Source of the DNA: an uncultured bacterium
Lineage (GTDB): Bacteria; Omnitrophota; Omnitrophia; Omnitrophales; Abzuiibacteriaceae
NCBI GenBank assembly: GCA_964387845.1
Contig: CAYLXA010000008.1
Location: forward strand, 1 to 64,000
Length of the DNA stretch: 64,000 nucleotides
Reading direction: 5' to 3'
Shown: positions 1 through 64,000 of the stretch, one piece after another
How the letters are laid out: every line of letters starts with the position of its first letter
Numbering within the stretch: position 1 is the first letter of the stretch
Translations under genes and position numbers: made by a program
The notes under the pieces: generated by a model
Told to the model about the DNA's origin: nothing
Database searches by the model: none
The model's input: only the letters and a program-made list of their open reading frames with translations

Positions 1-288
1 ATCGCACTCACAATCTGTGCATTCCCGCCTGTGGCATACACTTTGGTGAGGGTGTATGTTTGATTGCCGCAATTGCCGTTCGAATAAGTGTTGCATCCAC
101 CGCCACCAGTACCATCATCGGGCGCAGGCACGGCGTCATACTGTACATATTCGTGGCTTGCTTCGTTCATGACACGGGTCGGAGTATTGGCCAGTGAAGT
201 TGCAGGAGGATTAAATAAAGCAAGGGTAAGAATGATGAGTGATGCCAGCCCTTTTTTAATTATTAATTTTGTTTTTGTTATCTTCATT
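1..288 (-). CDS. Partial CDS (5' part only; the 3' end lies beyond the window start): secreted or exported protein with an N-terminal signal peptide
   Basis: The reverse complement of 1-288 reads MKITKTKLIIKKGLASLIILTLALFNPPATSLANTPTRVMNEASHEYVQYDAVPAPDDGTGGGGCNTYSNGNCGNQTYTL... with no stop. The n/h/c regions look like a signal peptide. It is absent from the ORF track because it is truncated. No clear SD is seen. Confidence 0.4.
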
Positions 289-560
289 TTTGTTCAGATA
301 AAAGCGAGATTTAAAAATGTTTTAATTTGATGCCTACAAAAGTTTACCTTCCTAAACTAATTCCCACAAACACACCCTCCCACAATCGGATGAATTACCC
401 GAATGAACGGTGATGAGACCAAAGTGCAATTTGACTTACTAAATCGCGTGAAGGAAGTTTTAGGTGAAGCGGAATAGTAAAAGCCGGGTTGAATCAAACT
501 TTAAAGCGCGTATAATAAGACTTTCAGCTTTGGCTCAATCTTGATTAATAAGGATTCAAT

Positions 561-1628
561 ATGCCGTCAATTTCTGAAATTTTAAATCAGCCCACAACAC
601 CGTGGATTTATGGCTCCGCTGTCACCCTTAGCTGGATCATTTTTGCTTTTATTTTGAAGCGAATTATTATCAGCCGCTTGAAGCATCTTACCGAAAAAAC
701 CTCGTTTCATTTTGATGACATCATCGTTACTTCAATTTCAAATCCGCTTAATCTTCTTATTTTAGCTTCAGCGCTCGTTGTTTTTAATCAGCTGGTGCCC
801 ATAGATTCCGAAGCCGAAAAACTTGTCCAAATCATATTCAAAACCTCGATTATCTTTTCCGGAGTTCTTTTCGCGGATCATTTTGTCAGAAGTTTAATTG
901 ATAAAAATCAGCGCCGAATTCAAGTCGGAATTTCACCGACCGTTTTACGCAATTTAGCAAGCGCGGTTATTATAGGAAGCGGTGTTTTAATCCTGCTCGA
1001 TCTCCTGGGGATTTCCATTACGCCGCTTTTGGCATCGCTTGGTATAGGATCGCTTGCAGTCGGCCTCGCGCTTCAGGATACGCTGACCAATTTTTTCTCC
1101 GGAGTTTATGTATCAATGGACCGCCCGATCCGCGTTGGCGATTATGTGAAGTTAGAATCCGGCGAAGAGGGTTACGTAACGGAAATCGGCTGGCGGAGCA
1201 CACGTGTCAGGACGCTTCCCAATAATCTAATTATTGTCCCGAATCACAAACTAACCTCCTCCATTATCACCAATTATTATTTGCCGGATCAGGAAATGGC
1301 TGTTTTGGTGCAGGTCGGTGTTCATTACAATAGCGACCTCGAAAAGGTGGAGCGTGTGACGATCGAAGTCGGTGAATCTGTTATGAAAACCGTAGAGGGC
1401 GGCGTGCCGAGTTTTAAGCCTTTTATTCGCTATCACACGTTTGATTCATCAAGCATCAACTTCACGGTCATTTTGCGCGGGAAAGAATATGTCACTCAAC
1501 ATTTGATCAAGCACGAATTTGTAAAAGCGCTTCAAGCGCGATACCGCAAAGAGGGCATCGTGATTCCGTTCCCGATCCGGACACTCGAGTTTTCTGAGGA
1601 AGCTGTCCAGGCTTTCAAACGGTCTTAA
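561..1628 (+). CDS. Small-conductance mechanosensitive channel, MscS family
   Basis: N-terminal TM helices followed by the MscS signature LASLGIGSLAVGLALQDTLTNFFSGVYVSMDRPIRVGDYV. 355 aa. ATG at 561. Confidence 0.85.
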   Translation: MPSISEILNQPTTPWIYGSAVTLSWIIFAFILKRIIISRLKHLTEKTSFHFDDIIVTSISNPLNLLILASALVVFNQLVPIDSEAEKLVQIIFKTSIIFSGVLFADHFVRSLIDKNQRRIQVGISPTVLRNLASAVIIGSGVLILLDLLGISITPLLASLGIGSLAVGLALQDTLTNFFSGVYVSMDRPIRVGDYVKLESGEEGYVTEIGWRSTRVRTLPNNLIIVPNHKLTSSIITNYYLPDQEMAVLVQVGVHYNSDLEKVERVTIEVGESVMKTVEGGVPSFKPFIRYHTFDSSSINFTVILRGKEYVTQHLIKHEFVKALQARYRKEGIVIPFPIRTLEFSEEAVQAFKRS

Positions 1629-1653
1629 CCAACCTTGATCTGCAGGGCTCGCC

Positions 1654-1923
1654 ATGAATGACGATGATTTTCTGAATAAAATCGAAGACGACGAAGAAGA
1701 GCTTTACCGCTCCTATGTCAAACCGGTTAATCCCATTGTCGCGAAAACATTTGCGGTGGTCGCCATTATCGGTGGAATCGCCGTCGGCGTTTGCCTTTTT
1801 CTGTTTTTCATGACACTTTTCATTTATTTGTTTCTTCCGCTGCTTGCGCTTTTGACAGCGTGGCTCTTGTTTCAACGCTGGCAATTTAACCGCGAGTGGA
1901 AAAAGACCATGAAAGATTTTTAG
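1654..1923 (+). CDS. Hypothetical small membrane protein (acidic N-terminus, two hydrophobic helices)
   Basis: 89-aa ORF between mscS and the Nudix gene. Strongly hydrophobic segments; no recognisable domain. Confidence 0.4.
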   Translation: MNDDDFLNKIEDDEEELYRSYVKPVNPIVAKTFAVVAIIGGIAVGVCLFLFFMTLFIYLFLPLLALLTAWLLFQRWQFNREWKKTMKDF

Positions 1924-1924
1924 C

Positions 1925-2506
1925 GTGCATCCTTCTCAACATTCTTCGCCTGCCGGCAAAAAGACCACGCTCTACGAGGGAAAATTTAAGCGGCTGGTTG
2001 ATGAAAACGGATGGGAATTTACGGAGCGGGTGAATTGTTCCGGCGTGGTGGCGATTTTGGCCCAGACAGCCGAGGGAAAAATCATTTTGGTCGAGCAATA
2101 CCGTGTTCCGGTCGGAAAAAGTGTTATCGAACTTCCTGCAGGCCTGGCCGACGGCGGACTTTGCTTGCCGGGGACAGTCCCCCAAAAAGGGGACAGTCCC
2201 CTAGAACCTCTCGAAGAAGCCGCCAAGCGCGAATTGTTGGAGGAAACAGGATATCAAGCCGGCCGGATGGAAAAAATTTTGGAAGGGCCGGCCAATTCAT
2301 CGTCAAACGCCGACATCATTGTTCTATTTTATGCGCATAATCTCCGGAAAGTTTCAAACGGAGGCGGTGATCATACCGAATCCATCACGGTTCACGAAGT
2401 TGATCTTAAGGGAATCGAGCAGTGGTTTGACAGTATGCGCCGGAAGGGAAAGCTGGTTGACCCTAAAATTTATGCAGGGCTTTATTGGTTAAATCAAAAA
2501 CGATGA
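1925..2506 (+). CDS. NUDIX hydrolase (ADP-ribose pyrophosphatase-like)
   Basis: Nudix box E-x7-REUxEExGU is present (PLEPLEEAAKRELLEETGY). The upstream part GKIILVEQYRVPVGKSVIELPAG is typical of ADP-ribose pyrophosphatases. An unusual about 11-aa insertion (LCLPGTVPQKG) sits in the motif region. Confidence 0.8.
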   Translation: MHPSQHSSPAGKKTTLYEGKFKRLVDENGWEFTERVNCSGVVAILAQTAEGKIILVEQYRVPVGKSVIELPAGLADGGLCLPGTVPQKGDSPLEPLEEAAKRELLEETGYQAGRMEKILEGPANSSSNADIIVLFYAHNLRKVSNGGGDHTESITVHEVDLKGIEQWFDSMRRKGKLVDPKIYAGLYWLNQKR

Positions 2507-2520
2507 TGTCCTGAACCCGA

Positions 2521-4497
2521 ATGGCTGTGCAAGAATCCGCGGTTTCCCCAAAAAGTATTGTTTTGATTTGCTTGCTCCTCACTGCCATTATTTTGCCGCT
2601 TTACGCTCCGGTTGTCGGTTTTGATTTTGTGAATTTAGACGACGATGTCTATGTCACCGGCAATCCGCACATTCAAAACGGCTTAACACTTCAAGGAATT
2701 AAGTGGGCGCTTCAAGCCGACCTTGTTTTCGATTCTCCAAATGCCGATTACTGGCAGCCCGCCACATTTATTTCGCGCATGATTGATATTTCCGTGTTCG
2801 GCCTGAAGCCTTTCGGGCATCACGTGATGAATTTGCTGTTCCATTTAGCCAACACACTTCTTCTTTTTGGATTATTGCGCAGGATGACGAATTTGACCTG
2901 GCCCAGCTTTGCCGCCGCGCTTTTATTTTCGGTTCATCCTTTAACAATTGAGCCGGTTGCGTGGATTACCGCACGAAAAGATTTGCTCAGCTGGTTCTTC
3001 GGCCTTTTGTCGCTCCATACATATTATGACTTCGTCAAAAACAAAAAAAATCGGCAAGCAATTCTCTCAACCCTTTTCTTTTTATGCGGATTGATGTCAA
3101 AACCGTCGTTAGTCAGTTTGCCTTTTTTATTGATCATTTTGGATTTTTGGCCGCTCAGGCGGTTTAGCCAAAGAAGTTTCAAAGAAAAATGGTTTTACTT
3201 TATGGCGGCCGCACCTTTTTTTGTCATTCCGTTCATCGGACAAGGGCAGGCATTTCGTTACGCAAGCCCCTATATTGTGGCGGCCAACGCGGTGGTGAAT
3301 GTTGTTACTTATTTATGGAAGGCGATTTGCCCGGTTAATTTGGCAGTTTTAAGCGCCGGCTCCTACGCAAAATTTCCGGCTGTTCCGTTCGTATTTTCCA
3401 TCCTGTTTTTGCTTGGGGTCACTTTCTTATTGATCAAACATGCCAAAACAAAACCGTATTTATTGGCCGGCTGGCTTTGGTTTTTGATTTCGCTGTTTCC
3501 GATGGCGGCAATTGCGCCCGTTGCCGATCGGTTCATGTATGTTCCGATAATCGGTCTGCTGGTTCTTTTTGTTTGGGCGATTGATTTGCATGCCCGAAAA
3601 ATAGCCCTCCCGATGCTGTTTATTTTTGCCGCGTCATTTTTATTTTTATCTTCCCGGCAGCTCGCTTTCTGGAAAAATAACGAAGTACTATTTCAAAATT
3701 CGATTGATGCATCATCCGGTAATTTTATTGCGCACAACAATCTCGCTATTACTATGATTCAGCAGGGAAAATTAAATCAGGCCGAAGAACTGTATTCGGA
3801 GGCAAACAAAATCCGGCCGGATGTCGTGACCAATACCAATTTCGGCAGTGTTCTTGCGCAGCAGGGAAAAATCGAAGAAGCGATGAAGCATTTTGAAGAA
3901 TCTTTGCGGCTGAACCCCAACTATGCCGAAGCGCACAACAATTTAGCAAATCTTCTGATACAGCAGGGCAGAACAGAAGAAGCCGTGAGCCATTATTTAA
4001 AAGCGGTCAAGCTGAAGCCCGAACTTCCCGAAGCACACGCCAATCTCGGTTTTTATTACGCCAACCAAAGGGAAGATGCGAAGGCCATTTCCTATCTTTC
4101 CGAAACCATCCGTCTGAAGCCCGAGCACGCGAAGGCACATTTCTATCTGGCGAGTTTACTGATGGAAAACGGTCAGTCTGAAGAATCGGTCAAACATTTC
4201 AAAGAAGCCGTCCGTTTAAATCCCGGTGATGCACAAATTCAGAATAATTTCGGAATCGCGTTGGCGTCTCTCAACCGGCACGAGGAAGCAGAGCCCTATT
4301 TTAAGGAATCAATTCGGCTGGCGCCCGATTATGCCGATGCTTATTACAATTTGGGCGTGCTTTACAGCCGGCAAAATCAAATAGAACAAGCAATTCAATA
4401 TCTGAAAGAAGCAATCCGGGTAAGGCCTCACTATCCGAAAGCGCAGGATGCTCTCAACATGCTTCAATCGCGGGATATGGAAAGTAAAAATGAATAA
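2521..4497 (+). CDS. TMTC-like membrane protein: N-terminal polytopic DUF1736-type (GT-C-like) domain plus C-terminal TPR repeats (putative protein O-mannosyltransferase-like)
   Basis: About 400-aa multi-TM N-terminus with FDFVNLDDDVYVTGNPHIQNG...ADYWQPATFISRMID. The C-terminal approximately 250 aa are canonical TPRs (AEAHNNLANLL..., AEAHANLGFYY..., AKAHFYLASLL..., ADAYYNLGVLY). A paralogue lies at 30365..31969. Confidence 0.6.
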   Translation: MAVQESAVSPKSIVLICLLLTAIILPLYAPVVGFDFVNLDDDVYVTGNPHIQNGLTLQGIKWALQADLVFDSPNADYWQPATFISRMIDISVFGLKPFGHHVMNLLFHLANTLLLFGLLRRMTNLTWPSFAAALLFSVHPLTIEPVAWITARKDLLSWFFGLLSLHTYYDFVKNKKNRQAILSTLFFLCGLMSKPSLVSLPFLLIILDFWPLRRFSQRSFKEKWFYFMAAAPFFVIPFIGQGQAFRYASPYIVAANAVVNVVTYLWKAICPVNLAVLSAGSYAKFPAVPFVFSILFLLGVTFLLIKHAKTKPYLLAGWLWFLISLFPMAAIAPVADRFMYVPIIGLLVLFVWAIDLHARKIALPMLFIFAASFLFLSSRQLAFWKNNEVLFQNSIDASSGNFIAHNNLAITMIQQGKLNQAEELYSEANKIRPDVVTNTNFGSVLAQQGKIEEAMKHFEESLRLNPNYAEAHNNLANLLIQQGRTEEAVSHYLKAVKLKPELPEAHANLGFYYANQREDAKAISYLSETIRLKPEHAKAHFYLASLLMENGQSEESVKHFKEAVRLNPGDAQIQNNFGIALASLNRHEEAEPYFKESIRLAPDYADAYYNLGVLYSRQNQIEQAIQYLKEAIRVRPHYPKAQDALNMLQSRDMESKNE

Positions 4498-6604
4498 AAC
4501 CGGCACAGCCCCGGAAACCGAACGCATCCGTGCGTTTTTGATTAATCTGTCGATCCTCGTTTTCATGATCCTGTGGTCTTTTTGGATTTACCGCTACGGC
4601 ATTTACGCGTTTCCGCGGCAGGATCATTTTTCTTTCATGTTTGACCGGTCTCTTTTTCAAAACGATTGGGATTATTTTTGGCATGTCATTTCATTTTCGA
4701 AAACCCGGACCACATTTCCGGGAGATTATTATCTTTTCCGCCCTGCTACACACGGAATTCTGGCGCTCATCGATATTTTTTTCCGAAGTGATTTATATAC
4801 GGCAGGAAGAATCAGTATTTTTTGGCATGGCATCACCGCGTTTGTCCTGTATTTATTCACATCGAAATTTTCAGGCAGGATGATCGGATTTATTTTGGCG
4901 TTTGTATTCGCAACGCAATATCCGGGCCTCGAGATGGTCATTTGGCGCCATGTGAGCCCGTACATGCTCGGGCTGTGTTTTTTTACATGCGGCCTTTTGA
5001 TGATTCCGAAAATAACGGAATCTCACCGGCTTACCGCAATAGCGGCGCTGCTATTTTTAATTTCCGGATTCTTTTTTGAAAACATTATTGTTGTCATGGC
5101 AATAGCGTTCTTGATTTTCCTAATTCTAGGAACCCGCACTCAAGAAAATGCGCTTCGGAATTTCAGTTTTCAAATCATCAAAATCGCCGCTTTAGTGATT
5201 TTGGTTTATTCCGCACTTTATATTTTCGAATATTTAATGCGCCCTCCGCCGTCGTTTTTGGGCCCTGCCGATAGAAATGCGGCAACTTTTACATGGCTTG
5301 ATACGGTTTATGGTTTGTGTACGATTTCAGGCCTTTTGTTTACGGCATTTTTATTTCCGCACAAGGTTGATTTATTCTATGACTCCGAATGGTACAGGGC
5401 TTGGTGGGAATTTTTTGAAACCGGGAGTAATTTTTTCTATGGCTGGTTAGGTGTTTTCTTGGGGATTCTGTTAACCATTACATTTGTAAAAGGTGCTTTC
5501 TTTTTATTCCGCAAGCAGCAAAAAGCGATTGCCGCTATTTTTGTGTTTGTTTTTCTTTATTTCGGTGCCGTGGCGGGCGGTTTGTCGCTGGGGCGCGCAA
5601 GTTTGCGATCGGTCAGTTATATGACAAACGCGACTTATTATTATTACATGACCGGCTTTCTGCTGACGATGATCGCGGCTCTTCTCATTTTTATTTCAAA
5701 GAAATCGGAAATAGTTAAACACTTTTCGAACGGCGTTAAACAAATATTGTGGTTTCTGCTGATCTTATTTTCCACGCATCAAGTTACTTTAAGCTATGAG
5801 AGAATCCAGACAGTTTTGGGCAGCCGCTATGGTTTTGACAAGGGAGTCGCTGAAGCGACATCGGAAGTGGCAAAACGGATCCGGCAGAACGAGTTATTTT
5901 GTTATGGAGGAGCAATCGATCCATTTTTGGGAAATTACTTATTGAATGAACTTCTTTACCGAGAATCATGCATGGATAAGCAAGGCGTTCCGCTTTATGC
6001 GGTTACGGGCCCAAATCAGATTTTTTGGTTAATCAAATTCAAAGAGTCCGATGTCGGGCCTGTTTCGCTTCAGCCGGTCGAGTTGCTGGAAAACGGGCAG
6101 AAAGTAATGCTGAGCACGCGAGATTACAACGCGGAGTCCTTAGACGTGACGATGTATCCGCCCTTTAACGGCGGATTGGTAGTGGCCTATAAAAATCCGG
6201 GCAATTTTTTGCTTCTGCTCGTGAAAGAAAACACGTTTTATGCCCATCAGATGAGGGGCGGGAGATTGTCTCCGCCTTTTGTAACCCATGAGTTGAAGCC
6301 AGCCCCGCAGTATGACATTTCAATCAAGAGGGTTGGAACGGATTACGCCGTGTTCTATAATGAGAACGTTATCACCCGGCTTGAAGCCGGTTCTGGCTGG
6401 ATCGGGAAAATCGGTTTGATTGATTACGGAAGCGATTCAGGCAGACAGGCTTTTTCTGAATTAAAAGTTTCGGCTACGCCGTTACTAGGCCGAGGTTCGG
6501 ACAATATAGTGCCTGTATTCCGGTTGAGATTTCCGACCCTGCAGAATTTTCTGAAGCAAGAGCAGGGCTGGGCGGTTGCATCCAGCAGCAGAGCTGATTA
6601 TTGA
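4490..6604 (+). CDS. Large polytopic membrane protein with a C-terminal extracytoplasmic domain; function unknown, possibly a glycosyltransferase partner of the upstream TMTC-like gene
   Basis: About 11 predicted TM helices in the first 430 aa, followed by a soluble approximately 270-aa tail. The start was moved to the in-frame ATG at 4490, which overlaps the upstream stop (ATGAATAA). The track ORF begins at 4448. Confidence 0.55.
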   Translation: MNKTGTAPETERIRAFLINLSILVFMILWSFWIYRYGIYAFPRQDHFSFMFDRSLFQNDWDYFWHVISFSKTRTTFPGDYYLFRPATHGILALIDIFFRSDLYTAGRISIFWHGITAFVLYLFTSKFSGRMIGFILAFVFATQYPGLEMVIWRHVSPYMLGLCFFTCGLLMIPKITESHRLTAIAALLFLISGFFFENIIVVMAIAFLIFLILGTRTQENALRNFSFQIIKIAALVILVYSALYIFEYLMRPPPSFLGPADRNAATFTWLDTVYGLCTISGLLFTAFLFPHKVDLFYDSEWYRAWWEFFETGSNFFYGWLGVFLGILLTITFVKGAFFLFRKQQKAIAAIFVFVFLYFGAVAGGLSLGRASLRSVSYMTNATYYYYMTGFLLTMIAALLIFISKKSEIVKHFSNGVKQILWFLLILFSTHQVTLSYERIQTVLGSRYGFDKGVAEATSEVAKRIRQNELFCYGGAIDPFLGNYLLNELLYRESCMDKQGVPLYAVTGPNQIFWLIKFKESDVGPVSLQPVELLENGQKVMLSTRDYNAESLDVTMYPPFNGGLVVAYKNPGNFLLLLVKENTFYAHQMRGGRLSPPFVTHELKPAPQYDISIKRVGTDYAVFYNENVITRLEAGSGWIGKIGLIDYGSDSGRQAFSELKVSATPLLGRGSDNIVPVFRLRFPTLQNFLKQEQGWAVASSSRADY

Positions 6605-6614
6605 AGGAGCTTAA

Positions 6615-7289
6615 ATGACTTTGTCGGTAGCGAAAATACCTTTATTCGAAGGCCTTTCCAAAAGCGAATTGGAAGCAATCAAAACTTGTTTGCATGAGAA
6701 ACGCTACCAAAAAGGCGAGATCATTCTTTTGGAAGGCAATTCCTGCGAGCGTATTTTTATCGTGGAGTCAGGCCGCGTAAAAATGATCCGGACATCGCCA
6801 TCCGGCCGCGAACAAATTTTGGAAACACTATATCCGGGCGATACTTGTGCTTGCAATCCGGGGTGTCAGCAATGGGCGTGCTGCAATACTGCGGAAGCGA
6901 TGACTTCTTGCAAAGTCTGGTTTTTGTCGAAACGGGATTATGTGGAGCTGGTACAAGCCAATCCGAAAACAGCCCGCGCATTAAATCATATCTTCGCCCA
7001 ACGCCTCGCGTGTTTCAGTTCTTTAATCGAAGAAATTTCCCTGAAGGACACAAAGAAGCGTCTTATCAAATTTATTTTGGATATGTTAAACGAACAAAAA
7101 GCAAAACTTTCTGCGAAGGGAGTTTTGCAAATACCGTTTACCCGCCAGGAAATCGCCCAACGCATCGGAACCGCGCGCGAAACCGTAGCAAGGCATCTCT
7201 ACGAGCTTAAAAGAAACAAGCTTATTGATATCAAACCCAAACAAATTGCTGTCTTAGACGAGCAAAATCTCCGCAAGTTAATCGCATAA
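6615..7289 (+). CDS. Crp/Fnr-family transcriptional regulator (cNMP-binding domain plus C-terminal HTH), with an unusual Cys-rich segment
   Basis: The HTH TRQEIAQRIGTARETVARHLYELKRNKLI is typical of the Crp/Fnr family. The cNMP-binding-fold region contains CACNPGCQQWACC. It lies at the head of the nos/denitrification island. Confidence 0.8.
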   Translation: MTLSVAKIPLFEGLSKSELEAIKTCLHEKRYQKGEIILLEGNSCERIFIVESGRVKMIRTSPSGREQILETLYPGDTCACNPGCQQWACCNTAEAMTSCKVWFLSKRDYVELVQANPKTARALNHIFAQRLACFSSLIEEISLKDTKKRLIKFILDMLNEQKAKLSAKGVLQIPFTRQEIAQRIGTARETVARHLYELKRNKLIDIKPKQIAVLDEQNLRKLIA

Positions 7290-7393
7290 CTCTTTTACTA
7301 TTATAGTCTTACGATAATATTGATTATCAGTGATGAGGGTCACGGATTTTTCCGCCTCCCAGCCCGTAATATAAAGCGGGAGAAAGTGAAAAT

Positions 7394-7945
7394 ATGCGGA
7401 AAACATCGACCTTATCACAAAGCCGCATTCTATCCTTGCTCGAAAGAGACAGAAGAAGTACGGCCCGCGTTCTTGACTGCGTGAGCGACATTCTGATCGG
7501 CTTGCGTTATGAAGACAGGCCGTGGTTTGATAAAAATATCATCAAGAAAGCAAAAAAAGTCCTTCAGCTTCTCCACGCGGAACTATTCCACCACTGCTGC
7601 GTTGAGGAAAAAATTGTTTTTCCGTTTGCCAAATCTCATCTGCCCAAGCTCGAATCCGTCATTCGTTTTCTGGAGGCCGAGCATCAGGATTTTAAAAAAC
7701 ATGTGCGGCATCTGAATCATTTATTCAATCATCCCTCTAACATGTCGGCAGGCGAGGAAAGCGGCGCGTGGATTCAAAAAGTAAACGAGGCGGGCAATTA
7801 TTTCATCTATTTGCTGCGGCGTCATTTGGAAGTTCGGCATGAGAACATCGACAAGGCCATTGATCAGGAATTGCGTGAGGATGAAAAAAGGGAGCTTGCG
7901 AATCGGTTAAAGGGTTTGGCGCCGGAGGCAGCGAGACGTTCCTAA
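7394..7945 (+). CDS. Hemerythrin-like (HHE cation-binding) domain protein
   Basis: Repeated H...HxxxE-like spacing (LHAELFHHCCVEEKI, LEAEHQDFKKHVRHL, LRRHLEVRHENID). 183 aa. Confidence 0.45.
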   Translation: MRKTSTLSQSRILSLLERDRRSTARVLDCVSDILIGLRYEDRPWFDKNIIKKAKKVLQLLHAELFHHCCVEEKIVFPFAKSHLPKLESVIRFLEAEHQDFKKHVRHLNHLFNHPSNMSAGEESGAWIQKVNEAGNYFIYLLRRHLEVRHENIDKAIDQELREDEKRELANRLKGLAPEAARRS

Positions 7946-7965
7946 GACAGGCTCAGGGAGGCGTT

Positions 7966-8250
7966 ATGTGGAACGATAAACTTCGTCAGCATTATTGGTG
8001 GGCCGAAATCAACAGCCCGGCTGAGAAATTTCTTTATGAGCTCCGAAAAGCCGAGGACGAAGAAGATGCCGGCGTATATCTTTTGCAGCTTTATCTTAAT
8101 AATGAATCCGACCTTCATTTTTTTTCAAACAAAGACCGCCGCAGAATCTGCCAAATTTTAACATTCTTGATTCACGAAACCGAAAAGCACCGGACGATCT
8201 TGGCGCATTTGGCCGATGAGCTTGAAAAAAGGAGGGCGGGCCATGCTTAA
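7966..8250 (+). CDS. Hypothetical small protein (94 aa)
   Basis: Protein-like composition. Translationally coupled to the next small gene (ATGCTTAA overlap). Confidence 0.4.
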   Translation: MWNDKLRQHYWWAEINSPAEKFLYELRKAEDEEDAGVYLLQLYLNNESDLHFFSNKDRRRICQILTFLIHETEKHRTILAHLADELEKRRAGHA

Positions 8251-8488
8251 TAATCAGGTTAAAGACTTATGGCTGATTCGGTTCCGTAAAATCTATGATC
8301 TAGAGCGTGATTCATTCTATTTTTACCGCAAATTAATCAACAGCAACACAGAGCTTTTGCAGGATTCAGACGCGAGAAATATCCTGCGTAAGATTATGCG
8401 CGACGAACTCAATCATGCGCGCGCAGCATTAGAATTATTAAAAATTCTAGAAAACAGAAACGCTTCCAAAGAGGGCGGAGGCGCTTAG
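8243..8488 (+). CDS. Hypothetical small protein (81 aa)
   Basis: AGGAGG SD 6 nt upstream of the ATG at 8243. The track ORF starts at 8216 in the same frame. Confidence 0.4.
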   Translation: MLNNQVKDLWLIRFRKIYDLERDSFYFYRKLINSNTELLQDSDARNILRKIMRDELNHARAALELLKILENRNASKEGGGA

Positions 8489-8502
8489 AAACGAGGTGCG
8501 CC

Positions 8503-9216
8503 ATGCGCGGAACAGATATTTTTGAGTCTTATGTGGCGTGTCAAATTAAATCGCTGGAAAATACGGGCAAACAAAAAGCTGGAGTTGCAAGCCCGTTTGT
8601 AACCATATCCCGCCAAGCGGGAGCAGGCGGTATCACCATCGGAGAAAAGCTGGTCGCTTACTTATGGGAAAATGACAGGGGAAGCGGCTGCCCGTGGGCA
8701 ATTTTTGATAAGACTTTGGTAAACCGGGTTCTGGAGGAGCATCATCTGCCCGAGAAAATTTCACAGTACATGCCCGAAAGCAAAGTTTCGCAGGTGGATG
8801 ACATTATGGAAGAGCTTTTCAACCTGCATCCTTCCGAGTGGACATTAATCCATAAAACCAGCGAAACTATTTTGAAATTAGCACAAATGGGCAATGTCAT
8901 TCTGGTCGGGCGCGGCTCGAACATTGTCGCACGAAGCCTTGAAAACGGATTTCATGTCCGGCTGATTGCTTCACCGGAAAAAAGAATCGAGCATTTGCAG
9001 GAATATTACAAGCTTGACCGTAAAAGAGCGCTGAAATTTATGGAAAAGGAAGATAAAGGAAGGCGTGATTATGTGAAAGAATATTTTGATAAAAATATCG
9101 ATGATCCGCTCTTGTATGATTTGGTGATTAACACGGACAGGATCTCTTATGACCAAGCGGCTAAACTGATTGCCCGCGAAGTGCTTGAGATCAAAAAACG
9201 GATCTCATCACAGTAA
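8503..9216 (+). CDS. Cytidylate kinase-like family protein (PF13189-like)
   Basis: N-terminal ISRQAGAGGITIGEKLVAYL is the degenerate P-loop characteristic of the cytidylate-kinase-like family. 237 aa. Confidence 0.55.
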   Translation: MRGTDIFESYVACQIKSLENTGKQKAGVASPFVTISRQAGAGGITIGEKLVAYLWENDRGSGCPWAIFDKTLVNRVLEEHHLPEKISQYMPESKVSQVDDIMEELFNLHPSEWTLIHKTSETILKLAQMGNVILVGRGSNIVARSLENGFHVRLIASPEKRIEHLQEYYKLDRKRALKFMEKEDKGRRDYVKEYFDKNIDDPLLYDLVINTDRISYDQAAKLIAREVLEIKKRISSQ

Positions 9217-9231
9217 TTTGGCAGGGTTGAT

Positions 9232-10617
9232 ATGAAACAGCGGAATTTGCCGTCAACTTTTGGCAAGCACAGGCAGGTTATCTTATTTTTGATTGCGATA
9301 GCGGCTGCTTTTGCAGCTTATTTATTTTTACCTGCCGGCTGCCCCGAGCCGGCGCGCAGAGCTTCCGTTATTTTCATTGTCGCGGCTTTTCTGTGGGCAT
9401 TTGAGATTATTCCCCTCCACGCAACCGCGATTGTGGTTGTGTTGGCGTCTATTTTTCTACTTGCTTGGCCGGGCGGCGTTCTTGAAATGGATAACAACGG
9501 CTATCAAATTTTTCTAGCTCCGTTTGCCAATCCCATCATCATGTTGTTTTTCGGAGGATTTGTATTAGCCGCGGCTTTGCATAAGCACCACATTGACGAA
9601 TGGCTTGTCCAAAAACTGATCCGCATATTCGGAACAAAACCTTTTTGGCTTTTGCTTGGATTTGTCATGACGACCGGATTTGTTTCCATGTGGATCTCCA
9701 ATACGGCAACAACGGCAATGATGCTGACAATGATCACCCCAATTCTTGCGGATGAGAGGAATAGTCCAAAATTTAAAACCGCTTTGGCGCTGGCCGCTGC
9801 ATTTGCGGCCAATGTGGGCGGAATCGCAACGCCCGTCGGGACGCCGCCGAATGCAATTGCGCTCGGTATTTTATCTGACCGCAGCATTCATGTCAGTTTC
9901 CTTCAATGGATGATGATGGCATTTCCGCTCGCGGTATTTTTATTGGCGGCAACCAGTGTCACATTATTCTGGATGTTTGGAAGAAACCAAAAAAATGTTT
10001 TTATTCCGGAAATACAAGGTGCCGAGATCAATTTGAAATCAAAAAGCGCAGCTGTTATCGGCCTTTTGACTATTATTTTGTGGTTAACTTCAACTTGGCA
10101 CCATATCCCGGAATCTGTTGTAGCGCTTTTGGCCGTTGGTTTGCTGTCAAGCTTTCAATTAATTGATCACGACGATTTAAAAGGAATCGGGTGGGATATT
10201 CTGATTTTGATGTGGGGCGGTTTGGCGCTGGGCCGGGCGATTGAAATAAGCGGGCTGGGGAAATGGCTTGTCACGATGCCGGTATTTTCAGCGGAAGGGC
10301 ATATCTTAATAATCGCTTTCTCGCTTTTGACTGTTTTTCTTTCCATCGTGATGAGCAATACCGCAACGGCGGGCCTGGTGATTCCGATTGCGATGAGCGT
10401 CGGCACGGCCGACCCGGTTGTTTTGGCGGTTGTCATTGCTTTGTCGGGCTCTTTCGACATGATTTTGCCTGTTTCGACACCGCCGAATGCGATGATTTTT
10501 TCCACAAAAGCAGTTCGTTCGGTAGACATGCTGAAAGCAGGCGCTGCTGTCAGTGTAATCGCGCTTATTTTATTGCTCGCGGGCTATCCATTTTTTATCG
10601 AGAGGTTTTTGTCATGA
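9232..10617 (+). CDS. Anion permease of the ArsB/NhaD superfamily (SLC13/DASS-like)
   Basis: Duplicated TPPN hairpin motifs (ANVGGIATPVGTPPNAIALG and MILPVSTPPNAMIFST). 461 aa, polytopic. Confidence 0.65.
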   Translation: MKQRNLPSTFGKHRQVILFLIAIAAAFAAYLFLPAGCPEPARRASVIFIVAAFLWAFEIIPLHATAIVVVLASIFLLAWPGGVLEMDNNGYQIFLAPFANPIIMLFFGGFVLAAALHKHHIDEWLVQKLIRIFGTKPFWLLLGFVMTTGFVSMWISNTATTAMMLTMITPILADERNSPKFKTALALAAAFAANVGGIATPVGTPPNAIALGILSDRSIHVSFLQWMMMAFPLAVFLLAATSVTLFWMFGRNQKNVFIPEIQGAEINLKSKSAAVIGLLTIILWLTSTWHHIPESVVALLAVGLLSSFQLIDHDDLKGIGWDILILMWGGLALGRAIEISGLGKWLVTMPVFSAEGHILIIAFSLLTVFLSIVMSNTATAGLVIPIAMSVGTADPVVLAVVIALSGSFDMILPVSTPPNAMIFSTKAVRSVDMLKAGAAVSVIALILLLAGYPFFIERFLS

Positions 10618-11297
10618 AAAATTTAAATCAACTCCTAATTTTTTTTCTTTGTTTATCTGCTGCATTAACGATACCCGTGTATGCAGAAGATGATTTTCAA
10701 TATTGGTCTCGCTATTCCGTGAAAGCAATCGATACAAAATACATCGATTTTGTGAATTTCTGGGATTTGCGCTTTATGGAAGACTCATCGCGTCTCCGCC
10801 TGTGGTTTACAAGCCAAAAATTGCAAATCAATCCTGTTGAGTGGTTTGGCTTTGTGATTGCGCATACTTATCTCGAAAATTCTGCGGTCAATTCACAGAC
10901 CAAAACACGCGAATTTGTGTCTCAGCACAGGCTTGAATTGGAAGCCAATCCAAAATGGAAAGTTTCGCCTTGGCTGACGGTCAAAAACAGGAACCGGGTT
11001 GAATTCAGATGGATTGAAGACAAAGGTTCGGATAACACGCGAACGCGGCACATGGTTGAATTGGAGTTTCCGGTTAAAAAAAATCCGGTTGTGAAATCTA
11101 TTTACACAAACAGCGAAATTTTTGTCGATTTTAACCGCCATACAATTAATGAAAACCGCGCCATTCCGATCGGAATCAATTTTAATCTTTATAAAAAATC
11201 AACCTTCAGCATTTTTTACATGATTCAATCCCAAAAAGGCGCCCGGGATTGGTCATCGAATCAAATATTGGGAACCCAGGTGAGTTTAAATTTTTAA
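10614..11297 (+). CDS. Secreted / outer-membrane-type protein (DUF2490-like), function unknown
   Basis: ATG at 10614 overlaps the upstream stop (ATGA). The signal peptide MKNLNQLLIFFLCLSAALTIPVYA is followed by an aromatic-rich, beta-rich sequence. The track ORF 10263.. is an antisense-frame extension. Confidence 0.5.
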   Translation: MKNLNQLLIFFLCLSAALTIPVYAEDDFQYWSRYSVKAIDTKYIDFVNFWDLRFMEDSSRLRLWFTSQKLQINPVEWFGFVIAHTYLENSAVNSQTKTREFVSQHRLELEANPKWKVSPWLTVKNRNRVEFRWIEDKGSDNTRTRHMVELEFPVKKNPVVKSIYTNSEIFVDFNRHTINENRAIPIGINFNLYKKSTFSIFYMIQSQKGARDWSSNQILGTQVSLNF

Positions 11298-11308
11298 AGG
11301 GAATCATC

Positions 11309-12439
11309 ATGAGTTCAGGTTTTGATTTTTCAAAACGGCCGTTTTTGGTGATTTGGGAAACCACCAAGGCTTGCGGCCTCGCGTGCGTTCATTGCCGTGC
11401 GGAAGCCGATCCGAATCCAGATCCAGATGAACTGAATCATGAGGAAGCGCTCAAATTAATCCGTGATGTCAAAGAAATGGGAACGCCGATTTTGGTTTTT
11501 AGCGGCGGCGATCCGCTGCGCCGGAAAGACCTTCCTGATCTAATTCGCTACGCAAAATCTTTGAAAATCAGGACGGGCGCCATTCCGGCTGTGACGCCCG
11601 ATCTCACAAAAGAAAAAATTGTAGAGTTAGCTGAAAGCGGATTGTCGCAGATCGCTTTCAGTCTGGATGCGGCGGATCCGGTTGAGCATGATTCATTCCG
11701 CCGGACAACCGGTGTATTTGACAGGACCATTGAAAGCGTCAAGATTGCAAACGAGTTAGGTTTGAATGTTCAAATTAATTCTCTCGTGAATGTTCACAAC
11801 CAAGAGTCGCTTGATAAATTGATCAAGCTGATAGAAACGCTCAACATCGTGTTCTGGGAAGTATTTTTCCTGGTCCCGACCGGACGCGGAAAAGATTTGC
11901 CGCTTTTAACTGCTCAGAAATTTGAAGAAGCATTTCAGAAAATTTACGAACTAAACAAGCGCGTCCGCTTTGTAATTAAAGTAACGGAAGCACCGCACTA
12001 CCGCAGGTTTTATATCGAGCAGGAAATGAAAGCTGAAGAAGTTGACTTGCTTTCTATCAAAGACAGCCGCGTCGAACTTCCCGCGTTCTTAAGACGCAAA
12101 AGCGGGCCCAATGCCAGTATCGGCCACGCTCCGGACGGCGTTAATTCCGGAAAAGGGTTTATTTTTATTTCCAAAACCGGCGAAGTGATGCCGAGCGGAT
12201 TTTTGCCGATTCCGGCCGGAAATATCAGAAAAAAGCCGCTCTCCGATATTTACCAAAATTCGCCGCTTTTAATTGAATTGAGGGATGCCTCCAAGTTAAA
12301 GGGAAGGTGCGGGGCGTGTGAATATAAATACATTTGCGGCGGCTCGCGTTCGCGCGCTTATGCGCTTACGGGCGATTATTTAGCCGAAGATCCGAGCTGC
12401 GTTTACCAACCTGAAATCCTGAATTTAAAATATGCTTGA
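11309..12439 (+). CDS. Radical SAM enzyme with C-terminal SPASM domain (NirJ/AhbC/AhbD-like)
   Basis: Cx3Cx2C in PFLVIWETTKACGLACVHCRAEAD. A C-terminal Cys cluster CGACEYKYICGG...DPSC is typical of SPASM. ATG at 11309; the track ORF starts at TTG 11249. Confidence 0.8.
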   Translation: MSSGFDFSKRPFLVIWETTKACGLACVHCRAEADPNPDPDELNHEEALKLIRDVKEMGTPILVFSGGDPLRRKDLPDLIRYAKSLKIRTGAIPAVTPDLTKEKIVELAESGLSQIAFSLDAADPVEHDSFRRTTGVFDRTIESVKIANELGLNVQINSLVNVHNQESLDKLIKLIETLNIVFWEVFFLVPTGRGKDLPLLTAQKFEEAFQKIYELNKRVRFVIKVTEAPHYRRFYIEQEMKAEEVDLLSIKDSRVELPAFLRRKSGPNASIGHAPDGVNSGKGFIFISKTGEVMPSGFLPIPAGNIRKKPLSDIYQNSPLLIELRDASKLKGRCGACEYKYICGGSRSRAYALTGDYLAEDPSCVYQPEILNLKYA

Positions 12440-12497
12440 CACCCTCTTGAAATAATGGATACTATAGTCCATAATTAATATGGACGATAAAGTCCAT
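12436..12497. promoter_or_regulatory. Candidate promoter (TTGACA at 12436) with two 18-bp palindromic operators ATGGAT-ACTATA-GTCCAT and ATGGAC-GATAAA-GTCCAT upstream of rrf2-nosZ
   Basis: Perfect or near-perfect 6-6-6 inverted repeats at 12455-12472 and 12480-12497. The first overlaps the -10 region. The AGGAGG RBS and the rrf2 ATG follow. Confidence 0.45.
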
Positions 12498-12519
12498 AAT
12501 AGAGCATGGAGGAATTAAC

Positions 12520-12957
12520 ATGTTTCAATTGTATTCGAAAGGTTGCGAATATGCCATTAAAGCACTGTCTCAAATGGAAGATCCCAATCAAAATTACAGC
12601 GCGAAAAACATTTGCCGGCGCGCGCGAATTCCGGAGTCTTTCTCAAGAAAGGTATTCCAGTCTCTTGTTCACGGCAGATTCCTCGAAGCCGTTCCAGGCC
12701 CCGGCGGCGGTTATCGTTTGCGGCAGAACCTTAAGGAAGTTTCCATTCTGGATATTATCCGCGCGGTAGACGGCGCCAAGGCATTTGACCATTGCATCAT
12801 GGGATTTGCAAGATGCAGCGAAAAAACTCCCTGCCTGCTTCATGATAATTGGCTGAAGGCGAAAAAACATTTGGTTAACGAACTAAGGGAAAGAAAACTA
12901 AAAGATCTAATCAGCATGACGCAGAAAAAAAGGAGGAATTCCAATGGTAAATTATAA
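12520..12957 (+). CDS. Rrf2-family transcriptional regulator (NsrR/IscR-like, three-Cys cluster)
   Basis: N-terminal wHTH MFQLYSKGCEYAIKALSQM...ILDIIRAVDG. Cys ligand cluster HCIMGFARCSEKTPCLLH. It overlaps the nosZ start by 14 nt. Confidence 0.8.
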   Translation: MFQLYSKGCEYAIKALSQMEDPNQNYSAKNICRRARIPESFSRKVFQSLVHGRFLEAVPGPGGGYRLRQNLKEVSILDIIRAVDGAKAFDHCIMGFARCSEKTPCLLHDNWLKAKKHLVNELRERKLKDLISMTQKKRRNSNGKL

Positions 12958-14989
12958 AAGATTATTTTTTCTCAGCATCATCGGGGTTGTTACGGTTTTT
13001 GCATTAACGGGTTCATTTGGAATCGGCGGGTTCGAAACGAAATCTCTCAATGCGCAATCGGTAGAACTGCCCAAAGAAACAATGGATGCGATTCGTGAGC
13101 GTGGCTTAAGCCCGGATGATGTTACCGCTGCTGTTTCTACCTTTATGCCGACCGGTAAATATGATGATTATGTGATGTTTGCCTCAGGCGGTCATAGCGG
13201 ACAAGTATTTGCCATCGGCATGCCTTCTATGAGGCTTTTACGTACTATTGCTGCTTTTACACCTGAGCCGTGGCAAGGATACGGCATTGGTGTTAAAGAG
13301 AACGCACTAGTGACAGCCGCAAAAGGATCTACTGATCGTCAACTTACCTGGGCCGACACACATCATCCGGCTCTCAGCGAAACAAACGGAGATTATGACG
13401 GACAGTTTTTATTTATTGGTGATAAAGCAAACGGACGGCTCTGTGTGATTGATCTTCGGGATTTTGAAACCAAGCAGATCGTGCAAAATCCGGTTGTGAG
13501 CAGCAATCATGGCGCAGCTTTTGTTCCGTCCAACACCGAATATGTATTGGAAGGCTCTCAATTTGCAATGCCGCTCGGCGGAGGCTACGCGCCGATTGAA
13601 GATTATCAAAAATCATACCGCGGTTTAGCGACATTCTGGAAATTTAACCGTGAGAAGGGACGCCTTGAAATAGAAAATTCTTTCGGAGTGGAATTACCGC
13701 CTTATTGGCAGGACCTTGCTGATTTTGGCAAAGCCGAAAGTGACGGCTGGGCGTTCATCAATTCCTTTAATACCGAAATGTCAACCGGAGGTGTTGAAGA
13801 CGGAAATCCGCCTTTTGAGGCCGGCACCTCCCAGCGCGATATGGATTATCTCCATATTATTAATTGGAAACAGGCGGAGAAGACAGTTAAGGAAGGCCGC
13901 GCAAAAATGATCAATGGTTTGCGCGTGATTCCGCTAGATGTGGCGATATCGGACGGCATTCTTTTCTTCGCGGCCGAACCCAAAAGCCCGCATGGTGTGG
14001 ATGTGACGCCGAGCGGAAAGCATATTGTGGTTGCCGGAAAACTGGATCCTCACGTCACGATTTATGGAATTGATTTAATTAAAACAGCTATTGAGAAAAA
14101 GGATTTTGAAGGAAAAGATCCTTTTGGTGTTCCGATTTTAAGATTCGACGCTGTCAAAAAAGCGCAGGTCGAACTCGGCCTTGGTCCTTTACACACTCAA
14201 TTTGACAACAAAGGCTATGCGTATACGAGTCTTTTTCTCGATAGTGCAGTGGCCAGATGGACTTTGGGTGACGATAAGTTTAAGGCGCCCGAAAAACCGT
14301 GGACGTTGGTATCAAAAACGCCGGTCCACTACAATATCGGACACCTTGCAGCCGCTGAAGGTGACACGGTAAATCCCGACGGTAAATATTTAGTTGCGCT
14401 TAATAAGTGGTCCGTTGACCGATTTTTGAACACCGGACCTCTGCTGGCTCAAAACCTTCAATTAGTGGATATTAGCCGTCCCGGCGATTCGTTGAAAATT
14501 CTCTACGATATGCCCATTGGCAACGGCGAGCCGCACTATGCTCAAATTATTAAAGCGGATAAATTAAGAACATGGGAGGTGTATCCCGAAGTTGGATGGA
14601 ATGCCGAAGAGCAGAAGAAAAGCACGGTAGCGGCCATGGAAGGAAAGGTGGTCAGAAGTCCGGGCAAGGTTGAAATTTACATGCCCGCGATCCGGAGTCA
14701 TTTTGACCCGGAGCGTGTGCGTGTCACGAAAGGGGAGAAAGTTATTTTTTACATCACCAATCTTGAACGGACACTTGATGCAACGCACGGATTCAACATT
14801 GCCGGCTACAACATTGCGGCCAGCATTGAGCCGGGCGAGACAGTAACCATTGAATTCATCGCGGACAAGGAAGGCGTATTTCCATTTTATTGCCTTGAAT
14901 TTTGCTCCGCTCTTCATTTAGAAATGGCCGGTTATTTGCTGGTCGAGCCGGTGCCTGCGGCCGTTCAGCGTGAGAAGAAAGGTAAATAA
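12944..14989 (+). CDS. nosZ: Nitrous-oxide reductase NosZ (clade II / atypical, Sec-type signal peptide)
   Basis: 681 aa. The signal peptide has no twin-arginine. Seven-bladed propeller region. C-terminal CuA cupredoxin motif FYCLEFCSALHLEMAGY. AGGAGG SD. Confidence 0.93.
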   Translation: MVNYKRLFFLSIIGVVTVFALTGSFGIGGFETKSLNAQSVELPKETMDAIRERGLSPDDVTAAVSTFMPTGKYDDYVMFASGGHSGQVFAIGMPSMRLLRTIAAFTPEPWQGYGIGVKENALVTAAKGSTDRQLTWADTHHPALSETNGDYDGQFLFIGDKANGRLCVIDLRDFETKQIVQNPVVSSNHGAAFVPSNTEYVLEGSQFAMPLGGGYAPIEDYQKSYRGLATFWKFNREKGRLEIENSFGVELPPYWQDLADFGKAESDGWAFINSFNTEMSTGGVEDGNPPFEAGTSQRDMDYLHIINWKQAEKTVKEGRAKMINGLRVIPLDVAISDGILFFAAEPKSPHGVDVTPSGKHIVVAGKLDPHVTIYGIDLIKTAIEKKDFEGKDPFGVPILRFDAVKKAQVELGLGPLHTQFDNKGYAYTSLFLDSAVARWTLGDDKFKAPEKPWTLVSKTPVHYNIGHLAAAEGDTVNPDGKYLVALNKWSVDRFLNTGPLLAQNLQLVDISRPGDSLKILYDMPIGNGEPHYAQIIKADKLRTWEVYPEVGWNAEEQKKSTVAAMEGKVVRSPGKVEIYMPAIRSHFDPERVRVTKGEKVIFYITNLERTLDATHGFNIAGYNIAASIEPGETVTIEFIADKEGVFPFYCLEFCSALHLEMAGYLLVEPVPAAVQREKKGK

Positions 14990-14997
14990 AAGATAAA

Positions 14998-17895
14998 ATG
15001 ACCGAGCAATCCCGAGGTCGAGAGTGGTTATTAAAAGTTTTGTTCCTTACGGGTATTGCGGCAATTCTTTTTTCATTTGCCTTTCCATACTGGCGAATCA
15101 AAGTGGTGGCGCCGCAGTACCCTAAAGGGCTCTCGATGGTTATCTATATCAACCGTTTGTCGGGCGATATTCAAGAACTGAACACGCTCAATCACTACAT
15201 TGGCATGCGGCATGTAGATGATGCCGCAAAGACTGAGCGAAAATTTGCGATTCCCGGTGTTGCCGTAGTTGTTCTTTCGTTATTTTCTGCAATGTTTTAC
15301 AAGGGGCGTTTTCGTTTCTTGCTGATTCTTCCTGCGGTTTTATTTCCGATTTTTTTCGCCGCCGATCTTTATTATTGGCTCCGTGATTCGGGCCTCAATT
15401 TGGATCCCAAGGCACCTTTGAATCGGTCCATCAAGCCTTTTATTCCGCCTGTATTCGGAGAAGGGAAAATTGCTCAGTTTAAAGCGTATGCACAATTTGA
15501 ATTTGGATTTTATTTGAACATGCTTTGCTCGTTTCTTTCAATTCTCGGGCTTATGTTTCAGAACAGGAGAAAAGTGGTAAGCCGGATCGTGAGTTGTATA
15601 TTCTATTTTTTATTTTTAGCACAGCCCATGCTGTATGCCGAAAATTTGGTTGTTTCCCAAGAAGGGCCGTATCGTGATCTTCAACAAGCAATCCATGCGG
15701 CGTCAAACGGCGATACAGTGATTGTCAAGGGAGGGGTTTACGCCGGGCCTTTTGTAATTGATAAATCTCTTCATTTAATCGGAGAGGATTTTCCGGTTCT
15801 GGATGGACAGGAAAAAGGAACCGTCGTTACGGTTAATGCTGATGACGTGCAGATCAAAGGATTTACCATTCGGGGAAGCGGCGACATTCTTTCGCAGGAT
15901 CAAGCCGGATTGTTGGTATCGGGAGCCCGCGCGCGTATCGAACAAAATCGATTTGAAAATGTGCTGTTTGGCATTGATCTGAAACGCGCACCGGAGAGCG
16001 TTATTCGTAAAAATTATTTGGAAGGAAAAATACTGGATGTCGCAAGACGCGGCGATTTGATCCGGATTTGGTATAGCGATAACGTCACAATCGAGGACAA
16101 TGTTACCATTGGCGGACGGGATGCCGTCTTATGGTTTTCAAAAAATCTGATCATTCGCGGAAATGAATTTTTAAAAGGCCGATACGGCCTTCATTTTATG
16201 TATTGCAACGATTCCGTGGTTGAAAACAACCGGCTTCAGAACAACTCGGTCGGTATTTACTTGATGTATAGCGCCCACATTCGGCTGACGCATAATCAAA
16301 TCATTCACAATCGAGGGCCCAGCGGATTCGGAGTGGGCTTCAAAGATATGGAACATTCATCGATTGAAGAAAATATTGTGGCGGATAACCGTGTGGGTTT
16401 TTTCATCGATCACGGGTCCGGGCACTATGAAAAAAATCTGATCGCATTAAACGATATCGGCATTCAAATGCTGCCAACAGCTTTGGATAATTCCCTCACA
16501 AAAAATAGTTTTATCGATAACGGTGAGCAAGTTTCGATTGACGGCATGGGCGGTTTCATGAAGAACCAATGGCAGGGGAATTTTTGGAGCGATTACCGGG
16601 GTTACGATCGAGATCATGACGGAGCGGGCGATATGGCCTATCAGGCTTTTAAGTTTTTTGAACGGTTAACGGATCGTTACGGTGCGCTCAAATTTTTCGC
16701 ATTAAATCCTTCAGTTCAAGCGCTCGATTTTGCCAATACTGCTTTTCCTATTTTTTCTCCAAAATCAAAATTTACGGATCCGTTGCCGTCCATCCATCCG
16801 ATTCTGCCGGCTTTTCCGGGTATGGAGCGAGAAATTTCTTGGCCGTTTCTTTTTGCTTCATTCTTTTTATTTCTTCCTCTACTTCTGATGCGCCGCATGC
16901 CGGCCTTCAACTTGTGTGCAGGCAGCGCGCAATTAATGTCAATAAAATCATCCTCGCTTGAATCTCAGGCAATTGATCCAATCCCAAACTTTATACCGAG
17001 TCGAAAGGCGGCAATCCATGTAAGCGGCCTCAACAAAAATTTCAGAAAACAAAACGCGCTGAAAGACCTGAATTTTGATATTCAAAAAGGCGAAACGGTG
17101 GTCTTGTGGGGCTCGAATGGTGCCGGGAAAACCACAGCGCTTCGCTGTCTTTTGGGGTCGGTCTCATTTGAGGGAAACGTATTTGTTTTAGGACACAATG
17201 TTAAAACAAACGGAAAGTTGGTGCGTTCGCATATCGGGTATGTTCCGCAGGAAATCAGGCTCTACATTGACCAAACCGTTCTCGAAATCGTTTCTTTTTA
17301 CGCGGCACTGAAAAGAGTTCCTCGGGCAAGAGTCAAAGAGCTGCTCAAGCGATGGGGGCTTTCGGAATTTGAAAACCGGTTCGTCAATCATCTTTCGGGA
17401 GGCATGAAGCAGAAGCTTGCGTTGGTGATCGCCTTACTGTCTGACCCTGAAATCCTTTTTTTGGATGAACCTACAAGCAATCTCGATCTGAAAGCGCGCC
17501 ACGAATTTTTAAGTTTTCTCACAGAGCTTAAACTCGAAGGCAAGACCATCCTGCTTTGTTCGCATTTAACGACAGAAGTGTGGCGTTTGGCGGATCGCGT
17601 GATCGTGCTCGACCAGGGCGAGAAAATCTCGGAAGGCCTGCCGGAGTCTGTCAGGCATTTTCTCGGCGGATCGACAGTTTTATTTTTGGCAGTTTCGGAG
17701 AAAGACGAAAAAAGAGCGCTTGAACTCTTAAAATTTAAAAATTTTCAAGCGGAGTTGAATCATGCCGGCATTATGATTCATGTATCGCCGGACAAAAAAA
17801 TGGAACCCTTTCGTGTTCTACAGGAGGCCGGCATTTCAGTCCTTGATTTTGAAGTGGGAAATGAAACTAATCAGAAGAGAAGCGGGCATTCATGA
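14998..17895 (+). CDS. nosDF: Single 965-aa ORF fusing a NosB-like polytopic membrane domain (aa 1-185), NosD (periplasmic parallel beta-helix Cu-insertion protein, aa about 186-630) and NosF (ABC ATPase, aa about 647-965)
   Basis: No stop codon across 2.9 kb. The internal Met at 15553 is followed by the signal-like MFQNRRKVVSRIVSCIFYFLFLAQPMLYA-EN. PbH1 repeats (NNRLQNNSVGIYLMYSAHIRLTHNQIIHN). A TM segment FLFASFFLFLPLLLM lies before the Walker A GSNGAGKTT, the ABC signature LSGGMKQKL and Walker B ILFLDEPTSNLD. Confidence 0.8.
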   Translation: MTEQSRGREWLLKVLFLTGIAAILFSFAFPYWRIKVVAPQYPKGLSMVIYINRLSGDIQELNTLNHYIGMRHVDDAAKTERKFAIPGVAVVVLSLFSAMFYKGRFRFLLILPAVLFPIFFAADLYYWLRDSGLNLDPKAPLNRSIKPFIPPVFGEGKIAQFKAYAQFEFGFYLNMLCSFLSILGLMFQNRRKVVSRIVSCIFYFLFLAQPMLYAENLVVSQEGPYRDLQQAIHAASNGDTVIVKGGVYAGPFVIDKSLHLIGEDFPVLDGQEKGTVVTVNADDVQIKGFTIRGSGDILSQDQAGLLVSGARARIEQNRFENVLFGIDLKRAPESVIRKNYLEGKILDVARRGDLIRIWYSDNVTIEDNVTIGGRDAVLWFSKNLIIRGNEFLKGRYGLHFMYCNDSVVENNRLQNNSVGIYLMYSAHIRLTHNQIIHNRGPSGFGVGFKDMEHSSIEENIVADNRVGFFIDHGSGHYEKNLIALNDIGIQMLPTALDNSLTKNSFIDNGEQVSIDGMGGFMKNQWQGNFWSDYRGYDRDHDGAGDMAYQAFKFFERLTDRYGALKFFALNPSVQALDFANTAFPIFSPKSKFTDPLPSIHPILPAFPGMEREISWPFLFASFFLFLPLLLMRRMPAFNLCAGSAQLMSIKSSSLESQAIDPIPNFIPSRKAAIHVSGLNKNFRKQNALKDLNFDIQKGETVVLWGSNGAGKTTALRCLLGSVSFEGNVFVLGHNVKTNGKLVRSHIGYVPQEIRLYIDQTVLEIVSFYAALKRVPRARVKELLKRWGLSEFENRFVNHLSGGMKQKLALVIALLSDPEILFLDEPTSNLDLKARHEFLSFLTELKLEGKTILLCSHLTTEVWRLADRVIVLDQGEKISEGLPESVRHFLGGSTVLFLAVSEKDEKRALELLKFKNFQAELNHAGIMIHVSPDKKMEPFRVLQEAGISVLDFEVGNETNQKRSGHS

Positions 17896-18713
17896 ATATT
17901 TTAATTATCTCGGGAAAAGAAATTCGTGACGCGATGCGAAATAAGTGGTTTCTTTTAATTTCGCTTATTTTTGCGGGCCTTTCGCTTGCGTTCAGCATTT
18001 TGGGCGTCTCAGGCCTCGGCAATTTGGGTATTTCCGGTTTTGGGCGTACGACGGCAAGCCTGATTAATTTGGTGCTTCTCATTGTTCCGTTGATGGGGCT
18101 TCTTCTGGGCTCGATCAGCCTTTCCAGTGAAAAAGAGCACGGAACCTTGCGCGCTCTTTTGGCTCAACCGGTAACACTCGGAGAGATTTTTATCGGAAAA
18201 TATTTTGGCGCAGTCGTTGCGCTTTCGGCTACTTTGTGTGTTGGTTTTGGGTTGAGCGGAATTGTAATCGGAATTTATGGCGGTTGGGAGCAGCTCAGCA
18301 GTTATTTGGGGCTTTTGGGTTATACCATTCTTTTAGCAATTGTGTATTTGGGAATCGGATTTTTTATTTCGGTTTTTTGCCTCAAGATGATCACAGCCAT
18401 CGGTGTTTCGCTTTTTCTTTGGTTCCTGTTTGTTTTTCTGAGCGATCTTGGGATTATGGGCACCACCGTTGCTCTCAATCTGTCATCGAGAGATTTATTG
18501 TGGATTGTTTTAAGCAATCCTGCGCAGTCTTTCAAAGCCGTGGTGATTGGAATTTTGCAGGGCGACCTTGATATTTTAGGCACACTCGGGCGCTACGCCG
18601 TCGATGTACTGGGCGATCAATTTATATGGGCGTTGAGCGGGATTTTATTTATCTGGGCCGCGGCCCCGTTTTTATTGTCACTTTTATTTTTTAAGAAAAG
18701 ATACGGTGAATAA
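17892..18713 (+). CDS. nosY: NosY, ABC-2 type permease of the NosDFY complex
   Basis: 273 aa with six TM helices. ATGA overlap with the NosF stop. It sits between nosF and nosL. Confidence 0.8.
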   Translation: MNILIISGKEIRDAMRNKWFLLISLIFAGLSLAFSILGVSGLGNLGISGFGRTTASLINLVLLIVPLMGLLLGSISLSSEKEHGTLRALLAQPVTLGEIFIGKYFGAVVALSATLCVGFGLSGIVIGIYGGWEQLSSYLGLLGYTILLAIVYLGIGFFISVFCLKMITAIGVSLFLWFLFVFLSDLGIMGTTVALNLSSRDLLWIVLSNPAQSFKAVVIGILQGDLDILGTLGRYAVDVLGDQFIWALSGILFIWAAAPFLLSLLFFKKRYGE

Positions 18714-19174
18714 TGATTCTCCCACGGGCTGTTTATCTGATCGTCGGCATTGCAATGCTAATCGTCGGCTGTTCTCCGTCGGCAGAAACAAAACCGCCAA
18801 AAATTCGCTATGGACATGATAGCTGCGGAAATTGTCACATGATTATCTCAAGCGCGCCATTTGCGGCAAGTTTGGCGACGCGGGATGAAATGTATCACAA
18901 GTTTGATGACATCGGCTGCATGCTTCATTTTATTCAATCACGAAATGACATAGCTGAAATTTGGGTGAATGATTATGCAACACAACAGCCGATCAAAGCT
19001 CATTACGCTTTCTATATAAAAGAAGCCGATCAGCGGACGCCGATGGGGTATGGCATTTTGGCGTTTGCCACAAAGGAAAGTGCGCAAAAAATAGATAGGG
19101 CCCGCGTGCTTAGTTTTGATGATCTGTTAAAACAGTTTAATGAACCAAAAACTGAAGGAGGAGTCAATCCATGA
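18713..19174 (+). CDS. nosL: NosL copper-chaperone lipoprotein
   Basis: Lipobox LIVGC. The CGNCHM / MYHKFDDIGCMLHF segments are typical of NosL. TAATG overlap with nosY. Confidence 0.75.
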   Translation: MILPRAVYLIVGIAMLIVGCSPSAETKPPKIRYGHDSCGNCHMIISSAPFAASLATRDEMYHKFDDIGCMLHFIQSRNDIAEIWVNDYATQQPIKAHYAFYIKEADQRTPMGYGILAFATKESAQKIDRARVLSFDDLLKQFNEPKTEGGVNP

Positions 19175-19884
19175 AAAAAATAATCGTTTTAATTTGTTTG
19201 ATTGCGGCAGTGGTTATCGTTTGCCCGTTTTCTGTTTACGCCGGCGGAACTTTGAGTGGAAAAGTTAATTTTGTAGGAACCGCTCCGGCCCCAAAACCAG
19301 TTAATTTTGGCCCGGAAAAGCAGTGTGCCATTGCGCATGGCGATAAACCGCCTATGGATGAAACCATTGTGGTGAATTCAAATAATACGTTGAAAGATGC
19401 GCTCGTTTACGTCAAGGAAGGCGCAACCGGCCAATTCGAAGCGCCGAAGACACAGGTCTTGATTGATCAAAACGGATGCATTTTTACTCCGCATGTTTCG
19501 GTGGCCATGGTGGGCCAGGAGGTAGTGTTTAAAAATAGCGACACACTTTTACATAATGTGCGTACGGTATCGACAGTTAATAAGGTTTTTAACATTGCGC
19601 AGCCGATCCAGAATATGACCACCAAGAAAACTTTCGCGTCTCCGGAAATCGGAATTCAGCTCAAATGCGACGTGCATTTCTGGATGCTGGCATATTTGCA
19701 TGTTGTCAACAATCCGTATTATGCAGTCACAGGTGAGGACGGTTCGTTTACGATTCAGGATCTTCCGGCCGGTACTTATACCGTCGAAGTTTGGCACGGA
19801 AAGTTGGGAGCACAAACTCAATCCATTACAATAGCCGAAGGCGAATCAAAGTCCGCTGATTTTTCTCTCGAGAAAAGAGACTAA
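19171..19884 (+). CDS. Secreted type-1 copper cupredoxin (amicyanin/plastocyanin-like ligand spacing) with a C-terminal beta-sandwich extension; candidate electron donor to NosZ
   Basis: Signal peptide. His (TLLHNV), then about 45 aa later C-x2-H-x2-M (KCDVHFWM). C-terminal GSFTIQDLPAGTYTVEVWHG carboxypeptidase-regulatory-like fold. ATGA overlap with nosL. Confidence 0.6.
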   Translation: MKKIIVLICLIAAVVIVCPFSVYAGGTLSGKVNFVGTAPAPKPVNFGPEKQCAIAHGDKPPMDETIVVNSNNTLKDALVYVKEGATGQFEAPKTQVLIDQNGCIFTPHVSVAMVGQEVVFKNSDTLLHNVRTVSTVNKVFNIAQPIQNMTTKKTFASPEIGIQLKCDVHFWMLAYLHVVNNPYYAVTGEDGSFTIQDLPAGTYTVEVWHGKLGAQTQSITIAEGESKSADFSLEKRD

Positions 19885-19911
19885 CCGCTTAATAGTAAAA
19901 GGGGTTTATGC

Positions 19912-20391
19912 ATGGGAAAGATGGGTACCATTTCCGAATTTTTTGAAAAAGATCACAACAGATTGGATAATTTGTTTAAACAATTTCAAGCAAATAAATC
20001 TCAAGATTTTAATTTTGCGAAAAGTTGTTTTAAAGAATTTATGTTTGGACTCAAGCGCCACATTGTTTGGGAAGAAGAAATGCTTTTCCCTATCTTCGAT
20101 GAAAAAACAAGTATGAAGGATTCGGGGCCGACTGCCGTGATGCGTTTCGAGCATGATTTAATCAAAAAGGAACTGGACAATATTCACAAAAAAGTAAAAG
20201 CAGGCCAAACTAATACTGAAAATGAAGAAGCGTCTCTTCTTGAAATTTTAGTGCAGCACAACAGCAAAGAAGAAGGCATTCTTTATCCGGCCATGGATCA
20301 AATGCTCGCACAATCTGAAGTGAGCGGAGTTCTTGAAAGAATAAAAAAAACGTTAGCAGAACAGCAGCCATCTTGCTGTGACCTGCCTTAA
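19912..20391 (+). CDS. Hemerythrin-like HHE domain protein
   Basis: DHNRLDNLF, LKRHIVWEEEMLFP and FEHDLIKKEL give the H...HxxxE pattern. C-terminal CCDLP. Confidence 0.65.
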   Translation: MGKMGTISEFFEKDHNRLDNLFKQFQANKSQDFNFAKSCFKEFMFGLKRHIVWEEEMLFPIFDEKTSMKDSGPTAVMRFEHDLIKKELDNIHKKVKAGQTNTENEEASLLEILVQHNSKEEGILYPAMDQMLAQSEVSGVLERIKKTLAEQQPSCCDLP

Positions 20392-20403
20392 AAGGAGACT
20401 ATT

Positions 20404-21999
20404 GTGAAAAAATTATTATTAACCACCGTCTGTAAACCGCTTGGGCCGAAATACGGCGATTCGGAATCCGTAGGCTACGAGTTGCTTCACGGGCAGGTTA
20501 CGCGCGCTCAAGGAATTTTCTCGCTGCGCTCCGTAATTCATCACTTTTCACTCGAATACATCGCTCACAATCTTGAAACACCGACGGTTGTGCTGCAATA
20601 TCCATCCGAAAAAGAATTTATCCGAGAGCTCAAGAATAACAAGTACGACTTTGTTGGCATTTCATTTGTTTTGAGTACGCTGCATCATATGAAGCGGATG
20701 TCAGCACTTGTTCGAAAATTCTCGCCAAATTCAAAAATTATTCTGGGCGGCTACGGAACAGTTCTGTCAAACGAAGAACTTGAGCCCTACGGCGACTTTA
20801 TTTGCAGAGAAGAAGGAATCGGATTTTTGAGAAGAACTTTGGGCGAGCCGGAACTTCCGATGCCGTATGATCATCCGGTCATCACAAACGGCCTCAAGGT
20901 GTTTTCGCTTCCGGTGGGCAATAACGGCATGATTTTCGCGGGCCTTGGCTGTCCGAACGGCTGTGATTTTTGCTGTACGTCGTACTTTTTCAAACGCAAA
21001 CACGTCCGGTTGTTACCGGAAGGTGATGATATTTTTCATGTGATTCAGAAATACCGCAGGCACGATCCAAAAATCAAATTCACTGTGTTGGATGAAGATT
21101 TTTTGCTTAATCAAAAACGCGCGCGAAGGTTTCTAGATTTGGTACGTTCATCAGGCGAAGCGCCGCCTTCTATGTTTGTGTTCGGGAGTATCAAGGCGCT
21201 TTCACAATACGATATCCGAGAGTTACTTGAAATGGGTGTAACAGGTGTTTGGATCGGTTATGAAGGCCAACGTTCGGGGTATGCAAAACAACAGGGCCGG
21301 AATCCGGCGGAGCTTTTCCGGGAATTTCGGGAATATGGAATTAATATTTTGGCATCAATGATCATCGGTTTTGATTACCAAACACCGGAAATTATCGAGC
21401 AGGAACTCCGGGGATTAATGGATCTCCATCCCACATTTTCTCAAATCCTGATTTACGGCCCGACGCCCGGAACACCATTTTATGATCGAATTCAGAAGGA
21501 AAATAGGTTAGTGCCGCATCTTCAAACGGATCGCGACGCATACTATAAGAAATGTACCGGATTTTACGGGATGGTTCAGCACCCGACGTTAACGAGCGAA
21601 GAATTGCAAGCGCTGCAGCGGAAATGTTTCGACACCGACTTTAAAACGCTCGGACCATCGCTTGTACGCGCAGTGGAGAATTGGTTCTTGGGATATCAAA
21701 AGTTGATTCATGACAAAAGTGAAGTTCTAAGAAAACGCGCGGAGATGTATAAACAGGATATTTTGGAATCACTTCCTGTATTTTTAAGCGCAAAGATCCT
21801 GGGGCCATCGGAAGAAGCGCGCCTGTATGCGCATGATCTTTATAAGAAAATTACAATGAAGTTTGACGTTAATCTTTTACAGAATGCTATTAAATCCTGG
21901 TCAGCCCTTGCCATGGCGCACTGGACAGCGCTGTGCCTTAAAATGGATTGGTTTCAACATCCGCGCTTGACCCGGCTTGAATTTCGAATACAACATTAA
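20404..21999 (+). CDS. B12-binding-domain radical SAM protein (class-B-like)
   Basis: GTG start with an AGGAG SD. N-terminal cobalamin-binding-like region (FVGISFVLSTLHHMK...ILGGYGT). Cx3Cx2C in GLGCPNGCDFCCTSYF. Confidence 0.75.
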   Translation: MKKLLLTTVCKPLGPKYGDSESVGYELLHGQVTRAQGIFSLRSVIHHFSLEYIAHNLETPTVVLQYPSEKEFIRELKNNKYDFVGISFVLSTLHHMKRMSALVRKFSPNSKIILGGYGTVLSNEELEPYGDFICREEGIGFLRRTLGEPELPMPYDHPVITNGLKVFSLPVGNNGMIFAGLGCPNGCDFCCTSYFFKRKHVRLLPEGDDIFHVIQKYRRHDPKIKFTVLDEDFLLNQKRARRFLDLVRSSGEAPPSMFVFGSIKALSQYDIRELLEMGVTGVWIGYEGQRSGYAKQQGRNPAELFREFREYGINILASMIIGFDYQTPEIIEQELRGLMDLHPTFSQILIYGPTPGTPFYDRIQKENRLVPHLQTDRDAYYKKCTGFYGMVQHPTLTSEELQALQRKCFDTDFKTLGPSLVRAVENWFLGYQKLIHDKSEVLRKRAEMYKQDILESLPVFLSAKILGPSEEARLYAHDLYKKITMKFDVNLLQNAIKSWSALAMAHWTALCLKMDWFQHPRLTRLEFRIQH

Positions 22000-22008
22000 G
22001 GAGAGAAA

Positions 22009-22281
22009 ATGGATTTTAAGGTTATGATCGCTTCTTTTACCGCAGTATTTCTGGCCGAAATTGCGGACAAAACGCAATTGGTGGGGATTGGGCTCGCGTC
22101 AAAATCGATGAAGCCTCTTTCCGTTTTGGCTGGATCAGTGCTAGCCTATCTTTTGATCACAACTTTCTCGGTATTTGCCGCCGCAGCACTTGGTAAATAC
22201 ATTCAACCGAATCATCTCCGCTACGCCGGATCCATTTTGTTTATCGTGATGGGTATTTTGATGTTTTTTGATAAACTGTAA
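22009..22281 (+). CDS. UPF0016 (GDT1/TMEM165) single-repeat cation-transporter-family membrane protein
   Basis: E-x-G-D-K-T-like signature EIADKTQLV plus three TM helices. 90 aa, suggesting a half-size unit that dimerises. Confidence 0.55.
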   Translation: MDFKVMIASFTAVFLAEIADKTQLVGIGLASKSMKPLSVLAGSVLAYLLITTFSVFAAAALGKYIQPNHLRYAGSILFIVMGILMFFDKL

Positions 22282-22303
22282 TCCGGATCAGGACTCATTC
22301 AAT

Positions 22304-23554
22304 ATGAAATCTTCTCTCTCGAAATTCGGAAATCTTTTTTGTAACGAACCTTACAGAATTTTCTTTCCGCTCGGCGTGTTGGCCGGTGCTATCGGTGCCA
22401 GCCACTGGCTTTTTTACGCACTCGGTTGGGCTGAGCGTTATTCCGGATTTTTTCATTCCGCGATCCAGATGAAATGTTACATGATGTGTTTCGTTGTCGG
22501 CTTTCTTATGACGGCAATTCCTCGATTTGCTTCCGCTCCAACCGCAACAGGAAGGGAAGTTTTGATATTCATCCTGCTCATCTTTATCAACATTAGTTTC
22601 TTATTCCGAGAAAATTGGATCGGATCAGAAAGTACTTTCATTGCTTACTTAGTATTTTTAGCGCGTTTTATCGTTGTTCGTTTTATTAACAAAAAGGGAA
22701 ATGTAAGTCCGCCAACTGAATTTGTCTGGATTGGGATTGGAATTGTCCACGGAATTATTGGCTCAAGCATGGTTTTGCTCGGCCAGTTTTCAATTGGGCC
22801 TGTGTGGTTCGCAAAAGCAGGTAAAGCTATGAGCGAGCAGGGATTCTTGCTTTCCGTGGTCGTGGGCGTCGGCGGTTTCTTGGCGCCGCGCCTCATGGGA
22901 AATTTTTCGCTGATTAAACCGGAAGAAGTCCGGAAATTGGCTCAGGACAAAAAAACCAGGCGGAACAGAGTTTTCATTCATCTGACGGCCGGATTGATCT
23001 TATTCGGAAGTTTTTGGCTCGAAGGAATGAATCAAATGCAAACCGCTTATTTAATACGGGCATTGGTTGTTACTTTCGAACTGGTTTTTACGCGTGTCTT
23101 ACCGCGTTTCCCGGTTGTCAAAACATTATTTAGTTGGCTTTTATGGATTTCGATGTGGATGGTTCTTGCCGGAAGCTGGGCTGCGGGCTTATTGATTCCT
23201 TACAGAATCGGCATGCTGCATATTGTTTTTATCGGCGGTTATGCGTTGATGACATTTACGATCGGCACAATGGTTGTCTTGAGCCATGGCGGGGAAGGGC
23301 CAAAATTACAGCGCCCGATTTTTATCCTCAAATTAGTCGGACTTGGAATGCTCGCAGCGCTCGCAATCAGAATCGCCGCCAATTTTACGGCGGAGCATTA
23401 TTTTGCGTGGCTTGGGGCTGTAGCGGCTATGTGGCTTGTGGTTGGCGCAGGATGGCTGTGTTTTGCGGTTCCGAAAATTATGAAAATTCCGGCTGAAGGA
23501 GAGTTTGAACGCCAGCACGAGGAAGCAAAGCGAAAATTACACCAGCCTTGCTGA
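22304..23554 (+). CDS. nnrS: NnrS-family membrane protein (haem-copper membrane protein of denitrification clusters)
   Basis: Polytopic, about 12 TM helices with conserved His residues. N-terminal EPYRIFFPLGVLAGAIG resembles the NnrS N-terminus. The start is assumed at the ATG at 22304 within the track ORF 22268... Confidence 0.5.
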   Translation: MKSSLSKFGNLFCNEPYRIFFPLGVLAGAIGASHWLFYALGWAERYSGFFHSAIQMKCYMMCFVVGFLMTAIPRFASAPTATGREVLIFILLIFINISFLFRENWIGSESTFIAYLVFLARFIVVRFINKKGNVSPPTEFVWIGIGIVHGIIGSSMVLLGQFSIGPVWFAKAGKAMSEQGFLLSVVVGVGGFLAPRLMGNFSLIKPEEVRKLAQDKKTRRNRVFIHLTAGLILFGSFWLEGMNQMQTAYLIRALVVTFELVFTRVLPRFPVVKTLFSWLLWISMWMVLAGSWAAGLLIPYRIGMLHIVFIGGYALMTFTIGTMVVLSHGGEGPKLQRPIFILKLVGLGMLAALAIRIAANFTAEHYFAWLGAVAAMWLVVGAGWLCFAVPKIMKIPAEGEFERQHEEAKRKLHQPC

Positions 23555-23628
23555 TGCCAGTGACGGGCGTCACATAATTTTTAAGGGATTTTCCGTAGAT
23601 TACGCAAAACGAAACGGAGCAATTCTGC

Positions 23629-24348
23629 ATGACGTGGTTTCCTCAGGATGTCTCGGAAAGCGGATATTGGGTTGACCGGCTTTTTTATCTTGGGTTTTGG
23701 CTGACCAGTATCACGTTTCTCTTGGTAGTCGGTATTCTAATCTATTTTGTCCTGCGGTACCGAAGCCGCGAGGGCCGGAAAGCCTACTATACGCACGGCA
23801 ATAGCCGGCAGGCGTTTCTGCTGACGCTTTCCCTGGCGCTTCTCGTTTTTGTTGTGATTGACGTGAACCTTGCGATTCATGATCATTTTGCGTGGGAAGC
23901 CATTTGGGGCGAATCAAAAGAGCACGAAGATCCAATCCGTGTTCAAATTATGCCCGAACAATTTGCGTGGAATATCCGCTACGCGGGCCCCGACAGTCAA
24001 TTCGGGACGGATGATGATATTGTGACTATCAACGACCTTCATATTCCGGTTAATAGGCGCGTTAATATTGCGCTCAAATCCAAAGATGTTATTCATAGTT
24101 TTTTTGTTCCCAATTTTCGCGTAAAACAAGACGCCTTGCCCGGAATGGTGACTCATATTTCACTCCACGCAAAGAAAAACGGAAAGTTTGATATCGCTTG
24201 CGCGGAACATTGTGGCCTTGGCCATTACAGAATGAGGGGTAGTTTGACGGTTCAAACTCAACAAGAATTCGAATCATGGCTTTTGGACCCGAATGGGAAG
24301 CAAGCCGGCGCTCAAAATTGGGGTTGGGAATGGGGAGTGCTAAAATGA
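23629..24348 (+). CDS. coxB: Cytochrome c oxidase subunit II (CuA)
   Basis: Two N-terminal TM helices. CuA ligands H...CAEHCGLGHYRM. GGAG SD. Confidence 0.85.
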   Translation: MTWFPQDVSESGYWVDRLFYLGFWLTSITFLLVVGILIYFVLRYRSREGRKAYYTHGNSRQAFLLTLSLALLVFVVIDVNLAIHDHFAWEAIWGESKEHEDPIRVQIMPEQFAWNIRYAGPDSQFGTDDDIVTINDLHIPVNRRVNIALKSKDVIHSFFVPNFRVKQDALPGMVTHISLHAKKNGKFDIACAEHCGLGHYRMRGSLTVQTQQEFESWLLDPNGKQAGAQNWGWEWGVLK

Positions 24349-26648
24349 GTCACGCCGGGACGCATCAATCATTCATCCGAAAATATATTTTCTCGACCGA
24401 TCACAAAGTTATTGCGGTCCAGTATTTGATGACAGGAATATTTTTCTTAGCCATCGGTGGATTGATGGCGTTTATGATCCGGTGGCAGCTTGCATATCCC
24501 TGGCAGCCTATTCCCGTGATCGGCGAATTGCTCTTTAAAGAATCGGGCGGCATCATGATGCCGGAGTTTTACTCGATGCTTTTTACGATGCATGGCGGCA
24601 TCATGGTCTTTTTTGCTATTACGCCGATTATTTTGGGAGCGCTCGGGAATTTCACTATTCCGCTTGAAGTCGGTGCACAGGATATGGCTTTCCCACGCCT
24701 CAATATGGTGTCGTATTGGAGTTTATTTGCCGGGAGCGTGTTGATCATTGCTTCATTTTTTGTTCCAGGCGGAGCCGCCGGGACAGGATGGACCATTTAT
24801 CCGCCGCTTTCCTCCAGTCTGAAAGCAAACCCGGGGCTTGGTACGGATCTTTTTATTTTAGGGCTTACGCTGGATGCTGTGTCGATTTTGGCAGGCGGTA
24901 TTAATTATATCGTAACTATTATCAATTTGCGGGCGCCCGGAATGACTTTTGGCAGAATGACGCTTACTTCCTGGGGCCTTTTCTTCTCGTCGGTTCTGAA
25001 CACGCTCTGGCTTCCGCTGGTGGCTGCGGCATTTTTTATGATCCTGTTTGACCGCAGGCTTGGAACCGCATTTCTTACAGCCGGGCCGCTTGCGCCGCGC
25101 GAAGGCGGGCAAGTGCTCCTTTACCAGCATTTATTTTGGGGATTCGGCCATCCCGAAGTTTATATATTGATATTGCCTGTTTGGGGCCTTGTAGGTGATC
25201 TGCTTTCCGTATTTTCGCGAAAGCCCGCGTTCGGATATAAAGCGACTGTTTTTTCAATGTGCACGATCGCGATTTTAAGCGGAATCGTATGGGGTCATCA
25301 TATGTTCACAAGCGGCATGAACCCTTTGATCGGAAAAGCGTTTATGTTTCTGACAGTTTCTATCAGCATTCCGACGGCAGTATTTTTTCTCAATTGGCTC
25401 GGAACACTTTGGCGGGGCTCGATTCGCTTAACAGTTCCGATGCTTTGCGCGCTGGCAATCGTTTTCGTGTTTGCCATCGGCGGCTTAACCGGCCTTTTTC
25501 ATGCGGTCCAAACGTTTGACATTTACATTCACGATACTTACTTTGTGGTCGGGCATTTTCATTTTACGCTTGCGGCGAGCGTTTTATTCGGCGTTTTTGC
25601 TTTTATTTATTTCTGGTTTCCGAAGATATTTGGGAAAGAATTAAACGAAACGCTCGGCAAGATTCATGTTGTGCTCAGTTTTGTTTTTGTGAATGTTATT
25701 TTCTTTTCCATGATGCGGGTCGGCCTTGCGGGCCACATGCGGCGCATTGCGGATGCTACGTCCTATGAGTTTTTAAAACCGCTTCAGCACTGGAATGTTT
25801 TTATGGGCTGGGCGGCGCTAGGGCTTGTCGCGGCGCAGCTCTTATTTTTCCTTAATTTTGTTTTTGCGCTGTTCCGGAAAAAATCAGCATCCAGCAATCC
25901 CTGGCACGCCGGAGGTCTTGCTTGGACGACCTCATCGCCTCCGCCTGAGCATAATTTTGATAAAGTCCCGAATGTTTATTGTGGGCCATATGAATACAGC
26001 ACGCCGGGCCTTACGGGCGAAGATTTCCTGCCGCAATCCGACTCGCGGGCCATCGTTCTGAAGGTGGGCACTCCGGTTCCCGATTCGATAAGACCTTCTC
26101 TTATTTCGACTACCAAATTAGGCATGTGGGTATTCTTGATATCCGAGATCATGCTGTTTACGGGGCTTATTGGAAGTTACATTGTGCTCCGGCTTGGAAG
26201 CACTGGCTGGCCCAATCCGGCGGAATTTCTGAACACCACACTGCTTGGGATTAATACGTTTGTGCTGATTACATCAAGCCTCACACTTGCGCTCGGTGTC
26301 GATGCGGTGCAAAAAGGCGACCGGACTGCACTCAAGAAATATGTATTTTTTACGATCCTTCTTGGTTTAACTTTTTTAGGAATCAAAGCGTATGATTATC
26401 ACCATATGTGGCACCAGGGATTTACGATTTCGACAAACTTGTTCGGCTCGTGTTACTACATGCTGACGGGATTTCACGCGCTCCACGTGCTTTCCGGAGT
26501 GGTTGTCTTAGTTTATCTTTGGTGCCGTGCAGGAAGCCAGTCAATGCGCACCGACGTTCTCAGCGGCCGGGTGGAATCCAGCGGGCTTTATTGGCATTTT
26601 ATTGATATCGTGTGGGTCATTTTGTTTGCCATTCTGTGTCTGCTATGA
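24345..26648 (+). CDS. coxA: Cytochrome c oxidase subunit I fused to a subunit III-like domain
   Basis: Subunit-I hallmark segments (WFFGHPEVYILILP, HHMFTSGM) are followed by a C-terminal approximately 200-aa subunit-III-like domain with five TM helices (MWVFLISEIMLFTGLIGSY...HWHFIDIVWVILF). ATGA overlap with coxB. Confidence 0.88.
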   Translation: MSHAGTHQSFIRKYIFSTDHKVIAVQYLMTGIFFLAIGGLMAFMIRWQLAYPWQPIPVIGELLFKESGGIMMPEFYSMLFTMHGGIMVFFAITPIILGALGNFTIPLEVGAQDMAFPRLNMVSYWSLFAGSVLIIASFFVPGGAAGTGWTIYPPLSSSLKANPGLGTDLFILGLTLDAVSILAGGINYIVTIINLRAPGMTFGRMTLTSWGLFFSSVLNTLWLPLVAAAFFMILFDRRLGTAFLTAGPLAPREGGQVLLYQHLFWGFGHPEVYILILPVWGLVGDLLSVFSRKPAFGYKATVFSMCTIAILSGIVWGHHMFTSGMNPLIGKAFMFLTVSISIPTAVFFLNWLGTLWRGSIRLTVPMLCALAIVFVFAIGGLTGLFHAVQTFDIYIHDTYFVVGHFHFTLAASVLFGVFAFIYFWFPKIFGKELNETLGKIHVVLSFVFVNVIFFSMMRVGLAGHMRRIADATSYEFLKPLQHWNVFMGWAALGLVAAQLLFFLNFVFALFRKKSASSNPWHAGGLAWTTSSPPPEHNFDKVPNVYCGPYEYSTPGLTGEDFLPQSDSRAIVLKVGTPVPDSIRPSLISTTKLGMWVFLISEIMLFTGLIGSYIVLRLGSTGWPNPAEFLNTTLLGINTFVLITSSLTLALGVDAVQKGDRTALKKYVFFTILLGLTFLGIKAYDYHHMWHQGFTISTNLFGSCYYMLTGFHALHVLSGVVVLVYLWCRAGSQSMRTDVLSGRVESSGLYWHFIDIVWVILFAILCLL

Positions 26649-26935
26649 CAAATCACGCAACGCCAAAAACTTATTTTATTATATTTGGCTGGTTAGGATT
26701 TTTGACCCTGCTTGAAATAGGTGCGGTAATGCTTAATTTAGAAAGGTCGGCGCTCGTCATCTTCATTATCGGCACCGCACTCGGCAAAGCAACTCTCATC
26801 GCGCTGTACTTTATGCATTTAAAGTTTGAAAGCCGGCTTACCTGGCTGCTCCCGATTATTCCCGTTCTGCTCGGCGTTATTTTTGTCTTGGGATTATTTC
26901 CGGATCTTGTTTTCCATTTAACCTGGAAGTCTTAA
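26645..26935 (+). CDS. Cytochrome c oxidase subunit IV (prokaryotic CoxD-like), small three-TM protein
   Basis: ATGA overlap with the coxA/C stop. 96 aa, three hydrophobic helices, at the typical caa3-operon position. Confidence 0.5.
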   Translation: MTNHATPKTYFIIFGWLGFLTLLEIGAVMLNLERSALVIFIIGTALGKATLIALYFMHLKFESRLTWLLPIIPVLLGVIFVLGLFPDLVFHLTWKS

Positions 26936-26936
26936 A

Positions 26937-27170
26937 ATGAAAAAAGACTCTGGTGTTTTAACTATTTTGGCTGTTTTACTTGTGGGTATTAGCGCGCAGC
27001 CGCTACTGGCGGGTCCTTGCGCAATGTGCAAAAATTCTCTCGCTTCCGGAGGCTCCGGGGGTCTTTTAACAGGATTTTATTGGAGTATTCTTCTAATTGC
27101 AGGTGTGCCGGCTGTTATTTTGTCTGTCGCAGGTGTCGTGGTGTATAAGATTTGGAAATCCGAGAAGTAA
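26937..27170 (+). CDS. Small membrane protein with CxxC (CAMC)
   Basis: 77 aa. Signal/TM, then CAMCKNSLASGGSGG, then a second TM. It follows coxD (TAAAATG). Confidence 0.4.
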   Translation: MKKDSGVLTILAVLLVGISAQPLLAGPCAMCKNSLASGGSGGLLTGFYWSILLIAGVPAVILSVAGVVVYKIWKSEK

Positions 27171-27247
27171 ATGCCGCTTGCAAAATAATTAAATGAAAAT
27201 GTTAAACCGATTCAAGATGAATTTTGGTAAAATAAGCCGGTATCATT

Positions 27248-29359
27248 ATGAGTTTATTTTCTCTCGAGTCAATTTTCAGCCCGAAAAGCATTGCTGTTAT
27301 CGGAGCCTCACGCCGCGAAGAAGCGGTCGGCCACGCGGTTTTCAAAAATATTCTCACGAGCGGTTACACCGGCATTCTCTATCCCATCAACCCCAGCGCT
27401 CAAAGCATCATGGGCGTCAAATGTTATGCGTCCATTTTAGAAATTCCGGATCCGGTTGATTTGGCGGTTTTGGTAGTTCCCGCGGCAGTCACTATCCGGG
27501 CATTCAAGGAATGTATCAAAAAGAAGATCAAAGGCGCCATTATCATCTCCGCCGGTTTCAAAGAAACAGGCAAAGACGGTATGCTGCTCGAGCAAGAATT
27601 AAAAAGACTTTCATTGAAGCATAAAATTCCCTTTGTCGGCCCCAATTGTCTTGGGCTTCTGAACAGTGATTCTGCCGTAATGCTGAATGCGAGCTTCGCG
27701 CGCACGATGTCAAAGCGCGGCAATATCGCGTTTATTTCGCAAAGCGGCGCGCTCGGCACCGCTGTTTTGGATTATGCGAAAGGTGCGAACATCGGGTTTT
27801 CTAAATTCATCAGCACCGGAAACAAAGCGGTCGTGACGGAACTCGAACTTTTGGAATATCTAAGCCGTGACCCGCAGACAGATGTTATTTTGATTTACTT
27901 GGAAGATTTATCGAACGCGCGCGATGTCATCAACCTTGCAAGAAATATTACCGGTGAACAGGATTTCTTAAAACCGATTCTCGCCATCAAATCAGGCAGG
28001 ACATTGCAAGGCGCGAAGGCAGCATCATCTCATACGGGGTCTCTGGCCGGGTCTGACGAACTCTACACCGCGATTTTTGCACAAGCCGGTATTTTACGTG
28101 TCGATTCTATCGATCAGCTTTTTGATTATGCAAAGGCTTTTGGCGCGGGTGAATTACCGAAAGGCAACCGTGTCGCGATTGTGACAAACGCCGGCGGGCC
28201 CGGAATTATGGCAACGGATGCATGCGTGAAATACGGGCTCGAGATGACACAAGTGTCTGATAAAACAAAATCAGAACTCCGGAAATTTTTGCCTGCCGCC
28301 GCAAGCGTGTCGAACCCGATTGATATTTTAGGAGACGCCAAGCATGACCGTTATGAAGCGGCGCTAAAATTGACGCTCAGAGATAAAAATGTGGACGGTG
28401 TGATCGTGATTTTGACACCGCAGGCAATGACGGATATCGAAGAGATTGCCGTGACAATCGGAAAAATCGCGAAGAAAAGTTCAAAACCAATTCTAGCGTG
28501 TTTCATGGGTATTGTGGACGTATCGGCCGGTGTTGCCATTCTTGAGAAATGGAAAGTGCCGCATTACCGGTTTCCCGAATCCGCCGCGCGGACTTTGGCT
28601 GTGATGTCGCGTTACACGGCCTGGCTAAAGCGGCCGCGCACCAAATATAAAAAGTTCAAAGTAAACCGCAAAAAAGTAAAATCAATTCTCGCAAAAAAGA
28701 AGGGGAAGCTGCCCGATCTTGAAACCTTTGAACTTTTGAAAGCCTACGGTTTTCCGGTTCTACCGACCGCGCTTTGCAAAACTCCATCGGACGTTGTTAA
28801 AACCGCCGATAAAATGGGTTTCCCGGTTGTGATTAAAATTAGTTCTCCCGATATTTTGCACAAAGTCGATGTCGGCGGCGTAAAAGTCAATTTGAATTCT
28901 AAAAACGAAGTTGAAAAAGCGGCGAAAGAGCTTTTATCCGATGTGCGCCGTAAAAAACCAGGCGCCAAAATTCAAGGAATTATGGTTCAGAAAATGGCGA
29001 AGAAGGGACGTGAAGTGATTTTAGGTTTGAAACGTGACCCGCAATTCGGGCCGATTTTGATGTTCGGGCTTGGCGGAACTTATGTGGAAGTCATGAAGGA
29101 TGTCACATTCCGGATTGCACCAATCCGTGAACTCGGCGCACACAATATGATTCGCTCGATAAAGAGCTATAAAATATTAGAAGGTGTTAGGGGTGAAAGG
29201 CCTGCTGATATCAAAAAAATCGCGGATTCAATCCTCCGGCTTTCCCAGCTTGCCGTCGAGTGCCCCGAAATCGAGGAACTTGATATTAATCCGCTCTTTG
29301 CTTACGAACAGGGAAAAGGATGCGCGGTTTTAGACGCTAGGATTTTATTGGCGAAATGA
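27248..29359 (+). CDS. Acetate--CoA ligase (ADP-forming) family protein: CoA-binding plus succinyl-CoA-synthetase-like flavodoxin plus ATP-grasp domains
   Basis: N-terminal SIAVIGASRREEAVGHAVFKNILTSGYTGILYPINP (CoA-binding). C-terminal ATP-grasp region. 703 aa. Confidence 0.8.
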   Translation: MSLFSLESIFSPKSIAVIGASRREEAVGHAVFKNILTSGYTGILYPINPSAQSIMGVKCYASILEIPDPVDLAVLVVPAAVTIRAFKECIKKKIKGAIIISAGFKETGKDGMLLEQELKRLSLKHKIPFVGPNCLGLLNSDSAVMLNASFARTMSKRGNIAFISQSGALGTAVLDYAKGANIGFSKFISTGNKAVVTELELLEYLSRDPQTDVILIYLEDLSNARDVINLARNITGEQDFLKPILAIKSGRTLQGAKAASSHTGSLAGSDELYTAIFAQAGILRVDSIDQLFDYAKAFGAGELPKGNRVAIVTNAGGPGIMATDACVKYGLEMTQVSDKTKSELRKFLPAAASVSNPIDILGDAKHDRYEAALKLTLRDKNVDGVIVILTPQAMTDIEEIAVTIGKIAKKSSKPILACFMGIVDVSAGVAILEKWKVPHYRFPESAARTLAVMSRYTAWLKRPRTKYKKFKVNRKKVKSILAKKKGKLPDLETFELLKAYGFPVLPTALCKTPSDVVKTADKMGFPVVIKISSPDILHKVDVGGVKVNLNSKNEVEKAAKELLSDVRRKKPGAKIQGIMVQKMAKKGREVILGLKRDPQFGPILMFGLGGTYVEVMKDVTFRIAPIRELGAHNMIRSIKSYKILEGVRGERPADIKKIADSILRLSQLAVECPEIEELDINPLFAYEQGKGCAVLDARILLAK

Positions 29360-29369
29360 CGCGATAGGC

Positions 29370-29428
29370 GTCATCCTGAACGAAGTGAAGGATCTAAGAC
29401 CTAGATTCTTCGCTCCGCTCAGAATGAC
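29370..29428. repeat. MITE-like hairpin repeat, empty copy A (arms GTCATCCTGAACGAAGTGAAGGATCT / AGATTCTTCGCTCCGCTCAGAATGAC)
   Basis: Imperfect 26-bp inverted repeat with a 7-nt loop, between convergent genes. The same arms recur at 49640-49718 and flank the GIY-YIG gene at 54509-54867. Confidence 0.6.
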
Positions 29429-29438
29429 GGAAAAGTAG

Positions 29439-29660
29439 TTATTTACATTCTTTCTTCGTACACGGGCACATTCCAAAAATTCCTAAAATCACCAGCGCGC
29501 CCGAAACTCCGACCACCGTATAAACAATCTTCGCCAGTGTTGTCATGTTGCCGAAGATGTTCGAAACCAGATCTGTATTAAAATACACCACGAAAATCCA
29601 ATTTAAAGCGCCGATACCCGCGAGGATAGCGACAGCTTTACAAACCGGACATTTTTTCAT
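29439..29660 (-). CDS. DUF378-family small membrane protein
   Basis: AILAGIGALNWIFVVYFNTDLVSNIFG matches the DUF378 hallmark (LNWGL...FNFDLV). 73 aa, two TM helices. Confidence 0.6.
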   Translation of the reverse strand: MKKCPVCKAVAILAGIGALNWIFVVYFNTDLVSNIFGNMTTLAKIVYTVVGVSGALVILGIFGMCPCTKKECK

Positions 29661-29816
29661 GTGTGTTCTCCCTTCGTTCAGAATTTACTGCCCTACATGC
29701 CAGATATCGTCGTTTCCTGTCAAAAAATAAGTTTTTATTAATGGTTTTAGGTGTTCCGGCCGTTGTTTTTAGGGTAACTCCGGGCTTATAATCAAAATTA
29801 CATTTGTGAGGGTTTT

Positions 29817-30023
29817 ATGCGCGAATTTTTGGTCGGATTATTGGTTTTAGCTTTGATCGTGATTTTATCCGGGCTCGGTGTTTTATTAATCCCGTTTTTG
29901 CTTTTGCTCGGATTTTTCCTTCGGTGGGTGATCGGGCTTGCGCTCATTTTATTTTCGATTTGGCTGGTCGGAAAATTAACGTTGATGCTGATTGCATTCT
30001 TGAAAAATAAGCGGAGTTTTTAA
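29817..30023 (+). CDS. Hypothetical small membrane protein
   Basis: 68 aa, very hydrophobic. Weak GAGGG SD. Confidence 0.35.
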   Translation: MREFLVGLLVLALIVILSGLGVLLIPFLLLLGFFLRWVIGLALILFSIWLVGKLTLMLIAFLKNKRSF

Positions 30024-30094
30024 TTTCAAAAAAATTCTTTTTTGCCGATATTTCAATCAAACTGGATTATCCATCAAAATAGGAGTTTCCGGTC

Positions 30095-30349
30095 ATGAAA
30101 ATCAAAACCGCATTACTGGTCGGCTTGCTGATTTTGAATGGCTCTGCTTACGCGATGGTGGCAAACCATTTTTCGATTCCAAAGCTTGAGATATCCCGCG
30201 ATTTTCATGAGATAGCGCCGCTTCCGAAAGCCTCGGTTCCATCAATGGCGCTTGAGAAAGTTTCCGGGCGCAATCTTGAAATGAATTCAAGATTAAATGA
30301 CCTGATTTCGGAATACGAAACCAGCCGGCGCCTGAGCTCCAGTTCGTAA
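30095..30349 (+). CDS. Hypothetical small secreted protein
   Basis: AGGAG SD. Signal peptide MKIKTALLVGLLILNGSAYA. Confidence 0.45.
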   Translation: MKIKTALLVGLLILNGSAYAMVANHFSIPKLEISRDFHEIAPLPKASVPSMALEKVSGRNLEMNSRLNDLISEYETSRRLSSSS

Positions 30350-30364
30350 TATTCTTCCGGCTTC

Positions 30365-31969
30365 ATGGAATTTACCCGCAACGCCAAACGGCTTTTCCTA
30401 GCGTTTTTCCTCATCGCCATTTCCGTTCTTGCGATTTATTCACAAACACTTCGTTTTGACTTTATCCATTTCGACGATACCGATTACGTTTTTCAAAATC
30501 CGCACATTCGAAACGGCCTGACGGCTGAAGGGCTCAAGTGGAGCTTTTCGGCAGATCTTTTGTTTGATTCCGAGAATGCCGATTATTGGCAGCCCGTCAC
30601 GTTCATTTCGCGCATGATTGATATCTCGCTTTTTGGTCTTCAACCGGGCGGTCATCACATGATGAACGCCGCGTTTCATATTGCCAATGCATGCCTCGTT
30701 TTCTATTTGTTCTATTGGATGAGCGGCGGATTTTGGCGGAGTTTGCTGCTTGCGCTTTTCTTTGTGCTTCATCCGGTGCAGGCCGAAACGGTTTCATGGA
30801 TTACGGCGCGCAAAGACCTGCTCAGCACGTTCTTCGGACTTCTGGCCATCGGCGCTTATTTGGAATATGCGCAAACGCGGAAATCATTTATCCCGGTTTA
30901 TGTATTTTTTATTTTGGGCCTTTTATCAAAGCCGGTTTTAGCCGTGCTGCCGTTCATTTTGATTTTGATTGATCGGCGTTTTTTGAATCGCAGGAGCATG
31001 GCCGATAAGCTGCCTTTGATTGCGATCGGCGCTGCATCCGCTTTGATGCCGATTTTGGGGCCCGTGAAAGCAGTCAGTTATGCGCCGTTCTCAACGGTGA
31101 TTTATAACGCTGTCATCAATTATGGCTGGTGTTTGAAGCGGTTTTTTTATCCTCTCGGTTTAGGCCTCTTGAGCCCCCCAACTGAAATGATGGTTGTAAC
31201 GGCGAAAGCTTTCCCAATATTTTTGACGATTGCGGCGGTAACGCTGATAACGTACCGGCTCAGAAACCGCTTTCCTTATTTATTAACCGGCTGGCTGTGG
31301 TTTTTGATTTTTCTTTTGCCGTCTTCTGTGATCAGTACGCCGGCCGACCGGTTTTTGTATTTGCCGCTGATCGGCCTTATTTTCATGGTGATTTGGGCCG
31401 CTGCGGATATGACAGGCAGGTTCACAGCCGCTAAAATTCCGGTTATCACTGCCGGCATCGCGCTTTTATTGATTCTCGGCGGATTATCATTTAAGCAGGC
31501 GGGTTATTGGAAGGACAGCGAAAGCATTTTCCGGCATTCAATCAAGAATGCGGAAAATAATTTAATGATGGTGAATAATTTGGGAAACGTGCTTTACCGA
31601 AAAGGAGATTTTAGCGGCGCTGTCCGGCAGTATGAAATTGCGATGAAAATCAATCCGGAAAGCCCGAAGCCTTATTTTAATCTCGCCAACATTTTCTATG
31701 AGCAGGGAAAAATCGGTGACGCAGTTTCTTATTATCAAAAAGCAATTCAACTGGACCCGGATTATGCAAAGGCCCACTATAATTTGGCTAATGTGTATTC
31801 ACAAACCGGCAAAAAGGATCTGGCGATACGCCATTTTAAAGAAGCAATCCGGAGCAATCCCGATTTTGCCGAAGCACATCAAAATTTAGCGGCTGATCTT
31901 ACGGATATTGGCAAAGTTGAAGAAGCTCGCGAACACTTGAAAGCTTGGTCGGAGAGCCGGCCGAAATGA
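30365..31969 (+). CDS. TMTC-like membrane protein paralogue (DUF1736-type polytopic N-domain plus C-terminal TPRs)
   Basis: FDFIHFDDTDYVFQNPHIRNG...ADYWQPVTFISRMIDISLFGL is near-identical in its motifs to 2521..4497. C-terminal TPRs (KPYFNLANIFYEQG, AKAHYNLANVYSQTG, AEAHQNLAADL). Confidence 0.6.
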   Translation: MEFTRNAKRLFLAFFLIAISVLAIYSQTLRFDFIHFDDTDYVFQNPHIRNGLTAEGLKWSFSADLLFDSENADYWQPVTFISRMIDISLFGLQPGGHHMMNAAFHIANACLVFYLFYWMSGGFWRSLLLALFFVLHPVQAETVSWITARKDLLSTFFGLLAIGAYLEYAQTRKSFIPVYVFFILGLLSKPVLAVLPFILILIDRRFLNRRSMADKLPLIAIGAASALMPILGPVKAVSYAPFSTVIYNAVINYGWCLKRFFYPLGLGLLSPPTEMMVVTAKAFPIFLTIAAVTLITYRLRNRFPYLLTGWLWFLIFLLPSSVISTPADRFLYLPLIGLIFMVIWAAADMTGRFTAAKIPVITAGIALLLILGGLSFKQAGYWKDSESIFRHSIKNAENNLMMVNNLGNVLYRKGDFSGAVRQYEIAMKINPESPKPYFNLANIFYEQGKIGDAVSYYQKAIQLDPDYAKAHYNLANVYSQTGKKDLAIRHFKEAIRSNPDFAEAHQNLAADLTDIGKVEEAREHLKAWSESRPK

Positions 31970-33213
31970 ACGGAACGGTTTGGGATGTTGCGGTGATCGG
32001 CGCGGGCGCCGCGGGTTTGATGGCGGCGATTACCGCTCAGCGCGAGGGATTGAAAGTTCTGCTGCTGGACGGGAAAGAAAAAATCGGCGCCAAAATTTTA
32101 ATGTCGGGCGGCACGCGCTGTAACGTGACAAACGACCGGGTCAGCGAAAATGATTACGAGAGCGAAAACCTGCGCTTTGTGAAGCATGTTTTGAGTGCAT
32201 TTACATCCGAAAAAGCCATCCGGTTTTTTGATGATCTCAATGTCAAATTGGTTTTGGAACTCGGCGGAAAATATTTCCCGGAAACCCACTCCGCGAAAAC
32301 CGTTTTAGACGCATTATTAAAGGAAGCAAAACGCCTCGGCATTGAGCTCAAAGCCGGCCAGAAAATTACCGCCGCAAAATTTAATTCCGGCTATTTCACA
32401 ATTTCAGGGCCTAAATTTTCTTATCAAGCTAAAAACATTGTTTTATGCACCGGCGGGCTTTCGTATCCTTCAAGCGGAAGCGACGGCACGGGTTATGAAA
32501 TCGCAAAATCGTTCGGGCACACGCTCATTGAAACCACGCCGGCATTAACGCCGCTTTTAACCGATGACCGGAATTGGAAAAGCCTGTCGGGTATAACGCT
32601 CAACGCAGAACTTACGCTTTGGCTGAACGCAAAGAAACATAAAACCTTCCGGGATTCCTTTTTATTTACGCATTTTGGTTTCAGCGGTCCGTCGGCATTG
32701 AATATCAGCCGCTATTGGGTTCGGAATCAAAAATCAGCCAAGCTGACCGCTAATTTTCTGCCGGAAATCAAAGAGGATGATTTCGAAAACAAACTTATGG
32801 AAGCGGCAAAATCAAATCCCGCAAAGCTGTTCAGGAATTTTCTTTCTGAAAATTTTCCAGACCGCTTCGCGGATGTCATCATAAAAAAGGCCGGTATTCC
32901 AGAATCAGTCAAATTGAATCAATTAACCAGGGAAAACCGGGCATCGCTGATCAAAACCATATTTTCATCGCATCTTTCCATAACCGGGGTTTATGGGTAT
33001 CAAAAGGCAGAAGTAACGGCAGGCGGCATCAATCTCGATGAAGTAGATTCAAAAACGCTGGAGTCAAAACTTCAAAAAGGGCTTTTCTTCGCCGGCGAGA
33101 TTTTAGATGTGGATGGCCGGATCGGCGGATTTAATTTTCAGTGGGCGTGGTCGAGCGGAACCGTCGCGGCGCGCGCTATTTCTGCGACCACTGTCCGTTC
33201 GGAAGCTGAATGA
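31966..33213 (+). CDS. HI0933/BaiN-family FAD-dependent oxidoreductase
   Basis: N-terminal VAVIGAGAAGLMAAITA Rossmann motif. KILMSGGTRCNVTN is typical of HI0933-like flavoproteins. ATGA overlap with the upstream stop. Confidence 0.8.
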   Translation: MNGTVWDVAVIGAGAAGLMAAITAQREGLKVLLLDGKEKIGAKILMSGGTRCNVTNDRVSENDYESENLRFVKHVLSAFTSEKAIRFFDDLNVKLVLELGGKYFPETHSAKTVLDALLKEAKRLGIELKAGQKITAAKFNSGYFTISGPKFSYQAKNIVLCTGGLSYPSSGSDGTGYEIAKSFGHTLIETTPALTPLLTDDRNWKSLSGITLNAELTLWLNAKKHKTFRDSFLFTHFGFSGPSALNISRYWVRNQKSAKLTANFLPEIKEDDFENKLMEAAKSNPAKLFRNFLSENFPDRFADVIIKKAGIPESVKLNQLTRENRASLIKTIFSSHLSITGVYGYQKAEVTAGGINLDEVDSKTLESKLQKGLFFAGEILDVDGRIGGFNFQWAWSSGTVAARAISATTVRSEAE

Positions 33214-33577
33214 GATCACCGGAGCGGGCATTCTCGCGCTGCACTTCCGCAAAAACAGTTTGAACTTTTGCCAGGCCGCCTGAGCCAAGCTGATTCTGGC
33301 TGACGATGGCGTTGTAAATCACCATGCGGTCGGCGTTTTCTTCCTGCGCAATTCCCGAACCAACCGGAGAAGGTTTCCGGATTTCAACCAGCCCGCCGTT
33401 ATTTTCGCCGATGATGCCTTGTGCTTTCAAGCTCTGGAGTTCCCCAAACCGCGCTTTTCGTGCATCGAGTGCATTCCGGACTTCCGGCGTCATTTCTTTG
33501 ATGTCATAATTTTCTGCCGATGCCGAAGATGCCAGCATGAGAAGACCAATGATTGAAAGCGCAATTATTTTTTTCAT
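33176..33577 (-). CDS. YdbL-like (DUF1318) periplasmic protein
   Basis: Signal peptide, 133 aa. It lies downstream of a YnbE-like lipoprotein and a YdbH-like gene, in the same order as the E. coli ydbH-ynbE-ydbL operon. Confidence 0.5.
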   Translation of the reverse strand: MKKIIALSIIGLLMLASSASAENYDIKEMTPEVRNALDARKARFGELQSLKAQGIIGENNGGLVEIRKPSPVGSGIAQEENADRMVIYNAIVSQNQLGSGGLAKVQTVFAEVQRENARSGDLIQLPNGQWSQK

Positions 33578-33582
33578 GATTG

Positions 33583-33753
33583 TTACCTCCCGGCGACCAT
33601 ATCTTCGATGTTGGTAGCTGTATTTTTAAGTCCGCGGATATCGACTGTGATGTTGGCGTTAATGGTAATAGGACGGTTCGGATCGCCGACGGTTTTGACC
33701 GTGCAGCCCGTTATCAAAATCAGCACTGCAGAAATCAGAAAATATTTTTTCAT
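33583..33753 (-). CDS. YnbE-like small lipoprotein (56 aa; below the ORF-track size cutoff)
   Basis: The reverse complement gives MKKYFLISAVLILITGCTVKTVGDPNRPITINANITVDIRGLKNTATNIEDMVAGR. It has a lipobox ITGC. ATGA overlap with the upstream gene's stop. Confidence 0.55.
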   Translation of the reverse strand: MKKYFLISAVLILITGCTVKTVGDPNRPITINANITVDIRGLKNTATNIEDMVAGR

Positions 33754-34601
33754 GAGGCTTTAACGATTCCCATTAGTTGAGCCAAGTCGGTAAACGAATT
33801 TTGCTCATCCAGACGAATCAGCATATTGATATTAAGGTTTAGATTATAATCCGGAACCAGCATTTTTAAAATCACCTTTAATTGATTCGACCGAATCGTA
33901 TTTAAATGAAGTTCCGCAGTTTTATACCGCACAAGCCCGTTTAAAGATGCCAGCTGAAAAGCAGCTTCCTTGGAAGCCTGTGTCGGCAAGTAAGGCCTGA
34001 GGAGCCCAAAGAATTTGCCCTGCAAAAACCCGCCGGGATCCTTGACTGCGAGAACTACTTCTAAATTAGTGCTGCCTTTGTAATCCGTTCCGGCCTGTAC
34101 GATGCCGCTCAGTTTTCCGGTTGATCCCTTCAAATTGTCGGCATTGAGCCAAACAAGTTCCTCGAGACCGATGTCAATCACATTCAGATGAATTGTTAAT
34201 AGCCACTTCGGAAATTCGCGAATTTTCGCCTGTCCGTCAATTCCGATATGGCTCGAGCCGTCGAAATGAGCACCGCGGAATTCAAAATCTAAACCGTTTG
34301 GTTTTAAAACATGGTAAACGGGATTTTTTGAATCTATATTTCGAATCGTAATCGGAATCGGCCCGCTATCAGATGATAGGATAAATTTTAAATTCTCAAT
34401 TTTAAGTTTTAAGTTTCGATCTAAAAATGCTTTCTCGATTTTTGTTTCGCCGGCTGAAAATTCCCTTGCTGAATAATCAATCATAGATTCGAGGGCTTTC
34501 CTCAGTAATTCCTGATGAAATCCCAGGGCAAAGCAGGCTACGAACCCTGCTAATAGGGAAATGAAAAATATTTTTGATACTATGTGACGCTTCATATACA
34601 A
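33750..34601 (-). CDS. YdbH-domain (DctA-YdbH/AsmA-like C-terminal domain) protein, short form
   Basis: 283 aa with a single N-terminal TM. Operon context with ynbE/ydbL-like genes. The domain call is inferred from synteny rather than a clear motif. Confidence 0.4.
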   Translation of the reverse strand: MYMKRHIVSKIFFISLLAGFVACFALGFHQELLRKALESMIDYSAREFSAGETKIEKAFLDRNLKLKIENLKFILSSDSGPIPITIRNIDSKNPVYHVLKPNGLDFEFRGAHFDGSSHIGIDGQAKIREFPKWLLTIHLNVIDIGLEELVWLNADNLKGSTGKLSGIVQAGTDYKGSTNLEVVLAVKDPGGFLQGKFFGLLRPYLPTQASKEAAFQLASLNGLVRYKTAELHLNTIRSNQLKVILKMLVPDYNLNLNINMLIRLDEQNSFTDLAQLMGIVKAS

Positions 34602-34691
34602 TCTCAGAAGTCAGAAATCAGATGCCAGATGTCAACGTAACTAACTCGATTATAATTCTGTCTTCTGTTATCTGTCCTCTGTTTTCTTAGT

Positions 34692-34931
34692 TTGGAGGTA
34701 ACTATGTTCGACCAAATCAAAGTGATGATGAAGATGATGCAGGACCCGGACTTTCGGGCATTTATTTCACATCCGAAAGTTCAGGAAGTTTTTAAGGATC
34801 CGGCGTTTCAGGATGTGATTAAATCAAAGGATCCTGCGAAGGTGATGGCACATCCAAAGATGCAGATTTTGATGTCAAACCCCGAAGTTGCAACTCTTAT
34901 TCGCAAGGTAGATTTCACAAAATTTACGTGA
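34692..34931 (+). CDS. Hypothetical small protein with internal DP-x-F-rich repeats
   Basis: 79 aa. Repeats HPKVQEVFKDPAFQDVI / HPKMQILMSNPEVATLI. Confidence 0.4.
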   Translation: MEVTMFDQIKVMMKMMQDPDFRAFISHPKVQEVFKDPAFQDVIKSKDPAKVMAHPKMQILMSNPEVATLIRKVDFTKFT

Positions 34932-35002
34932 TTTTTGGCTTAGAAATTACAGGTAAAAAACAGTAACTAATTTAAATAGTTATAAAAAACTTATAAAAGT
35001 AC

Positions 35003-35031
35003 TTGACAAGTACCTGTCATAGTGTTAAATT
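35003..35031 (+). promoter_or_regulatory. Candidate sigma70 promoter (TTGACA-17-TAAATT with an upstream TG) followed by the 7-bp inverted repeat ATATATG-N9-CATATAT
   Basis: TTGACA at 35003-35008. 17-nt spacer. TAAATT at 35026-35031. The palindrome at 35040-35062 sits at about +2 to +25. Confidence 0.35.
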
Positions 35032-35518
35032 AACCGTAGATATATGAAATTAATCCATATATCCGGTATTTCGGCAGATAGATAAATTAAACAGTGACTT
35101 GCAGTGCCGAAATCAGTACAATGCAGGTCGCAATTCAAATGGCACTTGATGAGCCGCTCGAATTGCCGGCAGAATTAAGCGACTCTCTGGGCTGGATAGA
35201 GAGGGATTTAACATGAAAACCAATAGCTTAAAGTTCTGCTACTCCCGCTTAGACCCGACTCAAAAATCTTCTCTTTCCGCCGTCTTTTCCGATTTGTTCT
35301 CAGGCATCCAAAAATTCAACACCGTTTATAAACGCCAGGGCGAAGGTGTGATTTCAATCGAAGCGCTCAGGACACCGCGCCACCCGCGCGGTGCCAGACA
35401 AACGAGCGGCCACCCGCCGCTTAACCAACTGGCACCGAGCCGTATCGGTCGAATCCGCGCAGCTAGTCTGCAGCGTCCTCTCTGGCCTTCTGGAGCCTGT
35501 CTGCCGGCGGGTGACGGA

Positions 35519-35557
35519 AGCCGGGGAGTTCGTCCCGGCGTTTACCTTTTTTGATTT
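35519..35557 (+). terminator. Candidate intrinsic terminator (GCCGGG-gagttcgt-CCCGGC followed by TTTACCTTTTTTGATTT)
   Basis: GC stem plus T-tract at the end of the GC-rich transcribed region, immediately before the conserved leader. Confidence 0.4.
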
Positions 35558-35560
35558 AAC

Positions 35561-35653
35561 ATCCGGCAGCGAACAACGAACACTTGCGCAAATGCGCGAG
35601 TGCCATCTCGCGGGGCTTAAGGATAGCCCCGTCTCGATAGGAGGAGAATCAAA
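35561..35653 (+). promoter_or_regulatory. Conserved structured 5' leader, copy 1, upstream of the secreted-protein gene
   Basis: It shares ATCCGGCrG..ACGAACACT..GCGAGTGCCATCTC..hairpin..TCTCGATAGGAGGAG with the leader at 36219-36312. Both variable hairpins change by compensatory substitutions. Confidence 0.45.
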
Positions 35654-36172
35654 ATGAGAATGATAAACCTCATATTATTGGTACTAGGGATATTGACGAT
35701 TTCCGGACCAGCATTTGCTCAAAAGCCATTAGCTGATTATGGCAACGTACCTCAAAATGCGGTGAGTGGAGTTGCGGACGCAGAACCGCCTTTTATTTTG
35801 GAGCTCGACGCGGGAGGCAATCAGTTTCGGGGAGGCAGGCAAATCGTGGTTAACCTTGATTTCACGAATACGTCTTCCTCAGCTAGGGTAGACAACATTG
35901 AGTTTGCTTTCGGTATCACGCCTGCCAGCGAACCTGCGAATCCTGTTTTTCAGGATTACGGCATTGTTGATAGTGCCTTTTCACGCGGCGGAAAATATAC
36001 GATCTATACCGCAAAAGTCGTACTGACAACCGGCGATTACGATGTTTGGAGTATAGTCACTTCGACCGATCAATTTGGCAATTATTCGAACGGCTGGACA
36101 AAAAAACGAATTGTGGTAACTGGCGGTCCGATACCTGTTCAATCGACGGATGTTGCGGTAGGTAAGTCATAA
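35654..36172 (+). CDS. Small secreted protein (172 aa), function unknown
   Basis: GGAGGA SD. Signal peptide MRMINLILLVLGILTISGPAFAQ. First gene of the tandem secreted-protein array. Confidence 0.6.
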   Translation: MRMINLILLVLGILTISGPAFAQKPLADYGNVPQNAVSGVADAEPPFILELDAGGNQFRGGRQIVVNLDFTNTSSSARVDNIEFAFGITPASEPANPVFQDYGIVDSAFSRGGKYTIYTAKVVLTTGDYDVWSIVTSTDQFGNYSNGWTKKRIVVTGGPIPVQSTDVAVGKS

Positions 36173-36218
36173 AAATAAAGTTTAAACCAACAATCGGGAC
36201 TGTCCCGGATTCAAAACA

Positions 36219-36312
36219 ATCCGGCGGAGAAAGACGAACACTCACACATGATGTGCGAGTGCCATCTCTCGAGACTCAAAGAAGTCTCGTATCGATAGAG
36301 GAGGAATAAAAA
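36219..36312 (+). promoter_or_regulatory. Conserved structured 5' leader, copy 2
   Basis: See copy 1. Its hairpins CACATgATGTG and CGAGACtcaaagaaGTCTCG replace GCGCAaaTGCGC and CGGGGcttaaggataGCCCCG. Confidence 0.45.
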
Positions 36313-38190
36313 GTGAATACTATGAAAGTAAATACTGCCGTAGCGTGGTTAACTTTGTATCTAGGAAATACCAAACTTGTAAAAAATAGTCGTTGCCTAG
36401 TGATTGCACTTGCATTGATGGGTTTTCCACCGCTGTTATTTGCAGAAACTCCAACTTTTGATTGGCTCCGAACCGTTCAAAATTTACAGGATGCACATAC
36501 TTCAACTGCTCATAAAGTCGCAGTTGACTCTGAGGGGAATGTTATCGTGATCGGACACTTCCATGGAACGATGAATTTCAATCCCGGACAAAATCCGCCT
36601 GTTTTGTTAACTTCCACCAATAGCTTCTATAATATTTTTATAACCAAGTACCGGCAAAACGGAGACCATGTTTGGACAAAAGCGATAGGTGGAGATTATT
36701 CTACTCTCTCTTTCTCGTCTTTTTTGGGGGTTGATCCCTACAGTCATCTTGTCATCGATCAAGACAATAACATTATTATTGCAGGCTACTTTGTAGGTTC
36801 GTCCGATTTCGATCCTTCTGAAGACACTGACATTCATGAGTCTAAGGGAGGGCGTGATATTTTTATTACAAAACTTTCGAATGATGGCTCCTATCAATAT
36901 ACTGTTACGATGGGCGGCGAAAGAGACGACATCCCTCTTGACCTTGCTCTTGACGCAACAGGTAGTTTGGTGCTCACCGGATTTTTTACTTCACCAGCTG
37001 TCGATTTTGATCCTACTTATGAAGGAACCGATACTCATCTGCTTCAAAGCAGTGTGGGCGGTTTTATAACGAAACTTGGCAACAATGGATCGTATGAATG
37101 GACACATACCTTTGACGGGTTCCCGAACGGTTTGATGGCGGGGAAAAGTGTGGCGATTAATCGTTCGAGAGAAATTTATGCTATGGGCATATTCCAAGGT
37201 CAGGTTGATTTTGATCCTACTGAAAACGAAGATATCCGCACCTCTAACGGCGAGCGGGATATTTACCTGACCAAATTTTCACCCAATGGAGCTTATATTT
37301 CCACGTTGATTTTTGGTGGCTCTCTGCGAGAACGGCCGACGGCAGTTCGAATCGATTCCCAGGATAACCTATATTTAACAGGCTCTTTTAATGACCGTGT
37401 TGATTTTGATCCAACAGCGGGCGAAGATTTTCACGAAGCCGTGAATATATGCGCTCCCAACGTCTGCGGTGATATTTTCATAACGAAAGTCACGGCTGAT
37501 CATTCTTACCAATGGACTAAAACCATAGGAGCGCCGGTATTGAATCGTCCTTACTATATGCACTTGGATTCAGAGGGCAATGTTTATTTGACCGGTAGTT
37601 TTGGTGGGACAATTGATTTTGATCCAACCAACGGAACTGATTTTCACACCGCTATCGCCTCTACGGACATTTATGCAGTCAAAATTTATACAGACGGAAG
37701 TTATGGATGGGCAGTCAATATGGGGTATGATTCAGGCCCGTTTGGCAGCGCTCCCACGAATCATCATCTAGGATCCGGTTTGGCAACGGACAGAGATCAA
37801 AATGCAATCTTGGTTGGCTTTTTCCGTTATCAGGTTGATTTTGACCCTGGCCCAGGAATTGTTTGGGGTTTAACTCGCACTTATTTTGAATCTGCTTTTA
37901 TTCTTCAGTTAAGACCACGATATTCCTTGAATATTAATGTGGTCGGAAGAGGAGCAGTTGTCAGACAGCCCGATCTCTCAACTTATGGAAGAGGAGAAGC
38001 AGTGTTGTTAAGAGCGGTTCGGGAAAATGCAAGATGGGATTTTGAGCGTTGGAGTGGAGATTTAATGGGGGCTCGGAATCCGGTGATTATTGGCTTCAAT
38101 CGAGATACTCAAATCACCGCTTGGTTTACTGCTAGAGGACCTGAGCCGCTTGCGATAGATTTTGTACCAAATGATGATAAAAATCAGTGA
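36313..38190 (+). CDS. Secreted SBBP beta-propeller-repeat protein with a C-terminal InlB-B-repeat-like domain
   Basis: GTG start aligned with the gene-1 ATG. At least six about 45-aa repeats ending ...DFDPT..G.D.....G..DIFITKL..DGSY.WT...GG. C-terminal G.G.V....YG.G..V.L.A....FERWSGDL. Confidence 0.7.
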   Translation: MNTMKVNTAVAWLTLYLGNTKLVKNSRCLVIALALMGFPPLLFAETPTFDWLRTVQNLQDAHTSTAHKVAVDSEGNVIVIGHFHGTMNFNPGQNPPVLLTSTNSFYNIFITKYRQNGDHVWTKAIGGDYSTLSFSSFLGVDPYSHLVIDQDNNIIIAGYFVGSSDFDPSEDTDIHESKGGRDIFITKLSNDGSYQYTVTMGGERDDIPLDLALDATGSLVLTGFFTSPAVDFDPTYEGTDTHLLQSSVGGFITKLGNNGSYEWTHTFDGFPNGLMAGKSVAINRSREIYAMGIFQGQVDFDPTENEDIRTSNGERDIYLTKFSPNGAYISTLIFGGSLRERPTAVRIDSQDNLYLTGSFNDRVDFDPTAGEDFHEAVNICAPNVCGDIFITKVTADHSYQWTKTIGAPVLNRPYYMHLDSEGNVYLTGSFGGTIDFDPTNGTDFHTAIASTDIYAVKIYTDGSYGWAVNMGYDSGPFGSAPTNHHLGSGLATDRDQNAILVGFFRYQVDFDPGPGIVWGLTRTYFESAFILQLRPRYSLNINVVGRGAVVRQPDLSTYGRGEAVLLRAVRENARWDFERWSGDLMGARNPVIIGFNRDTQITAWFTARGPEPLAIDFVPNDDKNQ

Positions 38191-38193
38191 GTA

Positions 38194-38245
38194 ATTGGGG
38201 TCAGTTCTTGAAAATTGAACGGCATTCAAAATTCAAGAATCGACC
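38194..38245 (+). terminator. Long hairpin (about 21-bp stem) after the SBBP gene; terminator-like, no U-tract
   Basis: GGGGTCAGTTCTTGAAAATTGAA-cggcat-TCAAAATTCAAGAATCGACC. A paralogous hairpin is at 39788-39840. Confidence 0.4.
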
Positions 38246-38303
38246 TGAATAATCCGGCAAAATAAAAACAATTGCGGCAGCGGGAAAATAGGAGGAATAA
38301 AAA

Positions 38304-39770
38304 ATGAAAACGATAAAAACGATATTAATGTTAATGATAGCAACTTTTTCAATAGCAGGAGCGGCATTTGCAGACGGTTCAATTTCACCGTCGCCGGGTC
38401 TGACCGCGGCGTATGTGAATATTCCGCGTTCAAGCTGGCTGTTTGCATATTCTTCACCAAACGACGGAGCACAAGCACAACTTGTTGGAGACATTGTCCG
38501 CGTGACCCCGCCGGGCGGTAATTTTATTTATTCCATTAGCGGCGGATGGACGTTCGATAATCCGGATACTCCGGAAGTGGAAACGTACGACATGAGTTAC
38601 CTTACGTCACTCGTAGTCGGTCTTAAAGGTGGAATTTATACCACCTATGGGCCGGTTTTGGGGATGAGTTTGGAAGATAGCAGTGGAGCGTCTTCGGGCG
38701 TTTCATTGTTGTCTGTGAGCGACTCAACGGAGCAATATTGGTCGGTTCCAACAACCAATTTTTCCGCTGTTGACCTAACACGTGTCAAAAAAGTGACTTT
38801 TGGCGTTGGCTACACCTATAACGCTTCGGGAACAAATTTTGACATTCGCACTGTCCCGCCATCCTCAAATCCTTGTTTGATCAAAGTCCATGCAGGCGAG
38901 TCCATCCAAGCGGCTATTAATCAAGCCTCTGGCGATGGCTGCATGATTTGGGTTAGCGAAGGTACTTACGCAGAAAATATCACGATTGGGCAAGGCCGCA
39001 CTGACCTGAAAAATCTGACCATTTCCGGTGCCGGCATGGAAAAAACGGTGATTCAAGGCAGCGTAGTTGTTGATTTTACAGATCAAGATGGAAATCAAGT
39101 AGACGGTGGCGTGACCAGCATTCAGGATTTGAAAATCACGAACGCGAATTGGGGCGTGACGGTTGTGAATCAGAATGTAGTACTTGATCGCTTAAGATTG
39201 ACAGGGAATCAAGAGGGGGTTGTTGTCACGAGCGTTCGGGGCAATGTTGTTGTAGAAGGAAGCCCTAACGTGACAATTCAGCGCTCAGTAATCGATCATA
39301 ATACAGGCATCGGCGCTACGTTTTATCACGCCAACGAATTGAAGGCGTTTTTGGTCAATAACACCATTGTTGATAATAGTTTTGTGGGCGTGTTTGCACA
39401 ATTACCAGGACCGCAAACCCATCATCTAACTTTAATCAACAATATCATTTCGAGAAACTTCATCGGAATGGAAAATCATTCCGCGCCGAACGCCATAGTC
39501 AAGACTTTGTATGAATACAATGATAACTATGGAAATACCGCTGTTGATATACAAGGTGTTTTTAATTTTGTAGGAGATCAAAGCACCAATTTAAACGTTG
39601 ATCCGTTGTTTGTAAATCCAGCAGCCGGAAATTATCACTTACGGAGAGCATCGCCTATGATCAATGCGGGTGACCCGGTTTCACCTCGCGATCCGGATGG
39701 AAGCCGTTCGGATATCGGTGCGCTTCCGTTTTTTGGGAGGGTGATGAGTGTTGGATCAATCGAAGTTTAG
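38304..39770 (+). CDS. Secreted right-handed parallel beta-helix (PbH1/pectate-lyase-fold) protein
   Basis: Signal peptide MKTIKTILMLMIATFSIAGAAFA. Beta-helix rungs (NNTIVDNSFVGVFAQ, TLINNIISRNFIGMEN). C-terminal DPLFVNPAAGNYHLRRASPMINAGDP is typical of this family. RBS context GGAGGAATAAAAA. Confidence 0.7.
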   Translation: MKTIKTILMLMIATFSIAGAAFADGSISPSPGLTAAYVNIPRSSWLFAYSSPNDGAQAQLVGDIVRVTPPGGNFIYSISGGWTFDNPDTPEVETYDMSYLTSLVVGLKGGIYTTYGPVLGMSLEDSSGASSGVSLLSVSDSTEQYWSVPTTNFSAVDLTRVKKVTFGVGYTYNASGTNFDIRTVPPSSNPCLIKVHAGESIQAAINQASGDGCMIWVSEGTYAENITIGQGRTDLKNLTISGAGMEKTVIQGSVVVDFTDQDGNQVDGGVTSIQDLKITNANWGVTVVNQNVVLDRLRLTGNQEGVVVTSVRGNVVVEGSPNVTIQRSVIDHNTGIGATFYHANELKAFLVNNTIVDNSFVGVFAQLPGPQTHHLTLINNIISRNFIGMENHSAPNAIVKTLYEYNDNYGNTAVDIQGVFNFVGDQSTNLNVDPLFVNPAAGNYHLRRASPMINAGDPVSPRDPDGSRSDIGALPFFGRVMSVGSIEV

Positions 39771-39787
39771 AGCGCGTTAATGAATCA

Positions 39788-39840
39788 TTGGGGTCAGTTC
39801 TTGAATTTTGAAGACCGTTCAATTTTCAAGAACCGACCCC
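39788..39840 (+). terminator. Paralogous long hairpin after the beta-helix gene
   Basis: GGGGTCAGTTCTTGAATTTTGAA-gaccgt-TCAATTTTCAAGAACCGACCCC. The internal A/T block is swapped between arms relative to the copy at 38194. Confidence 0.4.
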
Positions 39841-39876
39841 AGTAACATTTAGAAGAAAGGTTAAAGGATATTGATT

Positions 39877-41457
39877 ATGCAAAGCAGTAAGCAGAAAAAA
39901 GATTTGGCTGTCAAAATAACAAGTTGGTTTATGGTTTTTTCAATTTTGCTTTTTGATCCGGCGAGCTCCTTGGCGATCGAGAGAATGTTCAATGTGTCGC
40001 ATGCGTCACTTTCAGTGGTGGAATGGGCTAGCGTCATCAGAGGATTCTCCGAAGGATCACGAGAACAAGTTTGGAGTGTGGCGGTTGATTCTAACGATGA
40101 TATCGTGGCAGCCGGACAATTTGATTCTCTCGTTGATTTTAATCCGGGGCCCGGATATGACGAACGAGATGGAAACAATACGCCTTTTCTGACCAAACTT
40201 CATTCTGATAGGTCATATGGATGGACCAAAACATTTGAAGGAACCGGCATCATCTCCAAGATTTTTATTGATCATGAGAATCACATTATCGGTGTCGGGA
40301 GTTTTTCCGGAACATTTGATTTTGATCCGGATGTCAGGGAATATCTAATGACTTCAAACGGAGGGGTTTCTAACGACAATTTTATCGTCAAATTTTTTCC
40401 GGATGGATCTTTGGAGTGGGTGCGCACATTCGGCAGTCCGCTGGGACTGGAAAGTGTCCGAGATCTTTTTGTAGATGATGAAGGAAATATTTATGTATCG
40501 GGCTGGTTTACTTCGTCGCCGGAAAACCCGATTGATTTTGATCCCAGTGACGGCGTTGATATTCATTTTTCAAACGGTTTGTATGACGGATATGTCATGA
40601 AATTAAAGCCGGACGGTTCTTACGACTGGACAAAAACCGTTGGCGGCACCGGTTTGGATTGGATCGAAGCCGTAACGGTTGATTATGATCAAAATGTTTA
40701 TTACACGGGAACTTTTAATGGAACGGTTGATTTTGACCCGTCGCCCAGCGGAGTTTATTTGCTCGCATCACATGAGCAAACCGATGTGTTTGTCAGCAAG
40801 TTGGATAAAGAAGGGAATTTTGAATTCACCTATTCCATTGGCGGTAATGAGATAGAAGAAGTGACCGATATCGCAACCGGAATCGATGGAGATTTATTTA
40901 TTTTGGGCGCCTTTTCATCTCTTCAAATAGATTTTAACCCGCATTTTGAAGGAAGTGATTACTTAGAGCCGAAAGGCAATTATGATCTTTTCCTTACGAA
41001 AATGAAGTTTGACGGATCCTACGCTTGGACAAAAGTGCTGAGCGGAGAATCGGATGATCGAGGCGCGAATCAGTTGACGGTAGACCCAGACGGAAATGTT
41101 ATTATCGCGGGCGGGTTTTGGAAATTAATAGATTTTGATCCTTCGGGCAACGGCGTTTATCGAGACGCGGGAACTACCCATGATATTTATGCGGTTCAAA
41201 TCAGCCCGGAAGGTGTTTACCAGCGGCTGATCGTATTTCCTACCAACGGAAGTTATCCGGGCCGGAGTATCACAAGCGCCGCGACTTGTGCTGCGCTGGA
41301 TTCCAGGGGGGCTCTTGTGTTGGGGGGTTATTTTATATTTCCGGTGGTGCTAGGCGGCATTCTTTATTTGCCGAGCGGGTATGAGGGGTTTGTTTTAAAA
41401 TTAGATCCTTCTTGGGCAGGGCTAAGTGCCGGCCATTCAACCAGTGATCGCGGTTAA
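39877..41457 (+). CDS. Secreted SBBP beta-propeller-repeat protein, second paralogue
   Basis: Repeats ...VDFNPGPGYDERDG, FDFDPDVREYLMTSNGG.NDNFIVKF.PDGSLEW, IDFDPSDGVDIHFSNGLYDGYVMKLKPDGSYDWTKTVGG, and others. ATG at 39877; the track starts at TTG 39871. Confidence 0.7.
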   Translation: MQSSKQKKDLAVKITSWFMVFSILLFDPASSLAIERMFNVSHASLSVVEWASVIRGFSEGSREQVWSVAVDSNDDIVAAGQFDSLVDFNPGPGYDERDGNNTPFLTKLHSDRSYGWTKTFEGTGIISKIFIDHENHIIGVGSFSGTFDFDPDVREYLMTSNGGVSNDNFIVKFFPDGSLEWVRTFGSPLGLESVRDLFVDDEGNIYVSGWFTSSPENPIDFDPSDGVDIHFSNGLYDGYVMKLKPDGSYDWTKTVGGTGLDWIEAVTVDYDQNVYYTGTFNGTVDFDPSPSGVYLLASHEQTDVFVSKLDKEGNFEFTYSIGGNEIEEVTDIATGIDGDLFILGAFSSLQIDFNPHFEGSDYLEPKGNYDLFLTKMKFDGSYAWTKVLSGESDDRGANQLTVDPDGNVIIAGGFWKLIDFDPSGNGVYRDAGTTHDIYAVQISPEGVYQRLIVFPTNGSYPGRSITSAATCAALDSRGALVLGGYFIFPVVLGGILYLPSGYEGFVLKLDPSWAGLSAGHSTSDRG

Positions 41458-41470
41458 GCGACTTAAATTC

Positions 41471-41512
41471 AGGGCAGTCCCAATTATCATTAAAACATTT
41501 GGGGCTGCCCCT
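41471..41512 (+). terminator. Hairpin GGGCAGtCCC-N19-GGGgCTGCCC after the secreted-protein array
   Basis: Seen in the sequence. Followed by a T-rich stretch. Confidence 0.35.
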
Positions 41513-41573
41513 GTTTCCCGCCTTCCTTCATTTTTTGTACCTTCCTGCCGTATTAATTGGTAAAATTACCGTC

Positions 41574-42626
41574 ATGACTAGAGACCAATTTATCTCAATA
41601 TTCTTCATCGCACTGCTCGTATTTGTCGTGTATCAGATTTTCCACATTTTCGCGCCGTTTGTTCGCGCGATTTTCTGGGCATCCATTTTGGTTTTTGCTT
41701 GCTATCCGCTTTACACCAAATTGCTGAAAGCAGTCAAAAACAAGCCGATTATTGCGTCTGTATTGATGACATTGGCGCTTTTCCTCATCATTGTTCCGAC
41801 CACTATTTTGATTGCTTACAATATTTCCGGGCAGGCGATCGAGCTTTATCAATCGGCCTCTGATTATGTGCGCGAAGGCCGTTTAAACGAATTGGTGGAG
41901 CAAGTCAAAACGAACACCGTTTTTCAGAGGTTGACACTCGGCGTTTTTCAATTCGAACCGATTGAAAAAAGCCTGAGCGAGTGGTTTTTGGATGCCGCAA
42001 GGTCAGTTGGAAATTATGCCCTGCTGCAGGGAAGCGTTGTTACAAGAAACATTTTTCTGGTTATTTTGAATGTCTTGCTGACATTCGTGCTTGCGTTTGT
42101 GCTTTTTAAAGACGGCGAAAAGGTTTATGAGTTTATTTATCAAATCGCGCCGCTTGAAAAATCCAGTAAAAAAAGCATCTTTGGGCAAATTAATGAAACA
42201 TTCGCTGCCGTGATTCGAGGCCAGCTGCTGACCGCGATTGTACAGGCTTCGATTGCCGGCGTTATTTTTTGGATTCTTGGGATCCGGCTGCCGCTTTTTT
42301 TCGCTGCGCTCACGTTTTTTACTTCTATGATTCCGATTCTGGGCGCATCGGCCGTTTGGCTGCCGCTTGCGGCCTATTTGGTGATTCAAGGCGAGAACAT
42401 GAGGGCCGGGATTTTGTTTGTCTTCGGCGTCGGCGTTATCAGTATTATCGATAATATTATGAAACCGGCGTTGATCGGCGAAAAGACAAAACTTCCGTAT
42501 TTTCTTCTGTTTTTCGGAATCTTAGGCGGCATCAAAGTTTACGGCCTCGTCGGTATTTTTATCGCTCCCGTGGTTTTGTCATTATTCTTCGCATTGGTTA
42601 AGATTTACGAAGAAAAATATTTATAA
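41574..42626 (+). CDS. AI-2E family transporter (UPF0118/PerM-like)
   Basis: Eight TM helices. The C-terminal region ...IPILGASAVWLPLAAYLV...DNIMKPALIGEKTKLPYF is typical of the AI-2E family. ATG at 41574 inside the track ORF 41499... Confidence 0.7.
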   Translation: MTRDQFISIFFIALLVFVVYQIFHIFAPFVRAIFWASILVFACYPLYTKLLKAVKNKPIIASVLMTLALFLIIVPTTILIAYNISGQAIELYQSASDYVREGRLNELVEQVKTNTVFQRLTLGVFQFEPIEKSLSEWFLDAARSVGNYALLQGSVVTRNIFLVILNVLLTFVLAFVLFKDGEKVYEFIYQIAPLEKSSKKSIFGQINETFAAVIRGQLLTAIVQASIAGVIFWILGIRLPLFFAALTFFTSMIPILGASAVWLPLAAYLVIQGENMRAGILFVFGVGVISIIDNIMKPALIGEKTKLPYFLLFFGILGGIKVYGLVGIFIAPVVLSLFFALVKIYEEKYL

Positions 42627-42641
42627 CCTAGACTTTCCCCA

Positions 42642-43037
42642 ATGAATTGTCCTGCTTGTAAAGACCCGATGATTGCCATCGAACTTCAAAAAATAGAAGT
42701 CGACCATTGCGTTGCCTGCGGCGGCGTTTGGCTAGACTCGGGGGAACTCGAGCTTTTGCTGGGCGATTCCGAGAGCAAGAATCAATTATTCGAAACTTTT
42801 CGCTCAAGCGGTTTGCGTGAGAATACTAAAAAAAGTTGTCCGATTTGCTCCAAGAAAATGGAAGAAGTGCATTACAAAAAGGATGAAGACATTCTGCTTG
42901 ATTTGTGCCGCTTGAATCATGGCATCTGGTTCGATAAAGGAGAGCTTGAAAAAGTAATCCGGCTGAATGACCTTAACGGAAATTCAGAAGTGCTTAAGCT
43001 TTTGCAGGAAATATTTGCACATAGCGGTAAGCGATAA
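42642..43037 (+). CDS. Tandem zinc-ribbon protein (zf-TFIIB / PF13453-like, two CxxC...CxxC modules)
   Basis: MNCPACKDPMIAIELQKIEVDHCVACGGVWLDSGELE... and a second module CPICSKKMEEV...LCRLNHGIWFDKGELE. Confidence 0.6.
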   Translation: MNCPACKDPMIAIELQKIEVDHCVACGGVWLDSGELELLLGDSESKNQLFETFRSSGLRENTKKSCPICSKKMEEVHYKKDEDILLDLCRLNHGIWFDKGELEKVIRLNDLNGNSEVLKLLQEIFAHSGKR

Positions 43038-43110
43038 GCGTTAGGCGTTAAGTTATTCAATCAACTTAACGCTTACCCCTTAACACTTAACGCTGACAAA
43101 AGGAGGACTC

Positions 43111-43665
43111 ATGGAAGCTTTGTGGATTGTGCTCGGAGTTATCGTTGTGGTGGCCTTGTCCGTGATCGGAATTTTCAACGCGCTGATCGGAATGAAAAAT
43201 CAGGTGAAGAATGCCTGGTCGCAAATCGATGTGCAGCTCAAGCGCCGTTACGATTTGATTCCGAATTTGGTTGAGACCGCAAAAGGGTTTATGCAGCATG
43301 AGCGCCAAACGCTTGAAAATGTGACCAATGCCCGCGCACAGGCGATGGGCGCCGAAGGGGTTGCGGCAAAATCAAAGGCCGAAGGCGTTTTGAGCGGCGC
43401 AATCAGCAAGTTTCTGCTGACAGTCGAGAATTATCCGCAGCTGAAGGCGAACCAGAATTTTCTTTCGCTTCAGGAAGAATTGACATCAACGGAGAATAAA
43501 ATCGCATTTGCCCGGCAAAATTACAACGACCAAGTGCTCTTCTATAATAATAAAATCCAAATGTTCCCCTCCAATTTGGTCGCGGGGTTTTTTAATTTTA
43601 AAGCTGAGCAATCTTTTGAAATTGGCGATCAAGCTCAAAAGAGCGCTCCAGCAGTTAAGTTCTAA
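43111..43665 (+). CDS. lemA: LemA family protein
   Basis: N-terminal TM. LKRRYDLIPNLVETAKGFMQHERQTLENVTNAR...ENYPQLKANQNF is diagnostic of LemA. AGGAGG SD. Confidence 0.85.
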   Translation: MEALWIVLGVIVVVALSVIGIFNALIGMKNQVKNAWSQIDVQLKRRYDLIPNLVETAKGFMQHERQTLENVTNARAQAMGAEGVAAKSKAEGVLSGAISKFLLTVENYPQLKANQNFLSLQEELTSTENKIAFARQNYNDQVLFYNNKIQMFPSNLVAGFFNFKAEQSFEIGDQAQKSAPAVKF

Positions 43666-43758
43666 GGGGTAAGTGGTAAGTGATAAGCGATGGGGTTAAT
43701 TTTCAAAAGTAGTTTTTATACTTACCACTTGGCCCTTACCACTTACAACTGAATAATC

Positions 43759-45192
43759 ATGTGGCAGCTTATCCAATCCAACCAGCGTAAATCGATTATT
43801 CTTGTCGTCGCGATGGCCGTGTGTTTGCTGCTCCTAGGCTATGTAATCGGCATGATGTTTGACCCTGCCCGCGGCGGCCTATATGGGCTTCTCGTCGCGT
43901 TTGTGGTCTGGCTCGTGATGAGTCTTGTGAGTTTCTATTCCGGTGATTCGATTTTACTTGCCGTCAGCGGTGCAAAAGAAGTGACGCCGGATATCCATCC
44001 GCAGCTTTTCAATGTGGTTGAGGAAATTAAAATTGCCGCCAATCTGCCGGTGATGCCGCGCATTTTTATCATGCCAGAGTCAGCGCCGAATGCGTTTGCA
44101 ACGGGCATTAAACCCGAGCGGAGCGCGATTGCTGTGACAACCGGCCTGCTGTCGAAACTTAACCGCGATGAGCTGCAGGGCGTTATTGCGCATGAAATTT
44201 CGCACATCATTAACCGCGACGTTTTGTATATGACGATGGCCGGCGTGATGCTCGGAAGCATTGCGCTCATTACGCAGGTGTTTACGCGCGGAATGTGGTA
44301 CACAGGCAGTGCTTCGAGGCGGTACCGTTCAGGCTCCATCCGAGGCGGCGGCCAAATTCAGGTCCTGATTTTTGTTTTGTCGATTATTTTCATCATTCTC
44401 GCGCCGATTTTAGCGCAGCTTTTGTATTTTTCGCTTTCCAGAAAACGGGAATATCTGGCGGATGCTTCAGGCGTCCGCCTGACGCGCTACCCGGAAGGGC
44501 TTGCCTCTGCGCTCGAGAAAATCGCCGCGTCAGATTCTGAGATTTATGCGGCCAATGAAGTAACGGCTGCCATGTTTATCGAAAATCCGTTCACAAAAGA
44601 AAATCGTTTTACGAGCCTGCTGGGAACTCATCCGCCGATCCGGGAAAGAATCAAAATTTTGCGCCATATGTCGCAAGGCGCCAGTTTGGCCAACTATGAA
44701 ACCGCATTTCGCTCCGTAAAAGGAAATTCCGCGGCCGCGATTCCGGCGATGAGCCTTCAGGATGAAAAAGAAATATCGCTTCGAGCGGCGCATGCGGACG
44801 CAGGAAAGCCATTTGAAGAGCCGGAATCCAAAGAGTCCGTGCGCGATGCAACCGATTTGCTGCGTGCGGTCAGCGGATTTGCATTTTTAGCGTGTACTTG
44901 CGGCATTAAATTCAAAGTTCCCGCCGATTTTAACCGGCCTGAAATTATTTGTCCGCGCTGCAGCCGGATTACGGAAGTGCCGTTTGCCATTTTGGCCGGC
45001 GCTGCGATGGTGCATCAGGGAAGCGACGCATCCGGACAAAAAACAGCCGAAGAGCCGCAGGTTTACAAGCGGAAGGGCGAGGGCTGGGAATCGTTTTCCT
45101 GCCGCTGCACCAAGCTGCTTCAGCTTTCTCCGCAATTTCTAGCGCCGCAAATGACCTGCAGTGCCTGCGGCCGCACCACCTTGATTCAATAA
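43759..45192 (+). CDS. M48-family zinc metallopeptidase (HtpX-like) with C-terminal double zinc-ribbon
   Basis: HEISHIINRD HExxH, followed by a second membrane segment and a Glu ligand region. C-terminal Cys pairs CTCG...CPRCS and CRCT...CSACG. Typical LemA-M48 gene pair. Confidence 0.7.
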   Translation: MWQLIQSNQRKSIILVVAMAVCLLLLGYVIGMMFDPARGGLYGLLVAFVVWLVMSLVSFYSGDSILLAVSGAKEVTPDIHPQLFNVVEEIKIAANLPVMPRIFIMPESAPNAFATGIKPERSAIAVTTGLLSKLNRDELQGVIAHEISHIINRDVLYMTMAGVMLGSIALITQVFTRGMWYTGSASRRYRSGSIRGGGQIQVLIFVLSIIFIILAPILAQLLYFSLSRKREYLADASGVRLTRYPEGLASALEKIAASDSEIYAANEVTAAMFIENPFTKENRFTSLLGTHPPIRERIKILRHMSQGASLANYETAFRSVKGNSAAAIPAMSLQDEKEISLRAAHADAGKPFEEPESKESVRDATDLLRAVSGFAFLACTCGIKFKVPADFNRPEIICPRCSRITEVPFAILAGAAMVHQGSDASGQKTAEEPQVYKRKGEGWESFSCRCTKLLQLSPQFLAPQMTCSACGRTTLIQ

Positions 45193-45270
45193 GCCATTTT
45201 TCACTTTAAAAAATCAGAGAAGCGTGCGATAATTTTTCGTCTTTTTAATCTTGAATCAAGGAGATGAGCC

Positions 45271-45849
45271 ATGAAGAAATTATTAAACAGTGTTTTGATT
45301 TTATCCGCATTTTTGATTTCATTTTCGTCTGTTGCAGCGGCCGCGGCGTATGAAATTGACGAATCACATTCAAGCGTTGCTTTTAAAGTGAAGCATTTTG
45401 TATCGATCGTCAGAGGCAATTTCGAAAGTTTCAAAGGTACTGTCGAATTTGACGAAGCAAATCCGGCCGCATCTTCCACAAGCGTCAGCATTGATGCAAA
45501 AACCATCAACACAAGCAACGCAAAGCGCGATGAGCATTTGAGAAACCCCGACTTTTTTGAAGTCGAAAAATATCCGCAAATCACATTCACAAGTACAAAA
45601 GTTGAAGACGGAAAAATTACCGGAAATCTGACGATGCACGGCGTCACAAAAGAAGTGGTGCTGGATTACACATTCAATGGAACCGCGACCGATCCGTGGG
45701 GAGGCCAGCGCGCAGGTTTTTCGGCCACAACCGAAATCGACCGAAAAGATTTCGGCATTACCTTTAATAAGGTGCTCGACAACGGCGGCTTGATGCTCGG
45801 CGAAAAGGTCCAAATAGAGATCGAAATCGAAGCTGTGAAGAAATCGTAA
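45271..45849 (+). CDS. YceI-family periplasmic polyisoprenoid-binding protein
   Basis: Signal peptide. YEIDESHSSVAFKVKHFVSIVRGNFESFKGTVEF...HGVTKEV is typical of YceI. Confidence 0.8.
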   Translation: MKKLLNSVLILSAFLISFSSVAAAAAYEIDESHSSVAFKVKHFVSIVRGNFESFKGTVEFDEANPAASSTSVSIDAKTINTSNAKRDEHLRNPDFFEVEKYPQITFTSTKVEDGKITGNLTMHGVTKEVVLDYTFNGTATDPWGGQRAGFSATTEIDRKDFGITFNKVLDNGGLMLGEKVQIEIEIEAVKKS

Positions 45850-45883
45850 GATTCTTGCTATTTCAGCCGATATTTCTATCGGC

Positions 45884-47212
45884 ATGGCACATCAGCTGAA
45901 GCGGGAACTTCATTTTTGGGATTCGGTTGCGATCAATATTGGCATCATCATCGGCGTCGGTATTTTCCGGGTTCCGGCTGAAGTTGCCAAACACCTCACC
46001 AATCCCGCCGTCATTTTATCCGCATGGGTCATCGGCGGCGCGATTGCGCATTTTGGCGCGCTTTGCTACGCCGAACTTTCATCTCGTTATCCGCATACGG
46101 GCGGCACCTATGTGTTTATCCGGGAAGGTTACGGAAACTTAGCTGGGTTTCTCTTCGGCTGGACCGAAATCGTGATCTTGAGGGCCGGTTCGATCGCAGC
46201 CGTTGCCTACGTTTTTTCCACCTATCTTCAAAATTTTTTGCAGCTCGGGCCGTGGGGCGAAAAAATCATCGCCATCGGCTTAATCACTGTTCTGACTTTC
46301 ATTAATATTCTGGGCGTGAAGCTGGGAACGCGAATTCAAAATGTTTTCAGCTCGCTGAAAGTACTCACAATTTTAGCGATGTCGGCCGCCATTTTCTTCC
46401 TGGCCGCTAAATCATCAAATGCCTCTGTTTTTACTTTCCCGAAATTTGAAACCGCACAGCTCAATTCACATTCATTGTTCTTATTCGCCGCGGCAATTGT
46501 TCCGATTTTATGGACTTACGGCGGCTGGCACGAAAGCGCTTTTATGTCAGGCGAGTTTCGCGACACCAAGTGGGAACTTCCGGCGTCGCTTTTGACAAGC
46601 GCGCTAGTCGTTACCATCCTTTATGTGACGATCAATATCGCGTATTTGCAGGTGATTCCGCCTTCTGAGATGGCAGGCACAAAAGCGATTGCATCCGAAG
46701 TGTTCCGCCGCATGTTCGGCTCTACCGGAACTATTATCATGACAACCGCAGTCCTCGTTTCATCCGTCGGCGCGCTGAACTCGACGATTATGACCGGCGG
46801 GCGAATTCCGTTTGCCGTGGCATCCGATTATCCGAAATTCAAATGGGTTGCTCAAGTTGATTCCAAATTTGAAACGCCCCGGAGGTCGCTCGAAATCAAC
46901 GGCATTTGGGCGGCGGCGCTGGTTTTGTTCGGTAGTTTTGAACAGCTGGTTTATTTCTGCCAATTCGCACAATGGCTTTTTTTCGGACTTGCGGGATTTA
47001 GTATTTTTATTGCCCGCGCAAAGCAAAAACAAATGGAAGCTTTTTCGATGCTCGGCTATCCGTTTATTCCGGCCGTCTTCACTTTGATCGCGATCGGCAT
47101 TTGCGCTTCCATTATTTGGTATACGCCGCAGGCTTCTTTTGTCGGTGTGGCTCTTATTTTATTAGGAGTTCCGGTTTACCACTGGGTGAAGGGCGCTCAA
47201 CATTCAAAATGA
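45884..47212 (+). CDS. APC-superfamily amino-acid permease
   Basis: Twelve TM helices. N-terminal LHFWDSVAINIGIIIGVGIF consensus. Confidence 0.75.
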   Translation: MAHQLKRELHFWDSVAINIGIIIGVGIFRVPAEVAKHLTNPAVILSAWVIGGAIAHFGALCYAELSSRYPHTGGTYVFIREGYGNLAGFLFGWTEIVILRAGSIAAVAYVFSTYLQNFLQLGPWGEKIIAIGLITVLTFINILGVKLGTRIQNVFSSLKVLTILAMSAAIFFLAAKSSNASVFTFPKFETAQLNSHSLFLFAAAIVPILWTYGGWHESAFMSGEFRDTKWELPASLLTSALVVTILYVTINIAYLQVIPPSEMAGTKAIASEVFRRMFGSTGTIIMTTAVLVSSVGALNSTIMTGGRIPFAVASDYPKFKWVAQVDSKFETPRRSLEINGIWAAALVLFGSFEQLVYFCQFAQWLFFGLAGFSIFIARAKQKQMEAFSMLGYPFIPAVFTLIAIGICASIIWYTPQASFVGVALILLGVPVYHWVKGAQHSK

Positions 47213-47231
47213 TTAGCCGAAAAATGAATCT

Positions 47232-47852
47232 ATGGGCATCTTAGATTTTGCGGTACTTTCGTTTACTTCGTTATTCGTGATCGTTGATCCTTTTTCGAGT
47301 TTGCCGGCGTTTTTAGTGATGACGCAGCGAAACTCAATTGATGAACGCATGCGGATGGCCGGGCTTGCGTCAATCGTGACGTTCTTTATTCTGGTAATTT
47401 CCTACATTGCGGGGCTCCAAGTTCTGCAGGCTTTCGGCATTACCGTCACGGCGTTTGAAATCGCGGGCGGCATCATTCTTTTGATTATCGCGCTTGACAT
47501 GCTCCAGGCGAAAAGAACGGCAATTAAAGAAACACCGGAAGAGCAGGCAGAGGGCGTCAGCAAAGAAGACGTGGCCATTACGCCGCTTGCGATTCCGATG
47601 CTCGCGGGCCCGGGTGCCATCACGGCCGTGATTCTTTTAAGCAGCCAGGCCGAAAGCTTTGTGCATCACAGCATCGCGCTTTTGAGTATATTACTTGTAT
47701 CACTTGTGACTTTTTTTGTGCTTTGGACTGCCGCAATAAAGTCGCACATGTTTTCGCGCATCACGATGAAAATTATTACGCGCGTGATGGGCCTTCTGCT
47801 TGCCGCGGTTGCCGTTCAGTTCATCATCAACGGCGTCCAGAATATTCTTTAA
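47232..47852 (+). CDS. MarC-family (UPF0056) integral membrane protein
   Basis: N-terminal FAVLSFTSLFVIVDPFSSLPAFL is the MarC signature. Six TM helices. Confidence 0.7.
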   Translation: MGILDFAVLSFTSLFVIVDPFSSLPAFLVMTQRNSIDERMRMAGLASIVTFFILVISYIAGLQVLQAFGITVTAFEIAGGIILLIIALDMLQAKRTAIKETPEEQAEGVSKEDVAITPLAIPMLAGPGAITAVILLSSQAESFVHHSIALLSILLVSLVTFFVLWTAAIKSHMFSRITMKIITRVMGLLLAAVAVQFIINGVQNIL

Positions 47853-47859
47853 TCGGAAC

Positions 47860-48633
47860 GTGGAACTCTTCCTGATTTGCCTCACGGCTTTAACGGCTTC
47901 GTGCCTGACACTTTTCTCCGGATTCGGGCTCGGAACCATCCTGCTGCCGGTTTTTGCGCTTTTTTTTCCGCTTGAAACCGCAGTTGCCGTGACCGCGATC
48001 GTTCATTTTTTGAATAATCTATTCAAACTGAAATTTTTCGCGCATCACGCGGATTTCAAAATCGTTCTCCGGTTCGGAATTCCAGCCGTGATTGCCGCAT
48101 TTTTCGGCGCAAAACTTCTTCAAATTCTTTCCGGCGCAGCTCCTTTTTATACCTATTCAATCGGTTCCAAACTCGCGGAAATGACGCTTTTAAAAATCGT
48201 GATCGCACTGCTTTTGGTATTTTTTGCGCTGCTTGAAATTTTTCCGGTTGAAAAGCGCCTGAAATTTGACAGCCGGTTTTTGCCGGCCGGCGGATTTTTG
48301 AGCGGATTTTTCGGCGGGTTGTCCGGAAATCAAGGTGCCTTCCGGAGCGCATTTTTGGCGCAGCTTCCGATTTCGAAGGAAGCGTTTATCGGCACGGGAG
48401 TCGTGATTGCGTGTTTGATTGATTTCATGCGGATTTACGTTTATAGTGCTACTTTCCTGGCAGGTGATTTACGGGAACAGGCAGTTTTGATTTTGGCGGC
48501 TGCGGCTTCGGCATTTTTGGGTGTTTATGCGGGCGCAAAACTTGTCCATAAAGTGACCATGGCGGCGATTCAAAAAATCGTAGCAATTTTACTTGTGATT
48601 TTAGCAGCCGGAATTGGTTCCGGAATTTTATAA
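47860..48633 (+). CDS. TauE/SafE-family (DUF81) sulfite/anion exporter-like membrane protein
   Basis: Two-repeat four-TM architecture with GFGLGTILLPVFALFF. A GTG start at 47860 is assumed, because the in-frame ATG at 47800 lies inside marC. Confidence 0.55.
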   Translation: MELFLICLTALTASCLTLFSGFGLGTILLPVFALFFPLETAVAVTAIVHFLNNLFKLKFFAHHADFKIVLRFGIPAVIAAFFGAKLLQILSGAAPFYTYSIGSKLAEMTLLKIVIALLLVFFALLEIFPVEKRLKFDSRFLPAGGFLSGFFGGLSGNQGAFRSAFLAQLPISKEAFIGTGVVIACLIDFMRIYVYSATFLAGDLREQAVLILAAAASAFLGVYAGAKLVHKVTMAAIQKIVAILLVILAAGIGSGIL

Positions 48634-48642
48634 GGGTGAAAA

Positions 48643-49566
48643 ATGGAATTTAATCAAATTTTATTGTGGACAGGGTTTGGCGTTTTCGTGGTCGCGATGC
48701 TGGTGCTTGATTTGGCGGTATTTCATAAGAAAGCGCATGCCGTAAAAATCAAAGAAGCGCTCATGTGGAGCGCCATTTGGATTGCGCTCGCTTTATTTTT
48801 TAATATCGGCGTTTATATTCACAAAGGCCCCGACACGGCGCTCAGGTTTTTAACCGGCTATCTGCTCGAGAAGTCGTTGAGTGTTGATAACCTCTTTGTT
48901 TTCTTGCTGATCTTCCAATATTTTCAAGTTCCGCAGAAATACCAGCACAAAATTCTTTTTTGGGGGATTTTGGGCGCTCTGATTTTCCGCGCTATTTTCA
49001 TAGCCGCCGGCATTACGCTGATTCATAAATTCCATTGGATTATTTATGTTTTTGGCGCGATTTTGATTTGGACGGGCTTGAAGCTGGCGCTCGAGAAAGA
49101 AAAGGAAGTGGAGCCGGAAAAAAATATCGTCCTTAAGATTTTCAAGAAGTTGATGCCGATTGCAAACCAATATGAAGGCGAGAAATTTTTTATCAAAAAA
49201 GACGGCCGAAATTTTGCGACACCGCTCTTTGTCGTGCTGTTAGTGATTGAAACGACGGACGTTATTTTCGCCGTAGATTCAATTCCCGCGATTTTGGCGA
49301 TCTCGCACGATCCGTTTATCGTTTATACATCAAACGTGTTTGCCATTTTGGGCCTCCGGGCGCTTTATTTTGCGCTTTCAGGCGTCATGCAAATGTTCAA
49401 ACACCTTCACTACGGGCTTGCTGCGATTCTTGTGTTTGTCGGTACTAAGATGCTGATTTCTGAGTTCTACAAAATTCCGATTTGGATTTCGCTAAGCGTT
49501 ATCGCATTTATCTTGTGCCTTTCGATTATTGCGTCTACCTGGAAATTACCTGAAAAACGCGCGTAA
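48643..49566 (+). CDS. TerC-family membrane protein
   Basis: Duplicated DN-motif helices (LSVDNLFVFLLIF and IFAVDSIPAILAIS). Confidence 0.75.
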   Translation: MEFNQILLWTGFGVFVVAMLVLDLAVFHKKAHAVKIKEALMWSAIWIALALFFNIGVYIHKGPDTALRFLTGYLLEKSLSVDNLFVFLLIFQYFQVPQKYQHKILFWGILGALIFRAIFIAAGITLIHKFHWIIYVFGAILIWTGLKLALEKEKEVEPEKNIVLKIFKKLMPIANQYEGEKFFIKKDGRNFATPLFVVLLVIETTDVIFAVDSIPAILAISHDPFIVYTSNVFAILGLRALYFALSGVMQMFKHLHYGLAAILVFVGTKMLISEFYKIPIWISLSVIAFILCLSIIASTWKLPEKRA

Positions 49567-49639
49567 AATCCGGTTTGCATTGAATCCGATTGTGAAATTT
49601 TATAAAATGACACCGGAATTATTGATTGTTAATAGTTGT

Positions 49640-49718
49640 GTCATCCTGAACGAAGTGAAGGATCTAAGTTCGTAGACCCTTCGCTCTGCTCAGGGTGACA
49701 GGAGTTGCTCAGGATGAC
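49640..49718. repeat. MITE-like hairpin repeat, empty copy B
   Basis: The left arm GTCATCCTGAACGAAGTGAAGGATCT is identical to copy A. The right arm CCCTTCGCTCTGCTCAGGGTGAC is followed by a partial tandem reiteration GTTGCTCAGGATGAC. Confidence 0.6.
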
Positions 49719-49741
49719 ATTTTAATTAGGGAGGTAATCAC

Positions 49742-50449
49742 ATGAACACCAATGAAACGTTAAATTTAGGCCTTTCGCGCGAAGCAGTTTCCGAGCGCAG
49801 TTTTCTGTCACAGGTTTATTTGTGGATGTCTATGGCGCTTGCTTTGACGGGCATCGTGGCATTTGGATTTGCACAAAATCCGGCTGTCGTCGCCAATTTA
49901 ATGCGCAGCGGAATCGCGTTTTTCGTGATTATTATTGCACAGCTCGGGCTTGTATTTTGGTTAAGCGCCGGCATTATGCGGATGAGTCTCACGGCTGCAA
50001 CAGTCGCGTTCAGCGTTTATTCATTCCTGAACGGATTGATTTTCTCGACGCTTTTCCTGGTTTATACGGGAAGCTCAATCGCATCCACTTTCTTCGTCAC
50101 GGCCGGCACGTTTGCTGCCGTCAGTCTTTATGGCTATACGACAAAACGTGATCTGACTTCGATCGGCAGTTTCTTATTTATGGCGTTAATCGGCATGATC
50201 ATCGCTTCGATTGTAAACATGTTTCTCAAGAGTCCGGCGATGTATTGGATTTTGACCTATGCCGGTGTTGCGATTTTCGTGGGGCTCACGGCATACGACA
50301 CGCAGCGCCTGAAAAGAATCCACGAGCAGGGATTTCAAAGCGGTGAAATGCTTTCCAAAATGGCGCTATTGGGTGCGCTCGCACTTTACCTCGACTTCAT
50401 CAATTTGTTCCTGCTTCTTTTGCGGGTGATGGGCAGGCAGCGCAGTTAA
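49742..50449 (+). CDS. Bax-inhibitor-1/YccA family membrane protein
   Basis: Seven TM helices. RSFLSQVYLWMSMALALTGIVAF is the typical BI-1 N-terminus. Confidence 0.75.
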   Translation: MNTNETLNLGLSREAVSERSFLSQVYLWMSMALALTGIVAFGFAQNPAVVANLMRSGIAFFVIIIAQLGLVFWLSAGIMRMSLTAATVAFSVYSFLNGLIFSTLFLVYTGSSIASTFFVTAGTFAAVSLYGYTTKRDLTSIGSFLFMALIGMIIASIVNMFLKSPAMYWILTYAGVAIFVGLTAYDTQRLKRIHEQGFQSGEMLSKMALLGALALYLDFINLFLLLLRVMGRQRS

Positions 50450-50452
50450 TTC

Positions 50453-52087
50453 ATGAGCCTTTTCTGGATTGCGCTTTTTGTTTGCGCGGTTTTCTTGGCG
50501 GCTTATTGGACCTACGGACGGTTCTTAAGCCGCCATTTTTCTTTAAATCCAAGAGCCAAAACGCCTGCCTGCGAGATTAATGACGGTGTGGATTATGTTC
50601 CCGCCGAGAAAAACTTCCTTCTCAGCCAGCATTTTTCCGCGATTTCTGCCGCAGGGCCGATCGCTGGGCCGATCATTGCCGCCGTTTGGTTTGGCTGGCT
50701 GCCGGTGCTTTTATGGATTGTGTTAGGCGCGATTTTCTTCGGTGCTGTGCATGATTTTTCAAGTCTCGTCAATTCCGTCCGCCACCGCGCATTGTCAATC
50801 GTCGAAATTGTGCACGAATATTTAGGCCGGCGCGGTTATTTACTTTTTTCTGCTTTTGTTTGGCTGTCTTTGATTTACGTTATTACCGCTTTTGCTGATT
50901 TAACGAGCAATTCATTTGTCAATCCCGAACTGGGCGGCGGTGTTGCGGCTTCCTCAACTTTATATTTATTGATCGGCTTGGCGATGGGAATCGCGCTTTA
51001 TAAATTTCGGATGCCGCTAGGGCTCGCAACCGCCATTTTTCTTCCGCTCGTCATTTTCGCGATCTGGTTTGGCCAATATATTCCGATCGTGCTTCCGCAA
51101 CATACCTGGAACCTAATTTTATTGGTTTATTGTTTTATCGCTTCCGTGATTCCGGTATGGCTTTTGCTCCAGCCGCGCGGATTTTTGGGCGGATTTTTTC
51201 TCTATGTGACGCTTGCGGCCGGCCTCATCGGTCTTTTCTTGGGCGGGGAAACGATCCAATATCCGGCCTTCATCGGATTTAAAAGCGAAAAGGGTTTACC
51301 GCTTTTTCCGATTTTATTCGTGACGGTTGCCTGCGGCGCTTGTTCCGGATTTCACGGGATTGTGAGTTCAGGGACAACATCCAAGCAAATTGCGAAGGAG
51401 CCGGACTGCCGGATGATCGGTTATGGCGGCATGCTTTTGGAAGGTGTTGTGGCTTTGATTTCGCTTGCGACTGTGATGATTCTTGCGAAAGGTGATGCGC
51501 TCGTATCCGGTTCACCCGATCAAATTTACGCCGAAGGCCTCAGCCGTTTTGTAAGCAATTTCGGAATTCCGCGCGAATTTGCGCGTTCCTTCGCGCTTTT
51601 GGCTTTCACGACTTTCATTTATGACACACTCGATGTCGCAACGCGGCTTGCGCGTTATATTTTTCAAGAGGTAACCGGCTGGAAAAGCAATTGGGGAAAG
51701 TACGCCGCAACGTTTATCAGTCTTCTGATCCCGTTTTTTTGTGTCAGCATGAAATCGGTGGATGCTGCTGGCCATGCCGTTTCGGCGTGGCGGATTTTCT
51801 GGACGGTTTTCGGCACTTCCAATCAGCTTTTGGCGGCACTCACGCTCATGATGCTGACCGTTTGGCTTGTGAAAATTAATAAACCGTGGTGGATGAGCGG
51901 AATTCCGATGATTTTTATGTTTACGATGACCGTTTGGTCTTTATTTCTGATGGCTCAGCCGATGCTTTCCGGCTGGTTTTCTGGGAATTTTAGGCTGGAT
52001 TTGGTGGGTTCCGTATCGATCGTTCTTTTTGTCCTTACCGCGTTATTGATTGGGGAAGTGTTGAAATTGAAGAAAATATCGCATTAG
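50453..52087 (+). CDS. cstA: Carbon starvation protein CstA family transporter
   Basis: QHFSAISAAGPIAGPIIAAVWFGWLPVLLWIVLGAIFFGAVHDF matches the conserved CstA core. 544 aa. Confidence 0.8.
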   Translation: MSLFWIALFVCAVFLAAYWTYGRFLSRHFSLNPRAKTPACEINDGVDYVPAEKNFLLSQHFSAISAAGPIAGPIIAAVWFGWLPVLLWIVLGAIFFGAVHDFSSLVNSVRHRALSIVEIVHEYLGRRGYLLFSAFVWLSLIYVITAFADLTSNSFVNPELGGGVAASSTLYLLIGLAMGIALYKFRMPLGLATAIFLPLVIFAIWFGQYIPIVLPQHTWNLILLVYCFIASVIPVWLLLQPRGFLGGFFLYVTLAAGLIGLFLGGETIQYPAFIGFKSEKGLPLFPILFVTVACGACSGFHGIVSSGTTSKQIAKEPDCRMIGYGGMLLEGVVALISLATVMILAKGDALVSGSPDQIYAEGLSRFVSNFGIPREFARSFALLAFTTFIYDTLDVATRLARYIFQEVTGWKSNWGKYAATFISLLIPFFCVSMKSVDAAGHAVSAWRIFWTVFGTSNQLLAALTLMMLTVWLVKINKPWWMSGIPMIFMFTMTVWSLFLMAQPMLSGWFSGNFRLDLVGSVSIVLFVLTALLIGEVLKLKKISH

Positions 52088-52892
52088 GCAATTCCAAGTA
52101 TTTCCGCCCCTCCTCCTTCTTTCCGCGCTTGATACAGCCCTCTCCGTAAATTTTGCATTTTGCTTCTAATTCTTTAAGCGCCAAGCCTGTTTGCTTTTCA
52201 TCTAAAATTCCTGATTTTAATATTTTTTCGATTGCTTGAATTCGGTAAAAATCCAAATTCGAAATTGTATGTGATAGTTGATCCTTGTGTCCGCCGTATT
52301 TGATGACCAATCTTTCTTTGATTAAATGAATCGGAAAACGCGCAGCGACGCGCAGCCATAAATCGTAATCTTCACAAGCAGGGAAGGATTCATCGAAGTT
52401 CCCCACGATGTCGAACAATTTCCGCCTCATCATTACAGCGGATGGGCTGACAATACATAATGGAAGACATTCTTTAAAAATCCACCCGCCAACTTTTTGA
52501 TGCTTCTTCAAAGGATTCAAATGTTTTCCGTTCCGAATCCAAATTTCATCAGTCTGACAAATCATCGCATCCGGATTGTTTTCGAAGAACTCGACCTGCC
52601 GTTCCAATTTTTTCGGCTTCCATTCATCATCCGAATCCAGAAACGCGATGAAATCGCCCTTGGCGTGTTCCAGCCCTGTGTTTCTGGCTTTACTGACACC
52701 TTGATTTTCTTTGTGAATCAGAGTGAGATGAGGATGATGTTCCAGATTGTGGACGGTTTGGTCGGTCGAGCCGTCATCAACTACGATGACTTCGAAATGT
52801 CTGTAAGTTTGCTTAAAAACCGACTCAAGCGCTCTGTTAAGCAGTTTCACGCGGTTATAGGTTGGAATAATGACGCTGACGAACGGATTCAT
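52035..52892 (-). CDS. Family-2 glycosyltransferase
   Basis: VSVIIPTYNRVKLLNRALESVFKQTYRHFEVIVVDDGSTD plus a DSDDEW DxD motif. It overlaps the cstA 3' end convergently by 53 nt. Confidence 0.8.
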   Translation of the reverse strand: MNPFVSVIIPTYNRVKLLNRALESVFKQTYRHFEVIVVDDGSTDQTVHNLEHHPHLTLIHKENQGVSKARNTGLEHAKGDFIAFLDSDDEWKPKKLERQVEFFENNPDAMICQTDEIWIRNGKHLNPLKKHQKVGGWIFKECLPLCIVSPSAVMMRRKLFDIVGNFDESFPACEDYDLWLRVAARFPIHLIKERLVIKYGGHKDQLSHTISNLDFYRIQAIEKILKSGILDEKQTGLALKELEAKCKIYGEGCIKRGKKEEGRKYLELPNAIFSSISTLPQSITR

Positions 52893-52998
52893 AAGTCTAA
52901 ATATATCATAAAGTTATAACAGAAAACCAGAATGGCTATTTAAGGGCATTTTCTATATAATAATGGCTCTCTTTAACCTTAACCAATCTGAGCCCTAA

Positions 52999-53559
52999 AT
53001 GCTGACAAGTCAGTCGATTAAGTCGTATTTAAAAGCGCTTTCAAGCGATAGCCCGACGCCCGGAGGCGGGAGTTCGTCTGCACTTGTGGCAGCCATGGGA
53101 ACAGGGCTTCTATTAATGGTGGCCAAAATTGCGCGCCGGAAATTATCAAAAATAGAGCAAAAGGCGCTTGATAAGGTCATTAAATTACTCACCAAATGCT
53201 TGCGCGATATGGAAGCCGTCATTGACTTGGACGTCAAAGTGTATGATGCGGTGATGGCTGCTTATAAAAAGAAGGATGAAGCAAAAATTGAATCTGCGCT
53301 CGGCAATTCATTCCGGCTTCAGGCGGATCTGGCGTTCTTAATCGCGATGTCCAAAGAAACACTGCCGGCACTGTTTAAAGTTGTGAAGGGCTCGATCGGG
53401 AATGATTTGATCGTCGCGCGCGCATTTTTGGACGGCGCATTTCAAGGCGCGGTTGCGACCGCGAGAATTAATGTGAAATACATGCAATCGGCAAAGAAAG
53501 ATCATTTTAACCGTGCGCTTCAGCAGCTTGAGAAGCGGTATTACGGGATAAAAGCATAA
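52999..53559 (+). CDS. Formiminotransferase-cyclodeaminase C-terminal-domain protein (methenyl-THF cyclohydrolase-like, FTCD_C)
   Basis: LKALSSDSPTPGGGSSSALVAAMGTGLLLMVAKI matches the FTCD_C core. Adjacent to folD. Confidence 0.75.
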   Translation: MLTSQSIKSYLKALSSDSPTPGGGSSSALVAAMGTGLLLMVAKIARRKLSKIEQKALDKVIKLLTKCLRDMEAVIDLDVKVYDAVMAAYKKKDEAKIESALGNSFRLQADLAFLIAMSKETLPALFKVVKGSIGNDLIVARAFLDGAFQGAVATARINVKYMQSAKKDHFNRALQQLEKRYYGIKA

Positions 53560-53645
53560 CTAGAAAGGAAATGCCAAGCTCCAAATACCAAATTCCAAAA
53601 TGCGTTATTTAGAATTTGGAGTTTAGAATTTGGAATTTTAATAAA

Positions 53646-54518
53646 ATGACTGCCAAACTTTTAGAAGGAAAAATCATAGCCGAAAAGCTGCAGAAGAAAA
53701 TTGCAGCAGAGGTGCGCGATCTGACGTCCAAAACAAAGCAAACGCCCAAAATGGTGGCAATCCGGATTAATGAAGACCAAGCCTCAGAGCTTTATTTGAA
53801 ATCACAGCGGAAAGCCGCGGAGCTTGCCGGCATGAAGCATGAAACGATTACGATTTTGGGTGCGACCGAAAGACAATTAATTCAGGCCATCGAAAAAGCC
53901 AATAAAGACGTATCCATTCATGGCATCATGATTCAAATGCCGCTTCCTCAGGATTTTCATCTCGAAAATATTTTGGATTCCATCGATCACAAGAAAGACA
54001 TCGAAGGCGTCACGAGTTTTAATTTAGGGCAATTGGTTCTCAAGAAAGACAAATTGGTTCCGTGCACGGCGCTTTCCTGCATCACTTTGATTGAAGAGAC
54101 AGGCGAGAAGCTGCGCGGCAAAGAAGCTGTGATCGTGGGCTCCAGCAAAGTCGTTGGGCGCCCGGTTTCGCTTTTACTTTTAGACCGGATGGCAACCGCG
54201 ACGGTTTGTCATATTGCGACTTCAGAAGCCGGGAAGCTTGAATCGCATGTGAAGCGTGCGGATATTTTGGTGGTGGCGGTCGGAAAAGAAAATGTAATTC
54301 CCGGGAAATGGGTCAAAGAAGGCGCGATTGTGATTGATGTCGGGATTAACCGTGTGAACGGAAAAACCGTGGGCGATGTGGAATTTGAAGAAGCAAAATC
54401 CAGAGCCAAATTCATTACGCCGGTCCCGGGCGGCGTGGGCCCAATGACGGTGACGATTTTAATGCACAATTTGGTAACGGCGTACAGGTGGCAGACAGAG
54501 AATGCGTCGTCATTCTGA
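53646..54518 (+). CDS. folD: Bifunctional 5,10-methylene-THF dehydrogenase / methenyl-THF cyclohydrolase FolD
   Basis: MTAKLLEGK..., ...PVPGGVGPMTVTILMHNLV. The last three codons and the stop (SSF*) are supplied by the left arm of the hairpin repeat. Confidence 0.9.
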   Translation: MTAKLLEGKIIAEKLQKKIAAEVRDLTSKTKQTPKMVAIRINEDQASELYLKSQRKAAELAGMKHETITILGATERQLIQAIEKANKDVSIHGIMIQMPLPQDFHLENILDSIDHKKDIEGVTSFNLGQLVLKKDKLVPCTALSCITLIEETGEKLRGKEAVIVGSSKVVGRPVSLLLLDRMATATVCHIATSEAGKLESHVKRADILVVAVGKENVIPGKWVKEGAIVIDVGINRVNGKTVGDVEFEEAKSRAKFITPVPGGVGPMTVTILMHNLVTAYRWQTENASSF

Positions 54519-54888
54519 GCGTAGCGAAGAATCTCTGTTTCGATGAAGAAGGGTTACGTTTATTTGCTTGCGAACAAAGTTAACACTGTAATTTATATCG
54601 GAGTTACAAGCAATCTTGCAAAAAGAATTTGGGAACATAAAAAGAAGCTGGTAGAAGGATTTACAAAGAAATATAACGTAGACAAACTAGTTTATTATGA
54701 AATTTTCGAGTTAGTTGTTGATGCAATAAAAAGAGAAAAGCAAATTAAAGGTTGGGTCAGAAAAAAGAAAGTGGACTTAGTCGAATCACTTAACCCTAAT
54801 TGGAACGATCTATACAAGAACTTAAACGAATAAGATGTACGAGATCCTTCGCTTCGCTCAGGATGACGGGCGAAGGGTTCAGGATGAC
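54509..54888. mobile_element. Putative small mobile cassette: a GIY-YIG nuclease ORF embedded between the two 26-bp arms (terminal inverted repeats) of the same hairpin-repeat family
   Basis: The left arm GTCATTCTGAGCGTAGCGAAGAATCT (54509-54534) is the complement of the right arm AGATCCTTCGCTTCGCTCAGGATGAC (54842-54867; 23/26 match), which is followed by the partial reiteration GGGCGAAGGGTTCAGGATGAC. The interior is about 33% GC against about 48% in the flanks. Confidence 0.5.
54543..54833 (+). CDS. GIY-YIG domain nuclease (UPF0213-type, 96 aa)
   Basis: GYVYLL...IYIGVT.NL..R...H is the GIY-YIG motif. It fills the space between the two repeat arms with 8-nt gaps on both sides. AT-rich. Confidence 0.8.
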   Translation: MKKGYVYLLANKVNTVIYIGVTSNLAKRIWEHKKKLVEGFTKKYNVDKLVYYEIFELVVDAIKREKQIKGWVRKKKVDLVESLNPNWNDLYKNLNE

Positions 54889-54889
54889 G

Positions 54890-55684
54890 ATGAAAACCTC
54901 AATCCAACACATCCTTAATAAGAAAAAAGCCAAACAGAAAATCACGGCGCTTAGCACCTACGATTTTGCATTTGCGAAGCTCGTCGATCAATCAGGTGCG
55001 GATATTGTTTTGGTCGGCGATTCCGTCGGCATGGTCCAGCTCGGTTACGAATCCACGTTGCTTGTGACTTTGGATGAGATGATTCATCACACGAAGGCGG
55101 TTTCGCGCGCCGTAAAGCGTGCGCTTGTTGTGGCGGATATGCCGTATAAAACTTACGAAACAGCCGTTTCGGCGATTAAATCTGCACGGCGGTTTATTGA
55201 AGATGCCAAAGCTGATGCGGTGAAGTTAGAAGGCGGCGAGAAAGTTGTGAAGCAGGCCAAGGCACTCACACGGCTGGGTATTACAGTCATGGGCCATCTC
55301 GGAATGTTGCCGCAGTCGATTGAGAAGACAGGCGGCTATAAGGTTCAGGGTAAGGACAAAAAGCAAGCCGATCAAATTTTAAAAGATGCAAAAGCACTCG
55401 AAGAAGCCGGAGCATTTTCTATCGTTTTGGAATGCATTCCGTATGAGCTTGCGAAGAAAATCACGGAATCCATAAAAATTCCGACCATCGGAATCGGCGC
55501 CGGGCCTTATTGTGACGGACAAATTTTAGTGCTGCATGATTTACTTGGGTTTAAATCGAGTGTCAGCCCGCGCTTTGTGAGGCGCTACATGGATTTTGAT
55601 GCGCTGGCCAGTAAAGCTCTGGAGCAATTCCGCCATGATGTCGAAACCGCCAAATTTCCGTCTCTAAAAGAGAGTTTTGAGTAA
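54890..55684 (+). CDS. panB: 3-methyl-2-oxobutanoate hydroxymethyltransferase PanB
   Basis: TALSTYDFAFAKLVDQSGADIVLVGDSVGMV is the typical PanB N-terminus. The track ORF 54800.. has a 30-aa leader (SFASLRMTGEGFRMT) that is just a translation of the repeat right arm. Confidence 0.85.
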   Translation: MKTSIQHILNKKKAKQKITALSTYDFAFAKLVDQSGADIVLVGDSVGMVQLGYESTLLVTLDEMIHHTKAVSRAVKRALVVADMPYKTYETAVSAIKSARRFIEDAKADAVKLEGGEKVVKQAKALTRLGITVMGHLGMLPQSIEKTGGYKVQGKDKKQADQILKDAKALEEAGAFSIVLECIPYELAKKITESIKIPTIGIGAGPYCDGQILVLHDLLGFKSSVSPRFVRRYMDFDALASKALEQFRHDVETAKFPSLKESFE

Positions 55685-56505
55685 TGACCAGTTCCTATCT
55701 GATCCTTATTTTGCTAATCGTTCTTTATGCGGTTTCGTTTCTGGTACATTTAGGGAATTTTCTTAACAAAGAAACCAGATCGATCAATCCCAACCTGCTT
55801 TTTGAAATCGGATTCCTGCTCCACACATTTTTAATTTTCACGGAAGCGCGCGAAACCCAATTTTTTCTTCCGGTAACGACTTTCCGGGAAGTTTTGATCT
55901 TTTTTGCCTGGTCGCTCGCGTTTGTGTTTGTGATTTTACTCAGGCGAATCAAGCAGGAAAGTTTCGGAATTGTGCTCATTCCATTTTTGCTGAGTTTTCT
56001 GGCGGTCGCGCTCGTGATTGAAGACGGAAAAGCTATTCCGACGACTTATTTCAGCGACCATTATTTTTTGGTCCACATTTTATCGGCCTTTTTTGCTTAC
56101 GCCAGTTTCACACTTTCTTTCGTGGCGTCAGTTTTGTATTTAATTCAATCGCGCCTTATAAAATCCAAGCAGCTTGGCAGTTTTTACCACAAATTGCCGC
56201 CTTTAAATGAGCTGGAAAAATTCATTGTGTATGCAATTGCATGGGGCCTTGTGCTGCTTGGCATCGGGATTTTGAGCGGGTTTTTGTGGGCGCACAATTC
56301 GTTTAAATCTTTTTCGCTTTTGGAACCAAAAACGATTTCCAGCCTGGTGACGTGGCTGGCGTACGGCATTATTTCCTTTCTTTACCGTTTTTCCATTGTG
56401 CGCGGAAAACGGAACGCCAAAGTCGTTTCGCTGACGTTTGCACTTGTTTTGTTTACGTTTTTAGGAACCAGTTTGTTTCAAAATACTTTACATATCGGAA
56501 TGTAA
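55684..56505 (+). CDS. hemX: HemX-like cytochrome-c-assembly-family membrane protein (CcsA-like, degenerate WWD), upstream of hemA
   Basis: Eight TM helices. Degenerate WAHNSFKSFSLLEPKT at the WWD position. Position and fold match B. subtilis hemX in hemAXCDBL. Confidence 0.55.
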   Translation: MTSSYLILILLIVLYAVSFLVHLGNFLNKETRSINPNLLFEIGFLLHTFLIFTEARETQFFLPVTTFREVLIFFAWSLAFVFVILLRRIKQESFGIVLIPFLLSFLAVALVIEDGKAIPTTYFSDHYFLVHILSAFFAYASFTLSFVASVLYLIQSRLIKSKQLGSFYHKLPPLNELEKFIVYAIAWGLVLLGIGILSGFLWAHNSFKSFSLLEPKTISSLVTWLAYGIISFLYRFSIVRGKRNAKVVSLTFALVLFTFLGTSLFQNTLHIGM

Positions 56506-56507
56506 CC

Positions 56508-57806
56508 ATGAACCGGCTTTGCTGTATTGGAATTGACCATCATAAAACGCCCGTTGCGCTGCGCGAACGGCTCTCGATTTCGGATAAGAGAGTTCCGGAA
56601 GTGCTGGAGGCGGTCCGCAGAATCGAAGGTGTGCGCGAATGTTTTCTGCTTTCCACTTGTAACCGTTTTGAACTTTACGCGCGCGGCGATGAGTCCATTC
56701 TTCAGGCGCTCCCCAAATTTTTAAGTTCTTTGCACAATATCGAAGAAAACGAAATCAATGCGCATCGTTATTTGTTCCGCGGCGAGGAAGCTGCCCGGCA
56801 TTTGTTCCGGGTCACGTGCGGTTTGGAATCGATGGTGGTCGGCGAATACGAAATTTACGGGCAAATCAAACGGGCGTTTCAAGCCGCGATCGCAGCCGGC
56901 ACCGTCGATTCCGTAATGTTTCAGTTGATCGAACGGGCGCTTAAAATCGGCAAACGCGTCCGCGCAGAAACGAACATCAGCAAAGGCGCCGTCAGTGTTT
57001 CATCCGTTGCGGTGGAGCTTGCGGAGAAAATTTTCGGGCGTTTGAGCGGCGAGCAGGTGCTTGTGATCGGCACCGGCGAGATGAGCGAACTTGCGCTTCA
57101 GCATCTTGTTAAAGCAGGCGCCGGAAAAATTATTGTGACCAGCCGGAGTTTCGAAAGGGCGCTCGGACTTGCGCAAAAGTTCGGCGCAGAGCCCATCCCG
57201 TTTGACGAATGGCTGCGCGCGCTCAGAACAAGCGACATCGTCATTTCATCGACCGCCGCGCCGCACGCGATCATCAAAGCTGCCGACGTAAAATCGGTCA
57301 TGCAGGAGAGGCGCCGCAAGCCGCTTTTCTTTATTGATATTGCCGTGCCGCGCGATGTGGAATCGGCCGTTCAGCACATTGATGACGTCTATTTGTATAA
57401 CATTGATGATTTGCAGTCTGTGATTCACACCAACGTCCGCGAACGGAAACGCGAAATCGAAAAATGCGAAAAAATCATCGATCACGAGCTTTTGCAATTT
57501 GAAGGCTGGATCGAGCAATTAGAATTGAAACCGACTTTAAGCTGGTTTCAGAATTATTTCGAGACCGTGGTGCACGAAGAAATCGAAAAATCCCGGCCAA
57601 AATTTGCGGGCAAAGAAGATGAGCTTGAGAGTCTAATGGTGCGCGTTCGGAAGAAATTATTTCACCGGCCGCTTAAGAATCTCAAACAGGCCTCGCGCGA
57701 GGGAACGCTTTACCGGTATTTGCAAATGGTCCGCGAGCTCTTCTCCGATCATTCTCAAAAGTTCGGCCAGCCGTCGGAAAATCCAAAAGAAGATTCGCGT
57801 GTATGA
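56508..57806 (+). CDS. hemA: Glutamyl-tRNA reductase HemA
   Basis: IGIDHHKTPVALRERL...LSTCNRFELY hallmark. ATG at 56508 within the track ORF 56352... Confidence 0.9.
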   Translation: MNRLCCIGIDHHKTPVALRERLSISDKRVPEVLEAVRRIEGVRECFLLSTCNRFELYARGDESILQALPKFLSSLHNIEENEINAHRYLFRGEEAARHLFRVTCGLESMVVGEYEIYGQIKRAFQAAIAAGTVDSVMFQLIERALKIGKRVRAETNISKGAVSVSSVAVELAEKIFGRLSGEQVLVIGTGEMSELALQHLVKAGAGKIIVTSRSFERALGLAQKFGAEPIPFDEWLRALRTSDIVISSTAAPHAIIKAADVKSVMQERRRKPLFFIDIAVPRDVESAVQHIDDVYLYNIDDLQSVIHTNVRERKREIEKCEKIIDHELLQFEGWIEQLELKPTLSWFQNYFETVVHEEIEKSRPKFAGKEDELESLMVRVRKKLFHRPLKNLKQASREGTLYRYLQMVRELFSDHSQKFGQPSENPKEDSRV

Positions 57807-58732
57807 GTTTTTCGCTCCGGATCGGTACTCGGGGAAGCAAGCTTGCGCTTTATCAAGCGCAGCTGGTTGAATCCGGAATCCGGAAAGCTTTTCCGGATCT
57901 CAAAATCGAGACGGTGAAGATTAAAACAAAGGGCGATGCGGTTCAGCAGGGCTCCATCTCTTCGATCGGGCGCGGAATTTTTACCCGTGAAATTGAAGAA
58001 GCATTGTTGAGACGAGAAGTCGATCTGGCGGTCCACAGCGCGAAAGATTTAGAAACAGAGCTTCCGAAAGGATTGACGATCGGTGCTGTACTGGAGCGCG
58101 AAGATGCGCGCGATTGTTTGATTACGCTGGATCGGCGGAAATTCGGTGATTTGCCGAGAAAAGCCAAGATCGGTACGAGTTCTTTGAGGCGAAAAGCGCA
58201 GCTTTTGCATCTTCGGCCGGATTTCAATGTTGCCGATTTGCGCGGTAATGTGGATACGCGCGTCAAGAAGCTCGAATCCGGCGAGTTTGAAGCGATTGTG
58301 ATGGCCGCAGCCGGCATTAAACGGCTTGGGCTGTCGAGTTTGATTACGGAAATTCTGGATGACAGTAAAATGCTGCCGCAAGCCGCGCAGGGCGCTATCG
58401 CGGTTGAATTAAGGCAGGATGATCAGAAAGTGAGAGATCTTGTGAAGCTAATCAATCACGAGAAAAGTTTTCTACAAGCGGAAGCGGAACGCGCGTTTTT
58501 ACGGACTTTGCATGGCGGCTGCCAGATTCCAGTTGGGGTGAAAAGTGATTTTAATCAAACGCATTTTCATATGAAAGCTGCTGTATTTTCTTTGGACGGA
58601 AAAAAAGCGGTTCGGAATGAATTGTCGGGACCGAAAGAAAAAGCAAAAGAGCTCGGAATTCAGTTGGCTGAGAAATTATTGTCGCAGGGCGCGCGCGAAA
58701 TTCTGGAAGATATTCGAAAAAATTTAAAATGA
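57803..58732 (+). CDS. hemC: Hydroxymethylbilane synthase (porphobilinogen deaminase) HemC
   Basis: RIGTRGSKLALYQA...; ATGA overlap with hemA. Confidence 0.9.
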   Translation: MSFSLRIGTRGSKLALYQAQLVESGIRKAFPDLKIETVKIKTKGDAVQQGSISSIGRGIFTREIEEALLRREVDLAVHSAKDLETELPKGLTIGAVLEREDARDCLITLDRRKFGDLPRKAKIGTSSLRRKAQLLHLRPDFNVADLRGNVDTRVKKLESGEFEAIVMAAAGIKRLGLSSLITEILDDSKMLPQAAQGAIAVELRQDDQKVRDLVKLINHEKSFLQAEAERAFLRTLHGGCQIPVGVKSDFNQTHFHMKAAVFSLDGKKAVRNELSGPKEKAKELGIQLAEKLLSQGAREILEDIRKNLK

Positions 58733-60246
58733 AGAAACTAGGAACCGTTTATTTAGTCGGTGCCGGCCCCGGAAATCCGAAATTGATTACGGTGCGTGGG
58801 CGCGAACTGCTTGAAGCTTGCGATATTGTGATTTACGATTCGCTGATTTCCGAATCGTTACTCAACTGCGCAAAAAATGCGGTCAAAATTTATGCCGGCA
58901 AAACCAGCAAAACACATAGAAAATTCAGCCAAGTTGAAATTGAAAAAATGTTGATTCATTATGCAAAACTCGGAAAATCGGTCGTCCGTTTAAAAGGCGG
59001 CGACCCCTTTATCTTTGGCCGCGGTGGTGACGAGGCGCTGGCTTTGCAAAACGCCAAAATTCCATATGAAATTGTGCCCGGCATTACAGCAGCGATTGGT
59101 GCATCCGCTTTTGCGGGAATTCCGATGACGCACCGGCAAATGGCTTCTGACGTCACATTTATCACTGCTCACGAAGATCCGCTGAAACCCGACGTTCAAG
59201 TGAATTGGAAAGCGATCGCGAGCCTCACCGGAACTCTCGTGATTTATATGGGCGTTTACAGGTTAGAAGATGTTGCAACTCGATTAATTCAACTTGGAAA
59301 AAATCCTGAAACGCCCACGGGAATTATCGAATGGGGAACCACTTCTAATCAAAAAACTGTGACAAGCACTTTGGATAAGATTGCAGAAACAGCAGAAATG
59401 GCGAACATAAAGTCGCCAGCAGTTATCGTGATCGGAGAAGTTGTTTCGCTTAGGAAGCAGCTTGCGTGGTTTGAGGAAAGGCCGCTTTTTGGAAAAACGG
59501 TTGTTGTCACGCGGCCTCGCCATCAAGCCGGGGCGCTCGCTGAACTTTTAGAAAGCCAAGGTGCGCGTGTGGTTGAAATTCCCACAGTTGAAATTCATCC
59601 CGTCAAAAATTTGAAAAAAGCGGACGAGTCCATCCGCCAGATTTCAAAATACAATTGGCTGGTGTTTACGAGTGAGAACGGCGTTGAATATTTTATGAAG
59701 CGGTTAAAGCAAATCGGTTTTGACGCGCGGAAGTTAAATAAAATTAAAATTGCAGTTGTCGGGCCGGGAACAGAAAAAAAAATAAATTCTTATTCATTGA
59801 AAGCAGATTTTGTTCCGGAAGTATTTTCAACCGAAGACCTTTTCCGGGATTTAAAGCGAAAAAAAATGGTTCGCGGGAACCATTTTTTGCTGGTCCGGAC
59901 GACAATTGCCAATGACGAACTCAAGAAATCGATTCAAAAAGAGGGCGGTTTTGCAACAGAGCTTTCGATTTATGAAACACGCAAACCAAAGTTAGACCGC
60001 CGAAAGGTAAAATCGGCGGTCGAAAAGGTCGATTATGTGACGTTTACGAGCGCATCAACCGCAAATAATTTTTTCAGTCTTTTTTCACGCGCGGAATTGA
60101 AAAATATAAGAAGTAAATTCATATCCATCGGGCCGGTTACCTCGCAAGCCATTCGAAGCTTCAAAGTTCCCGTGTATAAACAAGCGAATCCTTACACAAT
60201 TCCCGGGCTTGTGGACGCAATCACGAACGGAAACGGAAAAAACTAA
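58729..60246 (+). CDS. cobA-hemD: Fused uroporphyrinogen-III C-methyltransferase (CobA/SUMT) and uroporphyrinogen-III synthase (HemD)
   Basis: N-terminal VYLVGAGPGNPKLITVRGRELLEACDIVIYD (SUMT). C-terminal HemD-like 240 aa. ATGA overlap. Confidence 0.85.
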   Translation: MKKLGTVYLVGAGPGNPKLITVRGRELLEACDIVIYDSLISESLLNCAKNAVKIYAGKTSKTHRKFSQVEIEKMLIHYAKLGKSVVRLKGGDPFIFGRGGDEALALQNAKIPYEIVPGITAAIGASAFAGIPMTHRQMASDVTFITAHEDPLKPDVQVNWKAIASLTGTLVIYMGVYRLEDVATRLIQLGKNPETPTGIIEWGTTSNQKTVTSTLDKIAETAEMANIKSPAVIVIGEVVSLRKQLAWFEERPLFGKTVVVTRPRHQAGALAELLESQGARVVEIPTVEIHPVKNLKKADESIRQISKYNWLVFTSENGVEYFMKRLKQIGFDARKLNKIKIAVVGPGTEKKINSYSLKADFVPEVFSTEDLFRDLKRKKMVRGNHFLLVRTTIANDELKKSIQKEGGFATELSIYETRKPKLDRRKVKSAVEKVDYVTFTSASTANNFFSLFSRAELKNIRSKFISIGPVTSQAIRSFKVPVYKQANPYTIPGLVDAITNGNGKN

Positions 60247-61217
60247 TGGCATATCCCAAAACGCGGCTTAGAAGGCTCCGGCGCACGGAAAATCTGAGGC
60301 GCCTTGTCAAGGAAACACATCTTTCTCCGGATCAGTTGATCATGCCGTATTTTGTTTCGGAACTGATCCGAGGCAAAGAGCCGATTCAATCAATGCCGGG
60401 ACAATTCCGGTATTCAATATCCGCGCTTTTATCAGAGCTCGATGGTTTAAGCCGCACAGGGGTTCGAAATATCATCCTGTTCGGAATTCCGAAGAACAAA
60501 GATGAAAAAGCGCGCAGTGCTTATTCATCAAAGGGAATTATTCAACAAACCACGCGCCAAATCAAAAAGCGTTTTCCGGGGCTGAATGTGATCACGGATG
60601 TTTGCCTGTGCGAATACATGAGCCACGGCCATTGCGGCATCATTCAAAAAAACCATGTTCAAAATGATGCAACGCTTACGCTTCTTGCCAAAACTGCGCT
60701 TTCGCATGCCGAGGCCGGCGCCGACATTGTGGCGCCGAGCGACATGATGGACGGCCGGATTGCCGCGATCCGCAAAAATTTAGACCGAAGCGGTTTTGAG
60801 GAATTGCCGATAATGAGTTATGCCGCGAAATTTGCCTCAGCTTATTATGGGCCGTTCCGTGAGGCCGCGCATTCTGCTCCGTCATTTGGCGACCGGAAAA
60901 GTTATCAGATGAATCCGGCCAACCGGAAAGAGGCCTTGCGCGAAATCGAAACGGATATTGAAGAAGGCGCCGATATTGTCATGATCAAGCCGGCGCTGCC
61001 GTATTTGGACGTGATTCGGGATGCGAACGCGAAGTTTCAAATTCCGTTTGCGGCCTATCAAGTGAGCGGTGAGTATTCGATGATCAAAGCGGGTGCCAAA
61101 GCCGGGTTTATGGATGAGCGGCAGCTGGTTTTGGAAACATTGCTTTCAATTAAACGGGCGGGAGCCAATATCATTCTGACGTATTTTGCAAAAGACGCTG
61201 CGAAATGGCTGAAATGA
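60246..61217 (+). CDS. hemB: Porphobilinogen synthase HemB
   Basis: RLRRLR...HLSPDQLIMPYFV and the active-site region CLCEYMSHGHCGI (Cys-rich Zn site). Confidence 0.9.
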   Translation: MAYPKTRLRRLRRTENLRRLVKETHLSPDQLIMPYFVSELIRGKEPIQSMPGQFRYSISALLSELDGLSRTGVRNIILFGIPKNKDEKARSAYSSKGIIQQTTRQIKKRFPGLNVITDVCLCEYMSHGHCGIIQKNHVQNDATLTLLAKTALSHAEAGADIVAPSDMMDGRIAAIRKNLDRSGFEELPIMSYAAKFASAYYGPFREAAHSAPSFGDRKSYQMNPANRKEALREIETDIEEGADIVMIKPALPYLDVIRDANAKFQIPFAAYQVSGEYSMIKAGAKAGFMDERQLVLETLLSIKRAGANIILTYFAKDAAKWLK

Positions 61218-62233
61218 ATCAATCAGTTTCAAAACACTCCTCACCCCAACCCTCTCCCATGGGGAGAGGGCAGGGTGAGGGGTCGAGAAGATTTCATTTT
61301 TCAATTCTTGTTTTTTTCGGTACGTTCATCCTTTGCTTCGCGCTCTGGATGACTTATCTACAGCAAGTCGGCTCCTCCGAAAATCATTTCGGAAGTTACC
61401 TGATTCTGATCATGGGCCTTTTATTTTCGGCAGCCTGCGGACTTTTTGTTTGGTCGCTTGAGTCCCGGGAACAGTTTCTCAAGAATGAAGTTGAGAAGCG
61501 GACGGTTCAGCTTCAAAGCATTAATGAGGAACTCGCCGAAAAGAATAAAGAAATCGAAAGCTTTGCTTACGCCATCTCGCACGATTTAAAAGCACCGCTG
61601 GTTTCCATTCAAGGTTTTACGTCATTATTAAAATCCGAACTCGGAAAAACTGCCGAAGGGCCTGTCGGTGCTCAACTAGACCGTATTTCAGCAAACGTAA
61701 AACAGATGAGTGCGCTTATTCAGGATATCTTGGAATTTTCAAGAGTCGGCCGCATGGAAGAAGAGCAGGAAAGTGTCGATATGAATGAGCTTTTCAAGGA
61801 AATCACGGCTGCGCTGAGGCCTCAAATTGAAAGCAAAAAAATCATACTTGAAATTAAACCGCCTTTTTCAACGCTGTGGGGATCCCGGAAGCGCCTTCAA
61901 CAGGTATTTATGAATTTGATCGGAAATTCCGTTAAATATATAGGTACTACGCCCAGCCCCAAGGTTAAAGTATATGGCCGGGAATCCGGAAACGGGCTTT
62001 TTGAGATTTGCGTTGAAGACAACGGCATCGGGATCCCGAAAGAAGCTCAGGAAAAGGTATTTAAAATTTTTCAGCGTTTTCATCCTAAATTGGGCGTCGA
62101 AGGGACCGGAATCGGTTTGAGCACCGTCAAGAAAATCGTAGAGACGAGCGGCGGGCGGATTTCGTTTACGTCGGAACCCGGCAAAGGAACGTCTTTTTTT
62201 ATCGCCTGGCCGAAAACGGATTTAAAAAAATGA
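61214..62233 (+). CDS. Sensor histidine kinase (two TM helices, HisKA plus HATPase_c)
   Basis: H-box AISHDLKAPL. G-boxes GTGIGLS. ATGA overlap with hemB at 61214; the track ORF starts at 61205. Confidence 0.75.
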   Translation: MNQSVSKHSSPQPSPMGRGQGEGSRRFHFSILVFFGTFILCFALWMTYLQQVGSSENHFGSYLILIMGLLFSAACGLFVWSLESREQFLKNEVEKRTVQLQSINEELAEKNKEIESFAYAISHDLKAPLVSIQGFTSLLKSELGKTAEGPVGAQLDRISANVKQMSALIQDILEFSRVGRMEEEQESVDMNELFKEITAALRPQIESKKIILEIKPPFSTLWGSRKRLQQVFMNLIGNSVKYIGTTPSPKVKVYGRESGNGLFEICVEDNGIGIPKEAQEKVFKIFQRFHPKLGVEGTGIGLSTVKKIVETSGGRISFTSEPGKGTSFFIAWPKTDLKK

Positions 62234-62643
62234 AACAGATTTTCATGGTCGAAGATAATCCCGATCATGCGTTTTTGATTCAAACCGCAATCGGGGAAGA
62301 TGACTGCAAAATTACGCATTTTCCGGAAGGGCTGTCGCTATTTGAATTTTTTGAATCAAACCAAAGCCCCGAAGCGCTCCCGGAGCTGGTTTTGCTGGAC
62401 CTGAATCTTCCGCAGCTGGATGGTTTTCAGATTTTGAGCAAAATGCGGGCAAATGCGAGGTTAAAACTCATTCCGGTCGTCATGCTTACGACTTCGAAAA
62501 GGCCGGAAGAAATTAAGCGTGCTTATGAGTTGGGTGCACATGGGTTTGTATCGAAGTCAGAAGATTTCGGAAACCTAAAGAATCAGTTGGCATGTGTTAA
62601 AAATTATTGGCTGAAAACAGTGGAGAAACCGAGCGTCACATGA
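62230..62643 (+). CDS. Single-domain response regulator (REC only)
   Basis: IFMVEDNPDHAFL...LVLLDLNLPQLDGF...K. 137 aa. Confidence 0.8.
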   Translation: MKQIFMVEDNPDHAFLIQTAIGEDDCKITHFPEGLSLFEFFESNQSPEALPELVLLDLNLPQLDGFQILSKMRANARLKLIPVVMLTTSKRPEEIKRAYELGAHGFVSKSEDFGNLKNQLACVKNYWLKTVEKPSVT

Positions 62644-63854
62644 TGAAGCGGGCGTCATTCCGGATTTTAGTTGTTGAAGATAACCCTGACCACGCGCAGC
62701 TTGTCAAATCCACGATCGAAATGGCAAAAAAGGGCGCTTACGAAGTCCAGGTTGCGGCGAGCGTTGAAGAAGCGGTTGAAATTCTGGGGCGCGATAGTTT
62801 CAGTTTAATCATGTCCGATTTTAATTTGCCGGGTAAAAGCGGGCTTCATTTGCTTGAATGGCTGAACGAAAAAGGCAGCACGGCGCCTTTTATCATGTTG
62901 ACCGGTTCCGGGGATGAAAAAATTGCAGTCAAAGCGATGCAGGAAGGTGCATACAATTATGTGGTGAAAGACGAATCCTACCTGCAGGTTGTGCCGCATG
63001 TGATTGATGAGGCGCTCCTTAAGTATTTAGCCAACCAGGAAAAAGAGCATCTCGAAAAGGAAATCCGTGAGAAAAATATTGCGCTCGACCAGGCCAACCG
63101 CAAACTCAGGAAGCTTGATGAATTAAAATCCAATTTTACGGCGTCGGTGAGCCACGAAATCAGGACGCCGCTTAATTCGGTCCGCGAAAGTTTGACGCTT
63201 CTTTTAGACGGCGTTGCCGATCCCAAAACGGAACGCGGGCAGCGCGTGCTTGAAATTGCGCGGCGCAATATTGACCGTTTGACGTCTATGATTAATGATT
63301 TGCTTGATTTTTCAAAAATCGAGGCCGGAAAATTGCAGGTCCATTTGGCGGACTGCAATTTAGAAACACTGCTTGACGAAGTTGTGACGGGTTTTCAAGG
63401 GCTCGCCCAATCCAAAAAAATCAAGCTGGTTTTTCAACCAAAAGAGAAAACACAGAACGTTTATGCCGATGCCGAGCGCGTGATTCAAATCATCACAAAT
63501 TTAGTCAATAATGCGGTTAAATTTACGGCGCCGGGCGGCACCATTACGGCTGACTATCGTTTGACCGAAAATGACATGGCGCAGGTTACCGTCACGGATT
63601 CGGGGCTCGGAATTCCGAAAGAGGATTTGGAACGTATTTTTGAACGTTTTGAACAATCTGAGCATTCAAACCAAAATATTCCGAAAGGTACGCGCGGAAC
63701 GGGCATCGGGCTTTCGATTTGCAGCGAGCTTATCAAGATGCATCATGGTAGGATTTGGGCGGATAGTGAACTCGGCAAAGGAAGCAAGTTTCATTTTACG
63801 CTTCCGTTAACGCAGGCGGTATTTGAAAAAGCAGAAGGCGTCAAGCAGTCTTAA
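62640..63854 (+). CDS. Hybrid REC - histidine kinase protein (N-terminal receiver, coiled coil, HisKA, HATPase_c)
   Basis: ILVVEDNPDHAQL...IMSDFNLPGKSG (REC). SVSHEIRTPLNSV (H-box). GTGIGLSI (G2). Confidence 0.8.
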   Translation: MMKRASFRILVVEDNPDHAQLVKSTIEMAKKGAYEVQVAASVEEAVEILGRDSFSLIMSDFNLPGKSGLHLLEWLNEKGSTAPFIMLTGSGDEKIAVKAMQEGAYNYVVKDESYLQVVPHVIDEALLKYLANQEKEHLEKEIREKNIALDQANRKLRKLDELKSNFTASVSHEIRTPLNSVRESLTLLLDGVADPKTERGQRVLEIARRNIDRLTSMINDLLDFSKIEAGKLQVHLADCNLETLLDEVVTGFQGLAQSKKIKLVFQPKEKTQNVYADAERVIQIITNLVNNAVKFTAPGGTITADYRLTENDMAQVTVTDSGLGIPKEDLERIFERFEQSEHSNQNIPKGTRGTGIGLSICSELIKMHHGRIWADSELGKGSKFHFTLPLTQAVFEKAEGVKQS

Positions 63855-63868
63855 CGAGGAGAGGCGAG

Positions 63869-64000
63869 ATGAAGCGAAAATTGCTGTTGGTGGATGACGA
63901 CAGGGAGTTTGCGGAACTATTCCGGAAGCGCGCTGAAGGGTCCGATTGGCAGATGGTTTGGCTGAACGACGGTACGGACGCGGTCAAGATTGCCAAAGCC
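63869..64000 (+). CDS. Response regulator, N-terminal part (3' end beyond the window)
   Basis: MKRKLLLVDDDREFAELFRKRAEGSDWQ... after a GAGGAGAGG SD. It runs off the window end. Confidence 0.55.
   Translation, partial: MKRKLLLVDDDREFAELFRKRAEGSDWQMVWLNDGTDAVKIAKA

Follow-up and report, generated by a model that had tools for sequence, protein, structure and literature searches.

Two adjacent leaders in a cluster of secreted-protein genes carry a stem-loop module of about 60 nt, which is best explained as a lineage-specific insert present in two copies inside short 'basic' leaders, and which would thus form a two-member family of propagated leaders, possibly affecting mRNA stability or translation. 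We put the probability of this reading at roughly one half. The module is not a conserved ligand-sensing riboswitch. Such an element would be expected to show an aptamer that is conserved across lineages ahead of functionally related genes, with several covarying helices around a conserved core, and what is found are two simple hairpins that are missing from five relatives and from a third leader (W3) of the window, as the whole 64-kb stretch of DNA analysed is called here.

Anatomy of the two leaders

The first copy of the leader (W1; 35561..35653, plus strand) begins with ATCCGGCAG and ends directly before the ATG of a gene for a secreted protein of 172 aa, and the second (W2; 36219..36312, plus strand) begins with ATCCGGCGG and ends directly before the GTG of a 625-aa SBBP gene; the covariance model built from the two matches them with 110.9 and 112.9 bits, respectively. 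W2 is non-coding, and W1 falls within a listed ORF (35391..35657) whose TGA overlaps the ATG of the 172-aa gene. Both copies contain ATCCGGCRG-N-GAAMRACGAACACT (35561-35584 in W1 and 36219-36242 in W2; two matches, against 0.00 expected in shuffles) and GCGAGTGCCATCTC (at 35596 and 36255). The earlier note, which drew attention to these leaders, was right that the ATCCGGC block, TCGATAG, a GGAGG-type SD and the start codon are common to the two, but TCTCGATAG, which it also listed as shared, is confined to W1, W2 having TATCGATAG at that place. Aligned end to end, the copies span 98 columns with 22 substitutions and 3 gap columns, so that 73 of the 95 ungapped columns are identical (77%); by column count, identity is 40/49 (82%) in columns 1-50 and 41/51 (80%) in columns 29-81.

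The insert itself consists, in this order, of ACGAACACU, hairpin 1, GCCAUCUC, hairpin 2 and UCGAUAG, its stem-loops lying 8-10 nt upstream of each SD. The linker GCCAUCUC and both flanks are fully conserved between W1 and W2, whereas the stems have diverged, and 13 of about 62 module positions differ in all. The genes that follow are not paralogous, as had been supposed: no Pfam or NCBIfam family was found for the 172-aa product, and its best BLASTP match to the 625-aa SBBP protein is not significant (E = 3.3).

Structure of the hairpins

In W1, hairpin 1 (35581..35602, plus strand) is formed by CACUUGCGC-AAAU-GCGCGAGUG, with 9 bp including one U.G pair (-15.3 kcal/mol, z -5.0). Hairpin 2 of the same copy (35610..35632, plus strand; -15.3 kcal/mol) has six counted pairs, CGGGGC/GCCCCG (35611-35616 with 35626-35631), which the predicted fold extends by G35610.U35632 and one loop-side pair, so that the 7-nt loop UAAGGAU remains. 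In W2, hairpin 1 (36239..36261, plus strand) reads CACUC-A-CACA-UGA-UGUG-C-GAGUG with one A x C mismatch, and its stability is -10.8 kcal/mol on the plus strand and -16.2 on the minus strand, where it makes a perfect 12-bp stem. Hairpin 2 of W2 (36270..36289, plus strand; -9.1 kcal/mol) again has six counted pairs, CGAGAC/GUCUCG (36270-36275 with 36284-36289), and an extra loop-side U-A pair in the predicted fold, with a loop of 6 nt. Folding z-scores are -2.9 and -2.6 for the leaders of about 103 nt, and range from -2.4 to -5.0 for single hairpins.

Two hairpins per leader had been proposed, and both copies fold in this way; hairpin 1 as drawn (GCGCA-aa-TGCGC in one copy, CACAT-g-ATGTG in the other), however, cannot form in RNA, because the loops would be of 2 and 1 nt. 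The actual stem is longer and takes in the conserved flanks (35581-35602 and 36239-36261). Both hairpins are plain stem-loops without a conserved junction, internal loop or pseudoknot, and on the plus strand neither is followed by the T-run of an intrinsic terminator. Their summed stability is -50.5 kcal/mol on the plus strand versus -53.3 on the minus strand. Since they are equally stable on the antisense strand, they bear no G.U signature of selection on the sense RNA, and this strand symmetry makes a DNA-level origin or role equally compatible with them.

Changes between the copies

Of the 15 stem pairs, 10 are the same in W1 and W2. Both sides differ in 3 (one in hairpin 1 and two in hairpin 2, all from G-C to A-U), a single side differs in 1 (U.G to C-G), and 1 is broken in W2 (G-C to A x C). 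These counts use the correct register of helix 2, which in the searched covariance model is one column out. The claim that both stems change by compensatory substitution was thus overstated, although the three doubly changed pairs do count in its favour: in a simulation of neutral transitions, at least 3 compensated pairs with at most 1 broken occur with P about 0.01, a value obtained from two sequences only. The stems have evolved at least as fast as the rest of the module (8/30 stem positions substituted, against 4/21 unpaired positions), and of the 500 shuffles of a control, 59 reach the same covariation; three double changes in two sequences cannot, by their number, beat 1 in 8. Pair-preserving changes are in moderate excess over random transitions. 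As for the selection on RNA structure that had been deduced from them, pairing is indeed preserved beyond neutral expectation, but the shuffles that match it and the strand-symmetric stability tell against this deduction, and that the stems of W1 and W2 drift by paired changes bears on the weight that covariation between two sequences can be given.

Absence of the module from related leaders

Every gene of the secreted-protein cluster is preceded by a basic leader of about 35-55 nt, which is ordered as WTSCGGCRG, a short A-rich stretch, GGAGG, 7-9 nt and the start codon. ATCCGGCRG, on the 5' side, and the distance between SD and start codon, on the 3' side, recur ahead of every cluster gene in the window and in five relatives; both belong to this cluster-wide short leader and lie outside the hairpin module. 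The third leader of the window, W3 (38252..38306, plus strand), which precedes a 488-aa beta-helix gene, has the short basic form, with ATCCGGCAA, TTGCGGCAGCG and GGAGGAATAAAAAATG and without the module, and is matched by the covariance model at its ends only (21.3 bits). The same holds for leaders of three relatives (L046 611-647, L054 5500-5537 and L047 11623-11661): as in W3, only model positions 1-20 and about 80-98 are matched, the central 59-63 positions being deleted. Altogether, the central segment of about 60 nt was not found in nine of nine comparable leaders, one in the window and eight in relatives. In the orthologous leaders of the first gene (L045, L046, L047 and L054), a terminator hairpin is followed by (A/G)T(C/T)CGGCA and the sequence up to the SD, without the module, and the corresponding leader of L097 has this same layout ahead of a different gene. 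The TTCCGGCGGAGAAAGA of L054 nearly matches the ATCCGGCGGAGAAAGA of W2 up to the exact point at which the module starts.

As the module is missing from five related genomes, it is read as a young local duplication and not as a conserved riboswitch. The SBBP genes of the window and L046 share 90% amino acid identity and 85% third-position identity, and the divergence of the module copies is not younger than the split of these genes. The sole ortholog of W2, L046b, could have deleted the module, which bears on gain versus loss at W2.

Searches for further copies gave the same picture. The earlier note had advised a covariance-model search for homologues, and the model built from W1 and W2 found no third copy in the 64-kb window, which is part of a contig of 108,269 bp, or in the relatives' loci; the rest of the source genome may contain more. 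Relatives are carried by the Logan runs SRR15237816, SRR22077680, SRR6489006 and ERR1149363. Scanning the GTDB species-representative genomes (596 Gb; a collection without the source genome) for GAACACT-N8-18-AGTGCCATCTC returned 44 loci, all attributable to chance and none extending along the leader, and a 19-base pattern had 39 matches in JGI metagenomes, again all by chance; both scans demand exact blocks and hence miss diverged copies. No closer SBBP orthologs with a W2-type leader were found, every homolog being less than 40% identical; one candidate source of such an ortholog (P0057, locus L095) was discarded, its genome being unrelated and of 63% GC. With Rfam 15, the window as a whole gave no match at the gathering threshold, and with E relaxed to 10, positions 35400-36400 gave only three noise matches of 12.5-16.5 bits, against cut-offs of 45-50, with none from the thermometer families. 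The earlier note saw no match of these leaders to a riboswitch consensus, and Rfam agrees. A conserved class of cis-regulatory RNA is not supported, in view of the lack of a family, the absence from the five relatives and W3 and the chance-only matches of the exact patterns in the collections, and the comparative data come close to the bare recent segmental duplication that the note had set against its own proposal.

Several more specific candidates were also rejected. Homology of the module to a 60-nt insertion that is specific to the window and lies upstream is not significant. By eye, the spacing of the conserved blocks or of ATCCGGC misfits a sigma-54/ECF promoter (TGGCAC-N5-TTGC) on either strand. 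A CsrA site could be seen in the W1 loop AAGGAUA, but the W2 counterpart AAAGAA has no GGA; and GUGCCAU can pair with AUGGCAC of the upstream leader, a complementarity of 7 nt that chance alone would yield in about one of four cases.

Transcription of the cluster and its long upstream leader

A sigma-70-type promoter, TTGACA-17-TTAAAT with a TG (35003..35031, plus strand), is conserved in all relatives covering the site, and no other promoter-like site ahead of the cluster is conserved in this way; no sigma-70-like site was found between 35552 and 35654 or ahead of 36313. Downstream of it lies a long conserved leader, whose 3' domain (35329..35544, plus strand) is a three-way junction closed by UAAACGCC.GGGCGAA / UUCGUCC.GGCGUUUA; the window-only insertion of 60 nt, itself with two hairpins (about 35373-35432), sits at the tip of the left arm. 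Four relatives share this domain at about 97% identity. A terminator-like hairpin, GCCGGGGAGUUCGUCCCGGC followed by GUUUACCUUUUUU, spans 35520..35552 on the plus strand, and since its arms are shared with the closing helix and the right arm of that domain, only one of the two folds can form at a time. The ORF that passes through the domain, which has an apparent 1-nt frame break in 35430-35450, has no Pfam or NCBIfam match, and a phmmer search of 1.84 billion representatives returned only two true relatives for it, the rest being repeat-protein noise.

The structured leader of about 520 nt that would start at the 35003-35031 promoter and end in the terminator is a stronger regulatory candidate than the module. 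A bolder proposal would place the whole cluster under new RNA elements: within the leader of about 520 nt, the three-way-junction domain of about 165-230 nt (35329-35544), in competition with the terminator, would represent a new riboswitch- or attenuator-like class governing the secreted proteins, and the module would be a newly evolved addition giving two cistrons extra control of translation or stability, perhaps through a protein that also recognises WTSCGGCRG. In this full form the proposal is unlikely.

According to the favoured reading, a lineage-specific insert copied between leaders, the module would have arisen or inserted in this lineage and would have reached its matching places in the two neighbouring leaders either through non-allelic recombination or conversion between them, or through two insertions. 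The cluster genes would most likely be transcribed from the sigma-70 promoter at 35003-35031, through the leader of about 520 nt and the terminator, and the module would lie in intercistronic mRNA as two stable stem-loops and would most likely act post-transcriptionally, as an RNase barrier (a 5' stabiliser of the downstream cistron) and/or by damping translation initiation.

Comparison with known elements

The closest parallels are the putative mobile promoters, defined as upstream regions that can be aligned at 80% identity or above for more than 50 nt while their CDSs do not align (PMC3488235). Like W1 and W2, these comprise some 50-100 nt of homologous DNA that precedes non-homologous genes of a single genome and stops just short of the start codon (Matus-Garcia et al. 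2012, PMC3488235). Over 4000 families were reported, of which 68% have two members, the commonest size and that of the W1/W2 pair, and most are without a known mechanism (PMC3488235). The downstream CDSs do not align here either, as the BLASTP comparison of the 172-aa and 625-aa products (best E = 3.3) indicates. Unlike putative mobile promoters, however, the copies are adjacent in one probable operon instead of dispersed, no promoter is evident in the module, and their identity is borderline for the 80% cut-off (77% overall, 80-82% in 50-nt sub-windows).

Stem-loops that stabilise mRNA are known from the 5' hairpins of E. coli ompA and from REP stem-loops between cistrons, e.g., malE-malF. 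The module resembles them in consisting of stable GC-rich hairpins between cistrons or just before the SD, with a sequence that is free to change as long as the stem is kept, and differs from them in being present in only one lineage.

Alternative explanations

A functionless palindromic insertion is a real, if doubtful, possibility. The two copies would then be a drifting duplicate, and template switching within inverted repeats during replication, a documented process (PMC8794818), would have created the hairpins and kept them symmetrical, altering both arms at once and so mimicking compensation. This would account for hairpins that form equally well or better on the antisense strand, for imperfections without a sense-strand signature (U.G in W1, and in W2 an A x C that is G.U on the other strand), for double changes that all go from G-C to A-U and for a module that five relatives with the same genes do without; moreover, the same genome has the second private insertion of 60 nt with two hairpins, 200 nt upstream. 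It fits less well with the identical place and orientation of both copies relative to the SD, with the full conservation of GCCAUCUC, ACGAACACU and UCGAUAG in spite of the divergence of the stems, and with the retention of two separate hairpins (p about 0.01 under independent substitutions). A DNA-level element, either a small mobile palindromic repeat of the REP/BIME or MITE type that targets this leader by preference or two palindromic operators for a dimeric regulator, is a highly unlikely alternative. Such repeats are likewise short, lineage-specific, GC-rich, strand-symmetric intergenic palindromes with 'empty' sites in relatives, relative to which the module looks inserted, and other palindromic repeats occur in the region (38188-38252 and 39781-39845). 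REP/BIME-type repeats, though, occur in many copies and often in both orientations, whereas the 64-kb window has two copies of the module, both on the plus strand and at one precise leader position, with hairpins that are mutually unlike, and the exact-block scans of the genome and metagenome collections gave no true matches elsewhere. At the ends of the module, ACGAACACU and UCGAUAG do not form inverted repeats, and when the junctions are read against the empty sites L046b and L054b, no clean duplication of the target site is seen. The inner palindromes differ in sequence between the copies and the conserved outer arms are 11 nt apart in one copy and 12 in the other, differences that argue against a single protein recognising both.

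A sensing cis-regulatory RNA such as the earlier note had favoured, whether a thermosensor or a protein- or ligand-binding leader, is decidedly unlikely. In this scheme, pairing of CCAUCUC with GAGG/AGAGG around hairpin 2 would hide the SD until a signal opens it. Hairpin 2 does lie directly upstream of the SD, the stems are preserved, and in both minimum-free-energy folds the conserved CAUCUC block, or a neighbouring CUC, pairs with the SD, which recalls the SD-adjacent hairpin and the CU-rich stretch of SD-sequestering thermometers and translational riboswitch platforms (ROSE, fourU). Against this stands an occlusion no stronger than with shuffled upstream sequence: the mean unpaired probability of the SD is 0.33 and 0.16, values equalled or undercut by 28% and 7% of shuffles (p = 0.28 and 0.07). 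The pairing registers also differ between W1 and W2, the two plain hairpins have no conserved junction, internal loop or pseudoknot and fit no family consensus, Rfam with its thermometer families gives no match, exact-block scans of the large genome and metagenome collections found no other copies, and all relatives regulate the same genes without the module. Finally, an in-frame ATG within hairpin 1 opens a short upstream ORF, M(R/C)ECHL(A/S)(G/R)LK..., which could couple or gate translation of the gene. Its ATG and first 10 codons are aligned in both copies, and in W1 it has 21 codons and ends in a TGA that overlaps the start of the gene (ATGA); the version in W2 comprises 16 codons and stops at the TAG within CGATAG. 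This explanation is barely credible, as no SD precedes an ATG that is buried in hairpin 1, the peptides differ in frame and length past a 1-nt indel, 3 of the 5 differing codons are non-synonymous, and stem pairing accounts for the same substitutions.

Implications

The module is confined to a single uncultured lineage, whose relatives manage the same genes without it, so that by itself it matters little. Homologous leaders before unrelated genes are common in bacterial genomes, and the pair described here offers a clean, small case of a stem-loop module appearing in a pre-existing short leader and being copied to a neighbouring gene. For the real regulation of the secreted-protein cluster, the upstream structured leader and the cluster-wide WTSCGGCRG are the better candidates.

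Two copies of a hairpin-bearing leader

The leader of the 172-aa gene (W1; plus strand, from 35561, ATCCGGCAG, to the ATG at 35654) and that of the 625-aa SBBP gene (W2; plus strand, from 36219, ATCCGGCGG, to the GTG at 36313) are two copies of one leader, each with two hairpins, as the earlier note had held. Aligned from end to end, they fill 98 columns, of which 3 contain a gap and 22 a substitution, so that 73 of 95 positions are identical (the "mean column identity" of 83-87% returned by the alignment tool is a separate measure). Folded over about 103 nt, W1 and W2 reach z = -2.9 and -2.6 against shuffles, and the single hairpins folded alone have energies well below those of shuffled sequences. 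A degenerate 24-nt block at the 5' end occurs exactly twice in the window (0.00 expected), exact matches to GCGAGTGCCATCTC lie at 35596 and 36255, and the linker between the hairpins, GCCAUCUC, is fully conserved. Several details of the initial description had to be corrected. TCTCGATAG, taken as common to both copies, is replaced by TATCGATAG in W2, and hairpin 1 had been drawn with loops of 2 nt and 1 nt, which are impossible in RNA; its actual stem, with conserved CACU and AGUG flanks, occupies 35581-35602 in W1 and 36239-36261 in W2 (plus strand). Nor are the downstream genes paralogues, as their proteins are unrelated (BLASTP E = 3.3): one is a 172-aa secreted protein for which no family was found, the other a 625-aa SBBP beta-propeller protein. 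A uORF, M(R/C)ECHL..., is an unlikely reading, as it has no Shine-Dalgarno (SD) site and loses its frame after an indel; a single operator does not fit, as the inner palindromes differ and the spacing differs by 1 nt.

Strength of the covariation

Of the 15 stem pairs counted in their correct registers between W1 and W2, 10 are invariant. Both bases of three others have changed with pairing intact, each time from G-C to A-U; hairpin 2 holds two of these and hairpin 1 the third. Of the remaining two, one has a single-sided change (U.G to C-G) and the other no longer pairs in W2 (A x C). The compensatory changes claimed for both stems are more modest than described. A shuffle control equals the observed covariation in 59 of 500 trials, which is a ceiling, since two sequences with three such pairs give 1 in 8. 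Under our own neutral model, with 12 random transitions across 51 ungapped module columns, the probability of at least three compensated pairs is 0.016, and that of at least three with at most one broken pair is 0.009; the stems are thus kept beyond what independent drift would give, on one pairwise comparison only. The further claim of selection on RNA structure is weakened, because the antisense hairpins are equally stable (summed energies of -50.5 kcal/mol on the plus strand versus -53.3 kcal/mol on the minus strand, where alone W2 hairpin 1 forms a perfect 12-bp stem) and because template switching in inverted repeats can generate paired changes from one mutational event (PMC8794818).

Leaders of related genomes and origin of the module

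Five related, distinct genomes were reached through homologues of neighbouring genes: loci L045 and L046 via the 172-aa protein, to which their homologues are 68% and 62% identical; L047 (equal to L048 over the compared region) and L054 via the upstream 75-aa STI1-like protein; and L097 via an ORF in the upstream leader. At the W1 position, the roughly 60-nt two-hairpin module is absent in all five, where the same terminator-like hairpin is followed by (A/G)T(C/T)CGGCA and then the SD within 36-80 nt; in L097, the gene behind this leader is another one. One gene further on, the leaders (suffix b) likewise run without the module, as ATCCGGCGGGGAAAGAATAAACGAGGAACAAAAAATG in L046b, TTCCGGCGGAGAAAGAATTAAAAAGGGAAAATAAAATG in L054b, ATGCGGCAGCGATAAATTGGAGGATAAAATG in L045b and GTGCGGCAGCGCAAAAAC...GGAGAATGAAAATG in L047b, and so does W3, the leader of the 488-aa beta-helix gene in the window (38252-38306, ATCCGGCAA...TTGCGGCAGCGGGAAAATAGGAGGAATAAAAAATG). 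A covariance model of W1 and W2 matches W3, L046b, L054b and L047b at both model ends only, with the central 59-63 positions deleted in each, so that what had been described as one conserved leader consists of two separate parts. One is a short leader common to the cluster, made up of the motif WTSCGGCRG, an A-rich segment, the SD and the start codon; the other is the module, private to W1 and W2 of this genome. The wider search for homologues that had been proposed yielded no further copy of the module: none was found in the window or the relatives' loci by searches including the covariance model, and scans with exact two-block patterns, over JGI metagenomes and 596 Gb of species-representative genomes, gave nothing beyond chance matches.

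Nine module-less against two module-bearing leaders favour a gain of the module in this lineage, followed by copying. Past ATCCGGCA, W1 is nearer to the b-type leaders (GCAGCGAACA...) than to its own orthologs (GCAAATTCAATG...), which suggests that it was overwritten by a W2-like leader. The SBBP gene, absent from L045 and L047, shares 90% amino acid and 85% third-position identity with L046 (window 36313-36850, L046 645-1169), against 62% and 51% for the 172-aa gene (window 35654-36169, L046 86-589); this closeness indicates that the SBBP gene and its leader were shared recently, through exchange or a mosaic history. For W2, the module may instead have been deleted in L046b, given that its two copies have diverged at 13 of about 62 positions and so do not clearly postdate the separation of the window from L046, although the count of leaders speaks for gain. 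The leader position itself seems prone to length change, since L054, in the leader of its homologue of the 172-aa gene, has a perfect 18-nt tandem duplication (4871-4906, CACGTGAAGAACATGATT twice) at the place that the module takes in the window.

Comparison with known elements and possible function

Putative mobile promoters are upstream regions whose alignment exceeds 50 nt with at least 80% identity while their coding sequences do not align, and more than 4000 such families, 68% of them pairs, have been reported (PMC3488235). W1 and W2 resemble them in that their downstream coding sequences do not align, and are borderline in identity (77% overall, 80-82% in 50-nt sub-windows). The module does not qualify as a MITE (its junctions show neither a clean target duplication nor terminal inverted repeats), as an intrinsic terminator or as a member of any Rfam family. 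As to REP-type repeats, the 64 kb of the window hold two copies, both on the plus strand. The module is a real but ordinary, young, lineage-private stem-loop insert, duplicated in two gene leaders.

In its way of working, the module would be closest to intercistronic or 5'-UTR stem-loops. Its predicted stem-loops, both stable, end 8-10 nt 5' of each SD, and the stems drift through paired changes between the copies. They probably lie within a polycistronic mRNA, where they might block nucleases or stabilise the downstream cistron from its 5' side or, alternatively, dampen initiation. In their minimum-free-energy folds, W1 and W2 both have the SD base-paired, though in different registers, and its unpaired probability is 0.33 and 0.16; shuffling the upstream sequence gives equal or lower values in 28% and 7% of cases, so that SD sequestration by the module is possible but unsupported.

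The cluster-wide motif and other repeats

WTSCGGCRG (variants ATCCGGCAG, ATCCGGCGG, TTGCGGCAGCG and others) occurs at 35561, 36219, 38252 and 38276 in the window, 1322 in L045, 41 and 611 in L046, 11623 in L047, and 4863 and 5500 in L054, usually after a hairpin that trails the previous stop codon. It lies 25-55 nt 5' of the start codon in module-less cluster leaders of several genomes, and is shifted by the module to about 93 nt in W1 and W2. The window contains 11 occurrences of ATCCGGCRR (3.8 expected). Candidate roles of WTSCGGCRG are a promoter discriminator, a processing site or a protein-binding site.

Two other repeats were observed. A long palindrome of about 65 nt (GGGGTCAGTTCTTGAA..TTCAAGAAYCGACC) is present in two copies, 78% identical (38188-38252 and 39781-39845), directly 3' of the stop codons of the consecutive 625-aa SBBP and 488-aa beta-helix genes; they may terminate transcription or stabilise mRNA 3' ends. 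The 29-nt repeat GTCATCCTGAACGAAGTGAAGGATCTAAG (29370-29398, 49640-49668 and 54509-54537) is spread across 25 kb, with two copies identical and the third at 76%.

A conserved promoter and a putative structured upstream leader

A scan returned three promoter-like sites, with none between 35552 and 35654 or ahead of 36313. The only one that both precedes the cluster and recurs in relatives is the sigma-70 promoter TTGACA-17-TTAAAT with TG at 35003-35031, conserved in each of the four that cover the region. It is followed by a non-annotated stretch of about 520 nt and a terminator-like hairpin with T-run (35520-35552), 9 nt past which W1 begins. By sequence homology, promoter and upstream leader together correspond to 35003-35556 in the window, 218-712 in L045, 10378-11001 in L047, 4321-4857 in L054 and 32-530 in L097. 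The last 165 nt or so are about 97% identical among the latter four, while flanks and neighbouring genes are saturated. The 3' 165-230 nt are predicted to fold, with high stability, into a three-way junction (z = -5.4 in L045, -5.3 in the window), closed by UAAACGCC.GGGCGAA / UUCGUCC.GGCGUUUA. Its closing helix and right arm use both arms of the terminator hairpin, making the two folds mutually exclusive, and about ten G.U pairs make it strand-specific. The left arm carries at its tip a 60-nt insertion private to the window (about 35373-35432), which adds two hairpins and leaves the rest of the fold undisturbed. The upstream leader matches no Rfam family.

An ORF with conserved SD and ATG crosses the structured domain in every relative (L045 437-747; L047 10648-11034; L054 4469-4924; L097 177-596), with an N-terminal part of variable length but kept frame and a stop at or close to the start of the next gene. 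In the window (35213-35554 and 35391-35657), a 1-nt indel that follows the in-frame 60-nt insertion interrupts the ORF from the ATG at 35213. No protein family was found for the product, which has only two relatives among 1.84 billion representatives. Substitutions by codon position in the conserved part (5/3/5 among relatives, 7/7/6 between the window and L045) show no periodicity, so that this part may be constrained both as RNA and as coding sequence, or the ORF may be fortuitous.

In our reading, the upstream stretch is a structured 5' leader whose ORF may be translated. It is a candidate for an undescribed cis-regulatory RNA or attenuator of the secreted-protein cluster, and it, rather than the hairpin module, is the more credible regulatory element of this cluster.

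Follow-up and report, generated by a model that had tools for sequence, protein, structure and literature searches.

The closest described system is the SsnA nuclease of Neisseria meningitidis, whose gene lies in an NTS-ssnA-NTS arrangement (Chenal et al., Nat Commun 2025; PMC11893778). Characterised Ssn enzymes are monomers that bind their motif only in single-stranded DNA and hydrolyse the motif strand a few nucleotides 5' of its GTCAT head, with no cleavage of dsDNA or of the reverse strand; in vitro, Ssn homologues cut adjoining their own motifs (PMC11893778). The same work took tblastn E < 1e-10 as its criterion of homology, found that 81% of genomes with >200 motifs encode an Ssn, and raised an IS-like element as a hypothesis for NTS-ssnA-NTS (PMC11893778). 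REP/REPIN-RAYT (TnpA_REP) systems likewise hold a single-copy nuclease gene between inverted short palindromic repeats, with the gene stable at one locus within a population and the repeats scattered, mostly as inverted doublets able to form long ssDNA hairpins.

The locus studied here lies in a window of 64,000 nucleotides, the whole stretch of DNA analysed. Unlike the Neisseria loci, it comes from an uncultured, Omnitrophota-like bacterium. It belongs to a known kind of system, already described, to which it adds a further member. We put at roughly 0.8 the probability that it is an Ssn-SRM system, comprising a cd10448-type single-domain GIY-YIG nuclease, two flanking copies of its cognate Ssn-related motif (SRM; NTS in Neisseria), and gene-less tail-to-tail pairs elsewhere. 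A preliminary description had proposed an undescribed element class, a view superseded by the NTS-ssnA-NTS organization and its IS-like look reported in 2025 (PMC11893778).

The 96-aa product matches Pfam GIY-YIG (PF01541) over residues 3-76 (E 8e-18) and contains no other domain. Pairwise BLASTP aligns it gaplessly over 89 aa, at 47% identity (E 1e-30), with the SsnA orthologue of N. gonorrhoeae, a 94-aa ORF with canonical NTS on its flanks. A tblastn search with the window protein against a N. gonorrhoeae chromosome filed in PLSDB gave E 1e-20. Residues Y7, Y18, and E65 align with the catalytic SsnA residues Y6, Y17, and E64, which were mutated by Chenal et al. (PMC11893778), and are invariant across 25 homologues. 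The window protein thus resembles the ~95-aa single-domain Neisseria enzyme in length, architecture, and the residues mutated there. Across numerous unrelated lineages of bacteria, members of the Ssn family share 50-72% identity. For the window protein, NCBIfam holds no specific family model, PADLOC returned no defence-system match, and a PDB sequence search found no close homologue with a solved structure. Membership in UPF0213 (YhbQ/BH0048), as previously suggested, was rejected on a best match to BH0048 (1zg2) of only E 0.1. Just 30 homologous loci turned up in 2.9 million viral contigs, which gives no indication of a phage origin.

Table 1. Features of the ssn locus and of the gene-less SRM copies in the window.
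Feature	Position	Strand	Sequence or remark
Gene-less tail-to-tail SRM dimer	29370..29428		7-nt loop; units 29370-29394 (+), 29404-29428 (-)
Gene-less tail-to-tail SRM dimer	49640..49699		8-nt loop; units 49640-49664 (+), 49675-49699 (-)
Head-only partial SRM copy	49700..49718	-	GTCATCCTGAGCAACTCCT on - strand; 5' of - unit
folD	53646..54518	+	likely start ATG 53646; 3' end remodelled by cassette
Left flank common to filled alleles only	54487..54502	+	host sequence co-transferred
Whole cassette	54503..54889	+	basis: filled vs empty allele alignment
Left SRM unit	54508..54534	+	CGTCATTCTGAGCGTAGCGAAGAATCT; head directed away from ssn; encodes folD S-S-F + stop
Left arm	54509-54534	+	GTCATTCTGAGCGTAGCGAAGAATCT
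ssn	54543..54833	+	291 bp; 96-aa single-domain GIY-YIG nuclease, Ssn family
Right SRM unit	54842..54868	-	CGTCATCCTGAGCGAAGCGAAGGATCT on - strand; tail toward ssn
Right arm	54842-54867	-	GTCATCCTGAGCGAAGCGAAGGATCT
Head-only partial SRM copy	54869..54889	-	CGTCATCCTGAACCCTTCGCC on - strand
panB	54890..55684	+	true start ATG 54890
Right flank common to filled alleles only	54890..54917	+	first ~9 panB codons incl. 3-nt indel
Predicted Ssn target			top-strand unit sequence GCGTCGTCATTCTGAGCGTAGCGAAGAATCTCTG
Empty folD-panB junction			…TGGCAAGTAGAGAAATGAAGAAAG…

The cassette measures 0.39 kb and contains the left SRM, ssn, the right SRM, and an extra partial head, all of which are missing from empty alleles. 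Since each junction carries an ATG, its edges can be placed only to within 2-3 nt. A mismatch-tolerant search together with Pfam confirmed the original observation that inverted 26-bp arms bracket a 291-bp GIY-YIG ORF, with 8 nt separating the arms from the start codon on one side and the stop codon on the other. The arms agree at 23/26 positions, and 3 matches arose in 0/100 shuffles; their longest shared exact run is 7 nt, and an exact-seed inverted-repeat search misses the pair. The low GC content noted for the interior also held (31.3% for the ssn ORF vs 46.8% for folD and 47.5% for panB). The window contains one copy of ssn. As had been proposed, the left arm supplies the end of folD: the protein terminates in …ENASSF, its last codons and stop lying inside the arm, whereas empty-site relatives terminate in …WQVEK (L202, L204) or …WQIGE (L207). 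The N-terminal extension of panB from TTG-54800 is spurious, as suspected, given that PanB N-termini of relatives align to ATG 54890. The partial head beside panB is a 21-bp insertion relative to locus L001, and its AGGA is positioned 5 nt 5' of the panB ATG.

Each arm is a predicted, independently folding recognition motif and not a terminal inverted repeat of the transposon type, as the preliminary description had it. The 25-nt unit consists of GTC, a 5-bp stem, tandem G·A/A·G, one closing pair, a 5-nt loop, and C, and the stem-loop in the window reads ATYCT-GAG-CGNAG-CGA-AGRAT (5 bp + G·A/A·G). The arms of the three window dimers show 14 differences in all, and every one conforms to this architecture: 10 are compensated within the arm and 4 are located in the loop. 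We examined pairing further in 45 distinct metagenomic units, which were fetched with the tested positions left free. Here, 97.4% of pair cells are paired vs 77.7% in shuffles (0/500 shuffles as high), and a control with slid partners left just 19-48% of cells paired. Double (compensatory) changes occur at four pairs among these units, and G·T pairs are nearly absent from the stem. As ssDNA, a single unit folds weakly (-1.6 to -3.7 kcal/mol, no better than shuffles), and the dimer hairpin, at -14 to -15.5 kcal/mol (z about -4), would compete with the single-unit fold.

The window arms share CGTCAT…ATC and a covarying stem with the NTS. Both systems have a gene tightly bracketed by inverted 25-30-nt hairpin motifs whose head is CGTCAT and whose tail is ATC, and both have further copies of the motif that are not attached to the gene. 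The Neisseria palindrome differs in being GC-rich (ATTCCCGCG), compared with the 5-bp stem and G·A/A·G of the window unit, and at the gonococcal ssnA locus the heads of the motifs face the gene, whereas the tails do so here.

Because each 25-nt arm is its own predicted hairpin, the 60-bp "hairpins" elsewhere in the window are best described as two units placed tail to tail, and either exposed strand would therefore present one cleavable unit. Both hairpins had been reported to carry the left arm of ssn; they are real and their left arms are mutually identical, but these differ from the ssn left arm at 5/26 positions. The second was also drawn too long (49640-49718), as it ends at 49699 and is followed by an extra head-only partial copy. 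The first dimer begins 11 nt past the stop of ORF 27248-29359, and the second lies between TerC-like and Bax1-I-like genes and is missing from the orthologous spacer of relative L208. In addition to the two units flanking ssn, the 64 kb contain two dimers and two partial heads vs 0 expected. In loci selected by the motif, 52/84 adjacent unit pairs are tail to tail, and ssn is present at only 4/120 such loci, making gene-less copies far commoner than loaded ones.

The association of such units with the nuclease gene, first suggested by this one locus, is recurrent. We assembled 81 homologous loci (80 from a genome collection plus L001), in which a generic unit flanks the gene on both sides in 46 cases and on one side in 24. 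Taken together, a unit lies within 150 bp of 70/81 homologous genes, which come from many unrelated lineages of bacteria. The (+,-) orientation is strongly preferred (37/46 both-sided loci), and units lie 0-20 nt from the gene, with median gaps of about 15 nt upstream and 7 nt downstream. Three homologues that are 54-62% identical to the window protein (L056, L029, and L011) have a near-canonical NTS on their flanks. The published SRM search motif, HGTCWYN(0-2)YYVSBRHN(0-5)WNVSBRGN(0-2)RNCYNB (PMC11893778), matches 0/6 window units, its sole match in the window being a chance one within folD, and it occurs within 200 bp at only 19/81 homologous loci. Common SRM variants thus escape the published motif, so the repeat association of the Ssn family is probably underestimated.

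Comparison of the folD-panB region among relatives, which had been suggested as a check, uncovered a presence/absence polymorphism. Three related lineages, the closest relative among them, have an empty site (five contigs in all), with folD and panB overlapping at ATGA. The empty alleles of L202/L203 and L204-206 read GAGAAATGAAR, compared with GAGAA/TGCGTCGTCAT…ATGACG/ATGAA in the filled alleles, where slashes mark the cassette edges. Judged from this single insertion site, the filled alleles have ATG at both junctions and the empty site differs by one A. No GTCAT-type motif is present in the empty alleles.

These allele comparisons indicate that the cassette is foreign DNA, shared horizontally by two diverged Omnitrophota-like lineages and located exactly at the translationally coupled folD-panB junction. 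Horizontal transfer follows from the empty sites in relatives together with four-fold site identity between the two filled lineages, which is 0.875 for ssn vs 0.35-0.50 for the flanking host genes. The host divergence is far older than the cassette. The low GC content of ssn and the spread of its family over unrelated bacteria likewise speak for a foreign origin. The alignment contains 189 site patterns that follow the host tree and 44 that separate filled from empty alleles, the latter concentrated at the cassette edges (Fisher p = 3.5e-9 for both flanks jointly). On the left, filled-vs-empty patterns occur at 54494-54496 and on the right at eight sites within 54888-54917, with 0 host-tree sites in either flank. 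With 10-30 nt of host flank common to both filled alleles, recombination that moved the allele is a better account than independent transposition.

We also considered whether the cassette could be an autonomous transposon or IS-like element, with the GIY-YIG protein as its transposase, the arms as terminal inverted repeats, and the gene-less hairpins as MITE-like non-autonomous derivatives. We regard this as rather unlikely, although the precise cassette boundaries, the horizontal transfer, the excess of gene-less tail-to-tail dimers over loaded copies, and the missing 49640 dimer in L208 would all fit, as would the IS-like architecture remarked on previously (PMC11893778). The junction ATGs could be a 3-nt target duplication. 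The cassette further resembles IS200/IS605 "peel-and-paste" elements and MITEs in its ssDNA-hairpin ends, its compactness, and its shorter gene-less derivatives. Unlike these elements, however, it contains no recognisable transposase, its only ORF being the 96-aa nuclease; the gene is not multi-copy, and there is no clear target-site duplication. The window hairpins are also inverted, which would leave ends cleavable on opposite strands and not on one. As characterised Ssn enzymes cut neither dsDNA nor the reverse strand, inverted units would provide one cleavable end per strand, which argues against transposition. GIY-YIG enzymes act by hydrolysis and are not known to form a covalent intermediate through which DNA could be rejoined. 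Compensation of inter-arm differences within each arm fits a recognition hairpin better than paired transposon ends, and the host flank common to the two filled alleles counts against this account as well. When we sought the same Ssn protein in differing genomic contexts as a sign of transposition, both proteins examined kept a single context, identical copies lying in 23 contigs for one and 10 for the other, taken from different samples.

A free-standing homing endonuclease, which would cut the empty folD-panB allele so that repair copies the cassette in, appears very unlikely. Phage T4 Seg GIY-YIG homing enzymes possess a DNA-binding domain and cut the dsDNA of the empty allele. The window locus does resemble Seg and mobE-type intronless homing (PMC2790892) in its insertion between conserved genes, its presence/absence in relatives, and its co-conversion-like flanks, and it shares a GIY-YIG catalytic domain with Seg. 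The same intergenic site is filled in two lineages whose sisters are empty, with a cassette much younger than the host split, as homing would predict. Ssn enzymes differ from Seg in lacking an additional domain and in cutting ssDNA, next to a motif that belongs to the cassette itself and is absent from the empty alleles. Serial ordinary recombination could equally trim the co-converted flanks to their present size. The proposal of a homing or insertion enzyme thus fits poorly with characterised members that cut only ssDNA by motif, and with a single-copy ssn at one fixed site in two populations.

Least credible of all is a reading of the hairpins as generic ones of the REP-like or terminator type, which would act at the RNA level or in chromosome structure and adjoin the GIY-YIG gene only incidentally. 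In its favour, the dimers occupy intergenic spacers a short way past the ends of genes, the long hairpins fold stably, and covariation by itself cannot separate DNA from RNA hairpins. The close and oriented placement of units beside 70/81 homologous genes, cleavage by homologues adjoining their own motif in vitro, the near absence of G·T pairs, the lack of a T-run after the window hairpins, the lack of any Rfam match in the 64 kb at gathering thresholds, and the published link between motif abundance and an encoded Ssn (PMC11893778) all speak against it.

For the Ssn-SRM system, then, the mode of action may be modelled on the characterised enzymes. By analogy, the window Ssn would bind the single-stranded motif and cut that strand a few nucleotides before the GTCAT head, on its 5' side. 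Nicks in exposed ssDNA at motifs might restrict or reshape recombination of motif-bearing ssDNA, as in Neisseria, although the role in modulating natural transformation there may not carry over to this organism. The cassette gives folD a new stop codon, from the left unit, and gives panB, from the right side, an AGGA that is a possible ribosome-binding site. Nicking may also stimulate repair or recombination events that copy motifs and cassette. An extension of this scheme is that the SRM-ssn-SRM cassette and the gene-less dimers make up a self-propagating element with a new kind of mechanism, in which nicks 5' of the motifs would define the cassette ends, host repair or recombination would copy the cassette into gene junctions and multiply the motifs, and the 5'-side partial heads would be footprints; we consider this speculative and unlikely. 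The comparison with REPIN-RAYT is apt only in part, as the nuclease there is an HUH/Y1 (IS200-like) transposase that cleaves and rejoins DNA, compared with a hydrolytic GIY-YIG nuclease here, and the inheritance of REPIN-RAYT systems is described as mainly vertical, whereas the window cassette and its family are horizontally transferred.

These results place a locus from an uncultured lineage in the Ssn/SRM family, whose sole experimental description dates from 2025, and provide comparative evidence at the base-pair level for the likely Ssn recognition target. An empty allele and horizontal cassette transfer, which are not part of the Neisseria Ssn description, are documented here, and the pair of filled and empty alleles with a dated transfer supplies what Chenal et al. 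only hypothesised. Mobility of an Ssn cassette, and its route, becomes testable on a defined 0.39-kb substrate. Ssn enzymes are of practical interest as programmable ssDNA cutters, and the window enzyme would represent a new specificity.

Head-only partial copies lie 18-26 nt upstream of full units, both in the window and at many other loci. We found no description of such truncated-head arrays. They recall Neisseria dRS3/NIME arrays, which also contain short palindromic repeats with conserved ends separated by short intervening segments, but the arrays here consist of truncated 10-12-nt heads and extend on the 5' side only.

We confirmed that the GIY-YIG ORF between folD and panB, here called ssn, is bracketed by inverted arms with 8-nt gaps. 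The arms are identical at 23 of 26 positions, and the product carries a GIY-YIG domain (Pfam PF01541, E 8e-18). An arm search with 3 mismatches returned 3 sites in the window and 0 in 100 shuffles, and a looser search recovered all six arms. The GC content of ssn is as low as first described, at 31.3% compared to 46.8% in folD and 47.5% in panB. The left arm indeed encodes the end and stop of folD, as the FolD C-terminus (…ENASSF-stop) falls within it, and the N-terminal extension of panB is spurious, its true start being the ATG at 54890. The preliminary description had also reported identical left arms throughout the family; this holds for the two gene-less hairpins, but the ssn left arm differs from theirs at 5/26 positions. 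The second hairpin, previously extended to 49718, is present but ends at 49699, and 49700-49718 is a separate partial copy. Assignment of the protein to UPF0213 was rejected (E 0.1 to BH0048).

Features of the ssn locus and gene-less hairpins in the window, and state of the folD/panB junction in related lineages (filled or empty, with or without ssn and its arms)
Feature	Position	Strand	Details
Left arm, GTCATTCTGAGCGTAGCGAAGAATCT	54509-54534	+	sequence search
Right arm, GTCATCCTGAGCGAAGCGAAGGATCT as read on the - strand	54842-54867	-	sequence search
ssn ORF	54543-54833		291 bp; gap to each arm 8 nt
Gene-less hairpin	29370-29428		loop 7 nt
Gene-less hairpin	49640-49699		loop 8 nt
L202/L203 (two samples)			PanB 92% aa identity to window; empty; folD/panB ATGA overlap (…GAGAAATGAAG…)
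L001			PanB 84% aa identity to window; filled, same cassette
L204-206/L208 (three samples)			PanB 83% aa identity to window; empty, same ATGA overlap
L207			PanB 70% aa identity to window; empty, 29-nt spacer

The observation is real, and the arrangement, not recognised at first as a described class, is a published system. Chenal et al. (Nat Commun 2025, PMC11893778) described the Ssn family as single-domain GIY-YIG proteins of ~94 aa (CDD cd10448) that recognise a repeated hairpin motif. Binding requires the motif to be single-stranded, and the cut falls a few nucleotides on its upstream side. In Neisseria this motif goes by the name NTS (CGTCATTCCCGCGMAVGCGGGAATCYRG), with SRM as the general term; their motif search placed an SRM near 71% of homologues and on both sides of 42%, and they explicitly pointed out the insertion-sequence look of "NTS-ssnA-NTS" (PMC11893778). 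The window protein matches two N. gonorrhoeae chromosomes in PLSDB (tblastn, E 1e-20) at a 94-aa ORF with canonical NTS upstream and immediately downstream. This ORF contains Tyr6, Tyr17, and Glu64, the residues mutated by Chenal et al. (PMC11893778). The two proteins share 47% identity over 89 gapless residues (E 1e-30), with Y7, Y18, and E65 of the window protein aligned to these residues and invariant among 25 aligned homologues. We class the window locus as a member of the Ssn/SRM system. The chromosomes themselves (NZ_CP119140.1 and NZ_CP119142.1, 2.17 Mb) are mislabelled as plasmids. Ssn proteins form a very large family with striking conservation: a search with the window protein gave 4348 matches, the best 120 of which are 63-100% identical, and the genome collection yielded 80 loci (49-64% identity) from many unrelated lineages, ranging from CPR (candidate-phyla-radiation) bacteria to Cyanobacteria and Proteobacteria.

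The window arms resemble the Neisseria NTS in having a CGTCAT head and an ATC tail. The published degenerate SRM motif has no match in the window arms, and it occurs within 200 bp at only 19/81 homologous loci (the 80 loci plus L001); the window variant falls outside the published search pattern. We defined units structurally, as GTCAT followed by a base triplet, a stretch of at most ~40 nt, the triplet's complement, and ATC, for which ~1 match is expected in a shuffled window. Such units lie within 150 bp on both sides at 46/81 loci, on one side at 24/81, and on neither at 11/81. Upstream of the gene, the closest unit lies on the + strand in 50/60 loci, and downstream it lies on the - strand in 47/56; of the two-sided loci, 37/46 have the (+,-) orientation. 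Median distances to the gene are ~15 nt on the start-codon side and ~7 nt on the stop side. The window is typical in this geometry. Its own variant, GTCATYCTGAGCGNAGCGAAGRATC, is present at L001, L006, L023, L025, and L057, and beside an expanded form at L063 and L077; other loci have intermediate forms containing an additional inner hairpin, and L011, L029, and L056 have the near-canonical GC-rich NTS. At the gonococcal ssnA locus (L257 1384-1410, 1803-1830, and 1877-1905), the NTS heads point toward the gene (-,+), opposite to the tails-toward-gene (+,-) orientation of the window and the 37/46 loci.

The arms had been described as terminal inverted repeats. They are better read as recognition motifs, each unit being a predicted hairpin in its own right. 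In the 25-nt unit, pairs form at A4-T24, T5-A23, 6-22, 7-21, 8-20, and 11-17 around a loop at 12-16, with G9·A19 and A10·G18 invariant. The arms of the three window dimers (two units tail to tail) differ at 5, 6, and 3 positions, and all 14 differences are either on still-complementary intra-arm pairs (10 positions, at 6/22, 5/23, and 11/17) or in the loop (4). Scanning metagenomes with GTCATNNNGANCGNAGNGANNNATC, which leaves pair positions free for an unbiased sample, yielded 148 units with 45 distinct sequences. Watson–Crick pairing was found at 6-22 in 43/45 (T-A 20, C-G 12, G-C 11), at 7-21 in 41/45, at 8-20 in 45/45 (C-G 23, T-A 22), and at 11-17 in 41/45. Overall, 97.4% of cells are paired compared to 77.7% in shuffles (matched by 0/500), covariation scores 0.64 compared to 0.25 (0/500), and slid-partner controls are 19-48% paired. 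A single unit folds weakly under nearest-neighbour DNA parameters (-1.6 to -3.7 kcal/mol, no better than shuffles), so its fold is supported by comparative evidence, not energy; the dimer hairpin reaches -14 to -15.5 kcal/mol (z about -4). This unit-level covariation is new here.

The family does include empty and loaded copies. Among motif-selected metagenomic loci, adjacent units are tail to tail in 52/84 pairs, with gaps mostly of 8-60 nt, and an ssn-like gene is found in only 4/120 loci, indicating that gene-less dimers are the common form. Their orientation is the same as that of the units around the gene, a close parallel to REPIN doublets with a single-copy RAYT gene. Head-only partial copies (the first 10-12 nt) were also observed on the same strand as full units, 18-26 nt upstream of them, in the window (54869-54889 and 49700-49718) and at L017, L024, L030, L057, L063, L094, L165, L217, and others. 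They often read head + CCCTTCGC and number 53 upstream compared to 3 on the 3′ side (55 in 31 loci in a recount with a slightly different locus set), the upstream side being where Ssn enzymes cut.

PanB homologues, which mark the host as Omnitrophota-like, supplied four related lineages for the junction comparison that the preliminary description had proposed, and empty sites were found in L202/L203, L204-206/L208, and L207. The empty state is ancestral because the outgroup shares it together with a 14-residue PanB N-terminus. The flanking-gene tree, with 189 informative sites, is (window, L202), (L001, L204). Another 44 sites group the two filled alleles; they scatter at background level except at the cassette edges, concentrating at 54494-54496 and 54888-54917, where host-tree sites are zero (Fisher p = 3.5e-9). 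Between the window and L001, ssn identity is 0.875 at four-fold sites and 0.80 at third positions, compared to 0.35-0.50 and 0.47-0.56 in folD, panB, and ccsA; the ~0.39-kb cassette of ssn and its arms is therefore much younger than the host split. At silent sites it is younger even than the window/L202 split in panB and ccsA. The simplest reading is that the filled allele arose once and then spread horizontally to the same junction, taking 10-30 nt of flank with it. This filled/empty pair with a dated horizontal transfer is likewise new here.

The insertion is tidy, in that folD gains its new stop from the left unit and AGGA is present just before the panB ATG. Its boundaries read GAGAA/TGCGT-CGTCAT…ATGACG/ATGAA. 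In an alternative reading of this single insertion site, ATG stands at both junctions, each end 3 nt 5′ of CGTCAT. By analogy, and only as a lead, the cassette may end roughly at the characterised Ssn cutting position.

An active transposon or a homing or insertion enzyme, as first suggested, is argued against by several observations. The window has a single ssn gene, two other Ssn proteins each keep to a single genomic context on all their contigs (23 and 10, from different samples), and the empty allele lacks the GTCAT motif. GIY-YIG enzymes cut DNA by hydrolysis and are not known to rejoin it. Moreover, characterised Ssn enzymes leave dsDNA and the complementary strand uncut (PMC11893778). 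Finally, few viral contigs contain ssn (30 loci), and the protein was not found in PADLOC. The nuclease itself may still have a part in spreading the cassette.

Other differences were seen among these lineages. In L001 (958-2700) and L208 (6461-8122), the glycosyltransferase and FTCD_C genes are separated by a ~550-580-aa FG-GAP/β-propeller gene that is missing from the window (52035-52999 compared). The TerC-Bax1-I spacer holds an SRM dimer in the window (49567-49741) and a different long palindrome (GGGGACGGTCCTGTAGGGGACAGGCCT…) in L208 (2951-3099). Both L208 and L001 have a TTGC-type SRM dimer adjoining the glycosyltransferase gene, in contrast to the SRM type of the window, so the SRM types differ between related lineages. 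In L202, the closest relative, a separate ~105-nt palindrome-containing sequence (1690-1795) is inserted precisely where the panB stop and ccsA start overlap (TAATG), at the site orthologous to window ~55681-55690. ATG is found at each of its junctions, and it is the second small insert at a translationally coupled boundary between genes in this lineage.
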